64,000 nucleotides of DNA from a virus. Below the pieces are notes generated by a model. That model was given only the letters and a program-made list of their open reading frames with translations. It was not told where the DNA came from and made no database searches. The stretch covers positions 83,720 to 147,719 of the IMG/VR virus record IMGVR_UViG_3300014808_000001; one strand, 5' to 3'. Shown in pieces: positions 1-64,000 of this stretch. The position numbers were made by a program, and so were the translations under genes. Numbering within the stretch: the first letter of the stretch is position 1; every line of letters starts with the position of its first letter.

Positions 1-170
1 ACGGATCTAAATACACAGGCTTCCCATTTGCTTATTCTATATTAAATGACAAGGGGAATAATTACAAAAATGTAAGAGTTCCGGTAGTTGTCATCAAAGG
101 TAAAAACGGTCTTAACTATCTTTTCCCAGTTAGCCTACGTTCTGTAGAATCAGAGGAAGGGCAGAAATGG

Positions 171-2318
171 ATGTCTTTTATAGATATGCTGCTTGAATCT
201 GGTGATTCTGAATTGCTACAGATGGGTCAAGATGATATACAAGATCTTAATGCGTATCTAACCAAGTTAGGTCTTGATCCGGCTTCGTATCAAGTATCGT
301 ATTTGAATCCTATTTCAGGGCTTAGAAAAGCTCGTGAGGCTATAGAAAAATTATCTACGGTTCCTGATGTTGTTAAGTGGGTAGAAGATGAAAGCAGGAA
401 TGTGAAAGACATTGTGACGTCTGAAGTAGAATCTGGAATAGATTTCGAAGGTGAGATGTTTGTTGCTCCTAAGATCAGGATCCAGTTTGGTAAATCATCT
501 TCCAGACCTAAATCGCTTATAGAGGATGATCTTCCTTTCTCTGATGAGGGTAAGACCGTTACTTCTAAAGAATACGTGGATGTTTATGAAGAGGAAATGC
601 CAGAGGAAGGGGTTGTCCGGGGGACTCAGCCGGCGCCATTAGCTCAGCCGGCTCCTGCGGCACAAGCTACGCAGTCTTTACCTGGCAAGAAGCGTACCTC
701 CAGGAAAAACTTCTCTCTTATGTTAAACGAAATAGAATCTCATATAGAAAAAGAAGGATTGCCGTCTTATGCTAATATTTTTGATTTTATAGCAAGGAAG
801 ATTGTAGGAGGTGATTTGAGGTTTCTTCGTGAGAGAGGTAATCCTAAAAGCCTTAAGGAAGAAATGGGATTAGAACCTAAAGGAACAGTAGGTGATAAAA
901 TATCCACTCCTTCCAGTAAAGGTGGTAAGATCTTAGAAGAATACGTTTCTTGGCTTCGTTCTCAAACAGATCAGGTGGTGGTTGATTATGTTGGGCCAAG
1001 ATCTGACGAACAAATTATATCAGAGTTGAAAAACTTTTTGAAATATATTAATTTTGTTCCAAGCAAGGCTTTGAATTATTCTCTTAGAGTCAATGGCATG
1101 GATACCCTAAAAGAATATGGCACAAAAGAGGAAGTAGAAAAAATGGAATCTGATATCAATAGTTTGGTTTCTAAAGTTTTGCCTACGGTGGACAACCAAA
1201 CTATAGAAGATGTTTCTACTGCAATAAAATCAAACAACTTGCCTGCCATATGGGAGCCCGTGGAAAGCCTTGATATGACAAACGAGGAAAAAATAGAGTT
1301 TTTGAATAACGTAGCAGATTTCCTTAGCGGCATACCAGAGTATGATGCTGTCGTGGAGTCTATAGAGTCAGAATCAGATAATATTTTAAATGATGGAAAA
1401 GAAGGAAGTGCAGAAGGCGGTGCAGTACGCACTGAGGAAGATGGCGATAAAAAGGGAGATGGAGAAGGCAAAGGACAATCCAGAACAAATGTCGAAGTTA
1501 AAGGAAATATCGAATTACCTGGATATGAAGAAGGAAGAGTAGATAACTATAGGAAGAACGGAGATAAGTTCTCTGACATTGCTGAAGTCACTTTATGGCT
1601 ACTTAGAAGGGCTGCCGGCATAACCTCTATCCCGGAAGGAGAAGAGGTTTATGTAGAGGGAGATGAGGTTAATAGTATTATGACCGATATGGAATTAAGG
1701 TATGGTATAGACACCATCAATCACTCGCATACGACTAAGGCTATAAGGGATCTTAACGGCGTATCAGGTTATAAAGTAGAATACGGCTTAACCTTTTTGA
1801 CATACGATCCTTTTATTAGGATATCCAATCCAAGGGAAGAATATAAGGCTGCGAAAGACGAGCCTCGTATATCCGAAGAACCGCTTACTCACATATCAAG
1901 GGTGACAACCCCTTATTTCCTGTACGGCGGTGATGAAGCATATACATCTGTTCCGGCTAAGGTAGAACCTATACCGGAGAAGATAATGGGTCGTAATGGC
2001 ATTAAATTTGGTATGAGTGTAGTCGAGTTAACCAAATTAGGGTACAAAAAAGCTGGTGGAAACTGGATATATAAATTCTATATGAACTCAGGTGTGTATG
2101 ATTTGTATAATATCAGTACCGGTGAAGCGTTTAGGGCAAAACCGGATCTTGGAGTTAAGATAAGTTCCAGTGCATTCATCCGCTCTTTATCTCAATCTGG
2201 TAGAAAAATACAAAATATGATGAGTAATATGAGCCAGGAAGAGATAGATAGGAATAAGAATCTCGTAGAAGGTTCTGATAATTCGGATTCGATAAATGAG
2301 TTAAATAAGGAGTGTTGA
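171..2318 (+). CDS. hypothetical large phage protein (715 aa), possibly virion or structural
   Basis: Long uninterrupted ORF in plus-strand late block; acidic and Pro/Ala-rich linker segments; no Walker A so not terminase; antisense ORF 1076-1471 is a shadow. Confidence 0.5.
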   Translation: MSFIDMLLESGDSELLQMGQDDIQDLNAYLTKLGLDPASYQVSYLNPISGLRKAREAIEKLSTVPDVVKWVEDESRNVKDIVTSEVESGIDFEGEMFVAPKIRIQFGKSSSRPKSLIEDDLPFSDEGKTVTSKEYVDVYEEEMPEEGVVRGTQPAPLAQPAPAAQATQSLPGKKRTSRKNFSLMLNEIESHIEKEGLPSYANIFDFIARKIVGGDLRFLRERGNPKSLKEEMGLEPKGTVGDKISTPSSKGGKILEEYVSWLRSQTDQVVVDYVGPRSDEQIISELKNFLKYINFVPSKALNYSLRVNGMDTLKEYGTKEEVEKMESDINSLVSKVLPTVDNQTIEDVSTAIKSNNLPAIWEPVESLDMTNEEKIEFLNNVADFLSGIPEYDAVVESIESESDNILNDGKEGSAEGGAVRTEEDGDKKGDGEGKGQSRTNVEVKGNIELPGYEEGRVDNYRKNGDKFSDIAEVTLWLLRRAAGITSIPEGEEVYVEGDEVNSIMTDMELRYGIDTINHSHTTKAIRDLNGVSGYKVEYGLTFLTYDPFIRISNPREEYKAAKDEPRISEEPLTHISRVTTPYFLYGGDEAYTSVPAKVEPIPEKIMGRNGIKFGMSVVELTKLGYKKAGGNWIYKFYMNSGVYDLYNISTGEAFRAKPDLGVKISSSAFIRSLSQSGRKIQNMMSNMSQEEIDRNKNLVEGSDNSDSINELNKEC

Positions 2319-2851
2319 GTATGAGAAGGAGATTTTTTAATGCTGCGGATAATTTCGTGGGAGGATGTTATAATAAGTTATCCAATGAAGATATAAAAAG
2401 GCTTGGAGGAAAAAGACCTTATGTATGTCAGTTTAATAAAATTCATATACATATAGGACCTGTATTAAAAGATCATGATTCTGATGTTAGTTACATAATG
2501 TTTAATAGTAATTGGAATTATGGTGGTTATGAATCTATGGTTTATAATCATAGCAATAATGGTATTTTTATATTAGGTGAAAACAAAATTGGTAACATAG
2601 AAGATCATATACAAGATCTAACATATTGGTACGAATATGATCCAAGCATTAATGAAAATTATTGTTATTTTTATTATGAGGCTAATAACAGCGGAAATGC
2701 TATCAAGTTGAATGGTGAGTTTGGTGATACCAGTACTGTTTTCAACATTCCCAGCTTGGAAGTCACCACTCTTCGTGATGGCAGTTTGAGTTTTCCGGAG
2801 ATTTATATAGAAGGAATTTGGGATCCGTCATTGTATAAGTCGGTTTTATAA
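2312..2851 (+). CDS. hypothetical protein (179 aa)
   Basis: ORF overlapping stop of upstream gene (translational coupling), Asn/Tyr-rich. Confidence 0.4.
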   Translation: MLSMRRRFFNAADNFVGGCYNKLSNEDIKRLGGKRPYVCQFNKIHIHIGPVLKDHDSDVSYIMFNSNWNYGGYESMVYNHSNNGIFILGENKIGNIEDHIQDLTYWYEYDPSINENYCYFYYEANNSGNAIKLNGEFGDTSTVFNIPSLEVTTLRDGSLSFPEIYIEGIWDPSLYKSVL

Positions 2852-2877
2852 TTAACTTTGCAAAAAAGTTAATTACA

Positions 2878-5133
2878 ATGGGTGTCAAATGTCAGATAGA
2901 AAAAAAGGAAAATGAAATAAAACGGGTTAAGGCTCCTAACGGGGAGCCTTCCGTTCTTTACGAAAGTGCTTTAAAAGTATTAGGAAACAGCGAGCGGGCT
3001 CTTCAGGTATGGGCTAAGGCTTACACTCCTGGTTTTTTGTCGTATTACGGTCATTGGAATAACCCGGCTCCAGGAGAGATGTTTAATACCGATCCCAATG
3101 GTGAACCTCTTTTAGAAGACGTGCTGTCGTATATGAAGCGTCAGACTTATTTTTCCGATCCCTTAACGGCTCAGGATGTTAAGGATGTAAGAGATGTTAT
3201 GATATCCAATTCCATATATAGCATACGATCTCTTATTAATAGAGTTAGAAGCTCTTTTTATGTGGATGGTAATCTTATCCTAAATGAAGAAAATCTAAGG
3301 AGATCCGGCTTGTACAATGAGACAGAGATAAGTAGGATATTAGATAATCCTTCTGTACTTAATGAGGTCAGCTCTTTTATGAGGTTATTATTAGATTATT
3401 CCAATAACGAACACGATCTCGGGAAAGAGTCTTACTTCACAACCGTAGAAAAACCATACGGTCCTGTTGTGTATAAAAATGGTGTCTTCAATAAATTAGG
3501 AAAGAGAGCATCATATAATCCGGCTGAAGTTTACGAGGTTATAAAAAATACAGTAGGAGGTATTAGTGTTGCTTCAGAGTTTGATGCTGCTTTCGAATCT
3601 TTATCTGATTCATATCCGGAGTTAGTTGAAAGATATCAGTCGGATAAGAGTTTTGCCTTGTCGCTGTTCAACGAATTTTCGAATATGAACATCGTTCCGG
3701 TTGTGGCTTTAGAAGATAATAATATCGTAGAAGGGAAGAGACGGTCATTATCAAAGTTGCAAGATTATGCTTATTACAGCCCTATTGGATCTGAGTCATT
3801 ACGAGCTCGTATATCAGCCTTTCTAAACAGGGTTAATGCTGATACAGAAGAAGACCTTAGAAGTATGATATGGGATGTAGAAGAGGCTTGTGTAGGTCTT
3901 GGTATAGATATCGTAGGCGTGTCTAAGGCATATGACGGAACAGAAGAATCGCTGAATAAAATTGATAGCTTGATGCTGGATCTTGATATTTATGTAGCAA
4001 GGCGCAACGATGATACTTATGCTCCTACCTTAGCTTCTGCTATCGATGACGTTCTTGGAGATAGCCAGGATCGCCGTGTTATGTTTCTGCCAGAGTATAT
4101 GGATAATATGAATATCGTTTATATGGAATCTGACATAGATCCGGTATCGGCATTTGAAAATCATTCTCTGCTTTATCTTGGTGGAAACCTATATCATAAG
4201 GTAGAAAGAGATAATTTAGGTGATTTGTACGATATAGCTGCCGAGCTTGCCAAGCGGAGTCTAACTTATTTCCCACCTGGTATCTATCCTGAATATTGTT
4301 TTAAGGATGGTGTTTTAGATAAGCTCCGCGTGAAAAACGTAGATAGTAAGGCCCTTGCTGATTCTATTAAAAAATACGTCCTGTCTTATACCGATTCTCA
4401 GAATACGGAAGAGATGAATGCTACCAGATTGGCGTTCGGTCATCTTGTTGTTCCTGGAAGCCCGTATGTTAATGAAGAACGGGAGTTTAGCCGATACATA
4501 AACAGAAAGCAGGACAAAGAGAATCCTTTACTCTTATTCGATTTATACCAATCTTATCTTGAAAATAAGCTTCATAATACGGAAGTGTACGAAGGGGCAT
4601 ACAAGTATCTTGACTTTAAACCAGATCATTTACTGGGTCTTACCGTTTCAGATCCGGATACGTTAAAACAAATTGAACTATCTTTGGCAGGTAATGATCG
4701 TGAGCAGTTATTTGAGTATAGCATGAGCAGCACCGATCCTTCTTTTACAGATCTGTTCTATTTGGATTATTATGATATGTTATATGCCGGTTCTGATTTC
4801 TATCACGATCTTTTTACGAAACATCCTAATCTCTTAAATGAGGTTCGGGATCATAACATAACTAAGCAGGATGATAATGTTATCGTAGAAGGTTTGTATG
4901 ATAATTTTATCAGAATAGGAGACATGGTGTTCACTAAAGTTGGCGAAAGTAGTTCCGGCTCTATCTACCAAAATCTAACAGGAACCGAATCGGAGGTGAA
5001 ATACGATTCTACTCAGAAGGCTAAGACGGTAGAAACCGATTACGCTCCATACCAAAACAAATCTGGCTTGACGCAAGATATGACCGTAAGCAAGTCTGAA
5101 TTGGATGATCTTAATAAATTGGAATGCAGGTAA
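2878..5133 (+). CDS. hypothetical large phage protein (751 aa), possibly structural
   Basis: Long ORF, followed by rho-independent terminator at 5177-5210. Confidence 0.5.
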   Translation: MGVKCQIEKKENEIKRVKAPNGEPSVLYESALKVLGNSERALQVWAKAYTPGFLSYYGHWNNPAPGEMFNTDPNGEPLLEDVLSYMKRQTYFSDPLTAQDVKDVRDVMISNSIYSIRSLINRVRSSFYVDGNLILNEENLRRSGLYNETEISRILDNPSVLNEVSSFMRLLLDYSNNEHDLGKESYFTTVEKPYGPVVYKNGVFNKLGKRASYNPAEVYEVIKNTVGGISVASEFDAAFESLSDSYPELVERYQSDKSFALSLFNEFSNMNIVPVVALEDNNIVEGKRRSLSKLQDYAYYSPIGSESLRARISAFLNRVNADTEEDLRSMIWDVEEACVGLGIDIVGVSKAYDGTEESLNKIDSLMLDLDIYVARRNDDTYAPTLASAIDDVLGDSQDRRVMFLPEYMDNMNIVYMESDIDPVSAFENHSLLYLGGNLYHKVERDNLGDLYDIAAELAKRSLTYFPPGIYPEYCFKDGVLDKLRVKNVDSKALADSIKKYVLSYTDSQNTEEMNATRLAFGHLVVPGSPYVNEEREFSRYINRKQDKENPLLLFDLYQSYLENKLHNTEVYEGAYKYLDFKPDHLLGLTVSDPDTLKQIELSLAGNDREQLFEYSMSSTDPSFTDLFYLDYYDMLYAGSDFYHDLFTKHPNLLNEVRDHNITKQDDNVIVEGLYDNFIRIGDMVFTKVGESSSGSIYQNLTGTESEVKYDSTQKAKTVETDYAPYQNKSGLTQDMTVSKSELDDLNKLECR

Positions 5134-5176
5134 TTTTTGTATACATATAATATAGTTTTTTCATAATTACGATTTG

Positions 5177-5210
5177 GAAAGTGAGGCTTGTGAAAGTCTC
5201 ACTTTTCTCA
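5177..5210 (+). terminator. rho-independent terminator
   Basis: Stem AAAGTGAG / CTCACTTT with 12-nt loop followed by TTTTCTC directly after stop of 2878-5133. Confidence 0.5.
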
Positions 5211-5842
5211 TATATGCACGTATATCAATAACATACAAGAAAAGTTAGATTTTCATTGTTTATGAATTATTTTTATTAAGTTTGCAATATTAGTTTCAGG
5301 AAGGGATTATAGAAATAGGAAAAAGTAAGAACCGGACGTAACTAATAACAGTAGGAAATGAGAATCAGTACCATCAAACGTAACAACAGCATTCATCTTA
5401 TGTATAAAAACATTATGAATGATTTAGGTCAATTAAGAACTGTAGTTTCAAAATCCTATATTTATAATCTGATATAAAATCAAACCGGATTAAGTATCAG
5501 AACTATATCCCATGTCTTGAATCACACAAAAGAACAGGATACAGATTCTTTGTGAAAACCATACATTTTCATACATTTGTGTGTTCTTTAGTTTTTAGAT
5601 TTAAGTTTTTCATGGTATTAGTTTAGATTAGTGTAGATCAGGGTTCGCAGTGATGCGGGCCCTGGTTTGTTTTAAAAAGTATTAAAATATTTGTTATTTA
5701 AAATCCTGTTCCTATCTTTATTCCAGAAACAATGAACAACGAGATCCCACCTCTGGTTGTTTGATGTTGAAAGATATTTTTGGCTCATTAGGGTTTGTCA
5801 TAGTGGGATCTGACATTCTCTTTTGGGCCTATTTTTTTTATT

Positions 5843-6496
5843 ATGGATAATACTTGTATTCCTTTTGTGTTAATAAACGACAGAAAAATGATTGACGCAA
5901 AACATGTTCATAAATTGTTAGAATGTAAGTATGATTTTAAACATTGGATTAAGGATGTAATATCATCTTTTAATTTTAAGGATGGAATAGATTATATATC
6001 ATATAGATATGATAATAATGGAGAACAAATAATAGATAATAATAGTCATGTATTTAGGCATGACTATTATTTATTCCCCAAATCGATTCTGTGTATCATC
6101 TATATGAAGTGTGATAGATCTTTATTTAAAGATTTTATTTATGATATATTTGATTGTTGTAATATTAAAAATGACGATCGGGTATTAGATATAATACATA
6201 GATCTATCGATAGGTATAATAAAAAATGTATAAAATATTTTACATATATAATAAGAAATAATAATAATGGTTTTTATAAAATAGGTAAAAGCTCTGATGT
6301 AAAAAGAAGGCTATCTGGGTTGTCTATTGTAGAAGATAACTTAACATTAATAGCTTATGTGAATAAAGATATAGAGAGCGAGCTTCATGCAAGATTTGAT
6401 ATCAAAGGGATATACAGAGAATGGTTCAACTTATCAGATTGCGATTTGAATGATATAATTGATAAATATAAATTCAAGTTGTGTGACATGGCTTGA
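5843..6496 (+). CDS. AntA/AntB-like N-terminal domain fused to T5orf172 (GIY-YIG-like) domain protein
   Basis: N-term DAKHVHKLLECKYDFKHWIKD...GIDYI resembles AntA antirepressor N-domain; C-term GFYKIGKSSDVKRRLSGL matches T5orf172/GIY-YIG-like motif; gene is far more AT-rich than neighbours. Confidence 0.55.
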   Translation: MDNTCIPFVLINDRKMIDAKHVHKLLECKYDFKHWIKDVISSFNFKDGIDYISYRYDNNGEQIIDNNSHVFRHDYYLFPKSILCIIYMKCDRSLFKDFIYDIFDCCNIKNDDRVLDIIHRSIDRYNKKCIKYFTYIIRNNNNGFYKIGKSSDVKRRLSGLSIVEDNLTLIAYVNKDIESELHARFDIKGIYREWFNLSDCDLNDIIDKYKFKLCDMA

Positions 6497-6678
6497 ATTT
6501 TATTACAATAAAAAGTGATTAAGAGATGAGTCTATGGTGATATTTACTCATCTCTTCTTATTTTTCTGAAAATACTTCTCTTCTATAGGAAATAAACACA
6601 CCCATATTCCACCCTGCAATCATGATCTTTGTTACGTGCTTCATGCACATATGTTTAACAATTAAATACTATAAAATT

Positions 6679-7686
6679 ATGGGTGGTGATAAAATCGTCC
6701 TTTTAGATGGAGCCGGGGCTAACGGTGGTGGTGCAGCCACTAACGGTCTTCTTTCAATGATTCCCGGCATGTTTGCTAATTTGATAGGTGGTAATAAAAT
6801 GGATCCGAATCTGGTGGCGGCTTTGATGAACGGTCGTAACAACCAGGACGGTTTCGGTGGGGCTAACGGTTGGTGGCTCTGGATAATTGTTTTGTTCTGG
6901 CTGTGGGGTGGACGCGGCTTCGGTAACGGTTTTGGAAATGGCGGTGATTGTTGTGCCAATGGTTTGCCGGCTCAGTTGAATAACGATTACGGTCGTGAAC
7001 TTTTGATGCAGGCAATTCAAGGTAATCGTAGCGCCATAGATCAGATTGCTTCTGCTTTGAACTGTTCTACTACTCAACTTCAAAACGCTATCTGCAACGT
7101 ACAGGGTGCTATTGATAAAGTAGCTGGTCAGGTAGGTATGACTTCTCAGGCTGTTATCAACGCAGTTCAACAACAAGGTTGTGAAATAGGAAATCAAATC
7201 AGCTCTTGCTGCTGCAATTTGAGTTCGTTGATCAATCAAAGCACTTGCCAGACTCAGGGAATGATTACTCAGCAAGGTTTTGATAACCAGCTTCGCACGT
7301 TGGAACAAACCAATATCTTGCAGAACGGTCTCAACCAAGGTCTGGCTAACAATCGTGAGCAAGCTACAAGCCAATTCAATATCTTGTCTGCGAAACTTGA
7401 CGCCCAAACCGTTATGATCAACGACAAATTCTGTCAGTTGGAAATGAGGGAGATGCAGAACACTATTGCTCAACTTCGTGAAGAAAAAGCGGCTTTGACA
7501 GCTTCGGCATTATCTCAGCAACAAACCCAGAATATCGTTGGTCAATTACGCCCGACGGCCGTCCCGGCCTACCCCTCTTGTTCTCCTTACCAGGCTTATA
7601 CTTGGGGACAGGTATTCGGAGGAGGTTGCTGTAATAACGGATGCGGATGTAACAACGGATGTTGCAATAACAACGCTGCTGTCTGA
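6679..7686 (+). CDS. Gly/Cys/Gln/Asn-rich single-pass membrane protein with coiled-coil (likely start MGGDK at 6679; ORF opens at 6622)
   Basis: Gly-rich N-term, TM segment WWLWIIVLFWLWGG, Q/N-rich coiled-coil middle, Cys clusters CCC and terminal GGGCCNNGCGCNNGCCNNN. Confidence 0.5.
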   Translation: MGGDKIVLLDGAGANGGGAATNGLLSMIPGMFANLIGGNKMDPNLVAALMNGRNNQDGFGGANGWWLWIIVLFWLWGGRGFGNGFGNGGDCCANGLPAQLNNDYGRELLMQAIQGNRSAIDQIASALNCSTTQLQNAICNVQGAIDKVAGQVGMTSQAVINAVQQQGCEIGNQISSCCCNLSSLINQSTCQTQGMITQQGFDNQLRTLEQTNILQNGLNQGLANNREQATSQFNILSAKLDAQTVMINDKFCQLEMREMQNTIAQLREEKAALTASALSQQQTQNIVGQLRPTAVPAYPSCSPYQAYTWGQVFGGGCCNNGCGCNNGCCNNNAAV

Positions 7687-7696
7687 TTTTATTAAG

Positions 7697-7703
7697 AAAG
7701 GAG
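7697..7703 (+). promoter_or_regulatory. Shine-Dalgarno AAGGAGG for 7710 gene
   Basis: AAGGAGG 6 nt upstream of ATG at 7710; most other genes in window lack such a site. Confidence 0.45.
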
Positions 7704-7709
7704 GCTAAT

Positions 7710-8123
7710 ATGGCTTGTGTTTCTAAAATAGGATCGTTGTATGAGATGGTTACGAAGAATGTTATTGTCAGTACGACAAATACAGTCTTCGGTATTAACC
7801 CACGGGCTTGGATCGCCCTTCCGTGTGAGGGTCTTATCCTTCTTAAGATAAGGCAAGTAGTCCCCACAGCCGGAAGTGCTCTACCGGTACAGATTGCGGT
7901 CCCGGCAAACAGCACAGTTTCAACAGTAGGAGCCGACACCTGTTGCCCTGTTACGGGAGTGAATGTCGTGAACCCTATTAACGTAGCTGTCACGGGTGCT
8001 GCTATGGTAAATGGCACAGAACGCCTTCTGTACTTCAATAAAGTTCGTGGCGTGTTAAGATTAATGGATTGTTGTGTTCCAACAACAACAGCCCAGGCGT
8101 CTGAAGTTAAAGCAGGTAAATGA
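7710..8123 (+). CDS. hypothetical protein (137 aa), Cys-pair containing
   Basis: Strong RBS, terminator downstream; antisense ORF 7463-8038 is a shadow. Confidence 0.55.
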   Translation: MACVSKIGSLYEMVTKNVIVSTTNTVFGINPRAWIALPCEGLILLKIRQVVPTAGSALPVQIAVPANSTVSTVGADTCCPVTGVNVVNPINVAVTGAAMVNGTERLLYFNKVRGVLRLMDCCVPTTTAQASEVKAGK

Positions 8124-8130
8124 TTTCAGT

Positions 8131-8160
8131 AGGGTGATGGAGATCATCACCCTATTTTCA
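8131..8160 (+). terminator. rho-independent terminator
   Basis: AGGGTGATG gagat CATCACCCT hairpin followed by ATTTTCA. Confidence 0.5.
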
Positions 8161-8173
8161 CCTAACTAATATT

Positions 8174-8668
8174 TTGATCATGTTTTCAGATTTGAAGAAA
8201 GGGTTTCAGGTACATACCCTTGATACTAATACAGTACCTAAATACGAATTGGGAAAGGTAGTAGCCGTATCCGAACCCAGGTATCTTCCTCCTCAGCCAG
8301 GTCAGTATCAGGCGATGCAGACCCGCGTGGTGGATCTGACGGTAGAGCTCACTGGCGAAACCAAGACCTATACGGTCCCGGAATCCCAGAATGTGGCTAA
8401 GGCTATGGGCATAACATTATCTACCAGCATAGATCCGATTATGAACGAACTGAATGCTATAAAAAACACCAGTCAAGACATAATAAACAGCGTAGATGCC
8501 CATCGTGCCAAGATAGAGGCTTGTGAATCTATATTAGAAGACATCAATCCGGCATTCAAACAAACGAGAGAGCAGGATCGTAAAATAGCTGGTATAGAAA
8601 ATAAGGTGAATGACCTTACTGATTCATTCGAAGATTTAAAGAAGTTAATTGTAGAACGTTTGAAATAA
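8174..8668 (+). CDS. hypothetical coiled-coil protein (164 aa)
   Basis: ORF with charged heptad-like C-terminal half. Confidence 0.45.
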   Translation: MIMFSDLKKGFQVHTLDTNTVPKYELGKVVAVSEPRYLPPQPGQYQAMQTRVVDLTVELTGETKTYTVPESQNVAKAMGITLSTSIDPIMNELNAIKNTSQDIINSVDAHRAKIEACESILEDINPAFKQTREQDRKIAGIENKVNDLTDSFEDLKKLIVERLK

Positions 8669-8675
8669 GTATAAT

Positions 8676-9044
8676 ATGATAGTATATGATTTAAATTCAG
8701 GACATAGAGAATATCCTGGATATGATGAGATAGAAGACAGACGGGGTGGAGGTAGAGGAAGAAGCCGCCGTTCTGATGGGACATACATGGGGTACGGTGG
8801 TGGTATTTACGACCATTACGGTATGCATGAGAAGATGAAGGAAATGGAAGAACGCGAAAACGAGCTGGAAGAAAGGGAAAGAAGGCTCGAAGAGCGCGAA
8901 CGTCGTCATGAAATGGAGGACCGGGAATACCGGAGGATGGGTTACGAATCCTACCCGATTGATTACTATGGAGACGACAGATACTACGGTGACGGACCTC
9001 AGATGCGTAGAGGTCGCGGACGTGGCAGAGGTCGTTCTTATTGA
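8676..9044 (+). CDS. low-complexity RGG-box / ERERR-repeat protein (122 aa)
   Basis: GGGRGRSRR N-term, EERENELEERERRLEERERRHE middle, RRGRGRGRGRSY C-term; antisense ORF 8697-9248 is a shadow. Confidence 0.45.
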   Translation: MIVYDLNSGHREYPGYDEIEDRRGGGRGRSRRSDGTYMGYGGGIYDHYGMHEKMKEMEERENELEERERRLEERERRHEMEDREYRRMGYESYPIDYYGDDRYYGDGPQMRRGRGRGRGRSY

Positions 9045-9137
9045 GGAGCAGACGCAGAGGATCCAGCTTATCAGAAATATGTAGATACTTACGGCTACCA
9101 TTTTTCTAATGCTCTCGCTGATGAGGCGGTAAAGAAG

Positions 9138-9431
9138 ATGGTCAACGTCGATGGATCCAAGAGGATCTGGAAGCAGCCGGAAATAAAAGATATTTTTGAA
9201 AAGTGCGGAGCGAAGAAGCCGGATAAAGCGACATGGGGCGATGTCCAATATGTCTTTGCAATGTACTATTCGGATGGTTTTCCGAAGGTCTTCAAATGTG
9301 AGAACGAGTTGGTGAAAGCTACGTTAATGTATTTGGATGATCCGGATGCTCCCGAAGGAGTAGCCTTTATAAGATGGCTTGCCGTGCAAGATTACCTCGG
9401 CGAAAAAATAAACTGGAAGGATCTGACCTGA
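9138..9431 (+). CDS. hypothetical protein (97 aa)
   Basis: ORF followed by GC-rich hairpin terminator. Confidence 0.4.
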   Translation: MVNVDGSKRIWKQPEIKDIFEKCGAKKPDKATWGDVQYVFAMYYSDGFPKVFKCENELVKATLMYLDDPDAPEGVAFIRWLAVQDYLGEKINWKDLT

Positions 9432-9535
9432 GATCCAGACCCAGGTCCTTCCGGTGGTGCGGGAGCCATAGTAAAAAATATGATTCCCGCATTCCCGTTT
9501 TTCCCGTTTGGAAAAAAAAGGAATAAAAATGTTAT

Positions 9536-9580
9536 ACCGGTCGGCGGGCAATAGAATACCCGTGGCCGGTTTGTTTCACA
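9536..9580 (+). terminator. rho-independent terminator (imperfect GC-rich stem)
   Basis: ACCGGTCGGCGGG ... CCCGTGGCCGGT followed by TTGTTTC. Confidence 0.45.
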
Positions 9581-9590
9581 TAACTTTTTT

Positions 9591-9773
9591 TTGGACATGA
9601 ATATAGCACACGAATCTAAATCGAATAAAACCCCCTTGTATTTAATAGGAGAGTTGATTGGCGTACCGAATACGGTTATGGACTCAGCATTGCATGAACT
9701 GAAAGATAGAATAGACAAAGACCCTAAATATAAAGATGTTAAAAATTGGCTCGAATCTTTACCCAAGATCTGA
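9591..9773 (+). CDS. hypothetical small protein (60 aa)
   Basis: Short ORF bracketed by two terminators. Confidence 0.3.
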   Translation: MDMNIAHESKSNKTPLYLIGELIGVPNTVMDSALHELKDRIDKDPKYKDVKNWLESLPKI

Positions 9774-9795
9774 ACCTATTTTTTTCAATACCAGG

Positions 9796-9830
9796 CCCGA
9801 TGCGATTTTAACGTATCGGGTTTTTATTTT
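9796..9830 (+). terminator. rho-independent terminator
   Basis: CCCGAT gcgattttaacgt ATCGGG followed by TTTTTATTTT. Confidence 0.55.
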
Positions 9831-9900
9831 AATTCATATTGTTTTATTTTAAATCTAATTAATTCATTAATGTCGTACATTTGTTGAAAAACTATTCTAT

Positions 9901-10128
9901 ATGGAAAATAAGGAAGATTACATTGGTTACGAAGACCAAGAGCTGTGTAACCAGTATTACAAAGAGGCTGAAGCCATGAGGCAAAAGCAGGACTGGCCTC
10001 GGCTTAGGGCTGTCCCTGCTCCGGCTAAGGGAACGCCATCGCCCGGCTGGGGTCAGCTTGGACGTGGAAGTGATGTCCGTGTTAAGTACGTTAGCATCAA
10101 TTCAGGATTGGGAGGGGATAGGTTATGA
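9901..10128 (+). CDS. hypothetical small protein (75 aa)
   Basis: First of a run of stop/start-overlapping small ORFs 9901-11482. Confidence 0.3.
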   Translation: MENKEDYIGYEDQELCNQYYKEAEAMRQKQDWPRLRAVPAPAKGTPSPGWGQLGRGSDVRVKYVSINSGLGGDRL

Positions 10129-10340
10129 CTGTAGAAGAATTGGCTAATAAAAGATACAGTGGCGAATTTGTTTTCATGCTTGGTCATTTGGAAGGTGTAA
10201 CAAGATTTGTTTTTGAATGCTTTGATCCCAGACCTGATCACGAAGGTAAAAATACCTATATGGTTTCCTATTTTGATAAGCGCATCCGTAGAAGAGATGT
10301 GGTGGATGTACCGTGTTATATGAATATTTTGCTAAAATAA
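10125..10340 (+). CDS. hypothetical small protein (71 aa)
   Basis: ATGA overlap with upstream ORF. Confidence 0.3.
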   Translation: MTVEELANKRYSGEFVFMLGHLEGVTRFVFECFDPRPDHEGKNTYMVSYFDKRIRRRDVVDVPCYMNILLK

Positions 10341-10543
10341 TGGAAACATTAATCTTAAATGTACCTGTATTTTCTGGTAAGATTATTTCTCCTACATGGA
10401 TTAAGGCCGTAAGGGATTTCCAATCCAGATCGAAGGCAGAAAGAGACTTGTATTGTTCGGTTTGTGGATGTACAGGAGGGTGTAACTTATGCGATGATGT
10501 AAGTAAATATAGGATTTCAGAACAACTAAAATATTATAGATAA
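10313..10543 (+). CDS. hypothetical small Cys-containing protein (76 aa)
   Basis: ORF in same operon-like run. Confidence 0.3.
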   Translation: MLYEYFAKIMETLILNVPVFSGKIISPTWIKAVRDFQSRSKAERDLYCSVCGCTGGCNLCDDVSKYRISEQLKYYR

Positions 10544-10544
10544 C

Positions 10545-11177
10545 ATGGTTAGAATCGCATATTTCGAAACCGATGGCCACCCTGGTCATCACGTTATTCC
10601 AATACGAGGTAAATTCACAGAAGAGGATATTAAGGTAATAGAATCTGTAGATTGTGATGATTTCTATAAGGTGTTTGACGTCATGCGTTTTAAGATAGCT
10701 GAGTTTAAAGGATGGACGATATTGGGAATCCCGGCAAGCTTAGACGATCATAGACCTGGAAGCAAAACCGTTATCTTCATAGAGGGTAAAGCTAACGAAG
10801 CTGATTTTATGGAAGTCATACAAGAGTACTCTTTTCTTAAAAATAAGGTAAAGAAACTTACCGAATTGTATCATGATGGAGAATGGCTTGCGACTGGTAA
10901 ATTGAATCAAGATCCGCCTACTAACAAGGAGCGGTTTCAATTTACATTAGACAAGGATGATATTATTAACATGATTAGGGGAGTCGTTTTAAATCCTTAT
11001 TCTGATGTGGCGAATGAAATGGAGAAAATCGGATTGGGATTATCATCTGATTCTTCATATGAGGGTCCCACATGGTCTTGGTTTATTAATAAAGTAGATG
11101 TTTGGCAGAATAATGCATGGGATGGTTTTTCTGCTGAGTTCTTATTGGATTTGTATTGTAGGATAAAGAAAGTATAG
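10545..11177 (+). CDS. hypothetical protein (210 aa)
   Basis: ORF; antisense small ORFs are shadows. Confidence 0.45.
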   Translation: MVRIAYFETDGHPGHHVIPIRGKFTEEDIKVIESVDCDDFYKVFDVMRFKIAEFKGWTILGIPASLDDHRPGSKTVIFIEGKANEADFMEVIQEYSFLKNKVKKLTELYHDGEWLATGKLNQDPPTNKERFQFTLDKDDIINMIRGVVLNPYSDVANEMEKIGLGLSSDSSYEGPTWSWFINKVDVWQNNAWDGFSAEFLLDLYCRIKKV

Positions 11178-11188
11178 TAACAATTAAT

Positions 11189-11482
11189 TTGAAACAAATC
11201 ATGGGATTAGACGATTTTAAAAAAGATGTAATTAGAGTGATGACAAAAGAAGAGTTCGAATCAACAATTGAAGAAGATATTAAATTCGTTGAAGGATTCA
11301 AGTATTTCTTAAGACATGATGATGCTACAAGGATAGTGGAACACATCAAGTCCGTGTTAGAAGCATCAGTGGACTACTATTATCCTAATCATCCTAAACC
11401 TGAAGCAGAACCAGGAGACATGGGAGAAGTTTCTGATGGATACCACACTTTCAATATCCGAAATAACATTAAAACAATATAA
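11189..11482 (+). CDS. hypothetical protein (97 aa)
   Basis: ORF ending immediately before the IscB-associated non-coding region. Confidence 0.4.
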   Translation: MKQIMGLDDFKKDVIRVMTKEEFESTIEEDIKFVEGFKYFLRHDDATRIVEHIKSVLEASVDYYYPNHPKPEAEPGDMGEVSDGYHTFNIRNNIKTI

Positions 11483-11742
11483 TTTCATTATAAGGTTTTA
11501 ATGTACCAGAAATGGTCCGGATATTAGCCTAAGCCTTGAAACGAAGGCTACGTTATTTGAGAATAGATAGTTACCTACGGATGTTTACCCAAGTCTGTAG
11601 CTCTAAGGCAAGCGATTAAACAGTTCTGGTATTTGAGGAACAGTGTTGCTTGCGAAAAACCTTAAATAACATTGGCGATGGGTACTAACAGGATGAAATA
11701 TTCCTGACTTATGTTGAATAAACATTGAAAACGTTTGTAGAT
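11483..11742 (+). ncRNA. candidate IscB omega-RNA (OMEGA guide RNA scaffold), boundaries approximate
   Basis: 260-nt ORF-free region immediately 5' of iscB, the canonical omega-RNA position; local hairpin AGCCTT gaaacg AAGGCT; longer-range complementary pairs GCAAGC/GCTTGC and CCAGAA/TTCTGG. Confidence 0.45.
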
Positions 11743-12963
11743 ATGGTGTACGTACAGGATATAAATGGTAAACCTATGATGCCTACAACAAGGCATGGAA
11801 AGGTTAGGAGACTGCTTAAAGAAAACAAGGCAGTTGTTGTAAACCTATGTCCGTTTACCATCAAATTAATTTACGTAACATCCGATTACAAACAAGAAAT
11901 TGTGTTAGGCGTTGATGCTGGAGCTAAACATGTTGGTTTATCAGCAACGACGAAAAGCAAAGAGCTTTACAGCAGTGAAGTTATTCTTAGAAATGATATC
12001 GTAGATCTTTTATCTACAAGAAGAGAGTCAAGAAGGGTGAGGAGGAATAGATTGAGATATAGAAAACCTCGTTTTGACAACAGGGTAAAAAGCAAGCGTC
12101 CAGGATGGGTAGCACCTTCGGTGAAGTACAAAATAGACGCCCATATTCGTGTTATTGACAATGTATGTTCTATATTACCAATATCTCGTATTGTTATTGA
12201 AGTAGCTCAATTTGATACTCAGAAGATTAACAATCCTGAAATATCAGGTAAAGAATATCAGGAAGGAGATCAACTTGGTTTTTGGAACACAAGGGAGTAT
12301 GTTTTAGCAAGGGATGGGCATAAATGTCAGTATTGTAAAGGAAAATCGAAATCCAAAATCCTTAATGTTCATCACATTGAATCCCGAAAAACGGGAGGTG
12401 ATTCCCCTTCTAATCTTATTACCTTATGTGAAACTTGTCACAAAGAATACCATAAAGGTAATATAGATTTGAAGATCAAACGGGGATCGTCGCTTCGCGA
12501 CGCGGCCGTAATGGGAATTATGAAATGGAGGTTGTATGAAGAGTTAAAATCCAGATACGACAGAGTTTTTATGACGTTTGGTTACATTACGAAACATAAT
12601 CGGATTAAATACGGGATTGAAAAATCCCATACATCCGACGCGTTTGTCATTTCTATGAACATTAATGCGAAACGAATCGAACGTCAATATTTAAAACGTT
12701 TAATTCGTAGACATAATAGACAAATACATAAAATGAAAATTTTAAAAGGAGGAAAGAAGAAAAACAATCAAGCTCCTTTTGAGGTTTTCGGATTTAGATT
12801 GTTTGATAAAGTGTTTTATAACAATAAAATATTCTTTGTTTATGGAAGGAGAAAATCAGGGAATTTCAATATCAGGGATTTCAACGGAGAAAACCCGAAG
12901 GATGTTTCACGCAAAAAGTTTAAACTCATTAGAGGTAAGAGGCATCCGATTATATTAAAGTAA
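11743..12963 (+). CDS. iscB: IscB RNA-guided nuclease (IS200/IS605-family OMEGA effector, Cas9 ancestor), 406 aa
   Basis: N-term MVYVQDINGKPMMPTT (PLMP domain); RuvC-I LGVDAGAKHVG; Arg-rich bridge helix RRESRRVRRNRLRYRKPRFDNR; RuvC-II RIVIEVAQFD; HNH CQYCKG...VHHIESRKTGGDSPSNLITLCETCH; RuvC-III SHTSDAFVIS. All catalytic residues appear present. ORF track start 11725 is TTG; the ATG at 11743 fits the IscB N-terminus. Confidence 0.8.
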   Translation: MVYVQDINGKPMMPTTRHGKVRRLLKENKAVVVNLCPFTIKLIYVTSDYKQEIVLGVDAGAKHVGLSATTKSKELYSSEVILRNDIVDLLSTRRESRRVRRNRLRYRKPRFDNRVKSKRPGWVAPSVKYKIDAHIRVIDNVCSILPISRIVIEVAQFDTQKINNPEISGKEYQEGDQLGFWNTREYVLARDGHKCQYCKGKSKSKILNVHHIESRKTGGDSPSNLITLCETCHKEYHKGNIDLKIKRGSSLRDAAVMGIMKWRLYEELKSRYDRVFMTFGYITKHNRIKYGIEKSHTSDAFVISMNINAKRIERQYLKRLIRRHNRQIHKMKILKGGKKKNNQAPFEVFGFRLFDKVFYNNKIFFVYGRRKSGNFNIRDFNGENPKDVSRKKFKLIRGKRHPIILK

Positions 12964-13000
12964 ATGAACGGATTTAATAAATTTAATAGAAAAACGTATC

Positions 13001-13306
13001 ATGTATAATAAAGAAATCGTGATATGCGCGGCCATCTGGGTACAGGACGACAAGAAACGTCCCTATCAGCCCACCAATATACCATCCGGCACCGTGTTCT
13101 GTGGATTGAGACACCCCTCTATACTATCTCAACTTGCGGCATACGGTATAGCCCATAAGAACCGTAGTGTTCAAGGATTTTTGTCAAGCAAGAATCGGTT
13201 TCTAACAAGAGAGGAAGCATCTGAACTTGTTAAGAGCAATAATCAGGAAATGGTAGTAGATAGGAGTGCCATTAGAGAACAATTGTATTCAGAAGATCTA
13301 TATTAA
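13001..13306 (+). CDS. hypothetical protein (101 aa)
   Basis: ORF immediately after iscB; no recognisable transposase motifs. Confidence 0.4.
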   Translation: MYNKEIVICAAIWVQDDKKRPYQPTNIPSGTVFCGLRHPSILSQLAAYGIAHKNRSVQGFLSSKNRFLTREEASELVKSNNQEMVVDRSAIREQLYSEDLY

Positions 13307-13323
13307 CTAAAAAACAAAACAAC

Positions 13324-13677
13324 ATGGGGTTTAAAATCAAAAAGTCAATCACTTATGATATGATGGACGACAGTCGGGTAGAGTATGAATTTGATAATAC
13401 CAATGATTTAAATCATATCATATTTAAAGGTGATGGTAAAGAATCTTTTTCATTTAACAGAGCACTTGTTGAAAATTTAATTGAGACATTTGAAACCATG
13501 CATGATATATATTCCGATAATTACAAGCTTAAGGTTTATACTGGTAATTGCATAATTCAATTGAGCGAAGATTCAAAGGACTTAAGTAAATCCTTTTTTG
13601 ACGTATATGATAAAGATGAAATGAAAATGATATACGCAATAAATATCAGTATCTTGAAAGAAATGTTTGTCATATGA
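13324..13677 (+). CDS. hypothetical protein (117 aa)
   Basis: ORF, ATGA overlap with next gene. Confidence 0.4.
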   Translation: MGFKIKKSITYDMMDDSRVEYEFDNTNDLNHIIFKGDGKESFSFNRALVENLIETFETMHDIYSDNYKLKVYTGNCIIQLSEDSKDLSKSFFDVYDKDEMKMIYAINISILKEMFVI

Positions 13678-13991
13678 TCACCAAGCAAGATATACAAGCA
13701 GCAACATCGTATATTTTCCGAAGCAGTTTTGTCTCGGAGGACCAGGCAAGGAAAGCAATGGTAAGAGCCGGCAATAACGCTACCAAGATCCTCGTCAAGA
13801 CCTTTAGAGGCAAGTTGTTCAAGAAAGCTTTTGAAAGAGCCCGTAGAGGAAAGGATATCAGTTCTTTTGAAAAACAGGAAAAAGAAAGTGGTTTCAATTT
13901 TCTACATAATCCTAATAATGGTCGTATGCAAAGCGGTCATATTATAATAGATGGAATTGGTCTGTTTAAACAAATAATTCATGAAAGGTAA
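13674..13991 (+). CDS. hypothetical basic protein (105 aa)
   Basis: Coupled to upstream ORF; antisense 13670-13897 is a shadow. Confidence 0.4.
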   Translation: MITKQDIQAATSYIFRSSFVSEDQARKAMVRAGNNATKILVKTFRGKLFKKAFERARRGKDISSFEKQEKESGFNFLHNPNNGRMQSGHIIIDGIGLFKQIIHER

Positions 13992-14164
13992 AAAAGTTGA
14001 TATTCGTTTAGGCAGAGGTCTGGCGAATCAGATTAAGATAAACAAAACCATCCCAGTGTCTCATAAACCAAAAGAAGAACGTCGAATGATGTTTATTTGT
14101 GGTGATGATATTGCTTCTCTTATAAAGCGGTTTGAAAACGAATCAAAGTAATATAAAGTAGGAC

Positions 14165-14524
14165 ATGTATCTTGTCCGATTTTTTTTATATATTTGTGGC
14201 ATGTCAAGAGGTTATTATTGGATACCACAAACAGATGAAACGTTAAATGGCAGAAGCTATTACGTGGCTAAGATAGTAGGAGATATCACGTTTGATACTA
14301 AACGAAAAAGAATCGTATTTCAAGCTGATAGGTATTTCCCTGTAGGATCTGTTTTCCATTTTACGCACAATTGCTTCAACTATATCATAACTTGCCGACT
14401 TCGCAAGCCGGGGCTTTGGTTTGAAGCCAGGAGAGAGGATTCAGGCCCTATTTGCCCTGAAGATATTGAGCGCTTTGAATCGGGAAGGTTTATACACCGA
14501 GATGGGTACATGCATTACATATAA
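14165..14524 (+). CDS. hypothetical protein (119 aa)
   Basis: ORF followed by hairpin/T-run terminators. Confidence 0.4.
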   Translation: MYLVRFFLYICGMSRGYYWIPQTDETLNGRSYYVAKIVGDITFDTKRKRIVFQADRYFPVGSVFHFTHNCFNYIITCRLRKPGLWFEARREDSGPICPEDIERFESGRFIHRDGYMHYI

Positions 14525-14576
14525 GCTGAACTTGACGATTTTTCGTCAGATTATAATTTTTTTTCATATTATTTTT

Positions 14577-14616
14577 AAGCCATCAGACTGAGAAATTAGG
14601 TGGCTTTATTTTTTAT
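14577..14616 (+). terminator. rho-independent terminator
   Basis: AAGCCA ...18 nt... TGGCTT followed by TATTTTTTAT; a weaker GACGA/TCGTC hairpin plus T8 lies at 14531-14565. Confidence 0.45.
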
Positions 14617-14666
14617 GATATGCTTGATTTTTAACTACCTTTGTCTCATAACAAAAATGTTTTACT

Positions 14667-17600
14667 ATGACATCAGCGTGTATTATTAAAAGAGATAATA
14701 AAAAGAAAGTTGTTTCTGTCTCTACCATATCAGGGGACAGGTCTATGTTATTTGATAAAATAGCATCTATTCCTCTTATGGAGAACAGGGAACGGGCCAC
14801 TACTGTTTTTAAAACCGTATTTTCTAATAAGTTCTTAAAGGCTTTTGGCGACTGGAGAAAGAGAGTGCCTATCAACAAACCGGCTTATAATAAGGTAAAA
14901 TCCAACATTGATCTTATTCCGGAAGCTTATAGAGAAAGGGTACTGGATAAGGCTTCTAAGATGAGTAATCCTGTTCTTGTATCAAAATCAGATGCAACTT
15001 ATGGGATTCAAGAATCAGGCTTCGGATTCTATAGCCAAGATCTGGGTGATAATATTATGTTGGTGGATGCTATGGTTCCGTCAAGTATTTCCGTACCGGA
15101 AGGACCTGGAATAGACGCCGGGCAGTATCTACAAGATGCTATATCTTCGGACTTCACTCCCGTATCTATGGTACAGGATAAGGGTGTTAATTATATGGTT
15201 ATAAAAGACGGTCTTAAGATATTTAGCCCAGAAGAGTTACCACAGACAGATTCTAATCCTGTGGGTGTAACGTATCAGACCGGAGAGCCTCGTTTGTTTT
15301 TCATGAACGATCGTAGTCAATTATTTGAAGATTACGGAGAAGCTCTTCGCTCTGGCGGGAATGATATTAGAATAGGATTCTTATCAGGCACCGTTCAAGA
15401 ATCTGCCTGGGATGGCGTGGCAGACATTACTTACAAAGCTGGAAAGTATGTTCTTAATAATCCCAAGTCTTTTATACCGGTCATGACCGCTTCTGCTTCT
15501 ACTTCTTTATCAACAAAAGGCGGGATAATTAACTACCTTATAAAGAAAGGTCTTTTGTCAGGATCTAAGATATTCGATCCTGAAACAAGAAGCTATTATC
15601 TTACAGGAGAAGGTCATACAGGACAAATTAGACTTTTCAATTCAGCCTTATCATACACTGAGCTCCGTAATCATTTTGGTTCCGATGTTTCCATGAACGA
15701 CCAGGGTATGATAACCATAAGCTCGTTGGATAACAGTAAGGTAACTATGAGACTTGCCACCGGAGGAACGGAAAGGGTTAGTAGGGAACAGATAAAGAAC
15801 GATCTTAAGTCAGGAAGATACAATGAATTGGACGCCAAGTACGATCATTTTGATGCGCTTGTAGTTTCATTCATATTAGAAGACAACGATCTTTATGCTG
15901 ATACTAAAGCTAAGATCGTATCAGATTATAGCAGGCAGGAACGTGATCAACGAAATTCTATTGTCGAGATACTGAAAACTCTTGGCGTTAGTGTCATAGG
16001 TATGACCGACTATATAGAGAAGTACCAAACCAAATACGGGCATGAACCTTCTGCTAAGGCATTGGCGGATATTGCCAATAACGTAATAGCAGTTGGTGAA
16101 GATGCTACTTTATCCGATTTAGTAGAAGAAACAGCCCACTTCCTTGTAGAGGCATACAGAGATCAGAATGCTGTTGAGGATGTTTTGCAAGACGTAGAAG
16201 GCACAGAGGAGTGGAACCAGTATGCAGGTCAGTATTATAATACATACGGTAAGGTATATGAAGGCTCTGAACTTGATAATGCTGTTAGGAGAGAAATTCT
16301 TGGAAAGATCCTCGCCAGGGAGATGCAGACCGGCACAGCACAGGCGCCGGTAGAGCCCACCTCCTTCCTGGGGCGCGTCCGGCAGCTTCTCTCTGGAATC
16401 GTAAGCTGGCTTAAATCAGCTTTATCAACCCAAAGACAAGATTTGAATAACGTTATTAAAAACATTCGTGATCTTGCCATTACTGACATAGATAAAGGAT
16501 TTGACACCTCTCTGTTAAAGGATAATGATTTTACATTATACTCCCTTTCTTCTATGAACAAGAACAAGTTTCTTGAGTCCAAGATCAGATCACTAAGAAA
16601 AACCTTAAGAGACTTGCGTCAGATAAGCTCTGATAGGGCTGTAACTACGTCTATGACCCTTGCTCAGCTTAAGACCATAGAAGATAAGATAAATAAAGTA
16701 GAGACCGAAATAGACAAGAATGAGATGGCGGCTGCCATGAACAGCATGATCTCCACAGCCGAAGCTCAGGTCAGATACTTAAACAATGTGGTGAACACCA
16801 TCCTTCATGGTGATACCAAAGACGGTAAGCTTCACTTCAATACCAATGATCGAAAGAACGTAGATATTATCAACAATCAGGTTCTTCCGATCATGAACGA
16901 TCTCCGAGGATATATCCGTAACAGAAGTACCGAATTTGATGAACGTGAAAAGCAGGATTATACAAATAGGATCAACACCGTCATTGCCGACATCAATGGT
17001 ATTCAGTCTGATATTAAATCAGTACAAGACCTTGATGAAAGTACGTTGCTTGATAAGTTAATGAACGAACTTCATGTGCCGGCAGATAAGGTAAAGAGAG
17101 TAAAAGAATTTTTTGACAAGGTTCAACACGATGTTTCTTGGATAAGTAGGTGGTTTGGTATATTAGAGCATTCTTCCAGTCCGTTCAATAACGCTCTTGG
17201 AGCTATGATTGCCAAAGACAATTACAATGCGATGGTGAATGCCCAGCCCGCCATATCCGACTTCCTGGCATATGCTAAAAAGCATGGTTTTAACAAATCT
17301 GAATTTGAAAAACTGCTTCAGAAAGTAGACGGCAAAACTTCTAATTACCTTCGTAGTGCTCTTGATATGGCTAAATACGATCGTAATAAGAAGCTGGCGC
17401 AGATGCGAGCGTTTGCGACTGCCATGAACATAGAGATATCAGAAGAAGAAATCAATGATGTGGTTGACAATAACCGTAATTACGTATTTAAAAGAGAAGT
17501 AGTTGACAAGGATGGAAATACGGTTACTGAAAACGCTAAATTCAAACCATCGTCCGATAGGGTTAATACCGATATTTTTACCATCGAGCAGGAAAAGATC

Positions 17601-20600
17601 TATACGGAGCAGATGGAAAAGTGGGATGCTGAAAATTCAGAATTGGAATTTAGTGAAAGTTATGCCACAAGAATGGAATCCATATACAAAAAGGCCGAAG
17701 AAGAATTAGGGCATCCGGTTTCTCAAACAACTAAAGAGTATCTTAATGCTCTATCCAGGCAAAAACGGATATTGAGGCAGCCTTTTATTGATAGCGGTGG
17801 TAATTTTGATGAGGCCTCCTATTTTAAAAGCAGCAATTACGAAGAAGAAGGACTGCTTCGTAAACAACGTAAGGAAGCAGCTTCAGAATACATATATGTA
17901 GGAACCAGGAGAGTGGAAAAAACTGGCGACCAACTTAAGATGGCCAAAGAAATACAAGCCATAAATGAAGTTTGGAGAAAAGAATCAAATAATGCCACTA
18001 ATGCCGTATCAGAATCGTTTTTGCAAAAATTAAGAACGATTCAGAACGAGTCAGGAGGGGAAGCTGCGCTGAAGACGCTTATGTTGGGGGGTCACCTGTC
18101 ATTCAACGATCGGTTTTGGAATGACGTAGAATCGGAACAGTCGGCACGTACCGAATCAAATAACAAGGCTTCGTATCTCAAAATGGCACAAGACATCATT
18201 AGTTCTACGACAAGTGATAGAGATGCGACTGACGTGGAGTCCATTGTAAAAGATATAGAAAAAAATAAGGCCATTATCAAGGAAATAATCGGCAACAACC
18301 GTGACGTGGCTGACATCGGAGAAATCAATGAAGCGACATTTACCTCATCTGAAAGAGATGCTTTTAGGGCTGCATCCGAAGCTATTGAAGCCGATTACGC
18401 TATTTTGATAGATTATGCTAAGATGGTGGGTCTTGAAGATATTGATAAATACCTTACTAAAAGCAGTAAGGCTGAAAACGAAGTCAATCAGTCTTATTTA
18501 AATGCTCTTGCTGACTCCAAGGAAGTGGAATGGAAGTTCGTACAACGTCATACTACGGCGAAGAAAGCAAAAAGGATTCAGGCTTTAAGGGATAAGCTGT
18601 TTAAGGCTGCTGATAACCGATATCTGTTTACCGTATCTGAAACCAACTACCTGTCAGAAAAGCTCGGTATAAGCAAAGAATTAGACGGTAGAGATTTTAG
18701 GAATGCTGTTAATGCTAAGATGGCCAGCTTATTTTTAAATAATACAAGGGAAGAGGGTATAGAAGAAGCCAATGCTATTGTTAATGAATTTGCCAGGAGC
18801 CAGGTCTTTTCGTACTATAAACGCATGGCGCCTACCGGATATGCGGCTATGATCGACAAAATAGGTCGAGGTGAGATAGATGTGGCGCAGATGGTTAAGG
18901 ACGTACAGAATGGGACTTCCACACAAGATTATGGTATGGACATATCATACCTGTCTTTCGACCCTGCAAGAGCGTGGGTGGCTGAATCTGAGGCCGAAAA
19001 TAGCGGTCGTAACCCTGATTATGTAAAAGATCATGGGTATGGTCATCGTATGCCCAAGAAGAGCCTGTATCGTGATGAATCGTATTTCAACGACTTCGGC
19101 ATTAAGTATGATGCTGATGGTAATGAGGTCGCTACTAAAAACGTAGAGCAATGGAATATGATTCAAAAACTCAAGGAAATAAAAAGACAATCCCTTGATC
19201 TATATAAAGAGCAGAGCCCTAATCTGTATGCTATTCCACAGATATCCAAACAAGATATAGAACGTATAGAAGGGTTAGGTATCAGCCTTAAAAGTACGGT
19301 CAGGAACTTCGTATCCGACTTATGTCTTGACCGCGTAGATGACTCCCTGTATGGTAAAACACGCCAGGGTGAGGTATATGATCCGGAAGATAGGGTTCGG
19401 TCCATACCTAAATACTACATATATGAATTAGAGAACCAAGATGACGTATCTCACGATTTTGGCTACTCTTATTCGATGCTTATGATGCAGTCATCGTTAT
19501 ACAACGAAAAGCAGAAGTCTATAGAGCTTGCCCAAGGACTAGAGCAGATGTTACTGAATAAACAATTTGAAGGCGGTAAGAAGGCTGAAGCAACCCAAGC
19601 ATATCAGATGTTCAGGGACTTCTTCAACGATCATTATTATGGCATTAGGATGAACACCAAAAAACTGACGGTAAACATCGGTGGATACACAGTAGACCTT
19701 ACCAGGATAATGATGGCCGTTGAAAGATTTATGTCGGTCATGAACCTGGCGCTGTCCCCGTTTGTGGCAGCTACCGGCGCCCTTACCGGCCATATCAACC
19801 TCATCATGGAATCAGCTGTAGGACAGTATATAAGCAAAGACTCCCTTAAATACGCATCGGCTGAGTTTTCACGCCTTGCGCCATCTTGTATAGCAGAAAC
19901 CGGAGACATAGATAGAAAAAGTAAATTATATGTCATAGGTGAGAGAATGGGGATATTCAATATCCGAAATCGTATGTATGGTGCCGGATATAATAGAGTG
20001 GCCAGGACCTTAATGCGTTCACCTATGTATGCTTTTATGGAAATCCTGAACTACCCTCTTGATCCGCAGGTTATGATTGCTACTATGGACAATGTTCGTT
20101 ATTACAAAGGTCGGTTCTACACGTTCCAAGATTTCAAGATGGAAAAAGAACGCAATAAAGAACAGAGTACCATAAAAAGAGAATGGAACGCATTAAAAGA
20201 TCGTACTTTATGGAGTATGGTAGACGTCGTGGATGGAAAGGTGGTTGTAAAGCCGGGATCGGGTGTTACTGTTGAGGAAGTTGAAACCCAGATGGCTATA
20301 ACCAGGAATCAAGTCCGTAGCTTGTCGCAGATATGTAACGGATCTTTGAATGAAGAAAACCGAACTGCCGCATCGCGCAACTGGATAGCCAGGTTCATGA
20401 CCGCCCACCGAGGCTGGCTGGTGCTGGCAGCTCAACGTCTGTGGAAAAGACGTGGCTTCAATTTCCAGACAATGCAAGAAGAGGAAGGGTTGTCAATTAC
20501 GTTAAAGAATATGATAGCCAAAACATTTAGCCTGGCTTCCGAGTCTGGTATGAAAAACATCATAGATGCCTGGAACGAAAATAAAGACAATATGAATGAG

Positions 20601-21089
20601 GTAGAGAAAACTAATCTCAAACGTCTCAGTGTCTATGCCGGCACGTTCCTTATCATGCAAGCCGTATCCATGCTTCTTGCCGGATGGCGTGATGATGATG
20701 AAAACGAAGAAAGTTGGCTTACTCAATTTGGATCCTATGTCGGATTCAGAACCATAAACGAAATAGCTTCACAGATGCCATTTATTATGGAGCTTAATGT
20801 GGTAGATATCATTAACGACCCGTTTGTTATGGGACGGAAACTTAAGGATCTTACCGATCTTAGGAACTACTCACTTGATAAGGTGACGTCCGGTACATAC
20901 AAAGGAGAGTCTAAGTTATTTAGGCAACTCGCCAAACAGACGTTTATCAAACAATGGTATAATATCAAGACGCCGGAAGACGTAGCGCGCGCCTATAATT
21001 GGTGGCAGCAGACGAACAACAAGTCAATGATGTTCTTCATCGGCGCCACTCCTGATTCGGAAGGAGACGATGATGTTAGTTACAAATAG
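14667..21089 (+). CDS. giant phage protein (2140 aa), possibly a tail, tape-measure-like or internal virion protein
   Basis: 6.4-kb uninterrupted ORF; long charged coiled-coil-like central regions; hydrophobic segments near the C-terminus; all internal and antisense ORFs are shadows. Confidence 0.7.
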   Translation: MTSACIIKRDNKKKVVSVSTISGDRSMLFDKIASIPLMENRERATTVFKTVFSNKFLKAFGDWRKRVPINKPAYNKVKSNIDLIPEAYRERVLDKASKMSNPVLVSKSDATYGIQESGFGFYSQDLGDNIMLVDAMVPSSISVPEGPGIDAGQYLQDAISSDFTPVSMVQDKGVNYMVIKDGLKIFSPEELPQTDSNPVGVTYQTGEPRLFFMNDRSQLFEDYGEALRSGGNDIRIGFLSGTVQESAWDGVADITYKAGKYVLNNPKSFIPVMTASASTSLSTKGGIINYLIKKGLLSGSKIFDPETRSYYLTGEGHTGQIRLFNSALSYTELRNHFGSDVSMNDQGMITISSLDNSKVTMRLATGGTERVSREQIKNDLKSGRYNELDAKYDHFDALVVSFILEDNDLYADTKAKIVSDYSRQERDQRNSIVEILKTLGVSVIGMTDYIEKYQTKYGHEPSAKALADIANNVIAVGEDATLSDLVEETAHFLVEAYRDQNAVEDVLQDVEGTEEWNQYAGQYYNTYGKVYEGSELDNAVRREILGKILAREMQTGTAQAPVEPTSFLGRVRQLLSGIVSWLKSALSTQRQDLNNVIKNIRDLAITDIDKGFDTSLLKDNDFTLYSLSSMNKNKFLESKIRSLRKTLRDLRQISSDRAVTTSMTLAQLKTIEDKINKVETEIDKNEMAAAMNSMISTAEAQVRYLNNVVNTILHGDTKDGKLHFNTNDRKNVDIINNQVLPIMNDLRGYIRNRSTEFDEREKQDYTNRINTVIADINGIQSDIKSVQDLDESTLLDKLMNELHVPADKVKRVKEFFDKVQHDVSWISRWFGILEHSSSPFNNALGAMIAKDNYNAMVNAQPAISDFLAYAKKHGFNKSEFEKLLQKVDGKTSNYLRSALDMAKYDRNKKLAQMRAFATAMNIEISEEEINDVVDNNRNYVFKREVVDKDGNTVTENAKFKPSSDRVNTDIFTIEQEKIYTEQMEKWDAENSELEFSESYATRMESIYKKAEEELGHPVSQTTKEYLNALSRQKRILRQPFIDSGGNFDEASYFKSSNYEEEGLLRKQRKEAASEYIYVGTRRVEKTGDQLKMAKEIQAINEVWRKESNNATNAVSESFLQKLRTIQNESGGEAALKTLMLGGHLSFNDRFWNDVESEQSARTESNNKASYLKMAQDIISSTTSDRDATDVESIVKDIEKNKAIIKEIIGNNRDVADIGEINEATFTSSERDAFRAASEAIEADYAILIDYAKMVGLEDIDKYLTKSSKAENEVNQSYLNALADSKEVEWKFVQRHTTAKKAKRIQALRDKLFKAADNRYLFTVSETNYLSEKLGISKELDGRDFRNAVNAKMASLFLNNTREEGIEEANAIVNEFARSQVFSYYKRMAPTGYAAMIDKIGRGEIDVAQMVKDVQNGTSTQDYGMDISYLSFDPARAWVAESEAENSGRNPDYVKDHGYGHRMPKKSLYRDESYFNDFGIKYDADGNEVATKNVEQWNMIQKLKEIKRQSLDLYKEQSPNLYAIPQISKQDIERIEGLGISLKSTVRNFVSDLCLDRVDDSLYGKTRQGEVYDPEDRVRSIPKYYIYELENQDDVSHDFGYSYSMLMMQSSLYNEKQKSIELAQGLEQMLLNKQFEGGKKAEATQAYQMFRDFFNDHYYGIRMNTKKLTVNIGGYTVDLTRIMMAVERFMSVMNLALSPFVAATGALTGHINLIMESAVGQYISKDSLKYASAEFSRLAPSCIAETGDIDRKSKLYVIGERMGIFNIRNRMYGAGYNRVARTLMRSPMYAFMEILNYPLDPQVMIATMDNVRYYKGRFYTFQDFKMEKERNKEQSTIKREWNALKDRTLWSMVDVVDGKVVVKPGSGVTVEEVETQMAITRNQVRSLSQICNGSLNEENRTAASRNWIARFMTAHRGWLVLAAQRLWKRRGFNFQTMQEEEGLSITLKNMIAKTFSLASESGMKNIIDAWNENKDNMNEVEKTNLKRLSVYAGTFLIMQAVSMLLAGWRDDDENEESWLTQFGSYVGFRTINEIASQMPFIMELNVVDIINDPFVMGRKLKDLTDLRNYSLDKVTSGTYKGESKLFRQLAKQTFIKQWYNIKTPEDVARAYNWWQQTNNKSMMFFIGATPDSEGDDDVSYK

Positions 21090-21223
21090 ACGAAGAATAT
21101 CGGACTTGCATTGTTTTTGTATGATTCCAATATGTTATATTAGCATCGTCAAAGAGTAGATTGTACGTTTTTTGTTCTTACTTGAAAGATTATGTAGGTT
21201 TAATTTTTTCTGAAATTGTTTTC

Positions 21224-21268
21224 TTACCGGTTCTCAGTCAGAGATGATAGGGAACCGGTTTCTTTTAT
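21224..21268 (+). terminator. rho-independent terminator
   Basis: ACCGGTTC ...17 nt... GAACCGGT followed by TTCTTTTAT; overlaps the annotated ORF start at 21244, so the real start is probably the ATG at 21304. Confidence 0.5.
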
Positions 21269-21303
21269 GTTGTCAATTATTGCTATCTTGCAAACAAAAA
21301 ATC

Positions 21304-21921
21304 ATGAGACGAAGATTTCAAATAGGGATGGGGGTAAATCCCTCGCTTATAATCAATAAAGGCATATATATCCAACATGTAGACGGAGGATTATATACGA
21401 AAGAAAATTGGTCTAATAAAGGATATTCCAATGATCTATGCAATGGAATAGCTCTTGTAGATAAAGTGTGTTTTGTTATAGCCACCGAATATATTGGCAC
21501 ATTTCGTTGGGGTAAGGATGGAGAAATAGACAATATATTTGCACAAGATAGTTCTCATATGGGAACTATTAAAAAGGATTATTGGGGGCGTGAAAATCAG
21601 AATGCGTATCTTGAATATGATACCAGTAATACAGATTACGCTTTTAATAAAGCTAATAGCTATTTATTTAAAAATGGTCAAAATGGATATGTAGGTGGAG
21701 CCGGAGAGTTTTTTTTGATATCATTGTATGCGAATGAAATAAACGAATGCCTTTTAATGGTAGGAGGTACGATAATGAGTAATAGAATGTGGACATCCAC
21801 TCGAAATACAAAATTTAGCTATTCGTGGTATTATGATATAAACATCCAAGGAGATCATTTGGATACAGGTTCAAGGGGTAGTTCACATTATGTCCGTCCT
21901 TTTACTGAATTAATTTTATGA
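21304..21921 (+). CDS. hypothetical protein (about 205 aa; start moved to MRRRFQ)
   Basis: ORF 21244-21921 trimmed to internal ATG after the terminator hairpin. Confidence 0.45.
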   Translation: MRRRFQIGMGVNPSLIINKGIYIQHVDGGLYTKENWSNKGYSNDLCNGIALVDKVCFVIATEYIGTFRWGKDGEIDNIFAQDSSHMGTIKKDYWGRENQNAYLEYDTSNTDYAFNKANSYLFKNGQNGYVGGAGEFFLISLYANEINECLLMVGGTIMSNRMWTSTRNTKFSYSWYYDINIQGDHLDTGSRGSSHYVRPFTELIL

Positions 21922-21981
21922 AATTATGAGAAGAAGATTTGAAAATAATGCTAAACTATATGAGTATAAGATAGTTAGCGA

Positions 21982-22662
21982 TTGTATAGGGGGGGGGTAA
22001 TCGTAGAAGGAAAGAAAGTAGGCACCATTCCACAGGGTGGGCAATTTATCTTTCTGTCTAAAAAAGAACGGCTGGATTCCATAAGTGTCCAAGGCGGTGT
22101 TCCAATGGAAGATAGGCAAGAGATCGATAGTCAGGTTGATACGACAGAGGAATTGCTTGAACAGGATTCGGTGGTTCTTGCTATTGCTTTAACAACCTCT
22201 CCTTATTATGGATTTAGAGTAAGTGTGATAGTACCTGATGAGTTTACGCTAAGAACAACCAATAGGATTAATAGAACCTTTTTAATAACAAGCTTTACTC
22301 CACCTGCTGCTATATACGGTGTAAACTTTGGTGATCCTATTGTCCTTAATTATGATAGTTACCAATATGAGATGCCAGATCTTGTAATTGATGGACCTCA
22401 TGATAGAATAGTTAGGGCAGATCCTAATCTTACTTGGGTTGTAAGATGTACAGATGCCGACTTTACACCTTTGCCATATCCAGAATCATGGTCTGGCCAA
22501 GGTTTAAATTCTATGTTCTTACCAGAAATGAAACGTCCTGCTCCTGGTGATCATCATGTATCATATACAACTTATATTAATTTGGACTTGATAGATGATG
22601 GCGGAAGTAAAGTTCATACTGAATACCTGATATTAAAAAAAACACTTAATTTTACGATATGA
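21982..22662 (+). CDS. hypothetical protein (226 aa), last plus-strand gene
   Basis: ORF; ends at the convergent junction. Confidence 0.45.
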   Translation: MYRGGVIVEGKKVGTIPQGGQFIFLSKKERLDSISVQGGVPMEDRQEIDSQVDTTEELLEQDSVVLAIALTTSPYYGFRVSVIVPDEFTLRTTNRINRTFLITSFTPPAAIYGVNFGDPIVLNYDSYQYEMPDLVIDGPHDRIVRADPNLTWVVRCTDADFTPLPYPESWSGQGLNSMFLPEMKRPAPGDHHVSYTTYINLDLIDDGGSKVHTEYLILKKTLNFTI

Positions 22663-22707
22663 CAACAATCCCCAACCGTACACCTATTGTATGGCTGGGG
22701 ATTGTTG
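22663..22707. terminator. bidirectional terminator at the convergent junction
   Basis: Perfect 12-bp inverted repeat CAACAATCCCCA / TGGGGATTGTTG with 21-nt loop between the last plus gene and first minus gene. Confidence 0.5.
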
Positions 22708-22751
22708 TAGTTACCATCTTTTCTTGTATAAGCAGAACATGAAATAAATTT

Positions 22752-23240
22752 CTAAGCATTAACTTCATGACCTATTCTATCTGTGAAAACTAAACCAACA
22801 CCTTCTATAACGTATCCTACTACAGGAGCTTTGTCAAATTCCTCCTTCGTAGCCCAAGTGGCATTATCAGGCATCAGATCCTTGAATGCGTCCGAAACAT
22901 CACCTTGACACCAGCAGTTATTTGATGTAACAATGCCTTTCCCTTCGATATTGATATACATTTTTCTTCCACCACATCCAAGGCAGTTCCATCCGTTTGG
23001 TACGTTTTTCACCATAGGCTTAAGCACCCAGCTTTCACCGTCTATCCTAACCCATCCAGGATCGTCTTTGTGCTTGTCGTACATATTTTGCCAAAAAGAG
23101 CATTCGTAGCACCATCCCTTGTCTTCCATGATAGTTCTTATCTCACACCTTTCAAATCCATCTGCATCCATCGTGTGCGGAGAATGAGGCTGGTGAGGGG
23201 TACCACATTTTGGACATACGAGTTTTAAATTCTTTTCCAT
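22752..23240 (-). CDS. hypothetical Cys-rich zinc-ribbon protein (162 aa)
   Basis: CPKCG ... CYEC ... CLGCG ... CWC. Confidence 0.45.
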   Translation of the reverse strand: MEKNLKLVCPKCGTPHQPHSPHTMDADGFERCEIRTIMEDKGWCYECSFWQNMYDKHKDDPGWVRIDGESWVLKPMVKNVPNGWNCLGCGGRKMYINIEGKGIVTSNNCWCQGDVSDAFKDLMPDNATWATKEEFDKAPVVGYVIEGVGLVFTDRIGHEVNA

Positions 23241-23667
23241 ATTATTTCACTTTTATGATCTTAATAGAATCTCCTATATTGTATTCCCCTTGGTGTCCAA
23301 CGAATTTTATTAACCTATTATCAAATATTGAAATTCTTTCGTCTTCACCATAATACATTATACATCCACCATCTAAAGGACGTAGATCATATATAACCCA
23401 TCCGTCATTAACATGATTAACACGCGAACATGATGATAACACAAGTGTCATCAATAAAATAAAATACCTCATATTATTTTCAACATAAAAATTTGTAACC
23501 TGGTTTTACTGCCTCTGCTTCTTCTTTTGTATCAAACATTAAGGTAGTGACAGCTCCTATGCCTTCACAAACGTAAGATACTTTTACCCACCACCTAAAA
23601 ATTCCCGATCCGTAATCATCATAATACGGCTCGGAAAGGACCTCTTCTACGTACCCATCTAAGTAAT

Positions 23668-24390
23668 TCATGATCGCTCCTCCTTATTTTCAGATTCTGC
23701 CTCTTCGAGTATGCTGATCACCTTATCAACAATATCCGAATCAGACATTTTCTCAATAAAAACATCCATTGCCTTAGTTATGTCATTGGCTTCTTTTTCT
23801 TCAAGAGCTATTTCACCACCGGTAATAGCATCAAATAATGATGTAGATAAGTGTCTTATCTTATCAATGCTCATAAACGTAAATGGATTACCACCCCAGC
23901 CTCCACCCATTTCTTTCATAATCTGATATCCACCTGAAATAAGTCTGCCTGATGTCGTGGCCAAGGAGGATACGATTAGGGACAGTACCGCCGCTTCCGT
24001 CCGCTCCTCGGACACACCCTTCGACCACACGGCTGCCCTTATAGCGCCGGCCAGATCGTCTATGTATGGCATGAGGCAATCTTCCATCGCTTGTGTTATA
24101 TCAGCTATAACCTCACTACGCTCTTTATTTATGTAGTAGATGGAAGCATTGTACCTCTTTATCTCCTTATCCATATCATTCAAGAATCGTTTGACATTAT
24201 GTTTGTACATAGGACCACCCTTAATCACTTCCTTCAGCTTAAGAATGTAATTATAAGCCTGGTCGTTTACGAACAACGTCATGGTCTCAACCGTTGAATG
24301 AAGCGTGTTGAGACTGTTAAGAATCTTATCGAAATTGTTTATCAAATAAGCTTTTCTGGCTTTTGCCGCGTAATTAATTATCATATTCAA
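23668..24390 (-). CDS. hypothetical protein (240 aa)
   Basis: ORF in minus-strand block; antisense plus-strand ORFs are shadows. Confidence 0.45.
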   Translation of the reverse strand: MNMIINYAAKARKAYLINNFDKILNSLNTLHSTVETMTLFVNDQAYNYILKLKEVIKGGPMYKHNVKRFLNDMDKEIKRYNASIYYINKERSEVIADITQAMEDCLMPYIDDLAGAIRAAVWSKGVSEERTEAAVLSLIVSSLATTSGRLISGGYQIMKEMGGGWGGNPFTFMSIDKIRHLSTSLFDAITGGEIALEEKEANDITKAMDVFIEKMSDSDIVDKVISILEEAESENKEERS

Positions 24391-24904
24391 ATTTTAGATT
24401 TTCAAGTTCATTCAATTTTTTCTTAATAGATTCGATCAGGTGCGCTCTCCGTTCCTCTGCATGTTTTAAAGCTTCTTCTTTGCTCTCAAAAGCATCCATT
24501 CCTATTTCATAAGGAGTGAGCCTATCAGGGATGTCGGCTAACAAAAGACCACCATACTCTTCTATTTTAGCTTTTACTTTTCTTATTATACCGTCTCTCA
24601 GGCACGCATCCGTAACCCATATAAATCTATCATATTCTTCTAATTCCCTTTCGTACAATTCATACCATTCCGGCTTAGGAAATCTTAATGTGAATCTAAT
24701 TTCGGTATCTTTCTCTAAGACATTAATATCATACGCCTCCGGCCACAGTTCTTTTATGCTGTCTTCATCTTCAGCATACGCCACCAATACAAATGAATTA
24801 CCGGATTCTGCACTACACCAATATGGATATTTTATAGGCCATTTAACTGGACGGTAGTCGTTATCGCAGTCGGATTTTTTAATGTAAAATCTTGCTCTAA
24901 TCAT
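24374..24904 (-). CDS. hypothetical protein (176 aa)
   Basis: ORF overlapping neighbour by 17 nt. Confidence 0.45.
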   Translation of the reverse strand: MIRARFYIKKSDCDNDYRPVKWPIKYPYWCSAESGNSFVLVAYAEDEDSIKELWPEAYDINVLEKDTEIRFTLRFPKPEWYELYERELEEYDRFIWVTDACLRDGIIRKVKAKIEEYGGLLLADIPDRLTPYEIGMDAFESKEEALKHAEERRAHLIESIKKKLNELENLKFEYDN

Positions 24905-24911
24905 ATCGTTA

Positions 24912-25223
24912 TTAATCTAATAATTTTTCAATTTTAATTAATTTTGATGATAGATACATATTCCATTTCCCTCTGCCTCTGTCACCTTTTTCGTTTTGTT
25001 TTTGGATTGTCAAGTACAGATCTCCGTCTTCACATACTTCAACTTTTTTCAAGAAGCCTATCATTTCATCTCCTGTTTCGTGTAAAATACGGATCTTATC
25101 TCCTTCTTTTAACCCATAATTGGAATCAAAGTATTCTTTTTTAATTCTATCAATATTGTCTTTATGGTTTTTTATAGCATAAAGCTCTTTTCTTAATAAA
25201 TAATTTAGTTGTTCTATTGTCAT
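24912..25223 (-). CDS. hypothetical protein (103 aa)
   Basis: ORF. Confidence 0.4.
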   Translation of the reverse strand: MTIEQLNYLLRKELYAIKNHKDNIDRIKKEYFDSNYGLKEGDKIRILHETGDEMIGFLKKVEVCEDGDLYLTIQKQNEKGDRGRGKWNMYLSSKLIKIEKLLD

Positions 25224-25777
25224 TTCTTTTCCTCCTTGTTTAATGGTATCAACCCTTTTCCATGCTTGTCATACCACAGCATAGCTATACAATTCCATGC
25301 ACATTGTGCAAGATGAAAAGCTCCTGTATCTGAGTCTATTCTTTCCCCTTTCATGTATTCCATTAGGTGTCTGGCAGCCGCAGCACGATACCGTTCAAAC
25401 CCGTTGTCAAGGTTCTGCCATTTATTGGGTCCGTACTTCTTTGCACCAGCATGATAGACTCTTACAATATCCTCAATCTCTTCCATTGGAAGCAAATCCC
25501 ATCGTAGTTTATCGTCAATGATGTCATTTTTCACCGATTTGTTTTCTATGGGGTCTTTGGTAAGAATAATATCCATAATATCCGTTTCTATGACGAACGT
25601 CTCCCCATTGCAACAAACCTCAGCATATTTATCATTTACTTCTATGTCTGATACTGCCTCCGCTATAGCTCCTTTGACGATTTTAAATTCGGCACTGATT
25701 ATATCATCTTTTAATATGCGAAAAATAGATCCTTTTGGATAAAGGATATTTTTAGTATTATCATCCATCTTTTCCAT
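25220..25777 (-). CDS. protein with dATP/dGTP diphosphohydrolase N-terminal-like domain (DUF5664-like)
   Basis: C-terminal RWDLLPMEEIEDIVRVYHAGAKKYGPNKWQN ... RYRAAAARHLMEY ... DSDTGAFHLAQCAWNCIAMLW resembles the phage-common DUF5664 domain. Confidence 0.45.
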   Translation of the reverse strand: MEKMDDNTKNILYPKGSIFRILKDDIISAEFKIVKGAIAEAVSDIEVNDKYAEVCCNGETFVIETDIMDIILTKDPIENKSVKNDIIDDKLRWDLLPMEEIEDIVRVYHAGAKKYGPNKWQNLDNGFERYRAAAARHLMEYMKGERIDSDTGAFHLAQCAWNCIAMLWYDKHGKGLIPLNKEEKK

Positions 25778-25829
25778 TGCTTTATCGTTGTTTTACCTCA
25801 TTTCGATAGTAATATAATCCATCTTCGTC

Positions 25830-26117
25830 TTATACCCTATCATTTCTGTTTTTCTCAAAATACTGTCTTACGGCTTCAATCGCCTTATCGTCATCAAAAG
25901 CCTCTACAAACCCCTCATAGAATCTATTTCGCTCCATAGAGAACGTATTGCTTCCATCCGGAATGGTTCTGAACACAACTACCTTCTCTCCATCTACGTT
26001 CGTTCCTATGATGTTGTTATGGATAATAATAGAATACCGCCCAGAGTTTTTGTTCTGGACGACACTATGTTCGAGATTGTAGAGTCTAAGTAGTTCTCTT
26101 ATTTCTTTTACTCCCAT
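25830..26117 (-). CDS. hypothetical protein (95 aa)
   Basis: ORF. Confidence 0.35.
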   Translation of the reverse strand: MGVKEIRELLRLYNLEHSVVQNKNSGRYSIIIHNNIIGTNVDGEKVVVFRTIPDGSNTFSMERNRFYEGFVEAFDDDKAIEAVRQYFEKNRNDRV

Positions 26118-26118
26118 A

Positions 26119-26886
26119 TTATTTTACGTTTTTAGAAGTTACAGCCTCTTCTCCCCATTTCTTTACATATATAGATCTCATCATGTTCATTAAATTAGAG
26201 AAAGAAGAGATGGTTCCCATCTCTATGCAGAATGCAAGATTAGACTGTAGGGTTTCAAGTTCTTTCAACTGCTCCTGTGTAGCCCTATTTCTTATCATGC
26301 TTTCATGCTCATTAAATACAATCCAATTTAAGCCTTTAGCCATCTTGGAGTAATCGGCATCCGGAAATCTTGATATAGCTCTTGACAAGACATTGTATTT
26401 ATCACCTGCCTCTATTCGGTTTAAGATAAGCTTATCTGTTAACCACGTAACAACCTCAGCATACAACATAGGGTTTAGTTCCATAGCTACAAGCACCCAT
26501 ATATATGGATTACACATAGTTCTCCTATTCTCTCCTCTACCCATTGTCTTATAAGCTCCCATTTTTTTCATCACTTTTATAAGTGACTCTTTTTCAACAG
26601 ATTGTATAAAACCAGGAAATCCTGATTCTATCTTATATCCTTGTTTTTCAAGGATATAGTAAACACGTTCCGCACTCTCCTTATTAGATAGGATATTCTC
26701 TATTCTCTTTTCATTCCACCCCATCTCAACCCTCTTCTTCGTATAGGCTTCCTGAAGGTCTGTTAAGGACATAAACGAAGTTTTAGTGTCCTGCTTAATT
26801 ATTACGCCAAATAATTCTCGGTCTTTTGATACCATTGTAACATTTGTTTTCATAAAATATAACACATAAAAAATAATACGATACAA
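26119..26886 (-). CDS. KilA-N domain DNA-binding protein
   Basis: GAYKTMGRGENRRTMCNPYIWVLVAMELNPMLYAEVVTWL matches KilA-N core (RG..GTW.HP.LA..FA.WLSP). Confidence 0.6.
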   Translation of the reverse strand: MYRIIFYVLYFMKTNVTMVSKDRELFGVIIKQDTKTSFMSLTDLQEAYTKKRVEMGWNEKRIENILSNKESAERVYYILEKQGYKIESGFPGFIQSVEKESLIKVMKKMGAYKTMGRGENRRTMCNPYIWVLVAMELNPMLYAEVVTWLTDKLILNRIEAGDKYNVLSRAISRFPDADYSKMAKGLNWIVFNEHESMIRNRATQEQLKELETLQSNLAFCIEMGTISSFSNLMNMMRSIYVKKWGEEAVTSKNVK

Positions 26887-26950
26887 AAATATGTATCGTA
26901 TTATATCTATACAAATATATTGTGTTAAATTTTATGATTATATTTTTACG

Positions 26951-27313
26951 TTATGCGCCTATGGCTGCCTCTAAATTCCCTATAATACCAGTTTCTATGT
27001 CATTGATTTTATCATCAATGGTTGAAACCGCATTCTCTAAATCCCCTACAATACTTTCTATATCATCAACAACCGCCTCCATATTAGCTACAGCCTCATC
27101 TGATTGATAATATCTTTCTGTATCTTGTAACGACTCCGGCATATTATCTCTTGCTTCCGTCTCTTCGTCTAAAATCATATCAACATCATCCTTGGCTGAA
27201 TCCAGATTATGCCTAACCTCTGACAGCTTTGATTTGATAAACTCAAGATCTGTTTTATGCTTTTCCAAATTGGAAATAATATCCTCTATTTTCTTACGTC
27301 TTTTGCTGTTCAT
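26951..27313 (-). CDS. hypothetical acidic coiled-coil protein (120 aa)
   Basis: ORF; stop overlaps start of the helicase gene. Confidence 0.4.
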   Translation of the reverse strand: MNSKRRKKIEDIISNLEKHKTDLEFIKSKLSEVRHNLDSAKDDVDMILDEETEARDNMPESLQDTERYYQSDEAVANMEAVVDDIESIVGDLENAVSTIDDKINDIETGIIGNLEAAIGA

Positions 27314-28731
27314 GCTTTTATTCTATTATAATATTCGATAATCTTTTCTTTCCTGTCTCCTGGTTTTACTGCCATATTCTCAGCCAAGAACCTAAAATAC
27401 GACACTGGTATGTCCTTGAATCTAATTCCTTCATATTTTCCAAACCACATTATTATGCTGTCAAGATCGTCTTCTCTCCTACCATCTCCATTCACAGATT
27501 TAAGCGAGGCTGCCCGACGAAGGATCTCGTCTTTGGTAATAATATCACCCATCCTTATATTAGACAGAAGTTGATCGCCGGCAAACATACACCAGCCCTT
27601 AGAAGGGAATTGCTCGATTGTCAGGTCTTCTATCCGACCAAAGCGTCTCATGTTGTCGCAGCAATCAACTATCAGCGCCTCTTTCTTGTCAGGATGGATG
27701 CGGACGGCGCGGCCTAATATTTGGTAATAAGTTGAATATGAGAAAGTTGGTCGACCAAACATCACACAATCAAGTTCAGGAAAATCAAATCCGGTAGCAA
27801 GCGTTGAATAATTAAAAACCACTTTCAACTTACCTTCTTTGAAATCTGATATAATTTGCTCTCTTTTCTTTTTGGTTGTTAGCGATGTTACGACACCGGT
27901 TATGGCTCCCATCCTGGCATTCATGAACTCTGATATTCTATTACATGATTCGATAGAATCCATGCAAACCAAAATGGCTTTACGCTCGTTCATAAGTTGA
28001 AGAAGGCGCTTGTAGATAGAGTTGTTTAAGCCGTTTCGTACAATACTTTCTTTAATAGATTCGTTGGTGTATTCGGCTCCGGTACTGTTTAACATCAGAG
28101 CCGATTCATCAAACGACCATCGTTCGTACTTAAGTGGACACCAAAACCCTTGAGAAGTTAGTTCTTGTATTTGAGTCACATGAACTATTTTCTTGAAGAA
28201 GTTATGCTCGTCTTTCGTCAGCATATTGAGCTTGCTATAGTTCCCTTCCAGCATGGAACTGTAGGTTCGGAGGCGGCAGGGAGTGGCGGTGAAGCCCAGT
28301 ACCTTCGCCTCTGGGAACCTGTTCATAAACTCCATAAATTCAGAACCTTCTTCAGGAGAATATCCTGAATGACATTCGTCTATCAATAAGGTATCTATCC
28401 CTATATCCTTCAACCTCGCTACATCTTTCTTTATGCTCTTTAATGTTGCATAAGTCATAGCCGACAGCTCCTTTATACCACATGAAGCAGAATATATAGT
28501 AGGTTTAGAACCGAATGATACGGCCTTTGCATAATTCTGCTCCAGAATCTCTTTTGAGGGCTGTAATACTAATGTCGGTCTATTTATTTCATGTGCTATC
28601 TTGGATATCAGAAGGCTCTTTCCACATCCGCATGGGGCTACGATTATGCCAGGCTTCTTAGATCTTCCTGTAAGAAACTTAAGCCCGGCATCTACTGCTT
28701 CTTTTTGGTAAGGTCTAAGTTCAAAGCCCAT
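27310..28731 (-). CDS. superfamily 2 DEAD/DEAH-box DNA/RNA helicase
   Basis: Motif I APCGCGKS, motif II LIDECH, motif VI QILGRAVR. Confidence 0.8.
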   Translation of the reverse strand: MGFELRPYQKEAVDAGLKFLTGRSKKPGIIVAPCGCGKSLLISKIAHEINRPTLVLQPSKEILEQNYAKAVSFGSKPTIYSASCGIKELSAMTYATLKSIKKDVARLKDIGIDTLLIDECHSGYSPEEGSEFMEFMNRFPEAKVLGFTATPCRLRTYSSMLEGNYSKLNMLTKDEHNFFKKIVHVTQIQELTSQGFWCPLKYERWSFDESALMLNSTGAEYTNESIKESIVRNGLNNSIYKRLLQLMNERKAILVCMDSIESCNRISEFMNARMGAITGVVTSLTTKKKREQIISDFKEGKLKVVFNYSTLATGFDFPELDCVMFGRPTFSYSTYYQILGRAVRIHPDKKEALIVDCCDNMRRFGRIEDLTIEQFPSKGWCMFAGDQLLSNIRMGDIITKDEILRRAASLKSVNGDGRREDDLDSIIMWFGKYEGIRFKDIPVSYFRFLAENMAVKPGDRKEKIIEYYNRIKA

Positions 28732-29107
28732 CGCAATCTATTATATTATTTTTTGAAAGTTCTATTATCGCCTCTTTCAACATCTTCCTTGCTTTATTCT
28801 CATTATCTTCAAACAGGCATACACTGCATGTAGCACCTTTGGAGGGGTAGTCTCTGTAGGCTTCTGCTCTTTCTACAACGTACTCACAACAATAGTCGTG
28901 ACTCATGTCTTTTGCTATACTTATAAAATGATCTTCTCCATCCATCAACACGCAATATTCAGCATCGTTTTCGCATGCAATAACACCTTTGTTTTTTAAA
29001 ATGGATAGCACTTTATTTCCAAAAAGTCCAATATAGACCCATATATCTTTCCCTGCATTTTTGTAAAAAATATCCATTCCTTCTTTGATTGTGACTTTCT
29101 TTTCCAT
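28721..29107 (-). CDS. hypothetical protein (128 aa)
   Basis: ORF. Confidence 0.4.
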   Translation of the reverse strand: MEKKVTIKEGMDIFYKNAGKDIWVYIGLFGNKVLSILKNKGVIACENDAEYCVLMDGEDHFISIAKDMSHDYCCEYVVERAEAYRDYPSKGATCSVCLFEDNENKARKMLKEAIIELSKNNIIDCDGL

Positions 29108-29113
29108 AATCCC

Positions 29114-29437
29114 TTATTTTATATCAGTAATTAAAACATATATTTTAGCAATATCTTCAAGACTCACAGAAGAACGTATATATAGTTTTTCTTCGTACTC
29201 ATATAGAGCGTACCCTTCTTTTATGTCTAATATCTTAATCACATGCTTGCCTCTTTCAAATGGATCCTCAAAGTAGTTCTTATGTTCGTATCTTTGACCG
29301 ACTTTTATTTTGTCAGTTTTCTTCTTCATCTTATAACGATCTACTGCTCTACCTGTTTTTATGAAAGCTGTCGTGAGTAAGTATAATAAAACTAAATACA
29401 AAAGGATCGCTACTCCACATATTAGATCTTCTTTCAT
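29114..29437 (-). CDS. hypothetical membrane protein (107 aa)
   Basis: N-terminal TM helix AILLYLVLLYLLTTAFI. Confidence 0.4.
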   Translation of the reverse strand: MKEDLICGVAILLYLVLLYLLTTAFIKTGRAVDRYKMKKKTDKIKVGQRYEHKNYFEDPFERGKHVIKILDIKEGYALYEYEEKLYIRSSVSLEDIAKIYVLITDIK

Positions 29438-29603
29438 TGGACTCCCTTTAAGTAGTTAAACCATATATCCTCCAGCTTCTCCTGAAGCTCAAATGCTTTC
29501 TTAAAATTCCCGCATCTTACAGCAACGTCTCTCATGTATGTCAAGTTTATAACTTCCGGATCTTGCCGGTATTTCGTTCTTAACTTTTGAACATCCTCGT
29601 ATT

Positions 29604-30623
29604 TCATCGTTTTATCTTTTTAGACGGATCCCAATCTGAAGAGAAAGGGCATTCGTTTTTGTTATGTAATCCAAAGTCACAATAATAACACAGCGCCGAC
29701 GGGCAGGGTAGCTTGTTTTGCGAAACAGGCTGGCTTAGGGTGGCGCGCCGCTTGCTATACCTGGCTTCTTCTGCTCCCTGGATGTACGCTTGAAATGTTT
29801 TTACACTATTATCTTCAAAATCATACATTTTAGACAAAGTGTCATTTAGCATTTCTATAGATTTTGTTTTACGCTCTTCATCTATCTTAACCTTTTGGTA
29901 CTGCCTGGTTCTGGTAAAGAAATAGATGTTCATATCTGGCAGAACTCCACCATATTTTCTATAGATGTAAAATGAATATATAGGATGCTGTAAATTCGTT
30001 TCCAACTTCTTAGAATCAAAAATCTTATTCCCTGATTTCCAATCTATGACATAATGGTGAACTACGTTCTTGCTCTTTATAGCCAGATGAAGGTCTACCG
30101 ATCCTACTATGTACACATGAGTATGAATTACTCCATTTATATCAACAGGCTTAGGAAGACGGTACGGCAGCACAAAATCTTCTTCGACTCCAACTATAGC
30201 GCCGTGTCTGATAAGTTTCTCACAGGGATTAAGATCACTATCAGCTATCATAAACCTATTCCCGTCTTTTTTAAACAGATCCACAATCCAAGCAAGAAGC
30301 TCCCCAGATTGTTTCATGGCTATCATCATATTTTCCGGTGATAGCCAAGGTATGTCTTCTTGGTAAGCATAGTAACTTATTGCTTCTCCAAGGTCTTTGC
30401 CAGAAGGCTGTCTTCCGTTCTTGAAGAAGTATTCCAGTGTCTTATGAATAACCGTACCATAAGATGTAGCTTCTTGTTTTTCTGTAGACCTTTTGCCCTC
30501 TACGTAAGTTTTATACCATTTCATTGGACAGGTAAGAAACGTATCTATCTGGGAATAAGATATGGCAAGACGTTTCACGCCATTAAACTCCTTATATAGC
30601 AAATGCGTTTCCGGGACCATCAT
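29604..30623 (-). CDS. Cas4/RecB-like PD-(D/E)XK exonuclease with Fe-S cysteine cluster
   Basis: N-term SYSQIDTFLTCPMKWY, core GSVDL ... VIDWKSG (D..E/D.K motif), C-terminal CPSALCYYCDFGLHNKNEC giving the 1+3 Cys pattern. Confidence 0.6.
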   Translation of the reverse strand: MMVPETHLLYKEFNGVKRLAISYSQIDTFLTCPMKWYKTYVEGKRSTEKQEATSYGTVIHKTLEYFFKNGRQPSGKDLGEAISYYAYQEDIPWLSPENMMIAMKQSGELLAWIVDLFKKDGNRFMIADSDLNPCEKLIRHGAIVGVEEDFVLPYRLPKPVDINGVIHTHVYIVGSVDLHLAIKSKNVVHHYVIDWKSGNKIFDSKKLETNLQHPIYSFYIYRKYGGVLPDMNIYFFTRTRQYQKVKIDEERKTKSIEMLNDTLSKMYDFEDNSVKTFQAYIQGAEEARYSKRRATLSQPVSQNKLPCPSALCYYCDFGLHNKNECPFSSDWDPSKKIKR

Positions 30624-30979
30624 AAGTCATTGTCTTTAAATCCTTCCGGGTAATATATGACATACTTCTTACCGTCTTCTGGTGTCATGGCAAACTGCAT
30701 GTAGTTATTACGATTACGATGCTTGCCATCTAATCCTCGCTTCCAATACAGAATCCCGTCTATCTCCACATAAGATCGGCCCCGGTCGGCTCTAACTACG
30801 TCCGTGTGCAGCAGATACCCGTCGGAAGACACGATCCACACTTTATCCCCTTTGCTTAAATAGGATATTCTTTTTCTTACAACAACTTTTTTCTTATTAT
30901 CTAATGCAAATTCCTCATCCGTCATATTCTTCATCCTCCTCTTCTTCTGTTTCAAAATCAATTCCATAACACTGATCAT
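30620..30979 (-). CDS. hypothetical protein (119 aa)
   Basis: ORF. Confidence 0.4.
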   Translation of the reverse strand: MISVMELILKQKKRRMKNMTDEEFALDNKKKVVVRKRISYLSKGDKVWIVSSDGYLLHTDVVRADRGRSYVEIDGILYWKRGLDGKHRNRNNYMQFAMTPEDGKKYVIYYPEGFKDNDL

Positions 30980-31142
30980 AATGATCGGTCAGTTCTTCTG
31001 GTTCTAAATCTTGTCCAAAATCCATATTAAAAACATATTAATCAATAAAGCGCTAAAAAGCACTATTCCTGCTGGCATAAAATCTATAAATGCTGCTTTT
31101 GCTTCTTCAATTAGGCCCAAGTGTAACCTTGGGCCATTGTAT

Positions 31143-32843
31143 TTATTTTTTGTCATCTCCTTTTAACTTCTTTAAAGTATCTGCAATCGGAAGCTGATCA
31201 ATAACTCCCAATGCCGGAGCGACGGTCTTAACAACATTGTTAAGAAAATTACCGGTACTGTTCTGACCGCCGTCAAATACCGTGATATTTCCGAGGTTAA
31301 TGTGCTCAAATGCCTTAACCTGTTCTCCGGCAATTTCTTTCCACTGATTAACCATCTTGTACTGGATGGCGATCTGAGGATTGGATTCTGCTGCTTCCAC
31401 CATAGCCTTAAATCCGTCGGCTTCTGCCATTAACGATTTTTTCTTACCTTCGGCTTCTGCCTCCAGCTTCATCTGAATAGCTTTTGCCTCCGCCTCAGCT
31501 TTTGCCAAATGTGCTGCTGCCTCAGCCTCAGCCCGGCGTTTGATCTTCTCGGCTTCAGCATCAGCTTGCAAGATAGCCTCTTCCTTCTGGGTTTCAGCCG
31601 GCACAATCTTTTCAGCCTTAAGCGCAGCCTGAACTTTCTTAGCCTTAGCTTCTTCCACTTCTTTGTCGGCAAGCTCTTTTGCTGTTTTTACAGCCGCTTC
31701 CGATTTAACTTTTTCTTCTCCGGCCTTCTTCTCTGATTGAGCTTTGATGATCTGTAGTTCTGATACTGATACAGCAACCTCCTTCTGGGCATTGTTGTAT
31801 CCTATAGACGCATTTTTCTCAGCCTCAGCCTTCTTAATCTGAGCTTCAGAGTCTTGTATTGCTATAGCTGCTTCCTTGTCAGCTTCAGCCTTATTCTTTC
31901 CGACTTCTTCCATTCTTTCAGCCTCGGCTTTATTTACTTCAAGTTCTGCCTTAGATCTTACGATCGCCGATTCCTTGTCGGTTAAAGTTTTTGCGATAAC
32001 CGCAGCCCTGTCTCTATCTGCTTGAGCTACACCGATCTGTTTCTCTTTATCGGTTAAAGCTAAAGCTATTTCTTTTTCTTTCTTCGTTTCAGCTACTATT
32101 GTCTCCTTTTCTTTTTCAGTACAAGCAATTTGAATCTCTTGTTCTTTTTTGGTATTAGCCACAGCCGTTTCTTTTTCCTTCTGCTGTACAGCAATTTTAA
32201 TAGCACCCAGCTTCTCCTGTTCTTCGATATTAGCCTGTGCCTCGTTCAGAGCCCTACTTTCAGCTTCCTTACCAAGGTTCATAATATAACCGGCTTCGTC
32301 TCTGATGTCACTGATGTTGATGTTCAGGAGGTAAAGACCTAACTTGTTAAGCTCGTTATCAATGTTCTTTCTCGCCTTATCCAAAAACTCATCCCTGTCA
32401 GAATTAAGTTTTTCGATTGTCATTTCAGCAATAATCAAACGCATCTGACCGTAAACGATGTCCGTAATAAGATTTTCAGTAGATTCGGTATCCATCCCCA
32501 AAAGTCTTTCTGCCGCATTTTGCATGATTTCTGGATTTGTACTGATAGCTACTGTAATAGTCGTAGGTACATCTACTCTAATATTCTGAGATGACAAAGC
32601 ACCGGTAAGCTTGCAATCTATTTGCATAGGCTCCATTGACAAAACATCATAGCTTTGAATAATAGGCAAGACAAATGCCGCTCCACCATGATATAATTTC
32701 GCCGATTTCTTTTCCCCACCTGTCTTACCATAAACGACCAAGACCTGATTAGGCTTACATCTACGATACCTTGATAAGACTCCGATGATTGTCAAAATAA
32801 TCACTACAGCTAAGATAGCTGACACGTACATGATTGTTGTCAT
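31143..32843 (-). CDS. flotillin / SPFH (band 7) domain protein with long Ala/Glu/Lys coiled-coil
   Basis: N-terminal TM helix then LSRYRRCKPNQVLVVYGKTGG ... GGAAFVLPIIQSYDVLSMEPMQIDCKL ... NIRVDVPTTITVAIS typical of YqiK/FloT flotillins; low-complexity internal ORFs are shadows. Confidence 0.75.
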   Translation of the reverse strand: MTTIMYVSAILAVVIILTIIGVLSRYRRCKPNQVLVVYGKTGGEKKSAKLYHGGAAFVLPIIQSYDVLSMEPMQIDCKLTGALSSQNIRVDVPTTITVAISTNPEIMQNAAERLLGMDTESTENLITDIVYGQMRLIIAEMTIEKLNSDRDEFLDKARKNIDNELNKLGLYLLNINISDIRDEAGYIMNLGKEAESRALNEAQANIEEQEKLGAIKIAVQQKEKETAVANTKKEQEIQIACTEKEKETIVAETKKEKEIALALTDKEKQIGVAQADRDRAAVIAKTLTDKESAIVRSKAELEVNKAEAERMEEVGKNKAEADKEAAIAIQDSEAQIKKAEAEKNASIGYNNAQKEVAVSVSELQIIKAQSEKKAGEEKVKSEAAVKTAKELADKEVEEAKAKKVQAALKAEKIVPAETQKEEAILQADAEAEKIKRRAEAEAAAHLAKAEAEAKAIQMKLEAEAEGKKKSLMAEADGFKAMVEAAESNPQIAIQYKMVNQWKEIAGEQVKAFEHINLGNITVFDGGQNSTGNFLNNVVKTVAPALGVIDQLPIADTLKKLKGDDKK

Positions 32844-32875
32844 AACTTTTAAAATTTAATTGTTGATAAAAAAAA

Positions 32876-33370
32876 TTAGATACTTAATTCTCCTTCTTCA
32901 TATTTTATATTCGCCTTGTCGCCGTTTTTGTAGGTTTTCCCAGACAAGCATCTTACTCTCATTTGCTCTTGTCTTCCATTTTTCGAAATATTTACCATAT
33001 AATGATTCTTCCCTGATCTAAACACTATCTCCACTTCTCTGCCATTTAAATCTTCCGGACATTCGTACACCATTTCTTGCTTTAACTTAAGAAGTAACTT
33101 ATATACGTAAAACAAAACGATAAAGAAAAACGACCCTATCACAACCCCTACTAAATGGGAACCCGAAAAGTATGTGGTCCAGCTATATCCAAGAATAAAA
33201 TGTGTTATGCCCTTGAATGATATGATGTCCGACAAAGACATGCTTAAATCAGAAGCGCTGTTAATGTCAATATCCGTATCCAGATCAGATCCTAATATCG
33301 ACAACAAAAACTGTATAACAAAAGCAAATGACGCTATTAAAGCCATGCATAAAATTATATCACTTCCCAT
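32876..33370 (-). CDS. NfeD/YqiJ-like membrane protein (flotillin partner)
   Basis: Several TM helices followed by a C-terminal soluble beta-rich domain (GREVEIVFRSGKNHYMVNISKNG ... GDKANIKYEEGEL); sits immediately upstream of the flotillin as in yqiJ-yqiK operons. Confidence 0.5.
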   Translation of the reverse strand: MGSDIILCMALIASFAFVIQFLLSILGSDLDTDIDINSASDLSMSLSDIISFKGITHFILGYSWTTYFSGSHLVGVVIGSFFFIVLFYVYKLLLKLKQEMVYECPEDLNGREVEIVFRSGKNHYMVNISKNGRQEQMRVRCLSGKTYKNGDKANIKYEEGELSI

Positions 33371-33611
33371 ACCCTTCTGTTATTATTTTGTAAACAAGAT
33401 CAGTCATATCTTTGATGGTCTCCATATCATAATCAGTAATAACAATATTTAATTTTTGTTCCACCATCATTTCCAGTTCAATTTGATCAAGAGAATCTAA
33501 TCCAAGTTCTTTAAACGTCACATCTTCTTCATGAACTATATCCATTTCCGAATTAAGAAACTGAGTAATAATTATATCCTCTATAATCTTTCTGATTTCT
33601 ACTTTTTCCAT
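33360..33611 (-). CDS. acpP: acyl carrier protein (83 aa)
   Basis: FKELGLDSLDQIELEMMVEQKL matches the ACP phosphopantetheine-attachment motif (LG.DSLD..EL). Confidence 0.75.
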   Translation of the reverse strand: MEKVEIRKIIEDIIITQFLNSEMDIVHEEDVTFKELGLDSLDQIELEMMVEQKLNIVITDYDMETIKDMTDLVYKIITEGYGK

Positions 33612-34312
33612 TGCTTTCTAATTTTGTTAAATAAGTATGTTTTTATGTTTTTCAATCTCTCTTTGTCTGTTTCAGAACTTCCGGTAAACAAATAATCCGG
33701 ATTGCCTTTAGCCGGCGGCGTAGGCAATTTAGATACGGCAAACAACCAATCCATTTCCTTATTCTTCTTAGACTCCAAATAAGGCTCGGTAGCGATCTTA
33801 AATTTTTCAGCTATTAAGTCAAAGAGCTTTGAATTTTTAAGGTTCATATGAACTGAAAAAGCCTGAGAAGGCGGTTTCCATATGAAGTTACATAAGCTCA
33901 TTGTATAATCTCCTGACTCTGCTATATAAGATTCCGTTACCTGAAGTATGACCTCTTTCTTGAATGAGGTGTTACCCATAAACCAACACAATCTGGATTC
34001 CGCTTCTTTTCTACTGACACCTATATCCTTTGAATATGATTCGTACATTCCTATCATAATCTTCAACGTTTCCAGAACCTCATCCGTCATTTCCGGTGTC
34101 TCTATATAATTCACAAAAGACGTTCCCTTGTTGGTCAATCTCATCACGCCTGATTTTAATTTCTCAACCAGGCCAAGCTCTATATACCTCCCAGCATCTT
34201 TTTCCAGCATGGCTTCGATCATAACCGTATCCTTCTGTCTTATAGCAAGAAGATTAGCCAGATCATTAGGAGTCATGTCTGATGCTGCAAGTTGTCTGAA
34301 ATTGATGTACAT
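33599..34312 (-). CDS. hypothetical protein (237 aa), first large gene of the ACP-NfeD-flotillin operon
   Basis: ORF overlapping the ACP start by 13 nt. Confidence 0.45.
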   Translation of the reverse strand: MYINFRQLAASDMTPNDLANLLAIRQKDTVMIEAMLEKDAGRYIELGLVEKLKSGVMRLTNKGTSFVNYIETPEMTDEVLETLKIMIGMYESYSKDIGVSRKEAESRLCWFMGNTSFKKEVILQVTESYIAESGDYTMSLCNFIWKPPSQAFSVHMNLKNSKLFDLIAEKFKIATEPYLESKKNKEMDWLFAVSKLPTPPAKGNPDYLFTGSSETDKERLKNIKTYLFNKIRKQWKK

Positions 34313-34314
34313 GC

Positions 34315-34524
34315 CTAATCAGCTTTAATAAAAATAACATCCTTACCATCCTCCCTCTCTACGTGATTACACGGGCCTGCGACTACATCTACCGACCCGC
34401 ATGTAATGTGGTCATTAAATATACATCCTTCACATCCTAAGTCTGGCTCTGGAGCATCCACACATTTTAATCTCACAAGTCCGGCATCAAACACTTCTCC
34501 TACTTTAAATTCCTTCTTTTCCAT
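34315..34524 (-). CDS. hypothetical small Cys-containing protein (69 aa)
   Basis: ORF. Confidence 0.35.
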   Translation of the reverse strand: MEKKEFKVGEVFDAGLVRLKCVDAPEPDLGCEGCIFNDHITCGSVDVVAGPCNHVEREDGKDVIFIKAD

Positions 34525-34539
34525 ATTTCCTCCTTGTTT

Positions 34540-35142
34540 TTAACTGTTGTACCCTTCTTTGATAATCGAATTTCTACCGGTAGATACCGACTGTCGAAGA
34601 TCGTCATGTACAGAATCTACCGTAGAATACTTGTTTCTGGTTGTAAAAATCACTTCCAGCATCTCCTTGTAATCACCTAAAGCTACTTCATATCTCGGAT
34701 CTACTTTGGCTTTTCTTTCGGCCTCGGCATTACTCTTAGCCAGCTCTCGGTCAAGAAGATCTTCTTTGATTCGGTCAGCAATCATATCAAGTTCTTTTTT
34801 TATAACTTCTCCTGCTGCCCGAAGTTGACCTTCTACGTCGCCAAGCTGATCTTGGACGGTTCCTATTTCTTTCTTTAGGCGATCGTATTCGTTAATCATA
34901 CCCATATCACCTGCATAGCCGGAAAAGTCCTTGATTATTCTGGTTCCTTCTTTAAGGAGTTCAATAACTCGTCTTTTACGTTCTCTGCTTATTAAAGACG
35001 GAAGACGATAATTCATATCCGCCACCGCCTTATCATGTATGGAGTTGATTAAAAACATCTCTCTTTCATCCCCTGCAAACTCAGTAAGAACCAAAAGGAA
35101 CTTACTTATCAGGTATTCGTTTTCTTCTACTGTAAGTCTCAC
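34540..35142 (-). CDS. hypothetical coiled-coil protein (200 aa)
   Basis: ORF starting 43 nt downstream of the tnpB-like stop. Confidence 0.45.
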   Translation of the reverse strand: MRLTVEENEYLISKFLLVLTEFAGDEREMFLINSIHDKAVADMNYRLPSLISRERKRRVIELLKEGTRIIKDFSGYAGDMGMINEYDRLKKEIGTVQDQLGDVEGQLRAAGEVIKKELDMIADRIKEDLLDRELAKSNAEAERKAKVDPRYEVALGDYKEMLEVIFTTRNKYSTVDSVHDDLRQSVSTGRNSIIKEGYNS

Positions 35143-35185
35143 GTTATTAAAATTTTAAATTTTATTCATTAAATTCACATCTATA

Positions 35186-36376
35186 TTACAAAATGTTTAC
35201 TCTAATCGGGTTAAACGCAAACCCACTATCGATTATCATGTTTACAAATGAATCACCGAATACTTTTCTACCTATCCCAATAGCTCCATTGATATCCGCA
35301 TTTAACAACTTTCCAACTGAGCTTTGGAATAATCCACGTTTCTTTCTTTTGCCTAAGTAAACATCATGCTTCCCTAATTTCTCAAAAGCTAAATGATCAA
35401 CCTTTGATGTATAGGATTCTTCATTAATTTGAAAGCTGATACCTACCAACTTACATTTATAGGATATTTTGTCTATAAGTCTTGAAAAAGGTATTTCAAC
35501 AAACTTTTGATTAATCTTCTTTCCAAGATTAATCTTTTGTTTCCATCCTTTATTTAAACCTATTACGATACTACCAATGTTGTTAGTAATACAATAATTG
35601 ACAATATATCGACTAACCTTGTGGATGTAGTCTTCTATCCAAAAATTCCTATAATTATTTAGCTGTCTAAGTCTTTCAGAAGTACCCTTACCTCCAACAT
35701 AAGACATTAACTTAGCTTTCCTCTTATTGTACCACTGATTAAAAGATTTCATAATCCGCCCGTTTACAATGAAAGGAACCAATCCGGCATTGCTGATACA
35801 TGAACATAAATTATTCAATCCTAAATCAATCGAAAGAACATTATCCTTATCAAGACTTAGATTATGTTCTTTCTTTTCATAAATTACTTCAACCACATAG
35901 CATGTAGATTGTGGAATGATTCTAACCTGACATAATTTACTATCTCCTATTTCAGTTTTAATTGGTTGAATTATATTTTTAACAAAATGAATACAACCAT
36001 CCTTCTTTAGCCTACAAGCAGAAGTTGTGAACACAACCATGTTCTGTTTCTTGCCTTTCTTGTACGAAGGTAGATGAGGACAACAATTATCGTATTTGGA
36101 AGGATTGTTTTCAAAATCCTTCTTGAGTCTAATCCATGATTTTATATTTTTAAAAACTTGGCCAACTACTTGTTGAAAAACAGAAGTGGGCAAATTCCTG
36201 AAATCAAATTGATTTTCTCTACAAAGTTTGGTTGAAAATTCATATTCATTCAGATATTCTTTATTGAAGATACCTTTACGCGCATTATACAAGACATAAT
36301 TATATAGCAATCCTGATTTGAGGCAAATATCTTCAAATCTGTTATCTTTAATAATATGTTTTTCAACCAATCTCAT
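35186..36376 (-). CDS. tnpB: TnpB-like (IS605 OrfB family) protein with degenerate RuvC-II and no zinc finger, possibly nuclease-dead and TldR-like
   Basis: RuvC-I VLSIDLGLNNL; EDYIHKVSRYIVN helix motif; the expected RuvC-II h-h-h-E-D-L-N is IVIGLNKGW (Glu replaced); RuvC-III NADINGAIGIGRK present; the CxxC...CxxC zinc finger is replaced by a Cys-free segment. First codon in the track is TTG; the ATG follows. Confidence 0.75.
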   Translation of the reverse strand: MRLVEKHIIKDNRFEDICLKSGLLYNYVLYNARKGIFNKEYLNEYEFSTKLCRENQFDFRNLPTSVFQQVVGQVFKNIKSWIRLKKDFENNPSKYDNCCPHLPSYKKGKKQNMVVFTTSACRLKKDGCIHFVKNIIQPIKTEIGDSKLCQVRIIPQSTCYVVEVIYEKKEHNLSLDKDNVLSIDLGLNNLCSCISNAGLVPFIVNGRIMKSFNQWYNKRKAKLMSYVGGKGTSERLRQLNNYRNFWIEDYIHKVSRYIVNYCITNNIGSIVIGLNKGWKQKINLGKKINQKFVEIPFSRLIDKISYKCKLVGISFQINEESYTSKVDHLAFEKLGKHDVYLGKRKKRGLFQSSVGKLLNADINGAIGIGRKVFGDSFVNMIIDSGFAFNPIRVNIL

Positions 36377-36417
36377 CAATCAATTTTACTATTTGAAATT
36401 TCAATTTTATTACCTTT

Positions 36418-37527
36418 TTAATATACTGACTGTTCTTGATTATCCGTAACGTCTTCCACAGTATAGAGCTTGGGCGGCGTCGGCGGCTGGTTGGGATTCA
36501 CGAACTTCGTCCCTCCCTCCCCGTACATCCATCCATGTCCCGGCAGTATCTCTGGGTGGATTGTATTAGTAAGCTCTTCCATACTAACTTGCCTTACCTT
36601 CAGTATATGATGAAACACCAGTCCGGCTGTCCTGAATGATGTTTTGTTTTCAGTTTTAAACCGATCAAGAGTCTGATACCAGTCTTTCCCAAATATCATA
36701 TACTTATCCAGCCCGTACCGACGAGGATTATGCAAACCTATCATTAACGTACATAACTGACCAAGCGTATCAGACTGGTAAAAATCAGAAAGACGAGGCG
36801 GCTGCTCTTGTGGGCTTTTTATCCTTCCTTCTATCTCTCTGTTGAATTGGGATATAATGAGGAAAAATATGTTTTTATATACTAATTTAGCCTCATTCAT
36901 AACCGCCACCAAATCATCTATAGCCGACTTAGGATCTAATCCCATTCTTTTTATTAAAGCAATATGATCGACTTTAAATATTATAAGACGTTTGTCTTTG
37001 TGTTTGTTGGCTATATGATACACAGCCGCCTCAAACTCTTTTACCGTACATGGAGCATCTATGTATATTATATTATTTCTGATTTCACCTTGAAGGATTT
37101 CAAACATCCTCATCTCTTCTACTGTATTAGAATCTTGCCTTCTTAATATTTCAGGAGCCCGCTTTTTCATATCCTGGCTCATTCTACGAAGAAGAAGATC
37201 TTGAGGATTCATTTCGAACTCGCAATTAACAAGAAAATAATCTTCTGCTTGTGGGTTGATCATCGGATTCATCACATTTTCCAATATCTTTTGGGCCACA
37301 TACGATTTACCTACAGATGGCCGGGCTCCTATGGCAATAGCATGTTGAGGGAAAATACCTCCAAGCAGAGCCTCATCAATATAATCGTATCCGGTTTTAG
37401 CGGGGATAAGCTCTCCCCGCCTGTATTTCAAGATATTCTCATACGCCTCTTCCATGACCTGTTTAGAGGTCTTGAATATCCTTCTTATATCTATTTTATT
37501 TTTCAGATCCTCTTGCATTTTTGTCAC
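36418..37527 (-). CDS. DnaB-like replicative helicase (RecA-fold C-terminal domain only)
   Basis: GYDYIDEALLGGIFPQHAIAIGARPSVGKSYVAQ (Walker A GARPSVGKS) and LIIFKVDHIAL (Walker B). Confidence 0.6.
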   Translation of the reverse strand: MTKMQEDLKNKIDIRRIFKTSKQVMEEAYENILKYRRGELIPAKTGYDYIDEALLGGIFPQHAIAIGARPSVGKSYVAQKILENVMNPMINPQAEDYFLVNCEFEMNPQDLLLRRMSQDMKKRAPEILRRQDSNTVEEMRMFEILQGEIRNNIIYIDAPCTVKEFEAAVYHIANKHKDKRLIIFKVDHIALIKRMGLDPKSAIDDLVAVMNEAKLVYKNIFFLIISQFNREIEGRIKSPQEQPPRLSDFYQSDTLGQLCTLMIGLHNPRRYGLDKYMIFGKDWYQTLDRFKTENKTSFRTAGLVFHHILKVRQVSMEELTNTIHPEILPGHGWMYGEGGTKFVNPNQPPTPPKLYTVEDVTDNQEQSVY

Positions 37528-37774
37528 CTTTTGTATCCGATTTGGATCCCCTATTAGCTTTTACTGATTTATACCTAAGACCGTTCTTGGTATGAGAACA
37601 ATCCTTGCCTTTCCTCCAGCCCTTGCCCTTTTTCTTGTCCGTTTCGTAGTTTTTACGACCAAGTTCCCGGCGTTTTGCTTTCTGTTCCGGTCTGGCATTT
37701 ATCTCCTTGTCCTTTTTAGCCTTTTTCTTCCTGGCTTCGGGATGAGTCCTGTAGTACTCTGTTGATCTGCCCAT
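37496..37774 (-). CDS. hypothetical highly basic Lys/Arg-rich protein (92 aa)
   Basis: ORF, 40% K/R. Confidence 0.35.
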   Translation of the reverse strand: MGRSTEYYRTHPEARKKKAKKDKEINARPEQKAKRRELGRKNYETDKKKGKGWRKGKDCSHTKNGLRYKSVKANRGSKSDTKGDKNARGSEK

Positions 37775-37826
37775 CTTCTTACATTTTTTTTGATTGATAA
37801 TAGCACAAAGATAGGCAATTCGCGCC

Positions 37827-38393
37827 CTATTTCAACCTGCCGTAGCTCATATCAGGATCACACCAGACATACCCGTCTTTCTCATCATGAAGATACTCAG
37901 GACATCCTCTGCATGCGCTACTGCCTGACACTATTTGATTGTTTTTATTAGGGCACTTATCTCCAGGCTTATGCCATTCTATTCTCGAACCTGATCGCTC
38001 TTTGTTTACATGACAGAACTGAAAGATTTTTCCCATCGTCTTCTCGCCGAACATACCTATATGTGTGTATTCTTCCGGTATAGAGAGAAATTCAGATAAA
38101 TCTTTATACATCCTTTTCCGTTCCTCCGGCGTAGACCATAGTCTGTCAAGTTCGGCATGGACTCTTATCTTAAGAGATCTCAGTGATGGCCCCGCAAGCC
38201 GGCCTTTAGCTTTTCCCTTATTCGGCCCTGATTCATGAACACCGACATAAGCGTTGCATGGTTTGCACATCATAACCATACCTAAGCCTTTTCTGCTATA
38301 TATTTTATCGGCATTGACCAGCTCGGTTTCCCTTCCGCAATAAGGACAAATTTCGCCTCTTAAAACCCGTTGTTGGCGCTCATTAAGTTCCAT
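37827..38393 (-). CDS. hypothetical zinc-ribbon protein (188 aa)
   Basis: CPYCG ... CKPC and a C-terminal CRGC cluster. Confidence 0.45.
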   Translation of the reverse strand: MELNERQQRVLRGEICPYCGRETELVNADKIYSRKGLGMVMMCKPCNAYVGVHESGPNKGKAKGRLAGPSLRSLKIRVHAELDRLWSTPEERKRMYKDLSEFLSIPEEYTHIGMFGEKTMGKIFQFCHVNKERSGSRIEWHKPGDKCPNKNNQIVSGSSACRGCPEYLHDEKDGYVWCDPDMSYGRLK

Positions 38394-38946
38394 ACCCTAT
38401 TCTTTTGTTTTTCTTTAAACTTTTCATACAAACTGCTTTCAGTTTCCATTTCTGAGATCTCTACCTCTACGTCCTCTCTTTTGAAAATTACTTTCTTGGC
38501 TGTCGGATACGCACATTTAGAGATACGAATAGCATTACGAATAGCGTAAACAAAATACGTTTCTGGCGACGATTCAATCACCACTACCTCGTTTAAAGTG
38601 TTTTTGTAATTTTCCATATTATCTGCTTGCTTCAATTATATAACCTGGATTATCTTCACACGCCTCTTTGTATTTGATAAGAAACTTAAGAAATGAATCA
38701 TAAGACCCCCATCCGTTTTCCGGCTCGTATCTCAAAAGACTTTTTCTCTTAGAGATCATAATACATATGCCTTTTGTAAGTACATTCTTCATCTCATCGG
38801 TATCTATTTCCCTACCCAATTCTTCTGGTCTCCAAACATAATCGTACAGCGTTTCTTTATTTTCTGATACGAATATTCTTTGTGCCATCTTGTTCATGTT
38901 GTGGGTGATGTTCGCAACCCATTCACGATCTTCTTTCTTCTTGTTC

Positions 38947-39960
38947 TTAATATAAACATCCAGGCTCATGATATTTTTCTTTTACCTTGTTATTGATTAT
39001 CAAATCTGCCACATCATCTCCGTCTCCTACATTTTCAACATTTTGAAGATAGTCCGATACTTTTATCCTTGACTTCATCATCATCCCATCTATCTTTTTA
39101 CTCCATGTCTCAAATGCTTGTCCTTTGTCCGGAAAAGCTACGGTCTTTCTATCTTTTAAAACATCTATCACTTCCGGTCTTAGATTCTGCAACCCACCGG
39201 TAGCTACAAATAACTCATCCGGTTTATTCACAGCGCATATAATAGCCGTCTTTTCTGATTCCACCAAATTAACCACCTTATCCGGATATTGGCTTAGAAG
39301 ATGTTCTCCGAACAGGCATTGTCTAAACAAGAAGTCTCTTGCATGCAACGAGTGATAAAACATAACATGAGGCCGCTCATTGTCACCGTCTTTTTCTTTC
39401 ACTCTTTTTACATCAATCTCATTCCCCTGGCTGTCGGTCTTTATATAAAAGTCCATGATCTTGCCGGTTCTACATACAAAATCTTTGTCTATCTGCCAGA
39501 ATATACAACACCCTTTCCATCCCCATAAGTCCATTGTTCCGACATGATACCTTCTGAACACATCAGATACCCTTTCTTTTCCCCATAGAGACGATAAAAA
39601 TCTAAATACGGTGTTTCTATCGTCTGGAACCACAGTCCTCTCAAACTCGCTAAAAGGTATGTAATTTACAACGTCAGGATTTACAGGAGGACGATAAGCT
39701 CTTATACACTTGTTTCCCGAGATCCAAAGATCTTTGTCACCTACATCCTTACCAGTAGGTCGTTTATCGTAACCGCAAGTCCGTTCATGATCGCATCTTC
39801 CGAACTCGTTGCCAACAACCTGGCCTGTTGCCACATCAATATAAGGGGTGAGACACCGGCTTTTCCCGCAAGCTGGGCAGGTTAGCTTCAGTCGGCTCCT
39901 TCCGGGCCTGCGGTCAAGTTGAAACCGGGGTACGTTTTCGTATCTTCTGAAATCAAGCAT
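38947..39960 (-). CDS. putative DNA primase (zinc-binding domain plus TOPRIM-like domain)
   Basis: N-terminal CPACGKSRC ... CDHERTC zinc-binding motif; VVNLVESEKTAIICAVNKPDELFVATGG resembles TOPRIM conserved Glu; encoded beside the DnaB-like helicase. Confidence 0.45.
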   Translation of the reverse strand: MLDFRRYENVPRFQLDRRPGRSRLKLTCPACGKSRCLTPYIDVATGQVVGNEFGRCDHERTCGYDKRPTGKDVGDKDLWISGNKCIRAYRPPVNPDVVNYIPFSEFERTVVPDDRNTVFRFLSSLWGKERVSDVFRRYHVGTMDLWGWKGCCIFWQIDKDFVCRTGKIMDFYIKTDSQGNEIDVKRVKEKDGDNERPHVMFYHSLHARDFLFRQCLFGEHLLSQYPDKVVNLVESEKTAIICAVNKPDELFVATGGLQNLRPEVIDVLKDRKTVAFPDKGQAFETWSKKIDGMMMKSRIKVSDYLQNVENVGDGDDVADLIINNKVKEKYHEPGCLY

Positions 39961-40529
39961 TTTTAACTCCTCTCATTGCTTCTATGATTCTATCCGCTAT
40001 AGTTATAGACCATGACACCACATCTGGTATATATACTCCGCAATCTATTTCTCCTTTTCTATCTTGCATTTTAATGAACTCAATAGAATAAGCCTTAACA
40101 AGATCGAATCTACGTTGTTCCCAGTCTACATCTTTGTTCTCATCATCCACAGGAAGGGTATCGAGATAATAATTTAAACTCTCATTTATCACACTTCCGT
40201 TGCTGTCATAGAATTGTATTTTGTCATAGTCTCTTCTTATAGTTGAACCATTGAAGGTGATTACGTCTATTATCTCCCCGGTTCTTCTAATTTTTCTTTT
40301 CATACTCTTCTTGTGTTTCTAACCAGTATAGGCATTGTCACATTAACAGTCTTGCCATATTTCTCGTAAGATGTGAGTATGCATATTGCATACTTATCCC
40401 CTATTTTCAAATCTTTCGATAATCTTAATCTTGAACCCCTTTTGATGTTAATAAAATAATCACCAAAAGGATTGATACATATCGGTTTTACGATTTCCAC
40501 ATAATCTCCTTTAGGAATAACAATATCAC

Positions 40530-41846
40530 TCATATTACGAATCTTTTAGACATTTCCTCAGCAATATCATATACGACAATATGATCCTCTTCATTGTACG
40601 GCTTATTGATATTCAGCACTCCTTTTCTCACTTTAAACCTCTTATCTTTTCTGATATGATTCAACATCCCTTGTTGGAACACACAGTCCGCTTTCTCCAT
40701 AGCAGCATTTTTATCAGACCATTCTTTTAGCGTATAACCTTTACTGTTCGTGCTTTTTGGAGAAAAATTCATAATACGTGCATCAATTCCGTACCAGTTT
40801 TTAACCATTCTCCTTTCAGCCTCCAATTGAAAAGCATGTTCATTTCGTATGTCACCTGATTTAAAATCTAAGATAACAATCTCTTCTTTCTCCACTTCTC
40901 TTACTTCCTTCTTCGGATCTCCTTTTTTGAACTGCCCCGTAGCCCTTTGATACACGGCTCCAAAATAACCTTCTTCTTTGTATTTGAATGTCATTTTAAC
41001 CATCGCATCTATCGGCGTAGCTACCAAATAATCTTCTAATGACAATATTCTTTCAATCATCATCGGCTTAACCTTATACTCCGAACAAAACTTAGCAAAC
41101 TTCATAACTCTGACAATCATATCGTCAAGATCATCTATGCTACCAAAGAATTTGTCAAGATTCTTTTTTGATATTTTAAGCTTGCCTTCTTGCACTGTCT
41201 TAACTATAAAACTTCGATTTAAGACCATATCTCTACCCGTCAAGTACAATCCGTATAGGTAGTGCATGATCGTTCCTTTATCTGCATCATATTCTGATAC
41301 TTCTTCCGGATTGCGACCAATCATCCTCATCTCCTGTCTCCATTCTTGAAGAGCCGTCTTGTCATCTACGAATCCGTCTCTGATCATGGTTGTTACCGAA
41401 GCATATATCTTGGCTGTCCCATCATCCATCTTTCTTACATAAAAACGATTACCGTCTAATGTCAATCTTACGAATTTGGGAGTCTCGATCTTCTTTAACT
41501 CATCACAGATATAAAACGGCTCTAACGTTTCCTGATTTTCTGTAAACGGATTCGAATCCTCTTCTCCAGGGTTAGAAGCGGCTCCCTCCTCCGGAGCTTC
41601 CGGTTCCTCCTTCTGGGCCTGCTCTGGCTCAGGCGCCGGCTCTTCAACTACTGGAACCTGTCCGCCTCTTTCTGCTATGTCTCTGTTCTTTATTAAAGAC
41701 ATAACCTCCTTCTTTAACTGCTCTGGTGTTTGGTTGGGATCTGACACCGATATCACAACATCGTTCATTCTAAACAACGTATTTCCTTCTCCTTCCACCA
41801 TAGGTACAAATCCTAAATCTGTCAATATTTTTATTTTTTCTTTCAT
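40530..41846 (-). CDS. hypothetical protein (438 aa), possible PD-(D/E)XK-type nuclease
   Basis: EIVILDFKSG D-x-K-like motif; Pro/Glu-rich N-terminal linker; weak call. Confidence 0.35.
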   Translation of the reverse strand: MKEKIKILTDLGFVPMVEGEGNTLFRMNDVVISVSDPNQTPEQLKKEVMSLIKNRDIAERGGQVPVVEEPAPEPEQAQKEEPEAPEEGAASNPGEEDSNPFTENQETLEPFYICDELKKIETPKFVRLTLDGNRFYVRKMDDGTAKIYASVTTMIRDGFVDDKTALQEWRQEMRMIGRNPEEVSEYDADKGTIMHYLYGLYLTGRDMVLNRSFIVKTVQEGKLKISKKNLDKFFGSIDDLDDMIVRVMKFAKFCSEYKVKPMMIERILSLEDYLVATPIDAMVKMTFKYKEEGYFGAVYQRATGQFKKGDPKKEVREVEKEEIVILDFKSGDIRNEHAFQLEAERRMVKNWYGIDARIMNFSPKSTNSKGYTLKEWSDKNAAMEKADCVFQQGMLNHIRKDKRFKVRKGVLNINKPYNEEDHIVVYDIAEEMSKRFVI

Positions 41847-42002
41847 GATCTTCCTCTAATCAATTCTTCTTTAATACAATGTAACACTGTTTCCACTTCA
41901 TCTTTATCTCTATCTTTCACTGCGATAGCTATATCCTTACCATAACTCTCTCTTCGTATGTGAGCATAAAAGATAGTTTCATCGTCAGCTTCTATTCTTA
42001 TT

Positions 42003-42527
42003 TTATAAAGTTTTCTCATATCTGTCAATTATTTCAATAATTAATCTACCTCTTTCTTTAATCATTCCCCTGCTTTCCATATCCAGTACCTTCTTTACCG
42101 CATACTTCCACACAAAAGGAAATTCTGTTTCAAGTTTATCAAATTCCATCCGGTCAAGATACATGTCGAATACCGTATGCTCCGATTCATGAAGGAAAAC
42201 TATATTATCTCTGCAAGTGGCAACCGACTTATATAACCTTTTCGGAAGTATGTGACAGACGTTACATACTGTAGGAAAATGAATAGCCTTACCAGTCATA
42301 GACATTCGAATAGTACTCAATTCCTCCAACATAAGACGAAAAAACCCGGATAAATCCGGGTTCTCTAACTTTTTCTTCTTGCTGCTGTTTTTAATGGATG
42401 TAATTCTGTCTTTTTTCTTCGGAGTCAACTCTTTGCTCCTGCAAGCCTGGCATAAGCCATGACTTCTTATCATCACTTTTCGTCCGCATTTTTCGCAGAC
42501 GTATAGCTTCTTTTCCTTGCTTTCCAT
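42003..42527 (-). CDS. hypothetical zinc-ribbon protein (174 aa)
   Basis: CEKCG ... CQAC and CNVCH motifs. Confidence 0.4.
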   Translation of the reverse strand: MESKEKKLYVCEKCGRKVMIRSHGLCQACRSKELTPKKKDRITSIKNSSKKKKLENPDLSGFFRLMLEELSTIRMSMTGKAIHFPTVCNVCHILPKRLYKSVATCRDNIVFLHESEHTVFDMYLDRMEFDKLETEFPFVWKYAVKKVLDMESRGMIKERGRLIIEIIDRYEKTL

Positions 42528-42701
42528 TCGAATAATAATGATATTATTGAAAAGAATAATCCCGCTGAAGCCAGTAGATAAGGTACGTTCATTAATAATT
42601 TAGATACCTCGTCTGTCTTAATCACTATCAGAAGGAAAGCGCCTGCTGAAAGCAATGATATTATCGCCACAACAAGCGCTATGTTGGAAACTACATCAGC
42701 C

Positions 42702-43172
42702 TTACTCTTCACTCTTCTTCTCACCTAATTTTTCAGCTCCCTTCTGAAGATCGTATTTAAACACTTCAATGATTTTCGTTTCCACAATAGACTCGCAATT
42801 CCAGTCTCCTAACGTACCCTGCATACCTTTAGTCAACACAGCTTCGGCATCCTTAGGATTGCCGGCCTGGATATACATATAGCATGGAGTTTTCTTTTCT
42901 TTACCTTTCTTTTCATCCAGTGTAATGTAATTCACCTTACACTTATACCAGTACTCAGCTTCTCCGTTGAAGAAGATTTCCGACACTTTAATAGGATTAA
43001 TTTTTACAACCTCGAAAGAATTGTACAAATCCTTGAAGATCTCCAACGATCTTGATTCTGCCTCTGTGTAAGACAAGGCATCCACTAAATACTTTTCAGT
43101 TACTTTCTTTTTTTTGCCGTTCTCGATATTATCAATCTCGGCTTTTACCGTAATTTCAAACCATCGATTCAT
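42702..43172 (-). CDS. hypothetical protein (156 aa)
   Basis: ORF. Confidence 0.4.
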   Translation of the reverse strand: MNRWFEITVKAEIDNIENGKKKKVTEKYLVDALSYTEAESRSLEIFKDLYNSFEVVKINPIKVSEIFFNGEAEYWYKCKVNYITLDEKKGKEKKTPCYMYIQAGNPKDAEAVLTKGMQGTLGDWNCESIVETKIIEVFKYDLQKGAEKLGEKKSEE

Positions 43173-43513
43173 TGTATTAATATTTAATTAGTTGATTTCT
43201 TTCCTTTCTCTATACTATTTTTAAATCTTTCAGAACACCACTGCAAAACATCCATCATCATCATCTCATTATTAGATAAGATGCCTTTTATAATTAACGC
43301 CAATTGATGCTGTGACATTCTTAGGCTCATATCAAATCTTCTTTCCTCTTCATTTACTATCGTAGCCACGAAATACTTACACCCCTCTAAGTGCGTCAGG
43401 GCTTCAATCATAGCTTCTTTTATCTCTTTTTCTTCCATTCTGTTTGTTTTTTTTTGGACAAAGATATGTCTTTTGATAATAAAAAAGATTCAAAATGATT
43501 TAATTTAGCTTAA

Positions 43514-44182
43514 TTACTGCTCTTTTGATTCGTCCGGTATAGGCATGTCAAACTTTTTTCTGATAAACGACTCTGTTTCTTCATTGAATGGATAGGCCTC
43601 CTTAATAAAATTCATAGCTACCTCCATATCACCATCTGCTATATCTTTATACCTTTCAAAGATGCCAACCAGGTCATTGTTATATGAACGCTCTTGTTTT
43701 ATGTTGTACACGTATTTCAACACCCTGTCTTTAATTTCATTGGCATTTTTCAAAGTGTTATTGAAGGAATTTATACTTTCCAATTCTGGATCTTGGTTTT
43801 CCTTGTTTACCTTATCAAACTCTTCTTTGCTATACCCCGCTTCCCCTTTAATAGCCGGGCAAACACTTTCTTTTATGATCCAAAACTGTTCATACGATCC
43901 TGTCAGAAACCTTGATTCTATTTTAAATGCATTATATTTAACAAGCAAATTAGCCACCTCAGTTGCACCTTCTATGGTTCTAAAACCGATGCCGACATCT
44001 TTTAACATAAATACTGGAACTCCAGTTCTTGGATACACGACTTCTTTTTCGTTCTTTATATTCCAATTTTTAGCTTCAATTGGAATACCCTTACCAACAA
44101 GCTCTTTGTCTATATACAGACTTATCTCTTCGTCTGTCAATGCCACAATCTCATCTCTGCTTAAATCAAAAACTGTTTTCAT
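43514..44182 (-). CDS. hypothetical protein (222 aa)
   Basis: Minus-strand ORF with normal composition; overlapping plus-strand ORF 43662-44204 is a low-complexity shadow. Confidence 0.45.
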   Translation of the reverse strand: MKTVFDLSRDEIVALTDEEISLYIDKELVGKGIPIEAKNWNIKNEKEVVYPRTGVPVFMLKDVGIGFRTIEGATEVANLLVKYNAFKIESRFLTGSYEQFWIIKESVCPAIKGEAGYSKEEFDKVNKENQDPELESINSFNNTLKNANEIKDRVLKYVYNIKQERSYNNDLVGIFERYKDIADGDMEVAMNFIKEAYPFNEETESFIRKKFDMPIPDESKEQ

Positions 44183-45234
44183 TTCTTTTTATTTATTAAA
44201 TTAAACAATCTACCTCTTTGTTCAGGCTCCGTATATTCTACCCATATATCGGCTGCCACATTTCTAAGAAATTCCATAAAGTCATGATGATCCCTATATT
44301 CAACAGAATCGACTTTTCTCACAAAACTTAGGATTTCCTTTAACATCTTATTGTTTTCTTCAAGAAGTTCTCTGTCGGTCATAACCTTTCAAATTTTCTT
44401 CTTATGGTGTTGATTCTTTACCGCTCTGGCTACCTCCGACAACTCCACGTCCCTTTCCATTGTTACCCGAAAATCTTCTTCTGTTAAAGAAAAAGACATA
44501 GTTAATGTAGGAGTATCCTTAAAATACCAATCACATAATTCTTTTAACTCTTTACGTTCATCCTCGTTTTTACATTTATGAATGGTAAGGTAATTCATTC
44601 TTTCCTCTTTTTCTTTGTCTGTTAAATCTTTTTTCATAATTCTAACTTTTAAAATTGAGTATATAATTACCTAAGGTAATAGATCATCCAAATAAGCCCA
44701 TGATTCCATTTCATCTAATCTGCATAAAATACATCCTGGACGGCTGGATATAAAAGTTCTGTTCTCTTCCAATATACCCATAATTGGATTCTTTGATCCT
44801 ATTGTTGATTTCTTAGGGAGAAACACAATAAAACGGTGGCAATCTGGAATTACTGTTATAGAATGCCATACGCTGTTAATGCGCCATTCTGCACCAGCTT
44901 TAAAAAGAGGAACAGCAAATTCTATATCTTGTTTCATGTCTTATTATTGTTTAATTAATTTAAATATTTTTAGTTTTGAAATTATTTAATATGCTTATCG
45001 GCTGGATTGATTATCAATCCATCGTCACATGAAGGGAATGATATGTTAGATTCTCCATTATCAAGATTAGTCAGTTTAACCGTTCCAGCATATTCATCAT
45101 CCACAAAAAACAATTGACCCGAAGAAACCACAAACCTGCATTGATATGCATTCATCATTGCTCCAAGTTGTCTAATCTTAGTTTTAATCTCTAAAAGTTG
45201 AGCGTTGTTGATTATATTCTTATTCATATTTTTT

Positions 45235-45690
45235 TTAGTTTTGAATTAATGTGAAAAGGGCAATTATAGTCGCAACTGATATAATAGATAAAATAACATT
45301 TGCCAATGTATGCCTTAAAAGGCGTCTTTCGAGATTTGCAATATGCTTTCTTAGTCCTTCGCAATGTTTTTTTGTAGACCTGGATTCTTTGAGTTCTTTG
45401 TTGTATTTTATCATATTTTTGTCACACCATTTCATTATATCAGCACTTGCTTTGTTAAGCATATCTCTGATTTTTTCATCATCATAGAATGGTATTTCAA
45501 CATCAACACAAGTATTTGGCCTGTATAATAATCCGTATGTATCAAAGCACACTTTCAATGTGACAACTTCAGGCTTAGCCATTTCTTCGGCTTGTTTCTT
45601 TATCTGCTCATCTGTTGCTTCGGCTTTAGCTTTAAGCTCATTGTAGTCTTCTATATTCAGCAAAGCCATGTTTTCAAATTTTGTATTCAT
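45235..45690 (-). CDS. hypothetical protein with C-terminal TM helix (151 aa)
   Basis: ORF; C-term VILSIISVATIIALFTLI. Confidence 0.4.
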   Translation of the reverse strand: MNTKFENMALLNIEDYNELKAKAEATDEQIKKQAEEMAKPEVVTLKVCFDTYGLLYRPNTCVDVEIPFYDDEKIRDMLNKASADIMKWCDKNMIKYNKELKESRSTKKHCEGLRKHIANLERRLLRHTLANVILSIISVATIIALFTLIQN

Positions 45691-46585
45691 ATCTACTATT
45701 TCTTATTTAGAGTGAATGTTTGCCAAATGCTTTATCCCAACGCCTGTTTGTTATCTGTACACGTACTACCAACGCATCACGATATTTACGGGATTATATG
45801 GTTCTTATGTGGCGGATGTTGATAATCCTAACAACGCATTCGTACTGATTTTTGCAAACTGTTCACTCAATTATTTTTAATTTTTAATTAATTCAACTCC
45901 TATAATATCTTCGTAATCAATATAGTGCATCATTGAAACACCGTTGTCATCATTAGCCATTATTTCAACACAAGCAGAACATCTATTGAATGCACCTTCG
46001 ATTGTTATACCCGTTAATTGCCTAAAGAATCCTAAAAATTTCTTTGGCCTGATAATCCTAATACGGACAAGATCATTCCAAGTTATTCCTTTATATTCAC
46101 AAATAGATTTAAACTTCTCGGCTGTCATAATTCGATTATTTTAGCTGTTAGTCATTTTTTGGAATCCAGTTATCCGTATCACAGTGAAAGCAATATCCGG
46201 TTTTAGGATGCTCCGCACCGTCTTTAGCTCCGCAGGTTCCGCAATAATATTCCTTATCATATTCTGGGGAAAGACCTTTATTTCGTTCTTTGATAACAGC
46301 TTTTCTTTCTTCGAGCATCATCATTTTATCAGGATTACGACTCAAATAAAACTTTCTGACTTTATGTATTTGCTTATCAAACAGATCATCGGACTCGGCA
46401 ATTTGTTTTGCTGTATATTTACTCATGCTCAATTATTTTTAAAGTTTATCTATTATTTTGTCACCCATTTCCTGCCATTCATCACTCACGCTTATAACCA
46501 ATCCTATGACAGTGAATGATAATAACAACGTAAAAATAAGTCATAACAGAAAGCAGATAAAAACACATACATACCTCATGATTTT

Positions 46586-47332
46586 TTAGTTGTTAGATAA
46601 AAGCAAAATCGGTTCATTTGACTCCGCAATTGCTTTTATTTGTTCTGGATTGATAAAACTCTTAACTTGTTCGCTTATATTACAAATGGACTTGATCATA
46701 TCAACGAATAATTTCGAGGTACATTCGTTACACTCCACTTCCATTACCTGTTTATGTCTATTGTATGATATGCTCGTTACACAATTCAGCCAGTGCGCAT
46801 AGGTTCCTTTTTCTGTATTTAACCTGCTGTATTCTACTTTTGTCTCTCCATTTCCATATTCAATTACTCTTTTTAGAAATGGTTTTGCATAAACACTAAA
46901 ACCGAAAGGTTGGGCGTTTAAGGCATCTAAACGGGAAGTTCCATCCCTCCATTCTCCATTTTCATCGCCTCCTGTCCATTCCTTAGAGGGGTTAGGGACA
47001 ATATTTCCGTTTTTGTCATATGAAAACAGGCAATTCGTTTCCAGTTGATACTTAATAACAGGCACTTCTTCTACTATTTTATAACTCAAACATCTCTTCA
47101 GAACTTCCCTGATTTGACTTTCCAAATCAGAAAGTGCTATACTATTGAAATATCCTTCGTTGCCTAATCTGTTTGTAGGTAATTTGATCCCATAAGAATG
47201 AATCTTGTCCACATCTTCTTTTGACAAGGTAGTGGTAAACACTCCTTCTTTGGTGACATTCACTTTAACAGTTACAGACAAACTGTTATTAGCGTTCTTT
47301 TCCGTTATATTTAGTGTTGTTAATGCTGCCAT
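46586..47332 (-). CDS. hypothetical protein (248 aa)
   Basis: ORF. Confidence 0.45.
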   Translation of the reverse strand: MAALTTLNITEKNANNSLSVTVKVNVTKEGVFTTTLSKEDVDKIHSYGIKLPTNRLGNEGYFNSIALSDLESQIREVLKRCLSYKIVEEVPVIKYQLETNCLFSYDKNGNIVPNPSKEWTGGDENGEWRDGTSRLDALNAQPFGFSVYAKPFLKRVIEYGNGETKVEYSRLNTEKGTYAHWLNCVTSISYNRHKQVMEVECNECTSKLFVDMIKSICNISEQVKSFINPEQIKAIAESNEPILLLSNN

Positions 47333-47626
47333 AATCAGATCTTTTTAAAATCAATTCGAATAAATATAATACATTCCTGCTTCATATACCTTATGTACAT
47401 CAGGGTCATTCTTGTCTTCCGGTTCCAATTCACTCTCTTCACAAGTATAATCCCATTCAGAGTTGTAGTACATATCCTCGTCTGTTTTCTCCAAGGAACA
47501 ATCTTTCATTAGATTCATATTTTCTCCCCATACTGCAACTTCTTGTCGTTGCTCTTCTTCTGTCATAAGGGATATTTTGTCTTTTAATTCTTTCCAGGTC
47601 ATGATTTCTAAAATATGATCAATAAT

Positions 47627-48010
47627 TCATTCTACATCAAAAAGTTGATCTAACACCAATAATTCTGCATCCATATCTTCATCTTTCGGGAAACGAACTT
47701 TTATGTTTCCGAACTTAGATGTCTTAAACAAGATGTAGGGGTTCATGTCTTCGGCGGTCACCGGCTTATATTCCTTAACTTCCGACATCTTGAGATACCA
47801 GTCGCCTATTTTTACAAATCCGGAGAAGATAGAACACAGATGCGCTTTTACGGACTGTATCTCCTTTTTATCTTTGAAAGGTATAATTTCGTCCTTTCCC
47901 CTTATCCTGATTGACAGAAAAGGACGAATGTTATCTGTTTCATTTTGAAATTTGAAGCCTGTTATAGCTTGTTTGGGGATTCTTCTTCCCATTAATATGA
48001 AATAAGCCAT
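47627..48010 (-). CDS. hypothetical protein (127 aa)
   Basis: ORF. Confidence 0.4.
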   Translation of the reverse strand: MAYFILMGRRIPKQAITGFKFQNETDNIRPFLSIRIRGKDEIIPFKDKKEIQSVKAHLCSIFSGFVKIGDWYLKMSEVKEYKPVTAEDMNPYILFKTSKFGNIKVRFPKDEDMDAELLVLDQLFDVE

Positions 48011-48319
48011 TGCAATAAGTTGTTTTACTTTGTATTCTATAATCCTACCAACAAGTTCCCCGATGATAGAAAATATTCTAATTCATAGAGGAAAGAAAAG
48101 AAGTAGCTCTTTCAAATTTTCTTCTTAGTTCATTAGACCATTGATGATCATAATCTGCCAATAATGATCCCATTTCCATTATTAAGGAATAAACTTCTTC
48201 TTTTCTTGCTAAAAAAGATTGTTTGTCTTTTTCTTTTAATGTTTTCATGACTGTAACTTAAAAATGAATAATTAATTGATTTATAAAAAATGTGTTAAAA
48301 TGACATATAAATGCCTTGA

Positions 48320-49123
48320 TCAATTGGACACAAATGTACAAGTTTTATTAAGATACCCTTCTGTCATCTCTATGAAATTCACACAATCTAATTTGCTTAA
48401 CTTGTAAATCAATGCCGGATTGTGTACTATGGCTATAATTTGTGTTTGTGGTTTATGGAATGACAATACATTATAAATTTGCATTATGTTGTCAATGTCA
48501 AGATTCCTATCTGGCTCATCCATGAGAACCGTGTATTCAAAACTGCTTTTTGTTAATGTTATGCGGTTTCTTTCATAATACTTCAACAGGTTATCAATTC
48601 TTTTAATCCAAAACGCATTTGATTTTTTCTTGTATTCTACAAGATCTTGTATTGGAAATGTATAATCCTTTTGACCGAACATTAAATTGAAAAGTGATTC
48701 CAATGATAATACCACTTTCTCTCCATAAGATCTTCGAATATTATTCACATACAAATCTAAGTTGCTGATGTTTTTTAATACACTATCTCGATTCATCTCC
48801 GCCGATGGCAATAAACGGAATACTTTCCCTGCATAATCGGATGATATGTCAATCCCATCAAGAACCTTGTCATCATCATCATCATCAAATATAGGTGGAA
48901 AATCCAGTGCCTCGATCGGTATTTCAGAGCACATGGATTTCTCACATAACGCATACATTGATATGATGTTAAGCAAGGTTGATTTTCCACTACCGTTTTT
49001 ACCTATAATTACGTTCACTCCTGGCTTGAAAATAAATTCTCTGCCATTTTCAAATGCTTCTATGTCAGAAGCATATTCAAAAGGAGTTTTTGTGTTGTCT
49101 TTTATTTTTACCGATGTTATCAT
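48320..49123 (-). CDS. standalone ABC-type ATPase (AAA_21-like)
   Basis: Walker A GKNGSGKST, signature-like SYGEKVVLSL, Walker B VLMDEPDRNLD, H-loop IIAIVHNP. Confidence 0.65.
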   Translation of the reverse strand: MITSVKIKDNTKTPFEYASDIEAFENGREFIFKPGVNVIIGKNGSGKSTLLNIISMYALCEKSMCSEIPIEALDFPPIFDDDDDDKVLDGIDISSDYAGKVFRLLPSAEMNRDSVLKNISNLDLYVNNIRRSYGEKVVLSLESLFNLMFGQKDYTFPIQDLVEYKKKSNAFWIKRIDNLLKYYERNRITLTKSSFEYTVLMDEPDRNLDIDNIMQIYNVLSFHKPQTQIIAIVHNPALIYKLSKLDCVNFIEMTEGYLNKTCTFVSN

Positions 49124-49134
49124 TGTAATCCTTT

Positions 49135-49974
49135 TTAAAAATCAATTACCGCCCGAACCCTGCTACTGTTGTACTTGTCACTGTAGTACGCGCTACCAAT
49201 GGAGAAGTCCACGTACCACGCGACGCTCGGGCTGCTCTCGGTACTGGATCTATACCACGTCGAGGAGAGGGGAGATGCCGAAACATAAGCGAATGCTTTG
49301 TTTAGTTCGTCCATATAATGGGCCATTAAATTTAATTGACCAAGAGATGGTATATACTCGCCATCTTTCAGCAAATTTTTCAACTTTGGATTTCTGGCCA
49401 CAAGGCGTTCCGTATTGCCGCGTCCGTCAATGTCAAACAGCGCATCACATTTACGTTCGTAATATGTCTCACTTCCGGATTTTTCACGGCTATCATCGTC
49501 AAGCAATTGTACGCTATCATGCTCCGTCAGTGAGATAGCAAACGATACGTCTTTGTGCTTTAATCCGATATAACGCACATTCTTTTTGAAATTCTCTCCA
49601 GCAAACGGCTCAGCGTGTCCGTTTCCGTAGATTAGATACAAACCATCTTTTCTTGATGGTACTCTATTTTCACATACGCATCTTTCATTTTTTGGTCTTA
49701 CAATTATGTTCAACTCATTCAACACATGATCTTTTATAACCTCCCCACATATTTTCCTTACAAAACCATAGCCTTCTTTTTGTTTAAGTTCGTCATTTAC
49801 CATACATCTGATCCAATTTTCTATCTGATTGTTTCCTCCGTATGTATTATGCATGCACCTTTTTACAAGCTTTTCCAATAATGGTTCTATGTTTTTGATT
49901 ATATCTTCTTTGGTAAGGTGAAGTTCATTTAGTATGCAGTTTCTTACCGCCTTGTATTCTTTACTTGTGCTCAT
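49135..49974 (-). CDS. hypothetical protein (279 aa), upstream partner of the ABC ATPase
   Basis: ORF 12 nt upstream of the ATPase; GC-rich 3' end; no recognised motif. Confidence 0.45.
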   Translation of the reverse strand: MSTSKEYKAVRNCILNELHLTKEDIIKNIEPLLEKLVKRCMHNTYGGNNQIENWIRCMVNDELKQKEGYGFVRKICGEVIKDHVLNELNIIVRPKNERCVCENRVPSRKDGLYLIYGNGHAEPFAGENFKKNVRYIGLKHKDVSFAISLTEHDSVQLLDDDSREKSGSETYYERKCDALFDIDGRGNTERLVARNPKLKNLLKDGEYIPSLGQLNLMAHYMDELNKAFAYVSASPLSSTWYRSSTESSPSVAWYVDFSIGSAYYSDKYNSSRVRAVIDF

Positions 49975-50129
49975 AATATATCTACTTAATACTGTGAATT
50001 ATATTTTTTTCTCTCTCCCACTATCTTCCCCTATAGGATTATTCCATCCGTATTTTACAGCCGTAGCTCTAAATAGAGGAAGTCTATAAAATCTATAATC
50101 ATTCTCAAGATGAGCATATACTGTTGATT

Positions 50130-50792
50130 TCATTTCAGTTCTTTAATTAAAGCATCCGCATATATTACAGCTAATTCAGCCGCCTTATCACACGCTTCCA
50201 ATATTAATTCACCGTGAGGTCCACGTCCTGATACGGATGTGATAGGAAGTATGGTTTTTGCTATCTCGTATCTACGTTGTTCCCAATCTACATGGGTGTT
50301 ACACGGTTCTTGATTGACCTGTATATATCTTCCTTCAATATTAGAAGATCTTAATGTTTCCGCATTCTCTTCGCCGAATGCAACCAGAATAGACCCACAT
50401 CCTGGACTTTCATCTATTGTTCCATCTTCTCTGTGGAATTTTATCCTTCCTTTCATGAACAATATACCTTTTGCTTTCGGGAATACAACATCCTGAAACA
50501 TCTTATTGTCAAGACGATTAAAAAGAAGAGCTATTCCATTATTGTGCTCTACCATACGAGTAATAAAATGCTCTATAGTCGGTCTTGAATGAGGTGGGTT
50601 TAACCATACCCTTCCTTCCCATTTTTGTTTTAATCCATCTTGCTCTTTGTTATACATAACCCTGGCTGTCCTCCATAACGGACGCATAGGCGCACATGGA
50701 TCTAAATCAAATTCCCCTAAAGCGTCTATAATTTCTTTAGGTGTGTACCATTCATCTGTACTGTTTTTAGATTTCTCAAATGATGTATTCAT
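50130..50792 (-). CDS. phage Dam-family DNA N6-adenine methyltransferase
   Basis: STDEWYTPKEIIDALGEFDLDPCA N-terminal signature and LNPPHS catalytic motif. Confidence 0.7.
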   Translation of the reverse strand: MNTSFEKSKNSTDEWYTPKEIIDALGEFDLDPCAPMRPLWRTARVMYNKEQDGLKQKWEGRVWLNPPHSRPTIEHFITRMVEHNNGIALLFNRLDNKMFQDVVFPKAKGILFMKGRIKFHREDGTIDESPGCGSILVAFGEENAETLRSSNIEGRYIQVNQEPCNTHVDWEQRRYEIAKTILPITSVSGRGPHGELILEACDKAAELAVIYADALIKELK

Positions 50793-50810
50793 ATATCTAT
50801 GTTTTATAAG

Positions 50811-51473
50811 TTAATCCCATCCTCCAGTAGTGTACAAAGATACATCTTCCTCCTCTACGTTTATACCTTTAATAGCCTGTAGAAGTTTTTTCTTTGTCTC
50901 CCGGCACATATTGTAACCATATCCTTTATACCGATATGAGCGCTCCCATGTACTTACCGGAAAAGGGATATTCTCGTCAATAACCAGTCTCTTCATATGA
51001 AGATGTTCGAAGAATTTCTCATGATAGAGTAGTTTGTACTCGTATGCTACTATACTTGCAGATGAGAATGGAAAATAATCATCTTCTTTTTCTTCGTATT
51101 TAGGCTCCTTATAGTAGGCCATTTTTGCCACAGTAAAGTCGAAGCTCCTGAGAATCTCTTCTGGCTTTCCGAACTCTGACTCTATGAACTCTACCCATAC
51201 CTTTTCTCCCTCTTTCTGGAATGCGTATACCTTCTCATTCCTATACTTAAATTTCCATCCTTCTTTCTGATGTCTTCCATCATTGAACAAATTAACAGCT
51301 TCCTGAAAATCGCTTTCACTTTCAAAGAAAATATCAATATCTTTTACTTTTTCTCCGGAAAGGATATTCTTAAAACATCCACCAGCTATGAACCCTTTGT
51401 GGCCTTCCATATACTTATCAAGCCATCTTATTTGCCAGAAATTATCTGGAGTATCTATTACAAAATTATTCAT
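50811..51473 (-). CDS. minimal nucleotidyltransferase of the polyA-polymerase / CCA-adding enzyme head-domain family
   Basis: GFIAGGCFKNILSGEKVKDIDIFF (GG..R/K...G...KDIDI) and LRSFDFTVAKMAY (RRDFTxNA-like) motifs. Confidence 0.55.
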   Translation of the reverse strand: MNNFVIDTPDNFWQIRWLDKYMEGHKGFIAGGCFKNILSGEKVKDIDIFFESESDFQEAVNLFNDGRHQKEGWKFKYRNEKVYAFQKEGEKVWVEFIESEFGKPEEILRSFDFTVAKMAYYKEPKYEEKEDDYFPFSSASIVAYEYKLLYHEKFFEHLHMKRLVIDENIPFPVSTWERSYRYKGYGYNMCRETKKKLLQAIKGINVEEEDVSLYTTGGWD

Positions 51474-51753
51474 ATCGTTTGTATTTTACTGTTACCAAGC
51501 GAGATAAAAATTCCGCTTCACAATAATACAGTGAGTGTAATTGCTCAGGTTGATTCCGTTGTCCGTAAATGTATCCAGGACTCGTTTTTCCACGTATTTG
51601 AGTTTTACTGTTATCCCCTTCTTAAACACTTCTATTAACTTCTCATTGCACTCAATAGGCCCAATAAGACAGTATCTATTCGAAGGACTGTCTGATATAC
51701 AATATGTCTGACATCCTAACATGTTGCTTAAAATTACTTCGTTCATAATTTCT

Positions 51754-52230
51754 CTATGATTCTAATATGGTGTCTACAAACTCCGTTATTTTATCAACGG
51801 ATTCTTTTGATAAGGTATATCTTCTCCAATCCCATCTAAAATGCGCTTTTGGGAGATTTTTAGTAGAATATTTTTCATTTCCGTCCTTGTTAGTCCATTC
51901 GTAATTATCCTCCGGATCCGCCACTTTTATCCCCGATTTAGGTCCGTTACGAAAGCTATATAGCATTCTTATAACCGATTCAAAATCCGAACCTATATCA
52001 AATAGCATATGATACACCTTGTTTATTAAAGCCCTATCAGCTTGTTCCAAGTCTTCACCAAACAACTCTCTTACACTCCAATTTTTCATTTCTGAATAAC
52101 GAATGAAATTAAGTTTCCCTTTTTCTATATTAGGATTTTTTCTTGATAATACAAGCTCCAAATCTTTCACAAATGATTCTTTTAGCTTCTGTTGTCCTAA
52201 CAAGGCGGCGTATTTACTTACTATATCCAT
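51754..52230 (-). CDS. hypothetical protein (158 aa)
   Basis: ORF. Confidence 0.4.
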   Translation of the reverse strand: MDIVSKYAALLGQQKLKESFVKDLELVLSRKNPNIEKGKLNFIRYSEMKNWSVRELFGEDLEQADRALINKVYHMLFDIGSDFESVIRMLYSFRNGPKSGIKVADPEDNYEWTNKDGNEKYSTKNLPKAHFRWDWRRYTLSKESVDKITEFVDTILES

Positions 52231-52433
52231 TATCCAAAGTTTTTTAATATTGCTCCAAACGAATCATATTTAACCCCTAATACATCATGCGCCTTTTGGG
52301 ATCCACATTCACATTTTCCTACCTTCTGTCCTGATCCACACCCGCATAAGTCTATTCCCCAATGGTTGACGCAGTGGTTGCAGCAGCAGCAGAACTGGTG
52401 AAGCCATGTGGCATCACCAGTATCCAAATCCAA
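52230..52433 (-). CDS. hypothetical small Cys-rich protein (67 aa)
   Basis: CCCCNHCVNH ... CGCGSG ... CEC. Confidence 0.3.
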   Translation of the reverse strand: MDLDTGDATWLHQFCCCCNHCVNHWGIDLCGCGSGQKVGKCECGSQKAHDVLGVKYDSFGAILKNFG

Positions 52434-52528
52434 TTTTTCAAATGTTTCTCAAAACATGCTATTCGAAGCACCATTATCAAATCTGATAGTGACTGCGCCG
52501 CATTTACATTTTTGTATGTATTCTATTT

Positions 52529-52975
52529 TCATATATGTTCCATTTTCAAAATTTCTGGGGACAGATATTCTTGTAACTCCAATTTGCGTATTGGGACAAG
52601 ACAATCCAGATGTTTAGCGTCCATTTCTTGCCTATTCTCATCTACCCACATTAAAGTATCTTTACTGCTACATTCCGGACATTTGTCAGCTCCACATGGA
52701 AGAAGCATTTGTGCTCCACATAAGACACATCTTACCCAGTCTCCGTGCTGCACCCCTTCGTATGTTCTTGTTTTCATATTTGTCATTTTATCATTTACAA
52801 CTTTCACTTCTTCGCTCCACAAACGTATCTTATATATCGGAGTGATGCCGATCAGAATACCACTATCTTCACCCCAATACTGAAGTGTTTTGGACTCGAT
52901 TTTATGATGCAATTCCTGTATTCCTCCTTTGTTTCTGTCATAAGGATAAAAATCAGATAACTTTATCGTTTTCAT
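52529..52975 (-). CDS. hypothetical zinc-ribbon protein (148 aa)
   Basis: CVLCG ... CPEC. Confidence 0.4.
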   Translation of the reverse strand: MKTIKLSDFYPYDRNKGGIQELHHKIESKTLQYWGEDSGILIGITPIYKIRLWSEEVKVVNDKMTNMKTRTYEGVQHGDWVRCVLCGAQMLLPCGADKCPECSSKDTLMWVDENRQEMDAKHLDCLVPIRKLELQEYLSPEILKMEHI

Positions 52976-53709
52976 TTTTCTGGATTTTCAGCAGTTTCTA
53001 AAAGACATCCATTGCCCTCAAAAGGAATGCAATAATCCCATAATGTTCCATTGGAACATTCATACTTATAAGGCAATCCATTATAATCGTCCACAATTTC
53101 CCTTGCAAACAAACTGATATTCCATTTTTTATTTCCTTCTTTTCTTACCAGCACTTTGTCAAACGGCTTAAAATCATATTTCGGCTCTTCTTTAATCCCG
53201 AAGAAGCGTTTCAGATATTCTTTTGCTTTAGGATTTTCGCTTTTCTTTAACGCTTTAATCATCTTCTGTTTTTCCGAATCTGTTGCAAGTCTATAACATT
53301 CTATGTGGTTTTCGTGTGCAGCCAAATCATCCAATATATTAAGACTTGTTCCCGCTGCAAGACTCGCATACAAAGATGTTAAATATTTCCCATGCATATT
53401 TAAAATAAAAATATAACTTCCATCTTTGTTGCTTAACACATCTCCATCTTTAAATGTAGTATATTCCGGGACTTCAAGAAGGAGGCGATTTTCGCTGCTA
53501 AATGCTTTTCCTGTAGCAGAAAACCAATCTGCCGATACAGAAATAGAATGAATTACAACCAATAACGGACAAATTGACGAATTGTCTTCATATACTATTT
53601 CTGCTCTATTTCGTCCTTTCTCTGTCACAATACGACCTGCTATTTCCCCTATGTTTATTTTTTTCGCCGTTTCTAAATCAAACGGGATTGTTACTGTTTT
53701 CTGTTCCAT
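52972..53709 (-). CDS. hypothetical protein, intact member of a tandem paralog pair (245 aa)
   Basis: N-term IPFDLETAKKINIGEIAG and C-term KPFDKVLVRKEGNKKWNISLF ... CIPFEGNG match the neighbouring split copy. Confidence 0.5.
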   Translation of the reverse strand: MEQKTVTIPFDLETAKKINIGEIAGRIVTEKGRNRAEIVYEDNSSICPLLVVIHSISVSADWFSATGKAFSSENRLLLEVPEYTTFKDGDVLSNKDGSYIFILNMHGKYLTSLYASLAAGTSLNILDDLAAHENHIECYRLATDSEKQKMIKALKKSENPKAKEYLKRFFGIKEEPKYDFKPFDKVLVRKEGNKKWNISLFAREIVDDYNGLPYKYECSNGTLWDYCIPFEGNGCLLETAENPEK

Positions 53710-53713
53710 AATT

Positions 53714-54450
53714 TTATTTGTTTTTATTAGTTCCTAAAAGATATTCGTTCCCTTCGTATGGGATACACTGACTAAATCCTATCCCTCCTAAGCATTCGTA
53801 TTTATTATCTCCTACTGATTCTCTGGAAAATAGATGCAATTTCCACCTCTCTTGGTTAGTTCTTCTTACCAATACTCGTTCAAATGGTTTGAAGTCATGT
53901 TTCGGCATCTCATCTAATAGATACTCATATTCACTTAAATATCGTTTTATTATATCTATTTTTCTACTGTCTTCGACTTTTATAATCTTTTCTGCTAAAA
54001 ATTTCTTCTCTTCTTCTATAGCCTTTCTTACATGCCGTTTTTATCTTCGTCATACACATGAGTCCATAATTTGTAATCAAACCCAATATCTCCAAATTTT
54101 GCCATTCCGCATATACATCCCATTATCCCTTTGGTAATAATTCCATCATATATGAATTGATATCCATTAGTGCTTGTTAATACATCTCCTTTCTTGAAAT
54201 ACGCCCCAGCCTCTACTTTCAATTCCAGAGTGGTGCCGCCAATAGTACAACCTTCCGTGTTGGCATATATAGAACTTATTCCATATCCATCTTTTCTTAC
54301 AAAAAGTGAATTATAAGGACCGGCGCAGTCTTTCGACTCATATACAAATTCTATCTCAATATTATCAATTAATACCGAACCTTCTATTTCTCCGCTTTTA
54401 ATTTTTCTCGCCGTATTTAAATCAAACGGAACAATAATTGGATTTTCCAT
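53714..54450 (-). pseudogene. second copy of the paralog, split into 140-aa and 64-aa ORFs by a frameshift at a T5 tract (54037-54041); possibly a pseudogene, programmed frameshift or sequence error
   Basis: 54028-54450 N-domain VPFDLNTARKIKSGEIEG, 53714-53908 C-domain KPFERVLVRRTNQERWKLHLF ... CIPYEGN; the frame upstream of 53908 stays open to 54040 and encodes paralog-like linker sequence. Confidence 0.45.
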
Positions 54451-54496
54451 ATCTTTTTATTTTTAATTATGTAATCAATAAAACAAGATGGACTAC

Positions 54497-55561
54497 TTAC
54501 ACCCATCCCAGTTGTTTTGCTATTCTCTCCATTTCGTTATATGCTATCCTATGACATCCAGCGGTTAGCAAATCGTTTTCGTACCGATTTAGACTCCACT
54601 GGTGACCGGTGACGTCCTCCACCAGACCGTGCCGAAACTCGGCGCCCCGGTGCATTGCCGACACAGCCCGCCACAGTTTTCTGGCTTCTGCTATTCCAAT
54701 CTTTATCTGTTTACTTGTCTCAATAATATTTCCTTTTATACGAATCCAGGCGTTAGGTTTTTCACCAGGAATATAGAAAGGTGTATTCAAGAAATTGATT
54801 TCTCCTGACTTCCACTCTTCCAGTTTTTCATCAAAATCCTTGTAACGGGCTTCTTCTTCCTTTCTTAATCTCTCTAATTTTATTCTTTCTCTTTCTTCCT
54901 CACCCTTTCTCCATCTTTCAGATCTTTCTGAATACTTAATCCATGTACCTTCCCCGCAAACTTCATCTACAATCACATTAACGGTTCCAAGGACTTCCAG
55001 TGCTTGATGATTCAACAATATCTGGAAAATGTGTTTCAATTCACGGACATGCTCACGTTTAATCTTATCTGATTTATATGATAATTCATGGTTAGTTCCA
55101 AGCCATTCGTTTGCGCTCTTTTTAAGAAGACGTTGGGGAGTTTCCATATCAAAGAACTCAATATAATCCATAATATTTTTAAAATTCCCCCAAACATCCC
55201 GATAAGACAATTCGGTTCTTGCTTTTTTGTATTTTTCAATAGCGTCTTTAATGGATTCCAACATATTGGTAACAAAGAGCATGTTACCGATACAATATGA
55301 TATATTACATTCAACATAGAACACCTTTGAGCCAGTTGGTATTGCTTCACGAACATAATGTTGATGCTTGCTTGTAGTAGAAGAATAGTATGTATCATTA
55401 ATCAAATACGCCTTTTCTCCACGCTTGTTCCGTACGATTCTTCCGATTTCAAAATGTCTTCCATAGGAGTAAATACTTTCACCTTCAAAATAGAAGTTAC
55501 TACCATTCGCTGATTCTTCTTGTTCATGAGCCCACAAGTGAGCGACCATTGAATTGTTCAT
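54497..55561 (-). CDS. hypothetical protein (354 aa)
   Basis: ORF; GC-rich C-terminal coding segment. Confidence 0.45.
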   Translation of the reverse strand: MNNSMVAHLWAHEQEESANGSNFYFEGESIYSYGRHFEIGRIVRNKRGEKAYLINDTYYSSTTSKHQHYVREAIPTGSKVFYVECNISYCIGNMLFVTNMLESIKDAIEKYKKARTELSYRDVWGNFKNIMDYIEFFDMETPQRLLKKSANEWLGTNHELSYKSDKIKREHVRELKHIFQILLNHQALEVLGTVNVIVDEVCGEGTWIKYSERSERWRKGEEERERIKLERLRKEEEARYKDFDEKLEEWKSGEINFLNTPFYIPGEKPNAWIRIKGNIIETSKQIKIGIAEARKLWRAVSAMHRGAEFRHGLVEDVTGHQWSLNRYENDLLTAGCHRIAYNEMERIAKQLGWV

Positions 55562-55872
55562 ATAAATATCTTTTTAATTGTTCAACTTACCTTTATCATA
55601 TGACATTCTTTTTTCGTATTTTTCAATACGTTCGGTTATCATATCGCAGAAAATTTGCCCCTCTTTTTCGGAACCTCTGAAGTAACCAATCATCTTCAGG
55701 ATATTCCCGTTAAACTCATGGACAAACTTATTGTAATAATGTTCTCCCATAACTTTCCCGTATTTTTCTATGAACAAATCCTTGTCCAACGATTCATCTT
55801 TAAAACAACGGTTGTAATCCCATATTACGACACGAAGTAACGTTTCAAAATCCAACCTTTCCATATCCTGTA

Positions 55873-56769
55873 TTATTTAAGTTCAAACTTGATGCCTTCC
55901 GGCAACTGAGAGCGGTCTACGTTATTCACAAAATCATCAAACTCTTCCTGTGTGATTTTTCCTCCATAATCGTTCCAGTTGAAAAATAAAGTGTTCGTGT
56001 GAGGATAATATATAACATTATTAATTGGCAATCCATAATCAAACACACAGAGTATTATCTTCTTTTCTGCTTCTGCTTGTCTGATTTTTTTATCGTATCG
56101 CTCACAAATTTCAGCACGTTTTGCCGCCATCTTTGCTTTATGGGCTTCCACTCTGCGTTTCTCTATATTTTCTGAGGAATAATGCCCGGCTTTAATACGC
56201 TCTTCAATAAGAGATCGTTCCTCGTCCGTTAGTGTTAAAACAAATCTTTCTTCTTCCGGCTTATATGGATTAACCCACTTCTTTCCACACAATTTTTCAA
56301 GTTCCGCAATAAGCTCTTCTGATTCTCTTTTCCATCTATCCACAATCCCAAGATTGAAAAGCTGATACTTGAAATACAACTCATCCTCAGAGGCTTTATA
56401 TAATTCTGCGCATTCTTGTTCTGATATACGCAAATACTCCATTGCTACAGACATGCCACTTCTTCTAACGTGATATATGCCATTTTCCACCGGATACATA
56501 GGAGCACCATAATGGTTACAAAGATGCAACGATATGAATTTTGCCAATTCCGGAAAATGTTTTGCAACTTCATCGTGACAGCAGCCTCCCATATACTCCT
56601 TGTATTGTCCACGTTGATTTTTCCATCTAACATCGGCTGTTACTCTCCAGTCACACATATTGTTATGACAATCATCATCTAAAGATACTGTGACTGTTAT
56701 TCTGTATTCTTCTTTGTTTTCTGTAAAGAATTTTGTACTTAAATAAGTTAGTTTGTTTGCAGTTTCCAT
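55873..56769 (-). CDS. hypothetical protein (298 aa)
   Basis: ORF. Confidence 0.45.
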   Translation of the reverse strand: METANKLTYLSTKFFTENKEEYRITVTVSLDDDCHNNMCDWRVTADVRWKNQRGQYKEYMGGCCHDEVAKHFPELAKFISLHLCNHYGAPMYPVENGIYHVRRSGMSVAMEYLRISEQECAELYKASEDELYFKYQLFNLGIVDRWKRESEELIAELEKLCGKKWVNPYKPEEERFVLTLTDEERSLIEERIKAGHYSSENIEKRRVEAHKAKMAAKRAEICERYDKKIRQAEAEKKIILCVFDYGLPINNVIYYPHTNTLFFNWNDYGGKITQEEFDDFVNNVDRSQLPEGIKFELK

Positions 56770-57025
56770 ATTATTTTAGTTTAATCATTACACTTATGAA
56801 AAATAAAATCTGCACACTCTCCGGGAAGTGTTCCTGCGTCATTACAACGGTAAAACCCTTGTGTTTCCAAATCTACATCTACCGGATAACCTTCTGCTTT
56901 TTTCAAAAAAGCATCTATTTCCTGTATTTCTTCTTCAGACAGTCCTGAATAATCACCGTTTATCAGAGCGCAAGCCCAATAAATCGGAAGCCTGTATCTT
57001 ATTATTTCTATCATACCACCTTCGT

Positions 57026-57331
57026 TTATACGCATTCTATTATATCCACATCATCAATTTGAGCAACCTGTACACCTTCGTCGTTTTCTATGATATATAC
57101 ATTAACTGCAAAAGGCGAACAGAAACCATTTTTTGATTCTCCTCCAGTGATGGGATTATTATCCTCATCTAACCCACCCCATACCTCAAAATGATATTTT
57201 CCGAAATCAAAATAAGAGAACCAGACATTATTGTCTTCATGTATTTCAATCTCTTTTTTATCTATTTTGTAATTATGTTTACACCCACCATATTTAAATG
57301 ATATGGTTATATATTTATCAAATTCTTTCAT
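57026..57331 (-). CDS. hypothetical protein (101 aa)
   Basis: ORF. Confidence 0.35.
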   Translation of the reverse strand: MKEFDKYITISFKYGGCKHNYKIDKKEIEIHEDNNVWFSYFDFGKYHFEVWGGLDEDNNPITGGESKNGFCSPFAVNVYIIENDEGVQVAQIDDVDIIECV

Positions 57332-57332
57332 T

Positions 57333-57725
57333 TTATATCTTCATTAGTCTGCAATTTGCATCTTCAAATACCGGAATCATCCCTTGTTCTCTAAAATAAG
57401 CAGTGGCCACTTTAAAAGCATACAGCGGATTTACTTTCTGGATTTCCCGCTGTGATTTGTAGAAAGATAACGGTTGACATACATAGAAGTTTTCATTGCC
57501 AAGACTCCCAAAAAGCCAATCCATACTACCTTCATCACAATTAGTGCCACCCAGTATTATTAAATCACATCCGGTCTTTCTGGTTCCAAGAATAAATATC
57601 TTATTCTTGTTTTTCGGTTGCATAAATATCTCCTTGTCGATTTTAAACCAGTCACTCTGGCAACTCTCCACATCCCGACGAACGATTTCGTCAATTTCAC
57701 GGGCATATTCTTCTTGTGTTTTCAT
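57333..57725 (-). CDS. hypothetical protein (130 aa)
   Basis: ORF. Confidence 0.4.
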   Translation of the reverse strand: MKTQEEYAREIDEIVRRDVESCQSDWFKIDKEIFMQPKNKNKIFILGTRKTGCDLIILGGTNCDEGSMDWLFGSLGNENFYVCQPLSFYKSQREIQKVNPLYAFKVATAYFREQGMIPVFEDANCRLMKI

Positions 57726-57762
57726 AAGATATGTTATTAAAAATGATAACTAAATATGTTTC

Positions 57763-58176
57763 TTAAAAGAAACTCCAACAAAATGTTACGATAAATTCTC
57801 CCATTCCGTATTCAGCAAGTTGCTTAAACGATTCTATCCCATTGCAGTAACAAAAAACATCATCATTGTCATCATCGTTGATGTTCAATGATAGTTTCAT
57901 TGTCTTTCTTTGTTCATCTCCTGTCTCTTTCCGTACAATCTGACATTCTACGTATTCAGGCTCCTTCCCTGTTCTTTCTACAAATTCATGAAACCTTAAA
58001 TCAATTTCATGTTTGACTTCTTCAATGTTGGATATTATCACCTCGTTTTCACAATTCGAGCAAATAGCATGCATAAAAGATCCATCAAAATAATCTATTA
58101 TTTTTCCGGTATTCGGATTTACTATGGCTTCACAAGCAACATTTGTTCCACCACATCTTGTACATATATATCCCAT
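57763..58176 (-). CDS. hypothetical zinc-ribbon protein (137 aa)
   Basis: CTRCG ... CSNC. Confidence 0.4.
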   Translation of the reverse strand: MGYICTRCGGTNVACEAIVNPNTGKIIDYFDGSFMHAICSNCENEVIISNIEEVKHEIDLRFHEFVERTGKEPEYVECQIVRKETGDEQRKTMKLSLNINDDDNDDVFCYCNGIESFKQLAEYGMGEFIVTFCWSFF

Positions 58177-58319
58177 AATTATCTGTTTTTAAAATGTTCA
58201 ACAATTTCATCTACTGTAGCCTTACGCCACGCAAAGCAGGCCCCGTCTCCCCTGAACCGGAGCTCTTCGCACTTTCCCACCTGTCTCCTGTGGCGTCCGT
58301 CACTATCAGCCATTATAAC

Positions 58320-59129
58320 CTATTCTTCTAAATCATTCTCTATCATAACTTCCTTTATCAATTCATCTGTCTCCTCGTAACATCCCCAGCAAGAATCAAC
58401 CTCTTCCCATTCTTCACAATCTTCATCCTCTCTTGATTCGTCTTTGTATTTCTTGGTAAATGCTACCTTCTTTTCAAGAACGTACCCTTTTACATCTCCC
58501 CACATCCACATACCTATGGACTTTACTTCATTATCTATAATTTTGGCACAATCTTCTTTCCAGTCTCCTTCCTTATCGCAGACTTCATTATCATATTTTT
58601 CTTTTGTAACGTATGCTATCCCTTTTATATAATCACCTTGACTATAACCCCTTGTTGACCACTCTATAGCCACCACATCTTTTCCATATTTGGATATGAT
58701 ATCTAACAAATCTTCGTCATCCAGATCCTCTATTAATTCCCCTCTGCAATCAAAGTCCGTCAAATCACTTGGAAAAAACTCTTGACCTATATATGGACTT
58801 GTCTTATGCTTCAACTCCCATACATTGCCACCTCTGTTGTATGTGAATGAGATCCCATTCGCTTCCCCTTTCTTTAAATATTTTACAATGTCTTTCTGTT
58901 CTATATGCTTCATTACAATAGCATCAATAACATCTCTAAGATTATGCTTGTTATCGTAGAAGAAAGTTTTCCAATTGCATTCATCATGCAATCGATGCAT
59001 ATCAGAGTATTCAAAAAAGAATGACCCAAACAAACCCCAATTAGTTATAGGGCATTCTGAATCACGGCAATAATACACTTTAATGCGATAATCACCTACT
59101 TCTTTTGTTGTAATAAGATCGTCTTCCAT
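58320..59129 (-). CDS. hypothetical acidic protein (269 aa)
   Basis: ORF. Confidence 0.45.
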   Translation of the reverse strand: MEDDLITTKEVGDYRIKVYYCRDSECPITNWGLFGSFFFEYSDMHRLHDECNWKTFFYDNKHNLRDVIDAIVMKHIEQKDIVKYLKKGEANGISFTYNRGGNVWELKHKTSPYIGQEFFPSDLTDFDCRGELIEDLDDEDLLDIISKYGKDVVAIEWSTRGYSQGDYIKGIAYVTKEKYDNEVCDKEGDWKEDCAKIIDNEVKSIGMWMWGDVKGYVLEKKVAFTKKYKDESREDEDCEEWEEVDSCWGCYEETDELIKEVMIENDLEE

Positions 59130-59177
59130 GTCTTTATATTTTAAATAGTTCTTAATTTTTCTGCTGCTGTCATAATA

Positions 59178-59492
59178 TTAATCTGTTATTCTGTAATAAT
59201 AATCAAGTTCTTCTCCCTTAAAGTTGTTCATGGCATACTCGTCAGCTTCTCGCCACAACCGGTCATACAGTGCAGCCAGTTTACGATTGCTTTCATAATG
59301 TTGCCAGATTTTATGATTCAATACAAGCGTTAATTCCGTGAAAAACTTATAATCATCTTTCCATTCACTGAATGCACGTTTGTAGGTATCCTTGACACCT
59401 GCTATACCATACTTGTCGGCTATGCTGAAATCTTCCCAAAAGGTAGTCATTGGGTCATAGCCTACTTCTTTCATAAATTCTTTAAATGTCAT
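59178..59492 (-). CDS. hypothetical protein (104 aa)
   Basis: ORF. Confidence 0.4.
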   Translation of the reverse strand: MTFKEFMKEVGYDPMTTFWEDFSIADKYGIAGVKDTYKRAFSEWKDDYKFFTELTLVLNHKIWQHYESNRKLAALYDRLWREADEYAMNNFKGEELDYYYRITD

Positions 59493-59798
59493 AAGCTATT
59501 ATTTTAGGTATATGATTGCCTAAATTCATAATATTTGTATCGTTTTCATTGTTCACTATCTGACTAATATACGACCCTGGCCACAGACAGCCAGGCCGAC
59601 CTCATGGCAGGGCAGGCTCCACCTTACCCTGGCTGTTCTGCCCACTCCCTGTACCCTACGTTAAAACCAATAGGATCATACCTTTTGATCATAGTGCCGT
59701 AATTCTCTCTACCGCAATACCTGTTCTTTCCTCCAATGATCCATGTTTCATCGTCTCTATCTGGAGATATGGAGTTAAGAAACTTCTCATAATCTTTT

Positions 59799-60167
59799 CT
59801 ACTCTTTCCCATCTTTGTCTTGATTTAAACAATAGTTAATAAAATAAGCAACCTGTTCATTTTCCCCTGTATTATCATAATCACCTAAAGTCATATCATC
59901 ATAATCCAGCAGAACTATACGAAAATCGTTTTTTTTGACATACACTTCCGTTAAATACATAGGAATCCCAGCAATTTCTATTATCACCGGAAACTGATCA
60001 TCGAAGTCAAACGCATCATTAGTTTCTTTAAACTCTTTAAATTCTTTGAATTTTAGCTTTATACTTCCACCGTTCTCCACTAATGCCTCTTTGATGTACT
60101 TTAATCTTTTTGCATTCAGATCAACCTCTGCTTTTTCTATTTCTTTGTACAATTCATTCAGATCCAT
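59799..60167 (-). CDS. hypothetical protein (122 aa)
   Basis: ORF. Confidence 0.4.
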   Translation of the reverse strand: MDLNELYKEIEKAEVDLNAKRLKYIKEALVENGGSIKLKFKEFKEFKETNDAFDFDDQFPVIIEIAGIPMYLTEVYVKKNDFRIVLLDYDDMTLGDYDNTGENEQVAYFINYCLNQDKDGKE

Positions 60168-60669
60168 ATTCCACTATATTTATGTTATCGAATTTTTCTT
60201 TTATAACATCCAAGGCACCACACTCGTTTGTTACCATAACATACTTTCCTGGCTTCATTCTCCACAGATTGAAATACCTTGTCACATTTATAATGTTATT
60301 AAATAATGATATTTCGTATCTTGTGTTCCCATTTTCATCATGTCCCGCTTTTTTAAAATAACATAGGGTCGGCTTGTATTTGAAATAATTAAAAAGCCTG
60401 TACCATCCCTTCCCGTTACATGTTTCACGATTCCATATTCCAGTAAGCTTCCTATATCCCCTTACCGGTATTTTCTCTATTTTTTTTGGTACGATCTTGA
60501 CATACTCTCCTTCTCCGATTGGTATAGTCATATTACCTGTCTCTTCCGTGCAAAAGTATTCTATTTCAGATGCCATGTCTTTATATACATAGAACCAGTA
60601 TAGGTTCCCGTCAGGGTCTACCCGATCCATGTAATATAATATCACTTTGTCTACTTTTATCTTTTTCAT
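60154..60669 (-). CDS. hypothetical protein (171 aa)
   Basis: ORF. Confidence 0.4.
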   Translation of the reverse strand: MKKIKVDKVILYYMDRVDPDGNLYWFYVYKDMASEIEYFCTEETGNMTIPIGEGEYVKIVPKKIEKIPVRGYRKLTGIWNRETCNGKGWYRLFNYFKYKPTLCYFKKAGHDENGNTRYEISLFNNIINVTRYFNLWRMKPGKYVMVTNECGALDVIKEKFDNINIVEYGSE

Positions 60670-60995
60670 TCCTTTATTCTCCTTATCTTTAAATTGTCAT
60701 TCTTACAGTATTTCTTCAGCCAATCATCCGTTAGATAACGATTAACTCTATCGTATTTCTTTTTCGGACCCTTGCTCCAGAATTTCCATTCGTTTGTGAT
60801 ATTGTACCCATATTTATCAAACCAATGGATATAATACACTACGTTACCGTACAAATCCACTCTTTTTCTTTCCTGTATGACTACCTCGTAAGGCATCTTC
60901 TTGTCTCTTTTCTCCATATTTGTCCTCTTTTCTTGAATAAAAAAAACGGCACCTATCTTCGCAGACCAGTGCCGGTAACTAACTTACATGGAAAA

Positions 60996-61406
60996 CTATT
61001 TTACTTCAACTAATTCTACAGAGCTGTAGAATTTAGTGAAGCTACCAACAAATTCTCTTATATTTTTATATTCTTCTGGTCGTTTTCTGTTACCGTCTTT
61101 TATGTAATTCACCCACAGTCTATCCTCTATGTTCTTAATCGCATTTTCTATCGTAAATTCGTCGCTGACACACATTAAGCACGAAGATCCGGTTTTCTTA
61201 TGTGGTTTGTACATTCTTGAAAAAGACCATATTTTTATCCTGTCGTATATATATCCGTTGTTAGGATAAACGAATCCTATTCGACTGTCACCTTCTTTGG
61301 CGTAAAACACACCTGGCTCCTTCCCGCCCTTTCTATATACTACAAATCCTTTTTCTTTTAGGATCTTAACCACTTTGTCTAATTTATTTTCCACGTTCAT
61401 TTTCAT
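60996..61406 (-). CDS. hypothetical protein (136 aa)
   Basis: ORF. Confidence 0.4.
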   Translation of the reverse strand: MKMNVENKLDKVVKILKEKGFVVYRKGGKEPGVFYAKEGDSRIGFVYPNNGYIYDRIKIWSFSRMYKPHKKTGSSCLMCVSDEFTIENAIKNIEDRLWVNYIKDGNRKRPEEYKNIREFVGSFTKFYSSVELVEVK

Positions 61407-61857
61407 GCAAGTATTTAAAAACGACTCTCATTATAGTTGCGAAGTTCTCCGCCTTAACCCACTCATGAGCTACTGCTCTAAGTACAGATGTTTCATATGT
61501 TGGAACATTGTCTTCTTCAATCATCTTACAAGAGGCCAGAACTCCTTCGGTCGGCTTTAGTCCGCGGTCATGCAGCTCGCAGAGACCGTCTGGCCGGCGG
61601 AACACGCACCACCCGTCTTTCTCTGTTGGCTGGATCATCGCTATTGGTTTTTCTTTCACTGCAAGATACCCCACCATCCACATTGTCTCTTTTAGCCTGT
61701 CAGCATATCCGGCATCTATGATGGCTTCTATGTCTTTTGGCGTACCAATACAAGAAACTTTACACATGTTCTTGCATTTATCACATGTACAAGGCTGCTC
61801 CCATCTATTATGATCTATGCCAACCAACTTCTTTATCCGTTCTACTTCCTTTTTCAT
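61384..61857 (-). CDS. hypothetical Cys-rich protein (157 aa)
   Basis: CTCDKCKNMCKVSC cluster; locally GC-rich. Confidence 0.4.
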   Translation of the reverse strand: MKKEVERIKKLVGIDHNRWEQPCTCDKCKNMCKVSCIGTPKDIEAIIDAGYADRLKETMWMVGYLAVKEKPIAMIQPTEKDGWCVFRRPDGLCELHDRGLKPTEGVLASCKMIEEDNVPTYETSVLRAVAHEWVKAENFATIMRVVFKYLHENERGK

Positions 61858-62139
61858 ATTATACTGTCTCTGTTAGTTTTTCGTAATACAATTTCATTTC
61901 CGGTGAAGCGTATTCCATGAATGCTTCGAATAAGTGGGGTACCTCTATTATCATATTCACATTACAACCTTCTACCTGTGAAAGATATTCAAGATCATTA
62001 CTGTATGAACACGTTACATGAGCTCCTACATTAAACACATGTAAATCTAATCTCGCATATTCCATACATAAATCTAACGCTTTAAACAAGCTCTCTACCT
62101 CAATCTCCTGAAATAGGTCTATAAACATCCTTAAATCCA

Positions 62140-62523
62140 TTATTTCACCACCCTTTCCACGTGTTTAATTAATACTACCGCCATTCCCTTACCGGTTTTT
62201 ATCGCACATTCTGACCCTTTTATCCATTCTACACACCCTACATACTTTTCCGTAGCATGAAATCCGGGATTGTATTTTCCAGATGTACTAAACTCTACCG
62301 TATCCCCTACCTTTAGATCATCAAAAGCGATAGACCATGTGGTCCAAATTCTGTCATGTCTCCCAGGCTGAATGGCTCCGATTACGCCCTTCTTACGACC
62401 GTTTTTTATTGCCCTTAGTATTATCTTTCTGTCACCTTCGATAAGGCTGCAAAAGCGCCCGTAAAAGGTCAAATCAACCTGTTTTCCTCCTATTTCTTCT
62501 CTTATTTTTGTTATTCTGTTCAT
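62140..62523 (-). CDS. hypothetical protein (127 aa)
   Basis: ORF. Confidence 0.4.
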   Translation of the reverse strand: MNRITKIREEIGGKQVDLTFYGRFCSLIEGDRKIILRAIKNGRKKGVIGAIQPGRHDRIWTTWSIAFDDLKVGDTVEFSTSGKYNPGFHATEKYVGCVEWIKGSECAIKTGKGMAVVLIKHVERVVK

Positions 62524-63059
62524 TTTCTGATTTTGTTTTATTTTTTTTTTTGTTTTTTCTATCTTCTATAGAAGATGATAATAACATTATCTTTTCTATG
62601 TTACTTTTTGACTGTAAAAAAGAATCGCATTTCATTACTACTACCACCTTCTTAAGCTCCCCATTATCGTATAGCGATACACGCATCATGTTTTGCGCCT
62701 CGTCCACTATCAGACCTGGAGTAGTCTTAACCATTTTACGTAGCTTATTATACTCCGGTCTTTCCATTTCCTCTGTTTATTACTCTATAGTATTTATCTT
62801 TATCTCCCTCTTCCAACTTCTCCAGATAGAAAATTCCATCATGTAAATGAGACAAACAAAACCTGTATCCATATTTCTGCACTCTTCTTACATGATCCCG
62901 CAGTCTTATTTCTTCACTTTTGTCTTGTACTTTGATCTTAATACTGTCTCCTTCTTTGATTGTGTATAAAATAGTTTGAATCTCTTCTTTTTTCATCTTA
63001 TAAAATATTTTAACGGCAGCACCTATACTCACGCACCACTACTGCCTTATGTTTAACAA

Positions 63060-63869
63060 TTAAATACTTAACTCTTCAATGGTCAAGCCTTTTTCTTTTG
63101 CCCACTTTAGCATCGCGCATAATTCTGTTTCTGACTTATATTTCGGATCACGCCACGCCCATCCGAATTTATCCAGGACATGATGATATAATTCGTCGGC
63201 CTTTGCCGTGTAAATGTCTTTGAATAAATGCTCCGAACCTTCTGGTATAAGCATCTCTGTTGTTGCAAAATCAGAATACGACAAACATCCGTAAGCATAT
63301 TCTGTTATTTCACTCCACGCTTCTCCGGCTTTAAATCCAAATTCTTTTACAAAAGCCAAAGTTAGATACATATTTAATAATATTGTTACATCATATCCGG
63401 AATCTGACTTTCTTTCTATTATTTCCTTTTCAAATTCATTTAAATCTTCAGGCCCTAAAAAGATGTATCCTGATACCGATCGGTAATTAGCCTCCGCATA
63501 CTTCCTGCATTTATCATCATTGACAATCTTACCAATGTTAGATAACATCTTTTGCCTCCATTCATCACAAAACTCTACCTCTACATTCATCCAATCAGTA
63601 CCATAATTGTATTCTTTTGGATATCCGACCGATATTACCTTTATGTTATTCACACCATATTCATAAAGGCGTTCGCCCACCTTATTCGCCCATTCCTGTA
63701 CAAAAGGAATAAACTTATTGTAATAAGAATCAAAATCAAAATCCGATTCTTCTTCATATTCCGGCATCTCATCATATTCCTGTGAAAAGAAATGACGCGG
63801 GTCTGCTACTGTTTCATAAAAACTTACGTTAATGAAACAAAATTCGTTGGTTGTTGTTTTTAATATCAT
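63060..63869 (-). CDS. hypothetical acidic protein (269 aa)
   Basis: ORF. Confidence 0.45.
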   Translation of the reverse strand: MILKTTTNEFCFINVSFYETVADPRHFFSQEYDEMPEYEEESDFDFDSYYNKFIPFVQEWANKVGERLYEYGVNNIKVISVGYPKEYNYGTDWMNVEVEFCDEWRQKMLSNIGKIVNDDKCRKYAEANYRSVSGYIFLGPEDLNEFEKEIIERKSDSGYDVTILLNMYLTLAFVKEFGFKAGEAWSEITEYAYGCLSYSDFATTEMLIPEGSEHLFKDIYTAKADELYHHVLDKFGWAWRDPKYKSETELCAMLKWAKEKGLTIEELSI

Positions 63870-64000
63870 AATTTTTTGTATTTACGTACATTTTTCTTGC
63901 CATAGAATCTACACATGGCACGAATCTGACTATAAAATACTTTTGTCCTCCTGGCCTCAAAGTATTTAAACATTTCTTCATTCTTTGTTTCCCACACGTA

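Follow-up and report, generated by a model that had tools for sequence, protein, structure and literature searches.

Cas9 descends from IscB-omegaRNA systems, which are in development as compact genome editors. HEARO is the older name of the RNA that is now called omega-RNA. To our knowledge, the natural role of these systems has been shown solely for chromosomal elements of one bacterium. Among the systems with solved structures, OgeuIscB-omegaRNA (7UTN, 7XHT, 8CSZ) originates from a human-gut metagenome, and its TAM is given as NWRRNA (PMC12660989). For the IscB of Geobacillus, encoded in the IS200/IS605-type element ISGst of Geobacillus stearothermophilus, the guide lies outside the transposon end, read-through transcription is needed, and a TTCAT motif is common to IscB and the transposase (Meers et al., bioRxiv 10.1101/2023.03.14.532601). 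IscB-omegaRNA OMEGA elements are already known, and so, from annotation, are IscB and HEARO in phages. HEARO RNA has been reported in Silviavirus genomes (PMC13346280), and IscB homologues are present in the genomes of Staphylococcus Silviavirus phages, Clostridium phage c-st, and Ralstonia phages, where annotation did not extend to an analysis of their ends, guide, or TAM. Moreover, there is a theoretical proposal that IscB homes into co-infecting phages (PMC13565253). The literature searched contained no account of the abundant gut-phage lineage described here, of its compact 406-aa IscB, of docking at ATG start codons, or of a TAM-adjacent series of guide replacements, and a literature search on the nearest annotated phage, csAssE-Sib, returned nothing relevant.

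This paper describes an IscB-omegaRNA element in a window of 64,000 nucleotides of viral DNA, i.e., the whole stretch that was analysed (positions 83,720 to 147,719 of IMG/VR record IMGVR_UViG_3300014808_000001), and compares it with the systems above and with its relatives in other phages. The IscB homologues of Silviavirus, c-st, and Ralstonia phages are 30-50% identical to the protein in the window. The element (Table 1), which resides in a human-gut phage of roughly 150 kb, is read here as a non-autonomous IS200/IS605-type (ISC) OMEGA element that probably serves as a nuclease for RNA-guided homing and retention, and the probability that we assign to these two statements jointly is about 0.75.

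Table 1. Features of the IscB locus, in coordinates of the 64-kb window, and the left junctions found among its relatives.
Feature	Position	Strand	Remarks
Truncated WDGH + Tad2-like gene remnant	11189..11482	+	97 codons; stop codon inside element; carries guide
Predicted guide of omega-RNA, 16 nt, GGATACCACACTTTCA	11438..11453	+	Flank DNA, outside element
Mobile element, 1547 bp	11454..13000	+	Omega-RNA and iscB; ends from alignment of ~80 copies in at least 14 contexts
Omega-RNA scaffold	11454..11738	+	Rfam core 11454..11689, then two further conserved hairpins up to iscB start
iscB	11743..12963	+	406 aa: PLMP/RRXRR, split RuvC, HNH, C-terminal region 304-406
Other element end	12964..13000	+	37 nt past iscB stop; would be the left end as seen by the transposase
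Predicted TAM, ATG	13001..13003	+	Start codon of downstream gene 13001..13306
12 independent left junctions			Window type (also L014, L094, L102, L104), L002, L005, L006, L013, L017, L019/L004, L018, L022, L086, L087, L115; mapped on undeleted relatives

The iscB open reading frame opens with an ATG and has an in-frame TTG upstream, at position 11725. Its product scored 356 bits against the NCBIfam equivalog model for the RNA-guided endonuclease IscB (guided_IscB, NF040563; cut-off 175), Pfam RRXRR matched residues 2-175 over the full 174-position profile (E 1.8e-59), and Pfam HNH matched residues 195-238 (E 1e-10). The protein contains the PLMP motif GKPMMPTT, the Arg-rich bridge helix, and the RuvC catalytic residues D58 (RuvC-I), E153 (RuvC-II), and H296/D299 (RuvC-III), and between RuvC-II and RuvC-III lies the HNH domain with H210-H211, N224, and H233, as well as a Cys4 zinc finger (C195/C198/C229/C232). 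Among proteins of solved structure, the best matches are IscB chains, with OgeuIscB (7UTN/7XHT) at E ~1e-44, and the domain order and catalytic residues are the same in both proteins: D58, E153, H210-H211, and H296/D299 align on the RuvC-I, RuvC-II, HNH, and RuvC-III catalytic residues of OgeuIscB, with no catalytic motif missing or shifted. The OgeuIscB counterparts of D58, E153, H296, and D299 are D61, E193, H340, and D343. Judged by its sequence, the 406-aa protein is an intact IscB with all RuvC and HNH catalytic residues present, as the original prediction had claimed from the same set of motifs.

The two proteins differ in size, OgeuIscB being 496 aa long, and the protein in the window is without a ~30-residue insertion after the bridge helix. 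Moreover, its C-terminal domain has no detectable sequence similarity to that of OgeuIscB, and a comparison of the C-terminal 88 residues with solved structures matched no IscB chain by sequence; residues 304-406 are presumably the TAM-interacting domain. The structure predicted for the protein from 26 aligned homologues of 87-96% identity had a mean pLDDT of 35, and the model was unusable. None of the RuvC or HNH catalytic residues, and none of the four zinc-finger cysteines, varies among 26 close homologues. The ORF is intact (406 or 408 aa) in most of the best 80 related copies and truncated in about six. The gene evolves under purifying selection, with dN/dS ratios relative to the copy in the window of 0.07-0.14 overall, 0.06-0.12 for residues 1-303, and 0.08-0.23 for residues 304-406, i.e., approximately 0.1.

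As in OgeuIscB, a HEARO-type omega-RNA is encoded directly upstream of the nuclease gene on the same strand. A covariance-model search located Rfam HEARO (RF02033) on the plus strand over the core given in Table 1, with a score of 107.1 bits (E 1.7e-22; gathering score 83), and returned no second Rfam match in the 64-kb window. The match spans model positions 1-211 and ends 54 nt ahead of the iscB ATG. The P1 helix, in which 11454-11460 is paired with 11518-11524, opens at the first base of the element, and its arms covary among lineages (ATATCCG/CGGATAT, ATAATCG/CGATTAT, ATAATCT/GGATTAT). The consensus fold of 55 distinct copies holds 53 pairs, 10 of which show compensatory changes, and 99.5% of its cells are paired, as compared to 37-41% in a control in which the partners were slid. 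On the grounds of this covariation and of the Rfam match, the DNA upstream of iscB encodes a genuine omega-RNA, which bears out the earlier proposal that one would be found there.

The anatomy of the element was determined by comparison of about 120 related phage loci. At the left end, the similarity among copies that differ in their left flanks begins precisely at 11454 (ATATCCG.../ATAATCG...), the position at which the Rfam match starts. At the right end, copies from unrelated contexts are conserved to 13000 (...AAAAACGTATC), beyond which the flanks diverge. The comparison with related phages that had been proposed earlier thus defines both element ends and yields a predicted 16-nt guide. 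The span of 11483-12963 given in the original prediction was right for the end of the ORF; the element itself starts 29 nt earlier, within the last codons of the ORF at 11189..11482, and ends at 13000 instead of at the iscB stop codon. The 37-nt end of the element is AT-rich with weak palindromes by eye, and the omega-RNA end is highly structured.

The flanks of the element follow a fixed rule. To the right, ATG comes first in 14 of 14 independent contexts and is the first codon of an ORF of 82 aa or more in 12 of these, so that the element sits exactly on start codons. At the left junctions, ATG is the next trinucleotide in undeleted relatives in all 12 independent cases, which brings the count to 26 of 26 independent junction contexts. 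ATG accounts for 3% of the trinucleotides in the region, and its presence at 12 of 12 left junctions would occur by chance with p ~6e-19. Empty sites were also recovered: the sequence ...GATTGAA/ATGAGCAC..., found in L041, L042, L045, and L068, equals the joined flanks of the element in L011, and ...AATAAGGAA/ATGAAAGAG... in L039 equals the joined flanks of L023, in both cases with no duplication. Precise insertion at ATG without target duplication is the signature of IS200/IS605 elements. On the IscB strand, the ATG lies 3' of the flank-derived guide, where the TAM of an IscB lies.

From these junctions we infer that the three-nucleotide ATG is the TAM of the IscB in the window. This putative TAM of a phage-borne IscB differs from the NWRRNA given for OgeuIscB. 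The ISGst element of Geobacillus resembles the phage element in being of IS200/IS605 type and in having its guide outside the omega-RNA end; its TAM, TTCAT, corresponds to ATGAA on the strand of iscB and includes the ATG found in the phage element. In contrast to the chromosomal ISGst element, for which the TnpA is known, the element in the window resides in a phage, no matching TnpA was found, and ATG alone is invariant; furthermore, in 12 of 14 contexts the motif next to the phage element is at the same time the start codon of a gene.

The predicted guide, the length of which is borrowed from known IscBs, is thus taken from the DNA next to the left end. In the window, GGATACCACACTTTCA has a single occurrence, where the next bases are ATA, with which the scaffold begins. 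In 26 of the sibling loci that were fetched, including csAssE-Sib, it is followed by ATGAATTG, with a perfect match in 13 loci and one mismatch in the other 13; sequences of the predicted target type therefore exist in siblings. The upstream gene (11189..11482) has the same orientation as the omega-RNA and reads into the element, an arrangement shared with the ISGst IscB, which relies on read-through from an upstream gene of the same orientation. A scan for promoters and terminators returned sites that were no commoner than in shuffled sequence.

The nearest annotated record is that of phage csAssE-Sib (OR575929.1; 151 kb, human gut), which has no IscB and is 94.7% identical to the window in the flanks of the element. 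Relative to this phage, positions 11456..12997 of the window stand in place of 773 bp, which comprise the C-terminal two-thirds of a 251-aa WDGH + Tad2-like protein (WDGH, residues 75-177; Tad2-like, residues 186-249) and a 91-aa ORF. Window positions 11169..11455 are homologous to 4364..4650 of the csAssE-Sib locus (L001), encoding the N-terminus of the 251-aa protein, and the homology breaks between 11455 and 11456. Tad2 is Thoeris anti-defence 2, and the gene removed from the phage in the window would by its domains be a candidate anti-defence gene. Around the element is a variable block of small genes of unknown function, which lies between an antirepressor-like gene and, downstream, a gene for a virion structural protein of 2140 aa; replication and nuclease functions account for most of the remaining window, so that the placement of the element in a late-gene region by the original prediction was not established.

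About 30 close copies have the right flank (gene 13001) in common with the window and differ in their left flanks. Among them, the RNA end has repeatedly been joined to new DNA, at the 12 independent left junctions listed in Table 1, and each new junction removes accessory genes and installs a new guide of, presumably, 16 nt. Because of how the junction is made, the target of each new guide (guide followed by ATG) is the undeleted allele. The junction of the window recurs in four other independent contigs, and an assembly artefact is excluded by the identity of the junction in these contigs. Copies at the same junction differ by a dS of 0.3-0.4, which indicates long residence and not a recent sweep. 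Right at the guide-scaffold junction, 4-nt slippage variants occur (L003 versus L013, L007 versus L002).

No Y1 transposase was detected in the window, either by tblastn with IS608 and IS200 TnpA sequences and a regular expression for the motifs, or by Pfam searches of the 90 window ORFs; the tblastn and motif searches also covered the 9-kb loci of relatives. The finding that the element carries IscB alone, together with the precise, duplication-free insertion by a fixed motif and with a phage, csAssE-Sib, as the closest record, agrees with the earlier view of an IscB-only IS200/IS605 element in a phage. A 132-aa Y1 TnpA with intact HUH and Tyr motifs was detected in 17 contigs of sibling phages, and in four of these the IscB element is present as well. 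This TnpA resides in a 1.65-kb TnpA-TnpB IS605-like element with ends unlike those of the IscB element, and it was not accepted as the mobilising enzyme, the ends of its element being unrelated and its target motif probably different. Exact-pattern scans of IMG/VR for intermediates of the window junction, namely a simple insertion at the WDGH/Tad2 site or the ancestral left flank at gene 13001, returned two chance matches only. Tandem and additional copies of the element occur in some contigs, e.g., L020, L025, and L078.

Close relatives of the element are numerous in phage sequences. IMG/VR yielded 341 relatives, the best 80 of which are 80-95% identical and located mostly on phage contigs of 80-160 kb, and several contigs carry two copies of the element. 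A large protein database contained more than 8000 homologues; identity is 87% or higher for each of the top 120, and one homologue cluster was seen on 547 contigs. An IscB homologue was present in 36 of 50,697 phage records. A collection of 185,579 species genomes held only 22 relatives, nearly all of them at most 69% identical, which indicates that the close IscB family is phage-borne.

The proposed mechanism, the steps of which (transcription, cutting, repair, and a transposase in trans) are drawn from established IscB and IS200/IS605 biology, would start with read-through transcription from the upstream phage gene, giving an omega-RNA with GGATACCACACTTTCA as its 5' guide. IscB with this omega-RNA would cut any DNA in which the guide sequence is followed by the TAM ATG, i.e., the joint left after excision of the element and, in co-infecting siblings, the WDGH/Tad2-like gene in its uninterrupted form. 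Repair by recombination with a genome that bears the element would then restore or copy the element plus the linked deletion, resulting in retention as well as homing, and thus in a selfish drive. The element's own site would be spared, since the guide there precedes ATA, the scaffold start, and not ATG. New junctions and guides at ATG sites would likely be generated by a Y1 transposase acting in trans, through end-adjacent deletion or through a local hop and subsequent recombination of two copies. The role in homing or inter-phage competition that the original prediction had suggested is consistent with these data, as the predicted guide matches the uninterrupted allele in siblings. The predicted outcome is like that of the free-standing HNH and GIY-YIG homing endonucleases of phages (T4 Seg and Mob; intronless homing), which cut a co-infecting relative, whereupon the nuclease gene is copied during repair together with the markers linked to it (PMC13565253). 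With these enzymes it is the protein that recognises the target, whereas the IscB in the window is predicted to use an RNA guide copied from the flank together with a short motif; RNA guidance would make discrimination between self and non-self automatic, and retargeting easy.

The principal alternative holds that the element is a passive passenger, in which IscB solely restores the element after its excision from the phage's own genome and has no role against siblings. Such restoration is the role that has been shown experimentally for IscB and TnpB in Geobacillus (bioRxiv 10.1101/2023.03.14.532601), and the excision joint, consisting of the guide followed by ATGTATAAT, is a valid target under the same rule. 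The same activity, however, would necessarily cut sibling genomes that have a guide match followed by ATG, which are common among the sampled loci; moreover, with no transposase in the window, excision may be rare, and we therefore consider an exclusively restorative role unlikely. That the gene could encode an HNH homing endonuclease of the common protein-guided kind, or be a pseudogene in decay, with the RNA-likeness of the upstream DNA due to chance, is suggested by 'HNH endonuclease' being the usual label in phage annotations. The presence of RuvC-I, II, and III and RRXRR, an RNA score 24 bits over the gathering threshold together with covariation, and a dN/dS of ~0.1 rule this out for practical purposes.

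A different origin of the left junctions has also to be weighed, namely random deletions that fuse TAM-adjacent sequence to the scaffold and that are enriched since only such fusions give a working, driving guide. This would fit with the 4-nt slippage variants at the guide-scaffold junction, with the outcome of the searches of the window, the 9-kb loci, and the sibling contigs, in which no transposase with matching ends was identified, and with the IMG/VR pattern scans, in which no insertion intermediates of the window junction were found. Random deletion is nevertheless improbable in our judgement, more so than a passenger limited to restoration, as all 12 junctions are precise to the nucleotide on either side, and the clean simple insertions at ATG with empty sites elsewhere in the family are a signature of IS200/IS605 single-strand transposition. 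The preferred reading thus remains that of an RNA-guided homing and retention element of IS200/IS605 type.

The IscB of this lineage is very small (406 aa), its predicted TAM, ATG, appears simple, and hundreds of natural copies define ends, guide, and TAM without experiment. At one locus, a natural series of 12 guide replacements, each predicted to be aimed at a sibling allele, makes RNA-guided homing between co-infecting phages directly testable, and the locus in the window appears to show a selfish element deleting a candidate anti-defence gene of its phage. A broader proposal, to which we attach somewhat less than even odds, is that the IscB-omegaRNA elements of this clade are self-retargeting gene drives between co-infecting siblings, which dock at start codons and spread together with deletions of accessory genes, Tad2-like genes included. 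If true, this would set a gene-drive element against the fitness of the phage that carries it.

Exchange between lineages of the IscB element can be read from three related phage loci, L004, L018 and L019, which share one IscB type, the left junction of the element in L004 being identical to that in L019. The omega-RNAs of L004 and L018, in contrast to that of L019, carry the longer 5' hairpin variant that is typical of the lineage with 83-85% identity. Since L004 and L018 thus combine the IscB type of L019 with the 5' hairpin of another lineage, the sequences indicate that IscB element lineages recombine with one another. Differences of 4 nt in length were also encountered at the guide-scaffold boundary, between L003 and L013 and between L007/L008 and L002. 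These fall inside GTTT and TAT repeats, look like replication slippage, and change the guide without a new junction at ATG, the inferred TAM.

The block of small genes around the element is variable as well. In csAssE-Sib, the nearest annotated relative, which is without IscB, the counterpart (L001 4396..5151) of window 11189..11482 encodes a 251-aa protein with WDGH and Tad2-like (Thoeris anti-defence 2-like) domains; the window remnant is cut at the IscB junction and both domains are gone. A segment of 805 bp (10364..11168) is missing in csAssE-Sib at an otherwise collinear position, and by this comparison it is a further indel of the variable block that holds the IscB element. Window 5843..6496 encodes a 217-aa protein with an N-terminal AntA antirepressor domain and a T5orf172/GIY-YIG-like domain, and may represent another mobile nuclease-type gene.

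An IS605-like element of 1.65 kb with divergent tnpA and tnpB genes was found in 17 sibling phage contigs, 4 of which also contain the IscB element. Its tnpA product comprises 132 aa with the motifs YHIIWCPKYRRK, PDHIHIF, and RSFYVETIG; four contigs, L144, L150, L152, and L156, have a mutated HUH motif that reads DYIRIF or DYIHIF. L144 also has a split tnpB. The window itself has a second OMEGA-type gene, a tnpB that adjoins a DnaB-like helicase gene, has no adjoining tnpA, and displays no DNA-level kinship with the TnpA-TnpB element of the sibling phages.

Coordinates of features in the window and in related loci
Feature	Location	Strand	Details
Hairpin-variant region	equivalent to window 11454..11515		first ~60 nt of omega-RNA; L004, L018 vs L019
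210-aa ORF	window 10545..11177		in 805-bp segment; no Pfam match
IS605-like TnpA-TnpB element	L144 2484..4122; equivalent stretches in L145-L159; L087 2476..2586
tnpB, 397 aa	window 35186..36379	-	Pfam OrfB_IS605 (1.5e-16), Cas12f1-like TNB (1.3e-07)
Solo omega-RNA-like extra copy	L020 1999..2251
Solo omega-RNA-like extra copy	L078 7456..7714
Second full IscB element	L025 7923..9218		direct orientation, 4.2 kb away

An IscB copy with 88% identity, much closer than that of any other bacterial genome, was detected in L122 (NZ_JBHMEP010000019.1), a 20-kb contig of 'Vibrio olivae' CECT 8064, which is probably a gut-phage contig within this assembly and not a Vibrio element. Finally, L020, L078, and L025 each contain an extra copy within one contig, and such multi-copy states are of a kind that could yield deletions between copies.

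Follow-up and report, generated by a model that had tools for sequence, protein, structure and literature searches.

What does a flotillin-type SPFH gene, lying beside the gene of a small membrane protein, do in the genome of a phage, and which of the surrounding genes belong with it? The question arises from a first-pass annotation of the window, i.e. the whole stretch of 64,000 nucleotides analysed here, in which five genes were read as one operon with overlapping stops and starts. On both sides of the locus, over record positions 89.7-147.7 kb, the window is colinear with phage csAssE-Sib (OR575929.1), a complete 151-kb genome that encodes terminase, portal, capsid, muzzle and ring proteins and is annotated in GenBank with the structural vocabulary of crAss-phage, and the same locus was found on 165 IMG/VR contigs. 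Host DNA or an assembly chimera was rejected on these two grounds, and the locus is genuine phage DNA, as had been supposed. The rarity claimed for a phage-borne SPFH gene was also confirmed: a flotillin-like match was detected in 11 of 50,697 GenBank phage records, only two of which are complete phages, csAssE-Sib (same lineage) and Vibrio phage KIT04. The literature searched yielded no paper naming csAssE-Sib and none on a phage-borne flotillin-partner pair.

Gene layout and backbone neighbours

The ORF list of the window contains all five genes on the minus strand, with the positions and lengths originally given for them. They code, in the direction of transcription, for a 69-aa cysteine-rich protein (34315-34524), a 237-aa protein (33599-34312), an 83-aa acyl carrier protein (ACP; 33360-33611), a 164-aa membrane protein referred to below as the partner (32876-33370) and a 566-aa flotillin-type SPFH protein (31143-32843). 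Stops and starts overlap at two of the four junctions, 237-aa/ACP (13 nt) and ACP/partner (11 nt), whereas gaps of 2 nt and 32 nt separate, respectively, the 69-aa gene from the 237-aa gene and the partner gene from that of the flotillin. The five ORFs form a unit without visible boundaries and tight packing goes on at either side: a 200-aa ORF lies 15 nt upstream, a 50-aa ORF (31004-31156, minus strand) overlaps the flotillin stop by 14 nt and the array sits inside a co-directional minus-strand block of about 40 kb. Scans of the region for sigma-70 promoters and terminators gave no enrichment over shuffles, and no Bacteroides-type promoter motif was found in the region by scanning. The genes of the flotillin cassette are probably transcribed along with the replication genes.

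The five ORFs are present but do not make up one functional unit. A five-gene operon was rejected because relatives and deletion variants that have no flotillin retain the 237-aa and ACP genes, a sister lineage lacks the 69-aa gene, bacterial counterparts exist only for the partner and the flotillin, and neither promoter nor terminator signals mark off the five genes. The 69-aa, 237-aa and ACP genes are backbone neighbours of the pair, not functional partners. The 69-aa protein is a hypervariable neighbour outside the cassette, just 59-100% identical among phages whose adjacent genes are 97-100% identical, and it gave a weak match to a PHROG of unknown function and nothing else. In the 237-aa protein an N-terminal MarR-like winged helix precedes an unmatched helical domain; its gene is conserved and belongs to the backbone of the replication module.

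The 83-aa protein matches Pfam PP-binding (PF00550; 3.8e-7, 30.7 bits for a cut-off of 20.8), PHROG 5934 'acyl carrier protein' (8.4e-10) and several NCBIfam ACP models, all of the latter under their cut-offs. It carries an LGLDSLD motif in which the DSL serine is intact, and its designation as an acyl carrier protein holds on the strength of this motif and of the PP-binding match. In the distant relatives L201 and L202 the serine position is occupied by Asp. The ACP gene, which lies outside the flotillin cassette, adjoins the 237-aa gene in relatives without flotillin, and no ACP homologue was found in the bacterial flotillin loci. No phosphopantetheinyl transferase or acyl-processing enzyme is present among the named products of OR575929.1 at positions 1-100,000 and ~110,000-151,256.

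The 50-aa protein, which did not figure in the first-pass annotation, goes with the cassette and is its probable third member. It has a C-terminal membrane segment (hydropathy, residues 20-50), a 52-aa membrane protein occupies its position in the sister lineage, and in the commonest flotillin-less allele its gene is deleted along with the flotillin. No homologue was detected in the bacterial loci, so short a protein being hard to detect.

The flotillin and its membrane partner

The 566-aa protein matches Pfam Band_7 (PF01145; 7.6e-26, 91.7 bits for a cut-off of 23.6, residues 30-211) and Pfam Flot (PF15975; 2.1e-9, 38 bits for a cut-off of 27, residues 450-559), so that its identification as a flotillin was upheld by two profiles above their curated cut-offs. 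Its closest solved relatives are human flotillin-2 (6.8e-23), with an alignment running as far as residue 305, and flotillin-1 (4.9e-19). The predicted N-terminal membrane anchor (residues 1-28, 32760-32843) is the only hydropathy segment (Kyte-Doolittle mean 2.83) and is followed by a basic stretch, RYRRCK, which suggests a cytoplasmic orientation because of the positive-inside rule. Next come the SPFH/Band 7 domain (residues 30-211, 32211-32756), an A/E/K-rich coiled-coil region (residues 212-461, 31461-32210) and the flotillin C-terminal domain (residues 450-559, 31167-31496), all on the minus strand. The coiled-coil region is length-polymorphic in natural variants: some metagenome alleles are shortened in frame by 2 to 156 aa, nearly always inside residues 306-461. 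No DNA tandem repeat of note was found in it. The NCBIfam FloT equivalog NF058507 scored 144.5 bits and did not reach its cut-off of 700. By sequence, the protein is best described as a flotillin which is no orthologue of Bacillus FloT and whose nearest kin are the Bacteroidaceae flotillins.

The 164-aa partner had been called NfeD-like, and this was not seen in profile searches: neither this protein nor its Bacteroides homologues match Pfam NfeD (PF01957) or YqiJ (PF21001) even at E=10, nothing was obtained for it in NCBIfam, PHROGs or PADLOC, and a PDB search with a profile of 13 partners found no NfeD structure. In the wider partner family, 3 of 81 members match Pfam NfeD (best 6e-5), the Planctomycetia and Crocinitomix partners have sub-threshold matches to YqiJ_N and NfeD, and the best soluble PDB match of the family profile is YuaF (2k14), aligned over the whole OB domain with an E of 0.11. 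The description is supported only by the predicted fold, the YqiJ-like architecture and the gene neighbourhood. The predicted membrane part (residues 1-101, 33068-33370, minus strand) consists of helix 1, an acidic DTDIDI loop and helices 2 and 3; the AF2 helices are 2-25, 52-69 and 72-101 and the hydropathy segments 1-30 and 67-96. The C-terminal part (residues 110-164, 32879-33043, minus strand) is predicted to fold as an OB-like beta-barrel for which NfeD domains are the nearest solved structures, in agreement with a C-terminal OB-fold barrel of NfeD type. The partner would be a short NfeD-like form without protease domain. The invariant D31..D35 and S51-F-K-G..H57-F motifs are common to the phage and Bacteroides partners.

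Origin, conservation and loss

In 29 Bacteroidaceae-type genome loci a partner homologue of 165-177 aa (32-40% identity) is encoded immediately upstream of the flotillin (62-66% identity); two distant bacterial loci also have a partner gene in this position. The phage and Bacteroides/Phocaeicola chromosomal flotillins are 62-69% identical over their full length and the phage and bacterial partners 32-42% identical. A TruA-like housekeeping neighbour is common to 13 of the 29 loci, and no homologue of the other phage ORFs was found in the bacterial flanks. In a neighbour-joining tree of few taxa with one outgroup, the phage flotillins formed one clade beside Bacteroides and Phocaeicola, placed outside the sampled group of these two, and no phage alleles were nested among bacterial ones. 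Identity, gene order and flotillin phylogeny support the Bacteroidota host origin proposed for the pair, and its likeness to the bacterial NfeD/YqiJ-flotillin pairs, a flotillin-type SPFH protein beside a small membrane partner, was confirmed as well. Judged from these sequence comparisons, the ancestor of the phage lineage captured the partner and flotillin genes as a unit from a Bacteroidaceae-like chromosome.

Synteny among related phages proved partial. In the sister lineage, the flotillin of which is 82% identical, the order 237-aa, ACP, partner, flotillin, 52-aa is retained; more distant relatives keep the DnaB, 200-aa, 237-aa and ACP genes and, further on, the exonuclease, but C5 DNA methylase and radical-SAM genes replace the cassette. 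The partner, the flotillin, which is the main gene, and probably the 50-aa protein are cargo in a variable slot of a co-directional replication-gene array, between the backbone ACP gene and the gene preceding a PD-(D/E)XK exonuclease.

The flotillin has also been lost repeatedly in nature, a feature absent from the first-pass annotation. An intact copy is missing in 27 of the 78 loci sampled via the 237-aa gene, a sample that leaves out L113, a deletion variant fetched deliberately. The flotillin-less alleles show at least 10 different deletion junctions, and most flotillin-less genomes retain the partner, whose ORF is intact in all 20 examined. Truncated alleles without the C-terminal domain are common, P0161 (425 aa) counting 348 member sequences and P0129 (507 aa) 172. 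Purifying selection on intact alleles is strong, with a dN/dS of 0.034 across 58 distinct ones and values of 0.016 in the SPFH domain (phage alleles), 0.053 in the coiled-coil region and 0.011 in the C-terminal domain. Between the two lineages dN is 0.119, comparable with 0.149 for DnaB, and dS is saturated. A gene deleted many times though tightly conserved where present points to an optional accessory module. The frequent loss shows that the phage can do without the module, and it would also fit a function mattering only rarely.

Possible roles and known systems

The reading we favour, and consider fairly probable, is that of a small membrane cassette of host origin in a ~150-kb human-gut phage, working as a conditionally useful membrane-scaffold module. 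By homology, an N-terminal helix would anchor the flotillin, most of which would lie in the cytoplasm. Through its SPFH, coiled-coil and C-terminal regions the protein could then oligomerise, as cellular flotillins do, to form a cage or microdomain at the inner membrane of the host, and the cytoplasmic OB domain of the partner would dock onto this assembly. Since the SPFH domains of the phage and Bacteroides/Phocaeicola proteins are 77-79% identical, the phage flotillin may co-assemble with, or substitute for, that of the host. The outcome would be an optional alteration or protection of inner-membrane organisation and integrity, paying off only in some hosts or conditions. We infer expression timing, topology, oligomerisation and partner binding by homology, and the observed pattern fits membrane maintenance, superinfection exclusion and counter-defence alike without discriminating between them.

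The same assembly might also serve in conflict between phages or with host defence, a possible though not a probable explanation which overlaps the previous one so far that the benefit alone differs: the scaffold would keep superinfecting phages from injecting their DNA, or shore up the inner membrane when membrane-disrupting abortive-infection effectors attack it. A gene that is polymorphic for presence, has been lost independently many times and yet is under strong purifying selection in the genomes that retain it shows a pattern typical of conflict genes, and the C5 DNA methylase found in the slot of relatives, with radical-SAM genes nearby, suggests a type of cargo often linked to evading restriction. 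Against this, the PADLOC defence models match none of the flotillin, the partner and the 50-aa protein, and to our knowledge no flotillin is found among the known superinfection-exclusion or anti-defence proteins. A precedent of position, contextual like the rest of the evidence, comes from Vi01-like phages, in which an SPFH-domain gene adjoins an annotated superinfection-exclusion gene (PMC3220722).

It is unlikely, though conceivable, that the target of the phage proteins is the flotillin scaffold of the host itself, whose cage they would remodel or disable. The phage flotillin could co-assemble with that cage in view of the SPFH identity given above, and the phage partner could dock onto it, because the partner stays intact and constrained even in genomes without the phage flotillin. 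Such interference might maintain inner-membrane function while a long infection lasts, or blunt membrane-acting abortive-infection responses. If true, a virus would here manipulate a bacterial flotillin system for the first time, and the flot+/flot- polymorphism found in nature would stem from host-strain-specific conflict.

The first-pass annotation had invoked the HflKC/FtsH/CII paradigm and a role in lysis timing, and an HflKC-like control of host FtsH or of another membrane protease, by which a phage regulator would be stabilised or lysis timing set, now appears highly improbable. SPFH proteins are known as protease regulators, as in the case of HflKC and FtsH. A solved NfeD structure, 3cp0, carries the description 'membrane protein implicated in regulation of membrane protease activity', and the reference list of one study (PMC10434171) indicates an established literature linking Bacillus flotillins to FtsH. 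However, HflKC is a periplasm-facing pair of paralogues, HflK and HflC, not associated with an nfeD gene (PMC10434171), whereas the phage has just one SPFH gene, of the flotillin type, whose product ends in a Flot domain and is predicted to face the cytoplasm, and a short NfeD-like neighbour without protease domain. Furthermore, the annotation of the 151-kb relative csAssE-Sib names no integrase or CII-like switch at positions 1-100,000 and ~110,000-151,256, and that phage has its endolysin cassette on the opposite strand at a distance of about 80 kb, which gives lysis timing no positional support. Finally, that the cassette is hitch-hiking host DNA with no phage role, in the course of being lost, is hardly credible: the flotillin is lost in about a third of related genomes through many independent deletions and the truncated alleles P0161 and P0129 are common, but the selection data disfavour this explanation through the low dN/dS of intact alleles (0.011-0.016 in the SPFH and C-terminal domains), the retention of the gene in two lineages with saturated synonymous sites and a dN no higher than in core replication genes, and the intact partner ORF of flotillin-less genomes.

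Among known systems, csAssE-Sib is essentially the same phage with the same locus (96.5% nucleotide identity, flotillin 99.8% identical), the window differing by an extra TnpB insertion between DnaB and the 200-aa gene. Its WOZ57345.1, WOZ57346.1 and WOZ57347.1 already bear the names 'flotillin family protein', 'transmembrane protein' and 'acyl carrier protein', the partner being annotated only as 'transmembrane protein' (note: hypothetical protein). The Bacteroides/Phocaeicola pair (B. xylanisolvens XB1A, L093, 4471-4968 and ~5001-6641; P. vulgatus, L099) has the same genes in the same order and spacing, and the F-x-IQF-x-LS, DxDxD and SFKG-x-x-HF motifs are common to both pairs. In contrast to it, the phage copy lies inside a phage replication-gene array, is polymorphic for presence and is followed by the phage-specific 50-aa membrane protein; its flotillin has a first coiled-coil segment 22 residues longer and lacks the Lys/Glu-rich C-terminal tail of the bacterial protein. 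In E. coli yqiJ-yqiK and B. subtilis yuaF (NfeD2)-floT, too, the gene directly upstream of that of the flotillin codes for a small membrane protein with an OB domain of NfeD type at its C-terminus, and the flotillin has an N-terminal anchor, SPFH domain, long coiled coil and C-terminal oligomerisation region (PMC10434171), but the sequence relationship to them is only remote. Vibrio phage KIT04 (LC487410) is also a large virulent phage with a flotillin and, directly upstream, a small membrane protein of three helices that has an acidic loop as well; the KIT04 flotillin is just 29% identical and the 82-aa neighbour has neither OB domain nor profile match. The Vi01-like phages, e.g. PhiSH19, are large and virulent too and encode a 263-aa SPFH protein, together with an ACP in the case of PhiSH19, but this SPFH protein is short and no flotillin. 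The SPFH genes of KIT04 and of the Vi01-like phages look like independent acquisitions.

Gene array and the cargo slot of the replication module

The five open reading frames that the first-pass annotation had read as one operon are present on the minus strand and code for a 69-aa protein (34315-34524), a 237-aa protein (33599-34312), an 83-aa acyl carrier protein (ACP; 33360-33611), a 164-aa membrane protein referred to below as the partner (32876-33370) and a 566-aa flotillin (31143-32843). The overlap of stops and starts described for the array holds for the 237-aa/ACP (13 nt) and ACP/partner (11 nt) junctions, whereas gaps of 2 nt and 32 nt separate, respectively, the 69-aa from the 237-aa gene and the partner from the flotillin gene. 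Tight packing extends past the array on both sides: a 200-aa ORF ends 15 nt upstream of it and a 50-aa ORF (31004-31156, minus strand) shares 14 nt with the end of the flotillin gene. A single co-directional minus-strand block spans the window from about 22 kb to 64 kb. The sign of the GC skew flips at about 22000 (positive from 1 to 22 kb, negative from 22 to 64 kb), which corresponds to the switch from a plus-strand structural to a minus-strand replication/early block, as in the case of csAssE-Sib (GenBank OR575929.1), a nearly identical phage.

A sigma-70 promoter scan yielded 33 matches versus 30.1 in shuffled sequences and the terminator scan 8 versus 5.8, without enrichment, and the Bacteroides -33/-7 motif TTTG-N17-23-TAnnTTTG was matched three times in the window for 3.3 expected, and nowhere near the locus. 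Neither the sigma-70 promoter/terminator scan nor the Bacteroides-type motif thus delimits a five-gene operon, and the ACP and the winged-helix 237-aa protein belong to the phage backbone. The true unit is a cargo cassette composed of the partner, the flotillin and probably the 50-aa protein. In the replication module, it fills a variable slot bounded by the ACP gene on one side and by p119, the gene before the PD-(D/E)XK exonuclease, on the other.

The locus is phage and not host DNA, as the complete 151-kb genome of the human-gut phage csAssE-Sib aligns colinearly with the window, with a nucleotide identity of 96.5% over the locus and of 93% on either side. This phage carries genes for terminase, portal, capsid, 'muzzle' and 'ring' proteins, a diversity-generating retroelement and tRNAs, and its record annotates the locus as 'flotillin family protein', 'transmembrane protein' and 'acyl carrier protein'. 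The flotillin is encoded by 165 IMG/VR contigs, with an identical gene order in all of the best 80 of these 165. In a sister lineage, whose flotillin is 82% identical, the order is DnaB-200-237-ACP-partner-flotillin-52 aa ... exonuclease. The csAssE-Sib colinearity, the IMG/VR loci and the sister lineage led us to reject an assembly chimera or a prophage boundary.

Two distant relatives lacking flotillin (L201 and L202; DnaB, 237-aa protein and exonuclease, respectively, 59%, 60% and 70% identical to those of the window) display the order DnaB-200-121aa-237-ACP-[C5 DNA methylase]-p119-like-53aa-[two radical-SAM genes]-exonuclease. Other cargo (5941-8946 in L201/L202) is therefore found at the partner-flotillin site, the C5 DNA methylase lying in the slot itself. 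Partner and flotillin are absent from relatives of this type and from one further relative, and the conservation of the 237-aa and ACP genes in phages without flotillin identifies both as backbone.

The ACP matches PP-binding (3.8e-7) and contains the LGLDSLD motif. In the ACP-like protein of L201/L202 (5675-5938), the corresponding motif is LGFDDLD, the phosphopantetheine-attachment serine being replaced by Asp; this substitution suggests that, in some of these phages, the backbone ACP may function without a prosthetic group. At positions 1-100,000 and about 110,000-151,256, the csAssE-Sib annotation names no phosphopantetheinyl transferase. The 237-aa protein was rejected as a lipid/ACP enzyme: it combines a MarR-like winged helix with a helical domain without match, and its weak matches to PADLOC LmuC (0.002) and Pfam Mrr_N (0.16) were discounted as winged-helix noise. 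This helical domain is conserved (invariant W110 and W145, motif PPS-AFSVH) and has no structural match; among viral structures, the best match of the 237-aa protein (E 1.7e-3) is to a protein of Cellulophaga phage phi14:2 that is itself uncharacterised. Homologues reach down to 36% identity on contigs of 110-157 kb and, given the DnaB adjacency, the protein may be a replication or transcription factor. The 69-aa protein, cysteine-rich and without informative match in Pfam or PHROGs, is hypervariable (59-100% identity between phages that share 97-100% in the flanking genes). Its alleles fall into discrete classes of about 60%, 80% and 100% identity and the gene is absent from the sister lineage, a variation that looks like allelic replacement by recombination.

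DnaB and the 200-aa gene are separated by an inserted TnpB/IS605 OrfB-type gene (35186-36379, minus strand; OrfB_IS605 1.5e-16, Cas12f1-like TNB 1.3e-7). About 6 of 80 IMG/VR loci have it at this site, and csAssE-Sib and most relatives do not; two TnpB genes lie at other places in csAssE-Sib, and related phages have TnpB at yet other sites. In these phages, TnpB seems to be an actively mobile element.

Identity and bacterial origin of the pair

The assignment of the 566-aa protein as a flotillin was confirmed by its Pfam matches to Band_7 (7.6e-26) and to the C-terminal domain Flot (2.1e-9), each over the curated cut-off, and its top solved relatives are human flotillin-2 and flotillin-1. Residues 1-28 form the sole hydrophobic anchor and are followed by a basic stretch. 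Orthology with Bacillus FloT was ruled out (144.5 bits for a cut-off of 700).

The NfeD/YqiJ assignment of the partner did not find the same support in profiles: the protein has no match in Pfam (E up to 10), NCBIfam, PHROGs or PADLOC, and its Bacteroides and phage homologues likewise lack a match to the NfeD/YqiJ profiles. Its AlphaFold model (pLDDT 74 overall, 83-90 at residues 110-164) shows three helices in the membrane, an acidic loop that is disordered and, at the C-terminus, a barrel of six strands. A library-wide profile search gathered a family of 404 representative proteins of about 165-180 aa; among 81 representatives, three match Pfam NfeD, the best at 6e-5. Against PDB sequences, a 13-sequence HMMER profile of the family gave no match and an 81-sequence profile retrieved only YuaF (E 0.11), aligned over the entire OB domain. 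The partner is therefore best called NfeD-like by predicted fold, architecture and neighbourhood rather than by sequence.

A Bacteroidota-host origin was supported by the scan of one genome per bacterial species, in which the flotillin is 62-66% identical over its full length in 29 loci of Bacteroides, Phocaeicola and other Bacteroidaceae-type bacteria. All 29 have a partner homologue of 165-177 aa directly upstream of flotillin (32-40% identity, pairwise E 1e-29), and invariant motifs are common to phage and bacterial partners. No homologue of the 69-, 237-, 200- or 50-aa ORFs or of the ACP was found in the flanks of these bacterial loci. Thirteen of them share a TruA-like housekeeping neighbour and one other lies among core metabolic genes, so that the bacterial pair looks chromosomal and vertically inherited; given this conserved neighbourhood across species, transfer from phage to bacterium is unlikely. 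Among the sampled taxa, phage flotillins form one clade beside Bacteroides and Phocaeicola (phage-Bacteroides identity 69%, not far from the 74% between Bacteroides and Phocaeicola). From these comparisons, we infer that the pair was captured once, from a Bacteroidaceae-like bacterium, ahead of the divergence of the two phage lineages.

Constraint and recurrent loss in phage populations

The 58 distinct intact flotillin alleles have an overall dN/dS of 0.034, with values of 0.016 for the SPFH domain, 0.053 for the coiled coil and 0.011 for the C-terminal domain. Between the two phage lineages, whose synonymous sites are saturated, the flotillin dN is 0.119 and resembles that of the core replication genes DnaB (0.149) and exonuclease (0.167). 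Natural alleles carry in-frame deletions of 2, 6, 8, 9, 11, 13, 33, 85, 90, 99, 118 and 156 aa, nearly all located inside residues 306-461 of the coiled coil (residues 212-461; 31461-32210, minus strand). If cage height depends on the coiled coil, these alleles would represent natural size variants. DNA tandem repeats were rejected as the source of these indels, just four very short low-scoring arrays being present. Two truncated forms that lack the C-terminal domain are also abundant, one of 425 aa with 348 member sequences and one of 507 aa with 172, the main full-length cluster having 2433 members.

Loci were sampled via the 237-aa gene, which is unbiased for flotillin (n = 78; L113, fetched deliberately as a deletion variant, was left out). 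Partner and full-length flotillin occur together in 51 loci, the partner without flotillin in 22, and the remaining 5 lack both genes or parts of both. BLAST breakpoints define at least 10 different deletion junctions. The commonest runs from 3-5 nt past the partner stop (about 32871) to about 31033 in the 50-aa gene, within T-runs; another takes out ACP, partner and flotillin (33561 to 31171), and in L113 the partner is fused in frame to the flotillin C-terminus. In at least three 'clean' flotillin-less alleles, the left breakpoints differ (~32849-32874) and the right ones are nearly the same (~31031-31049), the common right breakpoint sitting in the T-run TTTTTAATATGG inside the 50-aa gene; this T-run is a possible hotspot for deletion or recombination. 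In all 20 flotillin-less genomes examined (L118, L120, L121, L124 and others), the partner retains an intact ORF of 162-164 codons, with a pN/pS of 0.107 in flotillin-less genomes versus 0.067, a comparison in which part of the polymorphism may predate the deletions. The cassette is thus host-derived, constrained where present and lost repeatedly.

Proposed function and known relatives

By its N-terminus, the flotillin would be anchored in the membrane with its bulk in the cytoplasm, and by analogy with cellular flotillins it should oligomerise and could offer a docking surface to the OB domain of the partner. The cassette is probably expressed together with the replication genes, and would alter or protect the inner-membrane organisation of infected cells, to an advantage that varies with host or conditions. 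Phage and host flotillins are 71-79% identical in their SPFH and C-terminal domains; this resemblance and the survival of the partner after flotillin loss make an interaction of the phage cassette with host flotillin a live possibility, and the partner kept in flotillin-less genomes could act with the host protein.

The data do not separate a role in membrane maintenance from a role in conflict, either superinfection exclusion or protection from membrane-acting defences. Conflict is somewhat favoured by the presence/absence pattern of flotillin and by the methylase and radical-SAM cargo of the relatives. The HflKC/FtsH/CII model raised in the first-pass annotation lacks specific support and does not fit: the locus has a single flotillin-type gene where HflK and HflC form a periplasmic pair, hflKC lacks an nfeD gene beside it (PMC10434171), and no lysogeny switch is annotated in csAssE-Sib at positions 1-100,000 and about 110,000-151,256. 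The suggested role in lysis timing has no positional support, since the lysis cassette lies about 80 kb away in csAssE-Sib. The selection data contradict the reading as a neutral passenger.

Flotillins and their NfeD partners are common in bacteria, yet little is understood of what they do. An E. coli mutant devoid of all four SPFH genes has no significant growth defect (PMC10434171). Strong purifying selection combined with repeated discard in an abundant gut phage suggests a real, condition-dependent effect on infected Bacteroides-type cells, and intact genes, shortened coiled coils, truncations, clean deletions and partner-only genomes constitute a natural comparison set. The cassette is in this respect a natural handle on flotillin function, a useful and not surprising finding with a proposed mechanism.

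In the literature searched, we found no paper naming csAssE-Sib and none on a phage-borne flotillin-partner/NfeD pair. Flotillin was already annotated in GenBank for this near-identical phage, and SPFH genes were on record from other large phages; new are the identification of the partner, the joint host origin of both genes, their position in a cargo slot and the repeated loss. For Vi01-like phages, one genome paper lists an SPFH gene, which adjoins an annotated superinfection-exclusion gene (PMC3220722). Flotillins are rare in phages: a flotillin-like match occurs in only 11 of 50,697 GenBank phage records, the only complete phages being csAssE-Sib and the T5-like Vibrio phage KIT04 (LC487410). 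Directly upstream of its flotillin, KIT04 encodes an 82-aa protein (2680-2928 of locus L198) with three hydrophobic helices and a DLDD loop, which resembles the membrane part of the partner but, unlike it, has no OB domain, and which has no Pfam or other profile match. In this T5-like phage, a flotillin pair may have been captured independently.
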